DNA of 20,000 nucleotides from an uncultured virus (IMG/VR IMGVR_UViG_3300015608_001493). Its lineage: Duplodnaviria > Heunggongvirae > Uroviricota > Caudoviricetes. The notes beneath the pieces were generated by a model. It was not told the origin of the DNA and searched no databases. It worked only from the letters and a program-made list of their open reading frames with translations. This document shows positions 1-20,000 of this stretch, in pieces. Location of the stretch: the IMG/VR virus record IMGVR_UViG_3300015608_001493; one strand, given 5' to 3'. How positions within the stretch are numbered: position 1 is the first letter of the stretch; every line of letters starts with the position of its first letter. A program made the translations under genes and the position numbers.

Positions 1-197
1 TCCATAAACGACTCTAAACTTTCTAATGATGAAAGTTTATGAACAATAGATGTTTCTAACCAGTCTTCATCTTGGGTGGATGATGAAACAATCTTATCGT
101 TGAAGATGTCTTTGCCATCCTCGGAACGGTACTCAACCTCGATAGTAAGTAACCCGTTAAAAATATTTTTTGAAATTATACGTGCAGAATATTTCAT
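1..197 (-). CDS. Hypothetical phage protein, 5' part only (MKYSARIISKNIFNGLLTIEVEYRSEDGKDIFNDKIV...), runs off the window edge
   Basis: Translated by hand: ATG at 197-195, open for 65 codons to position 1. It has an A/T-rich leader and the same orientation as the operon. Not in the ORF track. Confidence 0.75.
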   Translation of the reverse strand, partial: MKYSARIISKNIFNGLLTIEVEYRSEDGKDIFNDKIVSSSTQDEDWLETSIVHKLSSLESLESFM

Positions 198-221
198 TGT
201 AGTTTGAATTTAGTTTAAATA

Positions 222-779
222 TTAATCACCTCCAAAGAGAATTGCGTTTGTTTGTGATCCACCTCCACCACCAGTAGTATAATCAACGGTTAGTGTTATT
301 AAATCTATGTTGCCTGTTGCTGGAAATTTTGCTCCAAAACAAGATATTGCAACTGCGATACCAAAGTTTGCATCATTAACATCAGTATGAGTAAGAGTTA
401 ACCCCCAGAGGTCAGAACTACCACCATAAGTAGCAACTGTCTCTGTTGTAGGCCAGTTTAATCCTGATTTTTTATCTGTTCCACTTACTACACCTCCTTT
501 TATTAATTTTATCAGACTGTCTTTTATGCTGGAACCTGCGTTACCTGTTTTTTTTCGTTCTATGGATGCAGTAATTCCATTTATAGTAGCACCAGAAGGG
601 ATAGAAAACCCAAAACCTGTTAGTAACATTTGATAACTTGCACCCCCCGGGCCTACCGCAGAATATCCATAGTTATCATCAGAACTAGATATGTTATTAA
701 TATTAGTCCATGTATAGGTGCCACCATTACTATTATTAGACGTATATGTGGAGAACGAATTTGGACCCTGTGATGCCAT
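222..779 (-). CDS. Small beta-rich virion protein, putative fibre tip/adhesin (185 aa)
   Basis: Ser/Thr/Gly/Asn-rich with a beta-strand pattern (GFGFSIPSGATINGITASIER...TYGGSSDLWG...NFGIAV). Ends in a Gly linker plus short tail (GGGGGSQTNAILFGGD). Lies directly downstream of the fibre cluster and has no signal peptide. Confidence 0.6.
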   Translation of the reverse strand: MASQGPNSFSTYTSNNSNGGTYTWTNINNISSSDDNYGYSAVGPGGASYQMLLTGFGFSIPSGATINGITASIERKKTGNAGSSIKDSLIKLIKGGVVSGTDKKSGLNWPTTETVATYGGSSDLWGLTLTHTDVNDANFGIAVAISCFGAKFPATGNIDLITLTVDYTTGGGGGSQTNAILFGGD

Positions 780-811
780 AATTAAAAGTTTTGAGATATT
801 GTTCCGTAATA
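777..811 (-). repeat. Copy B of the duplicated gene end (encodes YYGTISQNF*, then TT-ATG)
   Basis: Minus strand TATTACGGAACAATATCTCAAAACTTTTAATTATG; 27/35 identical to 1298-1332. Confidence 0.9.
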
Positions 812-1300
812 GTTTAATGCTTTTCTACCAAAAGTAGGAGTAAGTCTATAACATGTTTCACATAAAGTTCTACCGTTGTTTACATCTAACCTTAACTCAG
901 GAAATAAACAAAAAGGTTTTATGTGATCAGCATTTAATTTACCCCCTTTAATATTACAAACTTGACATGTATAATTATCTCTTTCAAATACTTTTGTTCT
1001 CCACAGTTTATATTCTATGGACTTTCTGAACAACATTGCTTTAGTAGACTTTCCTTGATTCTTAAATGTTGTGGGTCTATTATAATCTAAACGAGAATCC
1101 GTTAATTTAGACAACCCCTTAGACCAAGAAGGTTTTCCTATCTTTTTTAAGGCCATATTTTTACGACCTTCATCTGTATGTCTTCTACAAGATAAAGAGC
1201 AGAATTTTTGTTTTTCTTCTCCACTCCTAACTATTTGCCAAGGTGCCCTATAAAATTCCTTATTACAAGTCTGACAATTAAAATATTTACCTGTTTTCAT
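782..1300 (-). CDS. Free-standing HNH homing-endonuclease-like protein (172 aa): N-terminal Zn ribbon, NUMOD3-like basic segment, C-terminal HNH domain
   Basis: N-terminal CQTC...FCSLSC; GKPSWSKG; C-terminal WRTKVFERDNYTCQVC...LNADHIKP...FPELRLDVNNGRTLCETCY, the typical phage HNH pattern, with the last His replaced by Tyr. Confidence 0.9.
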   Translation of the reverse strand: MKTGKYFNCQTCNKEFYRAPWQIVRSGEEKQKFCSLSCRRHTDEGRKNMALKKIGKPSWSKGLSKLTDSRLDYNRPTTFKNQGKSTKAMLFRKSIEYKLWRTKVFERDNYTCQVCNIKGGKLNADHIKPFCLFPELRLDVNNGRTLCETCYRLTPTFGRKALNYYGTISQNF

Positions 1301-1326
1301 ATTTAGAAATTAGTAGATATTGTTCC
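794..1326 (-). mobile_element. HNH insertion bounded by a duplicated 3' end of the fibre gene (copies 521 bp apart)
   Basis: Perfect 12-bp direct repeat AGATATTGTTCC (+ strand) at 794-805 and 1315-1326, inside 35-bp copies that match at 27/35 positions. Confidence 0.75.
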
Positions 1327-1332
1327 AAAATA
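1298..1332 (-). repeat. Copy A of the duplicated gene end (encodes YFGTISTNF*, then AT-ATG)
   Basis: Minus strand TATTTTGGAACAATATCTACTAATTTCTAAATATG. Confidence 0.9.
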
Positions 1333-3195
1333 TGAAGTCCCATCATAAATAAATGTTACGATATCATATTTATTTGCAGTCGTAGTTAAAGTGGGGGTTG
1401 TACCCCCGGCCCATTTAATTGTAGGCCATGTTACAGTTCTTGAACCTGTGGCGTCTTGTTTAATAATGATAGAATATCTTGCTCCGCTCTTTGGGTTTGC
1501 AAATGTAAAAGTTCTGTTTCCACCAAGTGTTACAGTTTGTACGTTCCCGTTATTCCAATCAAGAGCAATTGTGGCTGCATCAGTAAGAGTATATAACGCA
1601 GACCAATACTGTCCCGTAGTTTTTGAGTTTCCGGTGATTTCCATCACCTCTGTTGCTGCTGTGGTTGAACCAAACGCGTTCTTACCAGCAAAAATATTTT
1701 TAGTTGATGTTCCAGATTGATAGACACCAAACGAAGAAGAGTTATTGTTTGAAATATCAATTGCTCTAAAAGTAGAACTATTAGCCAAAGACGTGATTGT
1801 TGGATTTATGTAAATCCCTCTTTGAACACCTGTTACAGTTGAAGTTAAGTTAAAAGTAGGAGCAATTTCAAACGCTATATAAGAACCACTACCAGATGCA
1901 GCAGTGTACGAATCCGTAACTTTAAGGTTTGTTTTACTTAGAGATGTACTTGTATAGGCTGTGTTTCCCAAGTTAATTGTTCCTGAGTTGTCCGAAGCAC
2001 TAATAGATATTGCTGTTGTAGATACGGCTGAGGAACTTATGTTAATTGATCCTGAACCGCCACCTACGGTTATTATGTTAGTATTACCACCTATTGTAAA
2101 CGTCACACCAGGAGTAATACCTGAGTTACCAAAAGTTGTAGTACCAGCCGTACCCATAGCAGATGCTATGGATAACGTAGGAGTAGTTGCACCAGTAAAC
2201 CTTGCTACTTCACTAAGTGATCCTGCGTTGTTTACTGCATAAACAACACCCGCACTTGTTCTTGAAGCATCGGTGGCATTCGAGTTAGTCCAAATACCTC
2301 CAAATGCAGCCTGCTCCCTATCTGCAACAGTCGCAGTTTCAGCAAGAAACTTAATACGACTACCAAACCCTAAGGTTGCAGTACCACTTGTGTTAGCACT
2401 GGTTGATATATTATCAACCGGGGTATTTGTTGATGCGGTATTGGTGTTATGATTAATAACACCTACGTTTCCTAATGTAAAATAAGTTACAGTATTTCTT
2501 TCAAACGCAAGGTCGTTATTATCGTTAGTCCCTATAATAACAGTTGCTCCTGTCGTATTACCCCCATTAGAAATATCTCCGCTTGCGGCAGAAGGAGTAA
2601 AATATTCTAAACTTGTGCCACCAGCATTAACTCTCAATTGTTGAAGAGAAGAGCCAAGCGCAGATAAACCAGTACCACCGTTTGCAACAGCAAGTGTTCC
2701 TGCAAGAGTGACTGCCCCGGTTGTACCTGTTGAAGGAGTTAACCCTGTTGTACCAGCACTAAATGATGTTACACCGGCGTTTGTAAGAGTTATTGTTCCA
2801 ACACCATTAGTTACAGTCATTCCTGTACCTTGTGTAATAGTTGCCAAAGTATAACCTGAACCATTACCTATTAACAATTGCCCGTTTGTAGGTGTCCCTG
2901 TAAGTCCTGTACCACCTTTACCAATAGCAATAGTTGTAGCATTCCATGTACCACTTGTAATACTACCTAAGGTGACAATATTTGTTGAGCCACTCCATGT
3001 AGAGAGCGCTGTATTTTCTACGTTGTTTAAACCTAAAAAGGTTTTAGTTGTAGAGGCATCTAAAATACTTACTGGACCTGAGCCAGAGGAACGCCCTAAG
3101 ATTCCAGAGGATGTTGTTAACTGATCAGGTGTAATATTCTGACCGATTACAAAACTTCCAAATAGAACAAAAGTGAATAAAAGAAGTATCCTCAT
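1303..3195 (-). CDS. Tail-fibre-like protein (630 aa) with N-terminal signal peptide and a common phage fibre C-terminal beta-sandwich
   Basis: MRILLLFTFVLFGSFVIG|Q start; LGLNNVENT phage-tail-repeat-like motif; GGTG fibre motifs (IAIGKGGTG, LAVANGGTG); C-terminal LTDAATIALDWNNGNVQTVTLGGNRT...KQDATGSRTVTWP..KWAGGTTPTLTT...DIVTF. Confidence 0.8.
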   Translation of the reverse strand: MRILLLFTFVLFGSFVIGQNITPDQLTTSSGILGRSSGSGPVSILDASTTKTFLGLNNVENTALSTWSGSTNIVTLGSITSGTWNATTIAIGKGGTGLTGTPTNGQLLIGNGSGYTLATITQGTGMTVTNGVGTITLTNAGVTSFSAGTTGLTPSTGTTGAVTLAGTLAVANGGTGLSALGSSLQQLRVNAGGTSLEYFTPSAASGDISNGGNTTGATVIIGTNDNNDLAFERNTVTYFTLGNVGVINHNTNTASTNTPVDNISTSANTSGTATLGFGSRIKFLAETATVADREQAAFGGIWTNSNATDASRTSAGVVYAVNNAGSLSEVARFTGATTPTLSIASAMGTAGTTTFGNSGITPGVTFTIGGNTNIITVGGGSGSINISSSAVSTTAISISASDNSGTINLGNTAYTSTSLSKTNLKVTDSYTAASGSGSYIAFEIAPTFNLTSTVTGVQRGIYINPTITSLANSSTFRAIDISNNNSSSFGVYQSGTSTKNIFAGKNAFGSTTAATEVMEITGNSKTTGQYWSALYTLTDAATIALDWNNGNVQTVTLGGNRTFTFANPKSGARYSIIIKQDATGSRTVTWPTIKWAGGTTPTLTTTANKYDIVTFIYDGTSYFGTISTNF

Positions 3196-3196
3196 T

Positions 3197-6100
3197 TTAT
3201 TGTCTAATTTTTATTGTAAATATATCAGTAGTTTTTGCTGTTACAGTAAGTGTAATTATGTCAGTACCCGCGTTATAAGACCAGTCTCGTGTTGTAGTAC
3301 CATCTGTATATGCTAAATAAACACCGTTTTTATAAAGTTCCACCTTCATTACATCAGTTGGAAGATCAAGGTTTGTTGTTGTACCTGTTCCTTTTGTTGC
3401 AGCAAGCGATCCTGTTGATAAGTTAATAGTGGTGGTGGAAATCCCTGTAACATAATACTCGTTAATACTTGTAAAAGTTGGGTTAGAATTGACCCAGTTT
3501 GTACCATTATAAGTAATAGTTTGGTTTGTTGCAGGAGAAGTAATTACAACGTCACTAAGATTGTCTAATGTAACAGTACCTAAATCAATACTGGGGTTTC
3601 CAGAAACCCCATCGCCATTACTAACAGTAATTTTTGAAGATGCTGCGGTAACAGAACGAGTTGTCCATGTGTCAGTTGCAGTTCTAACAGGAATCCCGTT
3701 AGAAGATAACCCTTCAATACCTGCAAGATCATTAGCAAGTGCAAACGTAGGGTTGCCAGATACACCGTTACCATTAGTTATAGTCAGACCAGCAGCAGGA
3801 CCAGTAAGGGTTCTAACTGCGGATGTTCCCGTACCTGTTATGGTGTAAATACCTTGTGAAGCCGTTGATGCCAAAGCATTAAGATCAGAATCAAATGTTA
3901 CATCTGTTCTACTACTTCCTGCATTATCAGAAGCCGTTGCAGAAGAACCTATAAAGTTTAATGTAGTTCTTTGAGTAAGGCTCGATCCTTCTTCTTGCAT
4001 AGTTGTATAACCCCCAGAAGCAGAAGGTGTTTGCCACGAAGGGGCACCTCCTGTGTTTGCACCTAAAAACTGGCCAGTTGTACCATTTGCAAGTCTTACT
4101 AACTCACCACCTGTACCTCTATAATAAAGATCATAGTTGGCATCAGAACCTATATCAAACCGTACTTTTCCAGATGTTGTAAATAAAGCGTAATGCGCAG
4201 CAGGTGAAGTAATTTCTAACCCTCTATAATCTGCTGCTGCGGTAATTGTAGGATTAATTTGAACTGCACGTACAATACCACTTGAGCCACCAGTCTGGTT
4301 AACTGTCATATTTCCAAAAGCAAGTCCTGTAAACGTTGCTGTACCACTTGTAGGGTTGAACGTGTTATCAAAAGACATTACTAACTTTGAACCAGAAGTA
4401 GGGTTTATATTGCTTGTACCTACTCTAACATAACCATTAGTAGCAGATGCGTTTAGCAATACGGAGCCTGCACTGTTTTGAGTAGATGTAAGTGACACTT
4501 GAACACTTGCGCCACCAACAGTAAACGCAGTGGCAGGAGTAATTGCGCTGTTTGTAATTGTGGCAGCAGAGGTTGAGCCTACTGTAATAGTTCCATCGTC
4601 AGCAACTTTGAATACTTCTGTACCAGAAGAGTTGCGAGTTACAAGACCCCAACTTGTATTTCCAGTACCAGTACCGTTGATAGTTACTCTACCGTTTGAA
4701 GCATATGTAGTTGAACCAACAGCCATCTGAGTACCAGACCACAATAATGTAGTAGAACCATCTTGGGATGATGCCCCAGACCAAACACTAATTTGATCAT
4801 CTACACCAGTGCCAGAAATACCTCCTGAACCAGCAGCCCATACTAAATTACCAGTACCATCTGTTTGAAGAAAATAACCAGAAGTACCATAAGATGAAGG
4901 TAAAGTATAACTAAAATTAGAAGTTAAAGTACCTGTTGCAGCAGTTTTAAACTCTACATAGTTAGTGTTATCAGAATCGTTAAACCTGAGTGCTTTGCCT
5001 CCGCGAGTTTCAAAACCAACAGAAGATACTTGACCAACTTCTACTGCGTTAATACCAAACTTGATTGGAGTTGTATTTCCTAAAACTTGAACAATCGCTG
5101 TACTTGGTTCACTCCAAGTTAAATCTCCAAGATATACATTAGAATAACCAAGAGTAGTTCCTACGGCACTTGGTCCTTGAAAACGCAAATGCACAGACTT
5201 AAACGTAGTTGAATAATCTGAGCCTTGCGCATCAAAAATTGCTTGATCTTCACCTGTTGTTGATGTACCTCTTGCATCCACATTTGCGCCAGAGGTACCA
5301 CCATAAATATAAAGACGTGTGTAAGAATCAATCCCTGTGTTTGTACCAATGGAGACAGTGTTAGTTGTTTCAAACACTTTTGAGTTAGTAAGTGTTGATG
5401 AAGCACTAAACTTAGGAAGATATCCTGTTGTACCTGAGCCACCTATTTTGTTATTAAATGTAGTCCAGTCAGTATTACTCAGTTTACCTGTGTTTGTTCC
5501 AGATGCGACAGGAAGGTTAAACGTGTGTGTACTTGTTGCGCTACTTATACCAAAATCGGTACCTGCTGTACCTGTGGCAAACGTTTGAGTAGATGCAGTA
5601 AGAGTATTCAAAGTAGTAATCCCTCCACCACCTCCGGGTGGAGAGGCCCATGTACCATCAGCCCTTAGAAAGTTAGTTGTACCACCACCAGAAGCAGGAA
5701 CTACACCTTGTAATGAAGATGTAAACAGATTCAACTCAGCAGTAAGTTGGGCTTGGGTTAAATCAGATACGTTACCTGTACTTCCTGTATTGTTACCTTT
5801 AAAAGTATGAGCCGCCATTGTTGCTAACTTAGCATTAGTGACTTTATTGTTACCAATTACGTTAGCGTTTGGTTCACCAGATACATCTCCTGCCAATACT
5901 GAATTTACTGCTTCACTAACAGGTCCAAAATAACTAAACTTTGCACCATTAGGAGCACCTGTTGCTGATGTACCATCACCATTACCTGATGTGTCACACA
6001 CTACACCAATCCAACCATTGATGGGAGTGGCGTAGTAAAAGATATCACCCTTTGCCCATCGACCTGTGTTAGGTTTGTTTTGAGCACTGAGTGAAGAAGA

Positions 6101-7909
6101 ACTTGTTTGATAATAAACAGCAGGGGTTTCAAGTCTAAGGTTTGTTACTGGACCTTTTAAACCACCAATAGAGTCATATCTTGACCAGTAAACAAGTTGA
6201 CCATCCCATACTTTGTTATCCCTCGTATAGTATCTAAGCATATTACTTGCTAATGGATGTCCTACTAAATAAGCCGTGTTATTATCTATACGGTTATTAT
6301 AAAGGTGCATTTCGTTGGTAATACTGGCTTTTGCGGCAGAACCTCGATAGTTAATAGCAGGACTGTTTGATGTTGCATAACTATGAATACAACCATCAAA
6401 GATAAACTTACCTGATCTCACACCAGCACTTCGAATAATATTCGTGGCATCTCCAAACCTACAATTTTTAAAATTAATTTCCCGAGTGTTTGTTCCAAAC
6501 CCGTTATCATCAGAATAAACATATGATAATGTTACAGAACTATGGCGTTTAAAATCACAGTTTTCAAAGAAGGCATAATCTGTTGGGTTTGCCGCAGCCT
6601 GATAGATTAAAAAATCTCCTGTAACTGTGTTAAATGCTGAGTCAGCATAAATTAATGAGTTACTAACTCTATATGAACCATAAGCCATTCGGAACGGCTC
6701 GTTAATATAAAACTGACAGTTTACAATGTTTGTTTCAAACTCTTGAATAACAGTTCGACCTTTCACATATACATTAGAAATGTTAGCATAACCTTTTCTA
6801 CCAGCAGCCCGCGCACCCAATAAGTTTAAATCAAGTTCAATTAAACTACAATTTGATAAGTTAAGGTTATATTTATAGACTGTGCTTGGACCATTGAAAC
6901 CATTAGGTTCAACTTCGATTATACCACGAACATTATTAATGTTCACACTATTAAAGTTTGTGGTAAAAGTTACCGTACTTCTAGTGTATAGACGCCCTTC
7001 TTCATATATATGAGAGATGTTTACATCACCTACACCTCCGGTTGATGCACTATTGATCCCTATTCCGTCTCCAAGTGGGTTGTAACTATAAATGTTTTCA
7101 ATGTTAATATTGGAAAAACCTAGTTGACCAGATGGAAAAATATAAAGAGAATGGTAGTGTTGCCAAGCAGTAGCACTATCAGGAGAACCTTGATTTTGAG
7201 CGTTTCCATCAAACGCTATATCAGAAATACTAAAATAATCTCCACCACTCCCATCAACTCTAAGAAGTCTGGTTAACACTCCACCAGGGTTAGATGTACT
7301 AAGAGCAGTGTTGTTTTTTCGCTTAATAATAGAAAGTTGACCATCCCCAGTAATCCGAACTCTACTAAAAGAGTCTAAGGTCACCGTTGCATCTACCAAA
7401 TAAGTACCTTTTGATATATATCCGTGAGCGTTGTTGTTAGCAACAAAATTGGCCCAGGCTTGCATAGCAGCATCATCATCAGTAACTCCATCACCTGTTG
7501 CTCCCCACCATTTAACATCAAGTCTTTCATCCTCAGTTAGACGATGCCATTTATTGATACTTGGAGTACCTTGAAAAATAGTACCACCGTTAGGAGAACC
7601 GGTTTGTCTAAGAATAAACACGCCTCCTCGGTTAGCATCCCTCCAAATTAATATCTTCTGACGAAGGGTGTTTGGATAATTAGCAAACTCACTTACGTTG
7701 TCTATCACAACAACTGCAAGTGAGTCTTTAAGAGCGTTACTAAAATCTGAATAGGCTATACTAGATGGTTTCCATTCAGTACCAGTCCATTTAAGATACT
7801 GGTTTGCTGTGGCTCCATCCTGATTAAGAATCCAGTTAAAGTTACTATTTACCTGAGAATAACCGATAGTCCCAAGTAATATAAAAAATGCTGTTATTAG
7901 TTTTTTCAT
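3197..7909 (-). CDS. Tailspike/fibre hybrid (about 1570 aa) with signal peptide, pectate-lyase-like right-handed beta-helix and long fibre region; start revised from 7945 to ATG 7909
   Basis: ATG at 7909 follows the upstream TAA by 1 nt and gives MKKLITAFFILLGTIGYS|Q. LDVKWWGATGDGVTDDDAAMQA...KGTYLV is the Pectate_lyase_3-type start of a beta-helix. Asn/Ile-rich coils follow, then PNTGRWAKGDIFY...GWIGVVC, then Gly/Thr/Ser fibre repeats. Confidence 0.85.
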   Translation of the reverse strand: MKKLITAFFILLGTIGYSQVNSNFNWILNQDGATANQYLKWTGTEWKPSSIAYSDFSNALKDSLAVVVIDNVSEFANYPNTLRQKILIWRDANRGGVFILRQTGSPNGGTIFQGTPSINKWHRLTEDERLDVKWWGATGDGVTDDDAAMQAWANFVANNNAHGYISKGTYLVDATVTLDSFSRVRITGDGQLSIIKRKNNTALSTSNPGGVLTRLLRVDGSGGDYFSISDIAFDGNAQNQGSPDSATAWQHYHSLYIFPSGQLGFSNINIENIYSYNPLGDGIGINSASTGGVGDVNISHIYEEGRLYTRSTVTFTTNFNSVNINNVRGIIEVEPNGFNGPSTVYKYNLNLSNCSLIELDLNLLGARAAGRKGYANISNVYVKGRTVIQEFETNIVNCQFYINEPFRMAYGSYRVSNSLIYADSAFNTVTGDFLIYQAAANPTDYAFFENCDFKRHSSVTLSYVYSDDNGFGTNTREINFKNCRFGDATNIIRSAGVRSGKFIFDGCIHSYATSNSPAINYRGSAAKASITNEMHLYNNRIDNNTAYLVGHPLASNMLRYYTRDNKVWDGQLVYWSRYDSIGGLKGPVTNLRLETPAVYYQTSSSSLSAQNKPNTGRWAKGDIFYYATPINGWIGVVCDTSGNGDGTSATGAPNGAKFSYFGPVSEAVNSVLAGDVSGEPNANVIGNNKVTNAKLATMAAHTFKGNNTGSTGNVSDLTQAQLTAELNLFTSSLQGVVPASGGGTTNFLRADGTWASPPGGGGGITTLNTLTASTQTFATGTAGTDFGISSATSTHTFNLPVASGTNTGKLSNTDWTTFNNKIGGSGTTGYLPKFSASSTLTNSKVFETTNTVSIGTNTGIDSYTRLYIYGGTSGANVDARGTSTTGEDQAIFDAQGSDYSTTFKSVHLRFQGPSAVGTTLGYSNVYLGDLTWSEPSTAIVQVLGNTTPIKFGINAVEVGQVSSVGFETRGGKALRFNDSDNTNYVEFKTAATGTLTSNFSYTLPSSYGTSGYFLQTDGTGNLVWAAGSGGISGTGVDDQISVWSGASSQDGSTTLLWSGTQMAVGSTTYASNGRVTINGTGTGNTSWGLVTRNSSGTEVFKVADDGTITVGSTSAATITNSAITPATAFTVGGASVQVSLTSTQNSAGSVLLNASATNGYVRVGTSNINPTSGSKLVMSFDNTFNPTSGTATFTGLAFGNMTVNQTGGSSGIVRAVQINPTITAAADYRGLEITSPAAHYALFTTSGKVRFDIGSDANYDLYYRGTGGELVRLANGTTGQFLGANTGGAPSWQTPSASGGYTTMQEEGSSLTQRTTLNFIGSSATASDNAGSSRTDVTFDSDLNALASTASQGIYTITGTGTSAVRTLTGPAAGLTITNGNGVSGNPTFALANDLAGIEGLSSNGIPVRTATDTWTTRSVTAASSKITVSNGDGVSGNPSIDLGTVTLDNLSDVVITSPATNQTITYNGTNWVNSNPTFTSINEYYVTGISTTTINLSTGSLAATKGTGTTTNLDLPTDVMKVELYKNGVYLAYTDGTTTRDWSYNAGTDIITLTVTAKTTDIFTIKIRQ
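3581..3892 (-). repeat. Two tandem 52-aa fibre repeats inside the 1570-aa protein
   Basis: DSDLNALASTASQGIYTITGTGTSAVRTLTGPAAGLTITNGNGVSGNPTFAL aligns without gaps to ANDLAGIEGLSSNGIPVRTATDTWTTRSVTAASSKITVSNGDGVSGNPSIDL. Confidence 0.85.
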
Positions 7910-7910
7910 A

Positions 7911-9974
7911 TTATTCCCAACGTTGCCAATTAATTGTTGTTCCACCAGTAATTCTTGCTTGTAATACTACGTGACCATTCTGAGGCACATCTGTAATCTG
8001 AGAACCACCATTAATGTTTTGGTTTGCTCCGTTTGCAAGAATATCAATCGCGTTTGAGTTTACATTAAATATAAATAACCATTCTCCATCTGATACGTTT
8101 CCATCCGCAGGAAGAGTTACTGTTGAACCTGCTGATGCCACATTAAGATATACATAAGAGTTAGTACCATTTAATGTCGATGCGTTTGTAGTAATTGTGG
8201 TATATGTACCAATTTCATTCGTAGTGGTTACGGCCAAACTATAAGTGTTGGTTCCAGTAAACGTTTGGTTTGCATTCAGTAACGCAATGTTTGAACTGTT
8301 GGATAAGTCCGTAGAAGCAATTGTTGACCAAGATGCGGTAGTACCATTGGATTTCAAAAAAGTATTGTTTGCACCAATATTAAGTTTGTTCCAGGTATTA
8401 CCTGCGGCACCTACTAACAAATCGCCTGTTGCGGTGGTTCCTGTTCCAGTACCACCTCTTGTTGCAGCAAGTGTACCTGTCCAACCCAATGTCATACTAA
8501 AAGAATTAAGAACAGAGTTTGTAGGGCTACCACCAAGAGTAAGAGTTACATTTGTATCATCAGACTTAGTAACAGAACCAGCAGTGTTATATGAAGGTGC
8601 GGCACTTGATCCTGTGTTGTTACCAAACCAAGTATTTGCACTAGCGTTACTCAAAGTAAAACTAAGTGCGGGGGTAGTTGTGGCAGTGGCTACCGAAGTG
8701 GTAAACAATGGAGACAGGTTGCCAGAAGAGAAATTAGTAACCGTACCAGGAGTAATCCATGTTATACCACCCGTTGCTTTACTTGGAACCTGACCGTTTG
8801 ACGCAGCAGAGTAACCTCTAATACCTAACGGGTTAGCAGTTACACCCCATCCAATTAATGAAGAGTCTCGAACTACAACCTGAGAACCCCAGTTATCTGC
8901 GCCTGAACCAGGGTTTTGCCAACTTGGTAAACCACTGTTTAACGTAAGAACTTGACCGTTTATCCCAACTCCTAATCGAGCAATATTACCAGAAGAGTTT
9001 CTATAAAATAAATCACCTGTTGCATCAGAACCTAAGTTTAATCGCATACCACCTGAAACAGTAAGAATGTTGGAACCATTAGGTGTTGCGCCAATACCTA
9101 CCTGTCCATTAAAAAAGTTATCTGCCCCAGAATTGGATTGATAAATACCATAACCACTGGCATTATCAATTTGAATTGATCGCCAATCAGCAGCACTTGT
9201 TAAAGTAGGATTCAAACGAACACCATAAGAAATACCTGTGTGTTCACCAGTTTGGTTAATTGTTGGAGCAACCTCAACTCCTGTGAAAGTGTTTGTTCCT
9301 GATGCAGTTGGAGCAAAACCTGTTATGATTCTTCCTGTTATAACATTCTGAGTTGTTGATGTTTTACTTCCACCATCAAAAGTTACCACTGGAACAGAAG
9401 CAATACTTGCGCCATTTGTTAAAGTAATACCACCAGACGCATTTGTAATATTTATCCCAGAGGCCCCGGCACTATTAGCCTGTATTTCCAAAGAGGTTGC
9501 CCCCACTACAAACCCTGAACTCAACTGTAATGCGTTAGCGCCAGAAGAGTTAAACAGTCTTAATACCCCAGAGTCTGTTAAATCTGTCTTTTTTACACCA
9601 TCACTTGAATAGTGTGTAAAGGCAAAGGTAGTTAATGTAGTACCTGTACCAAATAAGGTTAATCGAGACGCAGGTTGTGAAAACGATCTACCGATAGAAA
9701 GTCTTTTTGATGAATCAAATACATATGAAGTATCGCCGCTAATAGTTGTGGCATTTGTAAAAAACGCAACTTGTCTTGCGGTACCAGACGCGTTTGTAAT
9801 AACACCAAGTGTTGAAAGTGGAACAGGCTTCCAAGCAGATCCATCCCATCGCAACACATCGTTAGTTATAGCACCATCTTGGTTAAGAATCCATTGGAAG
9901 TTTCCATTCGCCTGCGAAAAGAGTTTAACCACAGACAACAGTGTGATAAAAAGAGTTAATTTAATTTTATTCAT
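7911..9974 (-). CDS. Tail-fibre-like protein (687 aa) with signal peptide
   Basis: MNKIKLTLFITLLSVVKLFS|Q start; T/G/S-rich; ANQTFTGTNT and LAATRGGTG fibre motifs; C-terminal VTLP...DG.. beta-sandwich paralogous to that of 9967-11874. Confidence 0.8.
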   Translation of the reverse strand: MNKIKLTLFITLLSVVKLFSQANGNFQWILNQDGAITNDVLRWDGSAWKPVPLSTLGVITNASGTARQVAFFTNATTISGDTSYVFDSSKRLSIGRSFSQPASRLTLFGTGTTLTTFAFTHYSSDGVKKTDLTDSGVLRLFNSSGANALQLSSGFVVGATSLEIQANSAGASGINITNASGGITLTNGASIASVPVVTFDGGSKTSTTQNVITGRIITGFAPTASGTNTFTGVEVAPTINQTGEHTGISYGVRLNPTLTSAADWRSIQIDNASGYGIYQSNSGADNFFNGQVGIGATPNGSNILTVSGGMRLNLGSDATGDLFYRNSSGNIARLGVGINGQVLTLNSGLPSWQNPGSGADNWGSQVVVRDSSLIGWGVTANPLGIRGYSAASNGQVPSKATGGITWITPGTVTNFSSGNLSPLFTTSVATATTTPALSFTLSNASANTWFGNNTGSSAAPSYNTAGSVTKSDDTNVTLTLGGSPTNSVLNSFSMTLGWTGTLAATRGGTGTGTTATGDLLVGAAGNTWNKLNIGANNTFLKSNGTTASWSTIASTDLSNSSNIALLNANQTFTGTNTYSLAVTTTNEIGTYTTITTNASTLNGTNSYVYLNVASAGSTVTLPADGNVSDGEWLFIFNVNSNAIDILANGANQNINGGSQITDVPQNGHVVLQARITGGTTINWQRWE

Positions 9975-11874
9975 GTCTTTGCCAGTTTATTGTAATACCT
10001 GAGATTCTTGCGTGTAATGTAATATGACCATCCTTAGGAATATCTAACACGGAAAGTCCACCATTAATATTTTGATTTGTTCCATTTCGATTAACATCTA
10101 ATGGAGTGTTATTCAAGTTGTAAATTATAAAATAGTCTCCATCAGCAACGTTTGCATCCAAAGGTAGTGTAACTGATGCTCCACCTGTACTAATATTACA
10201 GTAAACTACTGTAAAGTTCCCAGATAAAGTGGACCCATTTGTAGTCACTGTTTCATAGTTCACCCTTTGTTTGTTGGATTGAACCGTACCTAAAACACTA
10301 AGTGTGTTTATACCACTTACATAAGTAAGGTTTGCGTAACTACCTAATGTGTTAGTACCAGTAAACACAGGTACTCTGGTAGTTGCTCCACTAATAGTTG
10401 TGGTTACAGGATCAATCCAAGTAATTCCTGCTGTGGATTTACTTGGTACCTGACCATTGGAGGCTCCTGAATAGTTTCTGATTCCTAACTCACTGCCCAT
10501 GACACCTGTACCTTGTAACGAAGTATCTCTTTTTACAACCTGTGTTCCCCAGTTATCACCTGAGCCTCCACCAACATCGTTTGCTGGTGCCCATTGAGAA
10601 CCGTTCCATTTAAGAACTTGACCACTTGTAGCACCGATTTGTTCTAACTGATTTGGGTTAATCTTAGTTGTATCAATATAGTTTACTATATATTCTTTAT
10701 CTACCAAAGAACGATTGTCATAAGACGAGTGTAGTTTACTCGTATATTTAATCAATTTAGTAGAACTCGTTTTACTATCACTAATGGTAATTGTGTTTGT
10801 TACAATCCCTCCTGTACTTACTTGAAATCGAATTGTCTCAGGTCTGGTAACAATGTTTGTATAACTAAAACCGTTTGTAGTACCAAGATAAGCACTTGTA
10901 TCAGAAGGACTAATAATAAGTGCTCCACCTTGACTTGGATAACCCGATGTTAATATTCCACCTACCTGAGTGCTATCAGTGTAACCTCCGATAAGAAAAG
11001 ATCCGTTTCTATTATACATAGTTACAGTTCCTTTACCAGAGGAGTAAGATACGTTTGTTCTATTATCCGTAATTGTAGGAACAGTGTAAAGGTTTGATTT
11101 AATACCTAAAAACAAGGAGTCTACTGTTCTAGTGACTCCTTGTTTTGCTATAACGTTTGATCCACCTACTACTGCACCGGGGGTCCATGTTGAACCATTC
11201 CATACTAACGCTTGCCCTGACGTAGCACCCATTTGATTAATGTCTGTTCCACGTAAACCACCAGGTCTAACATGAGTAGAATCAATAACATCAGGTGCCT
11301 GTAACCTATTAATTGTCCACATCATTGTGTCGGCCCCAACCCTTAACCAATTATTAGAATAAATAAACGCTCCGCCATCATAAGAACCAATATCAAGTTT
11401 ACCTACTTGTGATGATCCTACTGAATCTATGAATGTCATTTTTGCTCCAAAAGGATCACCTGATTGCATTTTATTCTGAATCATTATGTAAGGTGCTCCT
11501 GTCAAGTCATCCAAAGACCGTTCCCCTTTAAGAATTAAAGTTCGGTTTTGTGCAAAATTTAAATACCGATTAGAATAAATAAACGATTGATTCGCGTTAT
11601 CTCCACCTAAAAGAATAGAGTCGTTCTTAACTAAGATGCCTTGTTTACCAATATACCAAAGTTTCTCCTCAACCCATTGAGTACCATCCCAGTAATAGTA
11701 TTTTCCGGTTTGATGCACATATGCTCGTCTTGATGCGTTCTTATCAGTGTTGCTGACGGTTGTTGCAGTTAAGTTTGAATATGTAGCAAACCGCCTAAAA
11801 CCAAAAGCCCCTTCGCTTTGAGAATAAAGAAACACAGTCAAAAGTATAAATCCGAATGTTAATAACAGTCTCAT
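9967..11874 (-). CDS. Tail-fibre-like protein (635 aa) with signal peptide
   Basis: MRLLLTFGFILLTVFLYS|Q start; two GATSGQ.L.WNGS.W.P repeats; GDNWGTQVV module; C-terminal domain ending INWQRHE. Overlaps the next gene by 8 bp. Confidence 0.8.
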   Translation of the reverse strand: MRLLLTFGFILLTVFLYSQSEGAFGFRRFATYSNLTATTVSNTDKNASRRAYVHQTGKYYYWDGTQWVEEKLWYIGKQGILVKNDSILLGGDNANQSFIYSNRYLNFAQNRTLILKGERSLDDLTGAPYIMIQNKMQSGDPFGAKMTFIDSVGSSQVGKLDIGSYDGGAFIYSNNWLRVGADTMMWTINRLQAPDVIDSTHVRPGGLRGTDINQMGATSGQALVWNGSTWTPGAVVGGSNVIAKQGVTRTVDSLFLGIKSNLYTVPTITDNRTNVSYSSGKGTVTMYNRNGSFLIGGYTDSTQVGGILTSGYPSQGGALIISPSDTSAYLGTTNGFSYTNIVTRPETIRFQVSTGGIVTNTITISDSKTSSTKLIKYTSKLHSSYDNRSLVDKEYIVNYIDTTKINPNQLEQIGATSGQVLKWNGSQWAPANDVGGGSGDNWGTQVVKRDTSLQGTGVMGSELGIRNYSGASNGQVPSKSTAGITWIDPVTTTISGATTRVPVFTGTNTLGSYANLTYVSGINTLSVLGTVQSNKQRVNYETVTTNGSTLSGNFTVVYCNISTGGASVTLPLDANVADGDYFIIYNLNNTPLDVNRNGTNQNINGGLSVLDIPKDGHITLHARISGITINWQRHE

Positions 11875-12302
11875 GCTTTACGCCTTTTAATTACTCCTTC
11901 GGACATACCATAAGGGTTATTAGATGTTAGTTCGTAAAGACCATTTAAAGGTACTCCCCCCATACCTGCGGTGGTATCATCATCAAATGACCCGTAAATA
12001 ATAATGGAGTTACCACCTATATAGTTAATATAGGTAATGAGGTTTTCGATTAACTGTTGAAGAGTTCCATCTGTATAGGTTGTATCTCCAATAGTATAAT
12101 CGCCCTCAATAATAATATTCTCTAAGTTAATAGTGACCCCACCATCAATATTTAGAGAATATATACAACAGTCTTCTGTGTTTACCAGACCCTTCTTTAA
12201 AAGGAAACTACCTATAAGATCATCTAACTTGGGTCCATAATATCTTCTGCCCGGTTTGATTTCCTCAAGTAAGCCTGGTTTAAATACATAACTAGGCAGC
12301 AT
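11871..12302 (-). CDS. Small putative virion protein (143 aa) with DCC-type N-terminal domain and fibre-like C-terminal motif
   Basis: ATGA overlap with the downstream gene. N-terminus is paralogous to 12309-12590. C-terminal FDDDTTAGMGGVPLNGLY resembles a motif recurrent at phage fibre ends. Confidence 0.65.
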   Translation of the reverse strand: MLPSYVFKPGLLEEIKPGRRYYGPKLDDLIGSFLLKKGLVNTEDCCIYSLNIDGGVTINLENIIIEGDYTIGDTTYTDGTLQQLIENLITYINYIGGNSIIIYGSFDDDTTAGMGGVPLNGLYELTSNNPYGMSEGVIKRRKA

Positions 12303-12308
12303 TACTTA

Positions 12309-12590
12309 TTAGGGTACAGCAGTAATATCTACGGTGAATAAGTTACCCTCTCCACTTTTCCAGTACATTACTTCTGCTACTGCAAAAAGAGAGTTGTTAG
12401 GAATTGTTGGATCAGTTTCATCCGTAACAATAGGGAGAGACGGAAACATTTTGCAACAATCATCTGTGCGAGTTGCCATTTGCATATCAAGCAAAGAATC
12501 TTCGGTTACTCGTCTAAGGTCCAGACCCTTTTGTTTTTTACCTGGAAACATCTTTTCAAAATAACCCATTTTAATTAACCATCTAGTCAT
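12309..12590 (-). CDS. Small putative virion protein (93 aa) with DCC-type N-terminal domain
   Basis: Same strand and packing as neighbours; shares the K.G..E...PG++..G..L......LL.....T.DCC pattern with the next gene. Confidence 0.7.
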   Translation of the reverse strand: MTRWLIKMGYFEKMFPGKKQKGLDLRRVTEDSLLDMQMATRTDDCCKMFPSLPIVTDETDPTIPNNSLFAVAEVMYWKSGEGNLFTVDITAVP

Positions 12591-12672
12591 AATCGTATGT
12601 CTGTTTAAAAGTTTAGATAATATAGTAATTTCTGTTTAATCTTCCTAACCTTAGGTTTAATAATAAACATTA
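12591..12672 (-). promoter_or_regulatory. Candidate regulatory or promoter interval between the giant gene and the fibre operon
   Basis: The only gap over 25 bp in the window. Holds a 9-bp direct repeat TCTGTTTAA (12600-12608, 12631-12639) flanking TACTATATTA (minus strand), and a short inverted repeat CCTAA-CC-TTAGG (12644-12655). Confidence 0.35.
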
Positions 12673-15600
12673 TTATCGTTTAATCATAGCAATAAACGAT
12701 TGTATTCTACCCTCAGGGTTTTCAGTTGCATAAAGCCAGTTATCATACTGGATAAATTTTGTAAAATAGTGTTCCAGTTTTGAATCACCTTTTTCAATAT
12801 TGAACTGAGGTATATTCTTTTGGTAGTATGCGTTTTCTTTACCAAGAACTAATCCATATGTAGCATCTATCATTTTACTTAAATCCTCAGCCGCAGCAAA
12901 ACCTGTGGTAGGGTTTTTAACCAAGCGAAGGGTTTCGGTGAATACTGGTGGAATAACCTGAGACTCTACGTTAAAAAATGGCATCATTGATAATGTTTCT
13001 GTTTCACTCTTTGCTTGAAGCACCATTAATAACGCAAGGTTTTCTGCATAACTATTGTCTTTAAGTTTTTTAAACTTATCAGGGTCATCCGCGTCAAACC
13101 CAAACACTAATGAGATTAATATGGAAGAACCTATAACAAAAACAATCTCGTTGAGGGTTGTCATATAGTTTCTCTTTTCTTCCTCAGTATAAGTGTTCCA
13201 GTATAACTTTCCATGTTGAACAAAATCTTTTAACATTTGGTAAGATAGTCTACCAAACGTTCTCCAATAACCTTCAATTTCTTCACCTACCATATAGTTG
13301 GGTCGAGATTTATCAAACCTTCTCCGAAGCATTGGGATCATCCAATTCTTAAAATAAAGAAGAGTCTGACCAATCGTATATGTAGATAGTAAAGTTTTAC
13401 TATCCACCTTACCTTGTGTATATTCAAGAACAGTATGATAACCTAATTTAAGGTTCATCATATAGTCCATATCAATAGGTTTTCCTGTACGATAGTCTAC
13501 AAACCCCGGTTTAATAGATAGTTTACTATCTTTCTTTTCTAATATTTCGTAAAGAGTTTTAACCTCTCCGTTTTCTCCTTTTACTTTTTTATGATAAAGA
13601 TGTCCATAAAGAAGGTTTGCTGAAATAGAAAACTCCATCCCTTCATTAAAGAGATAAATATGTCGTTCTTGTAAAAGTCTTTTTGAACCACCTTTAAGAA
13701 TCAATTCTCCCAGTTTTAAATGATGTGGGTTAAAAAAGGTAAGAATGTAATAATCAAGACTTCTGTCTTTTGGGTCTCTCTCAATCTCTGACATAAACTT
13801 AAAGAAGTTAGTTCCCAAGTTTAGAGAGGCTTTTCTCATTGACGAAGGTGAAGACCAGTTTGCAAACTGGTTTCCTATGATATTTTGAAGCCTACCCTGT
13901 AAGTTGTTCTTTAAAGTATTTGCAAAACCAAAAGGAAGACCTAAGGTTCCTATTGTGTTAAGTTTACGAACTCTTGTTAATGTTTGATCAATTTGTTTTC
14001 CATATTTACCAAGTTCGTATTGTTTGTTCATTCCGTAAACATGGTGATCTAAATAAAACCTGAATGCTTTGTAGCGATTTTTATTAGTGTCCACAGGTCT
14101 ACCTCTTTGATCTAACTGTAAAGAAGTAGATTGTAAACTATCCTCAATAAGTCTGAAAAGTTTAGACTCTTTTAGCATCCTTTGGGATTTTGCTGTACTT
14201 CCAGCAAACATTATCGTGGTTAAGAGAATATCTTTGGACACTCTTTCTGGCTCCATATAATGTGAATAGGGTACAGCAATTCTTGTATACCGTGCAACAT
14301 TATCAGTGGAGTTTTCAGAAGGCTCTTCCTTTCCTGTAACCCCATTAAGCCAACTGATAAAACGCTGTTTTAAACTTTTCTTTTCACCCTCAGTCTCAGA
14401 GTAGTTTCCTTCACCTTCTTCAAATCGGTTCTCTTTTTGAATAAAGTTTTGAAACATGTTTTTAAAATATTCTCCTGTTTCTAAATCTCGCTTTGCCACA
14501 GAAGGTAACCCAAAACCTATTTTAGCCTCTCTCGGGGTGTAGGGATCGGATTGGGTTTCAAGATGGTATTCAGTAATTTCTTTGAGGATTTGTTTTAACC
14601 CTTCGTTAGAACCTTGCATTAATTTCAGATAAGCCTGATTAAAGTAGGTCTGGCTTTTTGGAAGCCATTTTTTATTAATCGGATTCCATGTTACCCAATC
14701 AACTTTTTCAGTTTTAAACTCTGGTTTCACCTGACGAATAGAATATTGCATGGATGGAACCATCAGAATATTTTTACTTTCAATAGGTTCTATCTTCATC
14801 CATATATAAGTAGGACTCCAATTAAAAACTTCGTTACCATCAACTATTGAAGATTTTAAAAAGTGGTTATCCTTAAACCACTTTGTAAACTCGTCGTTTT
14901 CATTTTCAACAAACGATCTAAACTCTAGTGTATTTATGACAGCGTTTAAGTTAGAGTTCTCTTCAATTTGCAACCCCGGGTATTTAGAATTAAACTTTTC
15001 AAGAAACCCACTCTCTCTTGCGATTGTTACGAACTGTTCGTTATAAGCATCGGTAGTAGATTTAGACTGAATTGATTGTAATTTTTTAATTAACTCGGTT
15101 AGAGTTTTCTTTTTCTCTTTAATTTCTATCGAGTAGACTCCTTTTGCCTCTTCTCTTGCTGCTCGTTTTGCATCTTCAATCTTTTGCTCATAACTTAGAA
15201 CTTTCTTCTGAATTTCAGGAGTGCTTACTGAACCATCTAATATGTTATCTTCGTCCCGTAAGGGAGAAGCCAGGTTCATTAAGGATTCCCATTCTTCTTT
15301 AAGGTCAAGTGTTGTGACACCTTGTAACTCGTTAATCTCGTTAGTGAGTTGGCTTATTCCTTCTGAAAGTTGTGCTCTTTCATCATACCACTCTTGGGTA
15401 AACCTGGTCACAGTGTTATCGTTTAACCAATCTAATATCTCAAATGGTGCGTTCTCCTTAGCATATTGGTAAAGTTCTGAGAATGATTCTTTGTTTACCA
15501 AAGACATAAGAGTTTGATATACATCTTCCTCTATGTCCATTGTGTTTAAAAGAATTGTAAACTCTGTTCTGAACTTTTGATAATTAGGTTGGTATTCATA

Positions 15601-18600
15601 TATTTCTCGGTCTATTTCTGATTTGCGCTGAAGCATTTTTGCTTTCTCTAAATCTTTTCCTACTTTTGGAGTACCATCAAAATACACGTCTCGCTTCATC
15701 CCTTTAAGTTCTTGACGCAGAGTTTGTATTTTCTTCAGACTCTCTTTTTTAGCAAGTATATTGTCAACTTCCATTGTTGAAACAATATCATTAATCTGAT
15801 CATAAATGTTGATCTGATCTTGTTTTACCTCCTCGAACAACTCTTGTTCCTCAGGTGTAGTTAATAAAGATGTGTATCGAGAGTAATATTCAGGGGTAAA
15901 CTCTTGATGCCAGTTAGAGTTTAACCAAGATTCAAACTCACGCTTTGTATCAAAATATGCTTTCTTAGTTTCTTCGGATTCACTTTGTTTCCATTTCAAT
16001 CGAAGTTTATCTACTTCTTCCTTCTTAACATCATATTCGTGAAGGTTTTGAAAAGGGTTTAGAACCTCTAACCTTTCTTTAATTTCAAACTCTCCTGTCT
16101 CTGAGTTAAATATTCTTGTAGTTCCAACAGTTACAAGTTGCTCTTCAATATCTTTATCAGTGATATTGAACTGTTGTTTTAACTCTGTTACTCTTTGTCC
16201 AAAATCTTGCGCTCTTTGCAGCACACTAGTTTCTACTTCTGCAAACGCTTTTTGCATTAACCTACCAATAGAACCTATAAGTGGATCACCAGAGTTATGA
16301 AGAGTTTTTACCCAAACGGTAAGGTTATCTATATCCTTAGATTCTCCAATAAGAATCTTAAATAAGTCTTCTGGGGTTTTTAAAAGACTCTTTAGTTCAG
16401 CAATTCTTTTTTCCAATCGTTGTTTTTCAACACCTTCGCTTTTATCTAAACGTGATGTAAAATCTTCAATTTGTGAGTTTATTGTGGCGTTATATGATTC
16501 AAACTGATCTTTAAGTTTTTCTCCAATTACTTGGTTTGAAAGATCTAGGGCTAACGCTTTGGTTCTTGTGATTTGAGTATCAAGTTCCCCAAACACTGAA
16601 TCCATTGTGCTAGTATGGGGTAAATCTTTCGTAAGTTTACGAAAAGATCTGATATATTCTTGCCAATCTGTACCCATTTTACTTATAGCGTACAACTCTT
16701 GGATTGCTTTTTCCAAATTTTCTTCGCTTCCTTTTTCGATCAAATCTCTGGTAGATTGAAACTTTGAGTTATTAAGGTTCTTGAAAAACTTGGTAGTTGC
16801 TTCAATAGTCATCAAATATTGAATAAGTGCCTTCTCGTAGTTGTTTGCCTCATCTACAAGGTTGGAAGCATTCTTAGCAAGATTGAGTGGAAGGGTAATA
16901 TTTCCATAAGCATCTTTAAACAGAGAATTAGATTCACCCATTTGTTCAAGAATATATTCAGTACGTTTGGTATCACCTAATTCTTTTTTGAGAATATCAA
17001 ACGCTTTCTTTACTTTTTGAATAACCTCGGATTGTTCAATCAACTTCATTTCTCCAACAAAATCTCTTTCTTTCTCTTCCCGTTGTTTACGTTGTTCTTC
17101 TCTATCTAATCTGGTTTTTAAATTAACATAAGATGATTTTCGAGAGTTAAACCTTTTAAAAGTGTGAGGAATATTAAGTGTTTTAACAGAGTTATCTATC
17201 ACCAAAGGTTTTTCACTACCTTCCATTAGTTCTTGAAGAGAGTTTGTTTCATATTCTTTGATGACTTCTCCTGTTTCTTCGTTGATAACAACCTGTGGAA
17301 TATTGATTCTTTCCACCTTACCTAAGTGTGCAAGTCTTTCTCTAAGAACTTCATTCACAGGCATTTGTGTAAAGAATACAATTTTATCAGGTCCGATAAA
17401 TTGAATTTTATCTTCTAATTCTTTACCTAATGAAGTAAGGTTAGCAGTTTTAAAAAATTCATTGCGCTCGTTAATCTTACGCTCATCAAACAGAAAGTCT
17501 CGTTTCTCTTTTGCTGATCCTTTATACCCTTGATAATCCAGGATTGTGTCATTAAGGTTTATAAAAATCTTATCATAAGGTTTAATATAGGTGTTTCCTA
17601 CTGATTCAAGAACTTGGGTTTTGTTCATAAACTCCGCAAGAGAAAACATGTCATCTGCTAACGTTGCGTTTTCTATTTTAAGATCAGTGGTATCTAACCC
17701 TGTTATTTTGTTTGCGGCAAGGATAAAAGGATCGCTTTTACCTTTAATCCATTGAAAGAAGGTCTTAATCCATTTTAAAAGAGTATCAACCAACGAAGGA
17801 CTTCCAGACCAATAGTTAAACATTTCTTTATCTGTAAGATAAAGACTAACCAGTTTAGCCATTGTTTCTCTTTGAAGTCTTTTTGTATCATTTCCATAAA
17901 CTGCCCGATAATCTTGAACCACCTTTTTGTAAAGTTTTGTATGAGGTACTTCTGAGTAAAGGGCTTGTTTGAGAGAGTGATCTTCTGGAAGAAGTTCTAC
18001 AAAAAAGTGAGCAGCCTCCTCAGCAAGTGCTGATTCTTTTCCTCTTTGCAGATCAATAATAAACTCTTTAATTCGAGCAACTCCATTTACACCTCTGTTT
18101 TCTAATAAATCATCTAAAACATTAATTTCAAAGTTTGGGTTTAACTTCTTTGCAAACTCAACTAGCGTAGAATACAACTCAGAAGTTATTTGAGTTGAGT
18201 TATAACTTCCAGGAATTTGTAACATGATGTTTGTTAAATCTCTCTTTGAATCAATAGTTACCTCACTCCAAGTGTTACCATATTCGTCAGTAATTAATAC
18301 AGGGTTATATCCTTGTTTTTTAAGGATGTTAGTAATAGTGGTTTCGTAAAAATTATAAATAGGTTTTAATGCACCAAACCCTTCTCTTTCTAGTCTTTCA
18401 AGTTCTTGTTTAAGTTGGTTTATTTCCCTATTTATATCCTCTTCAAATATAGGTTTGGCAACTGAGTCCTTTATATATAAGAATTTTACTCCTGTTGCAT
18501 TTTCCCCTTCTTCTCCTGTTAAAGAGGTTTTATCTTTTAATTGCTCTAAATCATCTTTCCATATAGCAAAACCGTCTTTTAAATTACCGTTTCCGGATGA

Positions 18601-20000
18601 AACTTTTAAAATCTTAGCATCATTTTTTCTATAAACCGAAGATTGTTCATATATACGTTTAATTTTATTTTCTTCAAGTTTTTTAATTCTATCTTCTTTC
18701 TGTTTTTTAAACTCTTCCAAAGTATCATGTCCTTCTATTTTACTAGCTGTATTACCAGTAGGAAACAATACTTTCTCGTAACCCTTCTTAGCACTATCTT
18801 GAATAATAGATTTGATAAAGAATGTTACCCAGTTATTATTTTTGTTTAGGAGTTGTAGGAATTGGTTTTGAGAAGCATCTACTTTTTTAGTAGGAGATTT
18901 ATATGCTACAAAATATTTACTGCCATCGTTTTCTAAATTATAGTCTTCTGTATAAAAATAAAAATTATCATTTTCATAACTCACACCACCAGGACCATAC
19001 TCAGGTGTTAATTTTAAATCATTTATTTGTTTATTAAACTCTAAAAAACTCAGTTCTTTTCTTTTAGTTGTAATATAATTAGTCGCATCAATATTAACTA
19101 AATTATCTCTATCCCTACCTTTCTGAAATAAATCAGATTGTATTTCTAGTATTCTACGAGTTTTAGTAGGTTTACCACCTCTATATTCTTGTTTTGTAAT
19201 AGGTATTAACGTTTCCCCATCCTCAGTATCATATTCAATATATTCTTCTTTTTGTTGAGTATTTTTCTCTGTTTGTTCATCACTTCTAAACCATCCTATA
19301 CCATTATCAGTAGCAAATTGAGCATGACCTTTAATAGATGGTGTAATAGCTCCTTTTCTTACTATTTTGGTATTAGTTTTAAACCAGTTTTTAAATCCTT
19401 CTATATCTTGCTTAGAACCTAATATATGAATTTGTTCTGGTTCAAATACTGTGTAAATATTTGATTCAAAAACTCCCCATCTTTCTCTACCATCAAATGT
19501 GTTTTTTAATATAGTACCATCATTGTTAGCTTCTTTAGCTTTAATTTGTAATTCAAAATAAGATTCATCCCTATATCCCTTACTTTCAAAATCTTTAATT
19601 TTTGGATTCTTAACATTTAAAATAACAGGATAAATATCACTATAATACTCATATTCTGTTCCTGTTTTCCATCCTTTTATTTTATTTAAACCTCTCCTAA
19701 AAGACACAGTATCAAAATCAAAATCATCTTCATAATCTGATATTTGGTCTTTATATATTTTAATCAAGCCATATTGAGCATCTTCTTCTGGAGTTATCTT
19801 ACTTATATCAAACTCATTAAGTAATTCTCTTCCTTTTTTAGTTTCGTCTAAATTTTTAGGAACCGCATAAGTTTTAGCTACTTCGATAGAGTCTGTAAAA
19901 AATATAGCTTCCTTTGCTGATGCTGCTTTAGTAAATGAACCCAATTTGCTTTTATCAAATGATTCTATTTTATTTAAGCTACCATGATAAACAATATCTT
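12673..20000 (-). CDS. Giant multidomain (polyvalent/ejection-type) virion protein, 5'-truncated by the window (>2440 aa)
   Basis: The frame stays open past the TTG at 19944 to the window edge (DIVYHGSLNKIESFDKSKLG...). Contains ART-PolyVal-like motifs, an EIQSD domain, an EEAAH zincin-like motif, long helical/coiled-coil regions, and a C-terminal GQTLLYFKNW...RRRF...EGYWRTF motif plus hydrophobic helix reminiscent of crAss-like cargo proteins. Confidence 0.85.
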   Translation of the reverse strand, partial: DIVYHGSLNKIESFDKSKLGSFTKAASAKEAIFFTDSIEVAKTYAVPKNLDETKKGRELLNEFDISKITPEEDAQYGLIKIYKDQISDYEDDFDFDTVSFRRGLNKIKGWKTGTEYEYYSDIYPVILNVKNPKIKDFESKGYRDESYFELQIKAKEANNDGTILKNTFDGRERWGVFESNIYTVFEPEQIHILGSKQDIEGFKNWFKTNTKIVRKGAITPSIKGHAQFATDNGIGWFRSDEQTEKNTQQKEEYIEYDTEDGETLIPITKQEYRGGKPTKTRRILEIQSDLFQKGRDRDNLVNIDATNYITTKRKELSFLEFNKQINDLKLTPEYGPGGVSYENDNFYFYTEDYNLENDGSKYFVAYKSPTKKVDASQNQFLQLLNKNNNWVTFFIKSIIQDSAKKGYEKVLFPTGNTASKIEGHDTLEEFKKQKEDRIKKLEENKIKRIYEQSSVYRKNDAKILKVSSGNGNLKDGFAIWKDDLEQLKDKTSLTGEEGENATGVKFLYIKDSVAKPIFEEDINREINQLKQELERLEREGFGALKPIYNFYETTITNILKKQGYNPVLITDEYGNTWSEVTIDSKRDLTNIMLQIPGSYNSTQITSELYSTLVEFAKKLNPNFEINVLDDLLENRGVNGVARIKEFIIDLQRGKESALAEEAAHFFVELLPEDHSLKQALYSEVPHTKLYKKVVQDYRAVYGNDTKRLQRETMAKLVSLYLTDKEMFNYWSGSPSLVDTLLKWIKTFFQWIKGKSDPFILAANKITGLDTTDLKIENATLADDMFSLAEFMNKTQVLESVGNTYIKPYDKIFINLNDTILDYQGYKGSAKEKRDFLFDERKINERNEFFKTANLTSLGKELEDKIQFIGPDKIVFFTQMPVNEVLRERLAHLGKVERINIPQVVINEETGEVIKEYETNSLQELMEGSEKPLVIDNSVKTLNIPHTFKRFNSRKSSYVNLKTRLDREEQRKQREEKERDFVGEMKLIEQSEVIQKVKKAFDILKKELGDTKRTEYILEQMGESNSLFKDAYGNITLPLNLAKNASNLVDEANNYEKALIQYLMTIEATTKFFKNLNNSKFQSTRDLIEKGSEENLEKAIQELYAISKMGTDWQEYIRSFRKLTKDLPHTSTMDSVFGELDTQITRTKALALDLSNQVIGEKLKDQFESYNATINSQIEDFTSRLDKSEGVEKQRLEKRIAELKSLLKTPEDLFKILIGESKDIDNLTVWVKTLHNSGDPLIGSIGRLMQKAFAEVETSVLQRAQDFGQRVTELKQQFNITDKDIEEQLVTVGTTRIFNSETGEFEIKERLEVLNPFQNLHEYDVKKEEVDKLRLKWKQSESEETKKAYFDTKREFESWLNSNWHQEFTPEYYSRYTSLLTTPEEQELFEEVKQDQINIYDQINDIVSTMEVDNILAKKESLKKIQTLRQELKGMKRDVYFDGTPKVGKDLEKAKMLQRKSEIDREIYEYQPNYQKFRTEFTILLNTMDIEEDVYQTLMSLVNKESFSELYQYAKENAPFEILDWLNDNTVTRFTQEWYDERAQLSEGISQLTNEINELQGVTTLDLKEEWESLMNLASPLRDEDNILDGSVSTPEIQKKVLSYEQKIEDAKRAAREEAKGVYSIEIKEKKKTLTELIKKLQSIQSKSTTDAYNEQFVTIARESGFLEKFNSKYPGLQIEENSNLNAVINTLEFRSFVENENDEFTKWFKDNHFLKSSIVDGNEVFNWSPTYIWMKIEPIESKNILMVPSMQYSIRQVKPEFKTEKVDWVTWNPINKKWLPKSQTYFNQAYLKLMQGSNEGLKQILKEITEYHLETQSDPYTPREAKIGFGLPSVAKRDLETGEYFKNMFQNFIQKENRFEEGEGNYSETEGEKKSLKQRFISWLNGVTGKEEPSENSTDNVARYTRIAVPYSHYMEPERVSKDILLTTIMFAGSTAKSQRMLKESKLFRLIEDSLQSTSLQLDQRGRPVDTNKNRYKAFRFYLDHHVYGMNKQYELGKYGKQIDQTLTRVRKLNTIGTLGLPFGFANTLKNNLQGRLQNIIGNQFANWSSPSSMRKASLNLGTNFFKFMSEIERDPKDRSLDYYILTFFNPHHLKLGELILKGGSKRLLQERHIYLFNEGMEFSISANLLYGHLYHKKVKGENGEVKTLYEILEKKDSKLSIKPGFVDYRTGKPIDMDYMMNLKLGYHTVLEYTQGKVDSKTLLSTYTIGQTLLYFKNWMIPMLRRRFDKSRPNYMVGEEIEGYWRTFGRLSYQMLKDFVQHGKLYWNTYTEEEKRNYMTTLNEIVFVIGSSILISLVFGFDADDPDKFKKLKDNSYAENLALLMVLQAKSETETLSMMPFFNVESQVIPPVFTETLRLVKNPTTGFAAAEDLSKMIDATYGLVLGKENAYYQKNIPQFNIEKGDSKLEHYFTKFIQYDNWLYATENPEGRIQSFIAMIKR
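19381..20000 (-). other. ADP-ribosyltransferase-like (ART-PolyVal-type) domain within the giant protein
   Basis: VYHGS...FDKSKLG...IFFTDS..VAKTYA...IYPVILNVKNP...DGTILKN...YTVFEPEQI matches the conserved motif order of this family. Confidence 0.75.

Follow-up and report, generated by a model that had tools for sequence, protein, structure and literature searches.

The four consecutive fibre-like genes g635, g687, g1570 and g630 on balance probably encode true virion fibres: Sec would export them, their leaders would be cleaved off, and the fibres would join the particles at about the time of lysis. For ordinary tail fibres and tailspikes, folding and attachment are assumed to be cytoplasmic, and we know of no described precedent among tailed phages for a virion part made outside the cytoplasm; here, host-recognition parts would probably mature outside it, contrary to the accepted course of tailed-phage assembly. 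The genes are best read as late-operon tail fibres/tailspikes (receptor-binding proteins) of a tailed phage of ~130-145 kb, with a putative crAss-like or Pachyviridae-like architecture, and its host would belong to the Bacteroidota of wastewater and activated sludge.

The window, i.e. the whole 20 kb stretch analysed, contains the fibre block on the minus strand (11874-1303), and ten proteins were considered (Table 1). Gene junctions measure -4, -8, +1, +1, +2 and +2 nt, and no terminator-like site was found at the gene boundaries of the fibre operon; spacings from -4 to +2 nt place the four fibre genes and the giant gene in one tightly packed operon. The giant gene is the first operon gene visible in the window. 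Its product, leaderless under the rule described below, has an N-terminal Pfam ART-PolyVal match (E 3.7e-5, 25 bits, under the 31.2-bit cut-off), and its C-terminal third shares 20-24% identity with crAss-like phage proteins annotated 'putative RNA-polymerase subunit'. The g93 product is homologous to a 123-aa protein of the complete related genome G002 (E 1e-5), and loci of relatives, among them L161, L162, L164-L169 and L178-L181, have a 106-109-aa counterpart directly after the giant gene. No Pfam, PHROG or NCBIfam match was found for g143, a candidate adaptor or chaperone; by eye, its N-terminus has a motif common to the g93-like family. The HNH endonuclease (HNH172) has an over-cut-off Pfam HNH match (E 2.4e-5) and 15 PHROG matches, mostly to HNH endonuclease families (best 4.9e-17), and g185 has no family match in Pfam, PHROG or NCBIfam.

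Table 1. Features of the window, with the predicted leaders of the four fibre genes (translated N-termini).
Feature	Coordinates	Strand	Leader	Remarks
Giant polyvalent protein, virion-cargo type, at least 2441 aa	12673..19998	-		5' end beyond window
g93, small protein	12309..12590	-	leaderless	family always directly after giant gene
g143, small protein	11871..12302	-	leaderless	4-nt overlap with g635 start
g635, fibre-like	9967..11874	-	codons 1-18 (11821-11874): MRLLLTFGFILLTVFLYS, then Q	predicted cleavage between LYS and Q19
g687, fibre-like	7911..9974	-	codons 1-20 (9915-9974): MNKIKLTLFITLLSVVKLFS, then Q	predicted cleavage between LFS and Q21
g1570, long fibre/tailspike-like	3197..7909	-	codons 1-18 (7856-7909): MKKLITAFFILLGTIGYS, then Q	predicted cleavage between GYS and Q19
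g630, tail-fibre protein	1303..3195	-	codons 1-18 (3142-3195): MRILLLFTFVLFGSFVIG, then Q	predicted cleavage between VIG and Q19
HNH endonuclease, 172 aa	782..1300	-	leaderless	directly after fibre block
g185	222..779	-	leaderless	negative in rule-based leader test
g65, small protein	3..197	-	leaderless	frame open at 3' side, leaves window at low end

Leaders were scored with a home-made rule (not SignalP) demanding a net positive charge, then an uncharged stretch of 9-18 residues with mean Kyte-Doolittle >=1.8, and small residues at -3 and -1. The rule flags 4/10 window proteins, namely the four fibres, with the Gln +1 site at 18/20/18/18, and is negative for the giant protein, g93, g143, HNH172, g185 and g65. 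The sequence-only reading had described four N-termini, each combining a basic n-region and a hydrophobic core with a small residue at -1 and Gln at +1, had expected cleavage before Q19, Q21, Q19 and Q19, and had called the flanking small genes and the 185-aa protein leader-free; judged by this rule, both descriptions are correct. It was likewise right that lipobox, T9SS domain and S74 are lacking: in the sequence, none of the four cores is followed by a lipobox Cys, no T9SS C-terminal domain or other NCBIfam match was found at E <=0.1, and no Pfam S74/PF13884 match at E <=0.01. Applied to G002, the same rule flags 11/163 ORFs, a rate from which four consecutive leaders would arise by chance with a probability of ~2e-5. 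We took the g1570 start as ATG 7909, the open frame reaching an upstream GTG at 7945; no in-frame ATG, GTG or TTG lies within its codons 2-50, and an internal start cannot give a leaderless isoform of g1570 or g630. Export of the four fibres is a prediction from sequence, and the Q-rule for SPase I substrates on which it draws is treated in PMC5837995 and PMC10653852.

The mature portions resemble phage fibres, the modules of the four proteins being common to annotated tail fibres and to the leaderless 3512-aa fibre of the related genome G001, which has modules in common with g630, g687 and g1570. A conserved ~100-aa fibre repeat in g687 (602 homologues at E <= 1e-3) is 74% identical over 93 aa to that fibre; the C-terminal 130 aa of g635, which also has a weak PHROG 9627 match, are 46% identical to those of g687, and the N-terminal 50 aa of g1570 are 52% identical to the g687 N-terminus. 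In 93 phage records, structural or tail-fibre proteins are matched by short modules of g1570, which also has a weak Pfam DUF5907 match, and a motif judged by eye suggests that residues ~130-560 are depolymerase-like. For g630, matches were obtained to PHROG 31660 'tail fiber protein' (1.9e-8), PHROG 5596 and PHROG 19976, together with 20168 relatives at E <= 1e-3; its C-terminal 90 aa, a widespread tip domain, match tail proteins from phages of several phyla.

Conservation of the leaders was judged from orthologues. P0122, the g635 orthologue (69% identity), is also leader-bearing and shares 8/18 leader residues with g635 as compared with 48/60 over the 60 aa that follow, and for g687 and P0002 the counts are 7/20 in the leader versus 36/59 after it; both orthologues retain the n-h-c layout and Q. 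Leader function, as read from these alignments, is conserved while leader sequence drifts, indicating selection, which agrees with the earlier proposal that the differing leaders are selected. Among GTDB loci with the fibre repeat, 31/41 scorable ORFs from Bacteroidota are leader-like (28 with Q), compared with 8/28 (4 with Q) from other phyla; leaders are mainly restricted to Bacteroidota. Gln at +1 precedes unrelated downstream sequences in 51-55/120 g687 homologues, 96/120 g635 homologues and 32/149 g630 representatives. Leader-like N-termini occur in 99/120 g635 homologues; many of these come from large chromosomal contigs, carry PF13884 and go by the name 'tail fiber domain-containing protein'. 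Leaders are frequent among homologues, but most phage fibre homologues are leaderless, with a leader in only 4/44 scorable IMG/VR ORFs matching window fibres. Leader-bearing P0098 and leaderless P0104 align from the first mature residues, and many g630 relatives begin MAxTKIKLxQLxQDGA, the leader-bearing ones having a leader and then the same motif.

Related genomes show where such genes lie. In G002, large proteins with a leader number just two (2447 aa and >=289 aa), and they close the structural operon beside lysis-like genes. In L008, a leaderless post-tape-measure protein corresponds to the leaderless 820-aa protein of L007 joined to the C-terminal half of a second L007 protein, which has 734 aa and a leader (41% identity, E 4e-60). 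In two phage groups, leader-bearing proteins occupy the positions of relatives' leaderless virion fibres. Most relatives have small genes and lysis genes but no fibres at the site after the giant gene, so the fibre block, which adjoins the HNH gene, could be an accessory insertion.

Each fibre would first exist as a preprotein whose leader, of the host's Sec/signal-peptidase-I type, ends small-x-small before Gln. Sec would carry it across the inner membrane in late infection, SPase I would cleave before Gln, and host glutaminyl cyclase would convert this residue to pyroglutamate (Q-rule); folding and trimerisation would take place in the periplasm, and docking onto complete leaderless tails only once holin and endolysin merge the compartments. 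P22 tailspikes can be added to heads in vitro. Of the fates suggested earlier (joining virions at lysis after folding outside, acting as decoys or superinfection blockers, remodelling the host surface), the first gains most, from Cellulophaga MS/MS data (below) and from leader-bearing proteins at leaderless-fibre positions. We counted in favour of virion fibres exported in this way the confinement of leaders to fibres within the window, leader selection, the Bacteroidota signature, the occurrence of one fibre type with and without a leader, phage identity, fibre position, the operon, the Cellulophaga MS/MS and the exclusion of leaderless internal-start isoforms for g1570 and g630. Counted against were the reliance of export and cleavage on a home-made rule and the Q-rule, the missing precedent, the lower efficiency to be expected of post-lysis attachment, the coverage of 20 kb of ~142 kb, with leaderless fibres possible elsewhere in the phage, as in G001, a possible accessory insertion of the block, the layout of myophage L002, the limits of MS/MS co-purification, the dissimilarity of the window fibres to phi18:3 gp085-087, and the leaderless state of most phage homologues and of the crAss001, phi14:2 and phi12:1 proteins.

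Against this stand several other readings. It is barely credible that the window comes from a bacterial chromosome or from a mobile element other than a phage and encodes cell-surface adhesins: cellular leader-bearing fibre-like proteins exist, and polyvalent ART proteins are found on conjugative elements too, but no housekeeping gene was found in the window (Pfam, PHROG, NCBIfam) and the longest contigs of the giant-gene family (49 proteins) top out at 128-145 kb. Giant-gene relatives sit in complete 131-142 kb IMG/VR viral genomes (G001, 142,038 bp, CheckV 100%; G002, 131,429 bp, terminal repeats, 100% complete, terminase and portal present). Such genomes, with terminase, portal and tail proteins, largely refute this reading, and the phage origin supposed by the sequence-only reading is borne out. 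The leaders might instead be recombination baggage from cellular secreted fibre-like Bacteroidota genes that does little or nothing for the phage. Leader-bearing cellular proteins with the same modules are abundant, Chryseobacterium copies lie in ordinary chromosomal context, the g635 homologues are mostly leader-like and many are chromosomal, and the fibre genes are mosaic; we nevertheless regard this as highly improbable, since four genes carry four different leaders, these are retained at 61-69% orthologue identity despite drift, the same arrangement is met again in contigs of sipho-, myo- and podo-type and in cultured phages from >=3 families, and an essential part that works in the cytoplasm would be expected to shed a functionless export signal quickly.

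A leader-like N-terminus alone cannot separate cleaved from uncleaved forms, and a signal-anchor that keeps the fibres at the inner membrane until they are assembled, or a buried tail plug, would be compatible with the short g687 core (11 residues, Lys after the core) and with the AF2 model of g630, uninformative on the leader (pLDDT <50; C-terminal beta domain ~90). We consider this quite unlikely, as all four have small -3 and -1 residues and Gln at +1, the recurrence of Gln before unrelated sequences is more readily explained by SPase I and the Q-rule than by a structural role, and strong hydrophobicity (mean KD 1.9-2.6) sets the cores apart from SAR domains, which are Gly/Ala-rich. A real though minority possibility is that the proteins are exported non-virion fibre paralogues and the particle uses leaderless fibres encoded outside the window; they could then serve in receptor masking or destruction, superinfection exclusion, capsule stripping, as decoys, or in cell or vesicle decoration. 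The absence of the block from this site in most relatives, the HNH gene at its border, and the leaderless G001 main fibre encoded elsewhere speak for it, as does myophage L002, in which three leader-bearing genes come after a leaderless tail fibre, where accessory genes are usually located. So do Q-rule proteins of Porphyromonas gingivalis phages thought to change the host surface (PMC10367356) and the leader-bearing fibre proteins that Bdellovibrio shows on its own surface (PMC10769870). Set against it, the genes leave no room for their own promoter or terminator and share their transcription with a virion cargo gene, mature N-termini retain the motif that starts leaderless fibres, no tail-fibre match or annotation fell on any leaderless protein in G002, L007 or phi18:3, and the analogous Cellulophaga proteins are MS/MS 'structural proteins'.

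These Cellulophaga proteins offer the closest phage comparison for exported virion fibres. Leader+Q proteins are encoded by phi18:3 (gp085-087, KC821620), phi10:1 (gp093-094, KC821618) and phi19:1 (gp102-103, KC821607), and all seven are labelled 'structural protein, experimental MS/MS proteomics' in GenBank; the remaining MS/MS proteins of phi18:3 are leaderless and none has a tail-fibre PHROG. Co-purification in MS/MS is no proof of attachment or cleavage. As in the window, consecutive fibre, tail-protein or pectate-lyase genes encode a basic n-region, a hydrophobic core and small-x-small before Gln, and they adjoin lysis genes; phi13:2 (gp086-087) and Ingeline_1 (genes 32-34) have genes of this kind too, and the phi18:3 terminase and portal fall in PHROGs 6681 and 6547, as in G002. 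Unlike the window phage, these phages infect marine Flavobacteriia and have smaller genomes (42-76 kb), and phi18:3 gp085-087 lack BLASTP similarity to the four window fibres (E <=0.01). Signal peptides are unmentioned in the GenBank records, the term is absent from the accessible part of the paper on the isolation of Ingeline and Nekkels, and our literature search found no paper describing leader-bearing phage tail fibres. Ordinary fibres such as crAss001 gp22-26 and the structural proteins of the Cellulophaga crAss-like phage phi14:2 share with the window a late-operon position, multiple fibres per phage and repeat modules common to annotated fibres, those of crAss001 also adjoining lysis genes; unlike the window fibres, these proteins and phi12:1 gp58-61 are all leaderless.

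The supposed novelty is softened by leader-bearing fibre-like proteins common in Bacteroidota cells and by a Bdellovibrio analogue. Cellular 'tail fiber domain-containing proteins' of Saprospiraceae, Cyclobacteriaceae, Chryseobacterium and others likewise have leader+Q, then g635/g687-type fibre repeats, but are chromosomal, in non-phage context in the inspected loci, and many have PF13884. P. gingivalis phages also encode predicted SPase I substrates exposing N-terminal Gln, read by Matrishin et al. (2023, PMC10367356) as adaptation to the host secretion system; these, however, are five genes proposed to modify the host outer membrane and, in the accessible part of that paper, not identified as fibres or virion parts. 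The mosaic adhesive trimer (MAT) fibres of Bdellovibrio bacteriovorus resemble the window fibres in being trimeric, mosaic and phage-fibre-like with an N-terminal signal peptide, and are exported in a diderm and displayed on the cell surface (Caulton et al. 2024, PMC10769870); a predicted g630 model gave weak Foldseek matches to Bd2133, Bd2439, Bd3182 and Bd1334 (E 0.05-0.11). According to the same account, MAT fibres are products of cellular genes for prey recognition, all have a conserved ~130-aa domain after the signal peptide, and 13/21 end in an S74 chaperone, whereas the window fibres have no S74 match and are located in a phage structural operon.

Translation of g635, g687, g1570 and g630 (genes are named by the length of their products in amino acids) gives the same four N-termini as the sequence-only reading, which had described a Sec signal peptide followed by Gln on each of four consecutive fibre genes and on none of the flanking small genes or the 185-aa protein. 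A home-made rule, rather than a trained predictor, flags exactly these four among the ten window proteins as having a signal-peptide-like N-terminal segment (leader). The n-regions (MR, MNKIK, MKK and MR, respectively) are positive, the hydrophobic cores comprise 11-16 residues with a mean KD of 1.87-2.61, within the criterion of ~10-16 uncharged residues, and the predicted cleavage sites, LYS|Q19, LFS|Q21, GYS|Q19 and VIG|Q19, have small residues at -3/-1. Gln at +1 is the residue described for SPase I sites of Bacteroidota (the Q-rule; PMC5837995, PMC10653852). Three absences listed in the sequence-only reading were also borne out: no lipobox is present, Cys being missing from the first 26 residues of all four proteins, so that they are not of the SPase II type; no T9SS C-terminal sorting domain was found, none of the four having an NCBIfam (E <=0.1) or Pfam (E <=0.01) match; and the S74 chaperone family PF13884 is unmatched in all four. 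Applied to a related complete genome (G002), this rule picks out 11 of the 163 ORFs, and at this background rate four consecutive hits are far beyond chance (~2e-5 by our own arithmetic). Internal starts in codons 2-50 of g1570 and g630 offer no route to leaderless isoforms, and g635 and g687 contain TTG/GTG codons inside or after the core, where isoforms cannot be judged. From these features we infer Sec export and SPase I cleavage, with pyroglutamate formation, for the four proteins.

Between the window genes, all of which lie on the minus strand, there is no room for the fibre genes to have promoters of their own, the successive junctions from g143 to g185 measuring -4, -8, +1, +1, +2 and +2 nt. 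A terminator scan found no terminator-like site at any window gene boundary, and we count this operon structure in favour of a virion role for the window's fibres. A scan for sigma-70-type promoters, which is uninformative for Bacteroidota promoters, returned 36 sites against 38.7 expected; G+C content per kb ranges from 27.5 to 41.6%.

Genes of the window, in order of transcription
Feature	Coordinates	Strand	Remark
giant protein, >=2441 aa	19998-12673	minus	5' end beyond window
g93	12590-12309	minus	
g143	12302-11871	minus	
g635	11874-9967	minus	large protein
g687	9974-7911	minus	large protein
g1570	7909-3197	minus	large protein; ATG at 7909 taken, not upstream GTG
g630	3195-1303	minus	large protein
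HNH endonuclease	1300-782	minus	
g185	779-222	minus	
g65	197-3	minus	

In most relatives that share the giant gene, what follows it are small genes and lysis genes, and not fibres. Because an HNH endonuclease gene directly follows the fibre block, and the block is absent from the same site in most relatives, it may be an acquired accessory cassette, which possibly arrived, or moves, as such. The product of g93, and probably that of g143, belongs to a family of small leaderless proteins always encoded directly after the giant gene, with sizes of 106-109 aa in relatives (loci including L161, L162, L164-L169 and L178-L181) and versions of 123 and 561 aa in G002 (L187, 8220-10286); the members have a common N-terminal motif of the type KxPGLDLxRA. 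These two proteins are candidates for adaptors, docking proteins or helpers between tail and fibres.

Sequence comparisons identify the four leader-bearing proteins as fibre-like. For g630 there are matches to PHROG 31660 'tail fiber protein' (1.9e-8) and to two other PHROGs, and 20168 relatives among cluster representatives at E <=1e-3. Its last 90 residues match proteins in 10 phage records, from hosts of several phyla, that are labelled 'minor tail protein' or 'putative tail fiber' or are hypothetical; the presence of this C-terminal domain in phages of non-Bacteroidota hosts also bears against its being a T9SS sorting domain. Structural or tail-fibre proteins of 93 phage records share short modules with g1570, and a repeat of ~100 aa in g687 is conserved in 63 aligned homologues (alignment A1). 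The four are mosaic paralogues of one another, and a leaderless 3512-aa protein of the related genome G001 contains modules of g630 (35% over 330 aa), g687 (74% over 93 aa) and g1570 (42% over 153 aa). The weakest case is g635, which has one weak PHROG match of unknown function, a C-terminal domain in common with g687, and no match among phage records. A PDB sequence search with g1570 and g630 returned no match. An AF2 monomer of g630 (30-row alignment; mean pLDDT 66) is beta-rich, confident only for approximately residues 220-630, including the C-terminal domain, and unstructured in the leader (pLDDT below 50). Its one Foldseek match at E <=0.001 was the capsid spike of Pseudomonas phage Pa223, at a low TM of 0.14-0.26, with weak further matches to tailspikes, Bdellovibrio MAT fibres and T4/T5 fibre parts; the model is compatible with a fibre fold without settling the matter.

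Host O-glycosylation sequons were also counted in the fibres, and no conclusion is drawn either way. Only g635 is enriched in the sequon D-(S/T)-(A/I/L/M/T/V) (7 observed against 2.6 expected), with 4 against 7.1 in g1570 and none in g687 or g630. In sets drawn from the window, G001, G002, L007, L008 and phage phi18:3, 15 leader-bearing proteins contain 28 sequons against 48.7 expected from shuffles, and 12 leaderless proteins 65 against 75.7; since the leaderless G001 fibre is equally depleted, the depletion possibly reflects fibre sequences in general. In L001 (6938-16590) the long leaderless fibres start with a Cys-rich N-terminal domain (CxxC...NxDCVxYxG), which is encoded on its own, as proteins of 174-306 aa, in G001 (L185, 5591-7925) and G002 (45416-46557); this domain is a possible virion anchor of the lineage's fibres.

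The window shows only 20 kb of a genome of ~142 kb. The giant protein has a sub-threshold N-terminal ART-PolyVal match, its C-terminal third shares 20-24% identity with proteins of crAss-like phages that are labelled 'putative RNA-polymerase subunit', and in cr128_1 the matching gene adjoins an annotated RNA polymerase gene. One of its regions resembles the 1745-aa protein of L001 (E 2e-10). Single-protein pattern scans with the giant protein found nothing in IMG/VR and the JGI metagenomes; alignment-based scans then succeeded, the family alignment (A2) retrieving 6 IMG/VR and 17 metagenome loci. The family numbers 49 proteins, and its longest contigs (143,590, 137,153, 142,093, 137,648, 128,103, 140,450 and 144,783 bp) top out at 128-145 kb, which suggests a discrete phage lineage with genomes of ~140 kb; the exact g635 sequence is also recorded on a contig of 142,337 bp. 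Two IMG/VR relatives are scored 100% complete, namely G001 (142,038 bp) and G002 (131,429 bp, with terminal repeats). The latter encodes the terminase TerL (PHROG 6681, 1.2e-64), a portal (PHROG 6547, 4.3e-43), tail and virion structural proteins and a giant-gene homologue, so that the terminase, portal and tail genes of a tailed phage with crAss-like or Pachyviridae-like architecture are found in this relative and not in the window itself. No near-identical DNA was found in the phage collection. Nearly identical DNA occurs in wastewater and activated-sludge runs among the 8 studies that contain it (dated 2016-2024); for positions 3000-12900 the share is 0.8-1.0 in such runs of three studies and partial in runs of five more, among them marine runs at 0.29-0.40. 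In RNA runs the share of the sampled words is only 0.07-0.08.

Leaders recur among homologues of the window's fibres and are restricted mainly to Bacteroidota. Leader-like N-termini were found in 55 of 120 g687 homologues under a strict rule (51 with Gln at +1) and in 64 under a looser one (55 with Gln), as well as in 36 of 149 g630 cluster representatives (32 with Gln). For g635 homologues the count is 99 of 120 (96 with Gln). As a point of caution, a leader is present in only 4 of the 44 scorable IMG/VR ORFs that match the window's fibres. Gln at +1 precedes differing downstream sequences, which fits the Q-rule and not a conserved mature motif. The repeat alignment, run against prokaryote genomes at one for each species, hit 77 loci. 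With phyla assigned by hand from record titles, a leader-like N-terminus is present in 31 of the 41 Bacteroidota ORFs that could be scored (28 of them with Gln), as opposed to 8 of the 28 in other phyla (of which 4 have Gln); a further 11 ORFs, truncated or without ATG, were left unscored.

Runs of leader-bearing genes were also seen elsewhere. In the IMG/VR contigs L003 (5394-15926) and L004, of 36-40 kb, nine leader+Gln genes (116-692 aa), one of them matching PHROG 3677 'protease', lie in a stretch of ~10 kb that is interrupted by a few small leaderless ORFs. The contigs have almost no other PHROG matches, and about a quarter of the genome would encode exported proteins. The early region of G002 (71647-87105, plus strand) encodes nine small leader-like proteins of 78-157 aa, at least two of which have Cys just after the core and appear lipoprotein-like by eye; these are possible surface-modifying or exclusion genes.

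Leader-bearing fibres are probably virion parts, as four lines of evidence suggest. The siphophage-type IMG/VR contig L008 encodes, after its tape-measure gene, a leaderless 1240-aa protein that corresponds to a leaderless 820-aa protein of the related contig L007 (39% identity, 754 aligned positions) together with the C-terminal half of a leader-bearing 734-aa protein of L007 (41%, 353 aligned positions, E 4e-60); a module in the tail tip of one phage thus belongs, in the second phage, to a protein with a leader. G002 has just two large proteins with leaders, of 2447 aa and at least 289 aa; they lie at the end of the structural operon, beside lysis-like genes, and the shorter has PHROG tail-fibre-assembly and minor-tail matches; no tail-fibre PHROG was matched by the large leaderless G002 proteins scanned. 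The leaderless fibres gp22-26 of Bacteroides phage crAss001 also adjoin lysis genes.

Cultured Cellulophaga phages provide the closest approach to virion data. In phi18:3, whose terminase and portal fall in the same PHROGs as those of G002, gp085, gp086 and gp087 begin with MKNKITIIMILMSISFGYS|Q, MKKTIYILSILLLTISGVSA|Q and MKHTFSIVLFFILSIGLNA|Q. All three carry the annotation 'structural protein; experimental MS/MS proteomics', match virion-structural, tail-protein, tail-fibre and pectate-lyase PHROGs, and are followed by membrane proteins and an endolysin; the remaining MS/MS structural proteins of this phage are without leader. The gp087 leader and N-module are present in 24 Cellulophaga phage records, and in the four examined leader+Gln was seen in phi10:1 gp093-094, phi19:1 gp102-103, phi13:2 gp086-087 and Ingeline_1 genes 32-34, with all of the phi10:1 and phi19:1 proteins listed as MS/MS structural. 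These MS/MS notes reportedly stem from Holmfeldt 2013, and co-purification is no proof of attachment or cleavage. The window's four proteins have no detectable similarity to phi18:3 gp085-087, and analogy with the MS/MS-annotated Cellulophaga proteins is the basis on which the window's own fibres may be placed on the virion.

Several other explanations merit consideration. That the window is not phage is hardly credible: Bacteroidota chromosomes commonly encode leader-bearing proteins with the repeats seen here (in Chryseobacterium the copies lie among ordinary genes), and many g635 homologues, whose contigs reach 1.47 Mb, bear the name 'tail fiber domain-containing protein' and have an S74 chaperone domain, but the giant-gene relatives lie in complete phage genomes, so that the worry raised in the sequence-only reading, an ordinary bacterial chromosome, does not apply. 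It is very improbable that the leaders are functionless baggage. Leaderless relatives begin with MAxTKIKLxQLxQDGA..., a motif found after the cleavage site in leader-bearing ones, so the leader is an add-on to an otherwise ordinary fibre N-terminus, and for the near-orthologues P0098 (with leader) and P0104 (without) it is the sole difference. The earlier suggestion that leaders are selected is supported by the closest orthologues, P0122 (of g635) and P0002 (of g687), both on one 81-kb contig, which keep leaders whose sequence has drifted more than what follows: identities are 8/18 in the leader, 48/60 in the next 60 aa and 429/613 over the whole mature protein for g635, and 7/20, 36/59 and 452/663 for g687.

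An uncleaved leader serving as anchor or tether appears improbable given the small residues and Gln at the predicted sites. Somewhat less improbable, though still unlikely, is that the leaders mark exported non-virion copies of fibres. The main fibre of G001 is leaderless and lies elsewhere in its genome, and on the myophage contig L002 three genes with leaders come after a tail fibre that lacks one. Caution also comes from cultured phi12:1, phi14:2 and crAss001, whose structural, fibre or post-tape-measure proteins are all leaderless; on the other side stand the MS/MS annotations and the module common to tail tip and leader-bearing protein.

On balance, the comparisons make it somewhat probable that these are true fibres made as Sec/SPase I preproteins, matured in the periplasm and docked on leaderless tail parts at lysis. 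The preproteins would be cleaved, the new N-terminal Gln would become pyroGlu during periplasmic maturation, and the matured fibres would dock once lysis merges the compartments; export, cleavage, periplasmic folding and late attachment are steps that we infer. More tentatively, and with some doubt, two compartments may be used for making the host-recognition apparatus in a sizeable set of Bacteroidota tailed phages of sipho-, myo- and podo-type, culturable Cellulophaga phages among them. Heads and tails would be assembled in the cytoplasm, whilst fibres, tailspikes and small baseplate-distal proteins would be Sec-exported, cleaved, pyroglutamate-capped and folded in the periplasm, and would meet and join the particles only once lysis brings the two compartments together. 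Before release, exported molecules might additionally act on the envelope of the dying cell.

Textbook tailed-phage assembly is entirely cytoplasmic, and the two-compartment reading, if true, would be a second assembly topology. Should the receptor-binding proteins of many Bacteroidota phages be Sec substrates, phage morphogenesis would have a periplasmic branch, fibre attachment would have to be timed with lysis, and the phage would depend on the host factors SecYEG, SPase I and glutaminyl cyclase, through which resistance might arise; annotation pipelines that take a signal peptide as counter-evidence to a structural role would mislabel such genes. The question is directly testable, because cultured Cellulophaga phages share the feature and virion MS data exist for them.

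Tail fibres with a host secretion leader are real and widespread in Bacteroidota phages, culturable ones included, and apparently undescribed in print. A full-text literature search returned no account of signal peptides on Bacteroidota-phage tail fibres or of a periplasmic step in tailed-phage assembly, and 'signal peptide' has zero occurrences in the paper on Ingeline and Nekkels. A survey of DGRs states that its phage target proteins are without signal peptides (PMC6199706). The nearest published case is that of P. gingivalis phages with five Q-rule proteins of unknown function (PMC10367356). Beyond phages, the Bdellovibrio MAT family combines a signal peptide and a conserved N-domain with a trimeric mosaic fibre on the predator's surface (PMC10769870), which shows that Sec export of phage-fibre-like proteins is feasible; the same precedent keeps a surface or secreted role possible, along with phage-host exchange of fibre genes together with their leaders.
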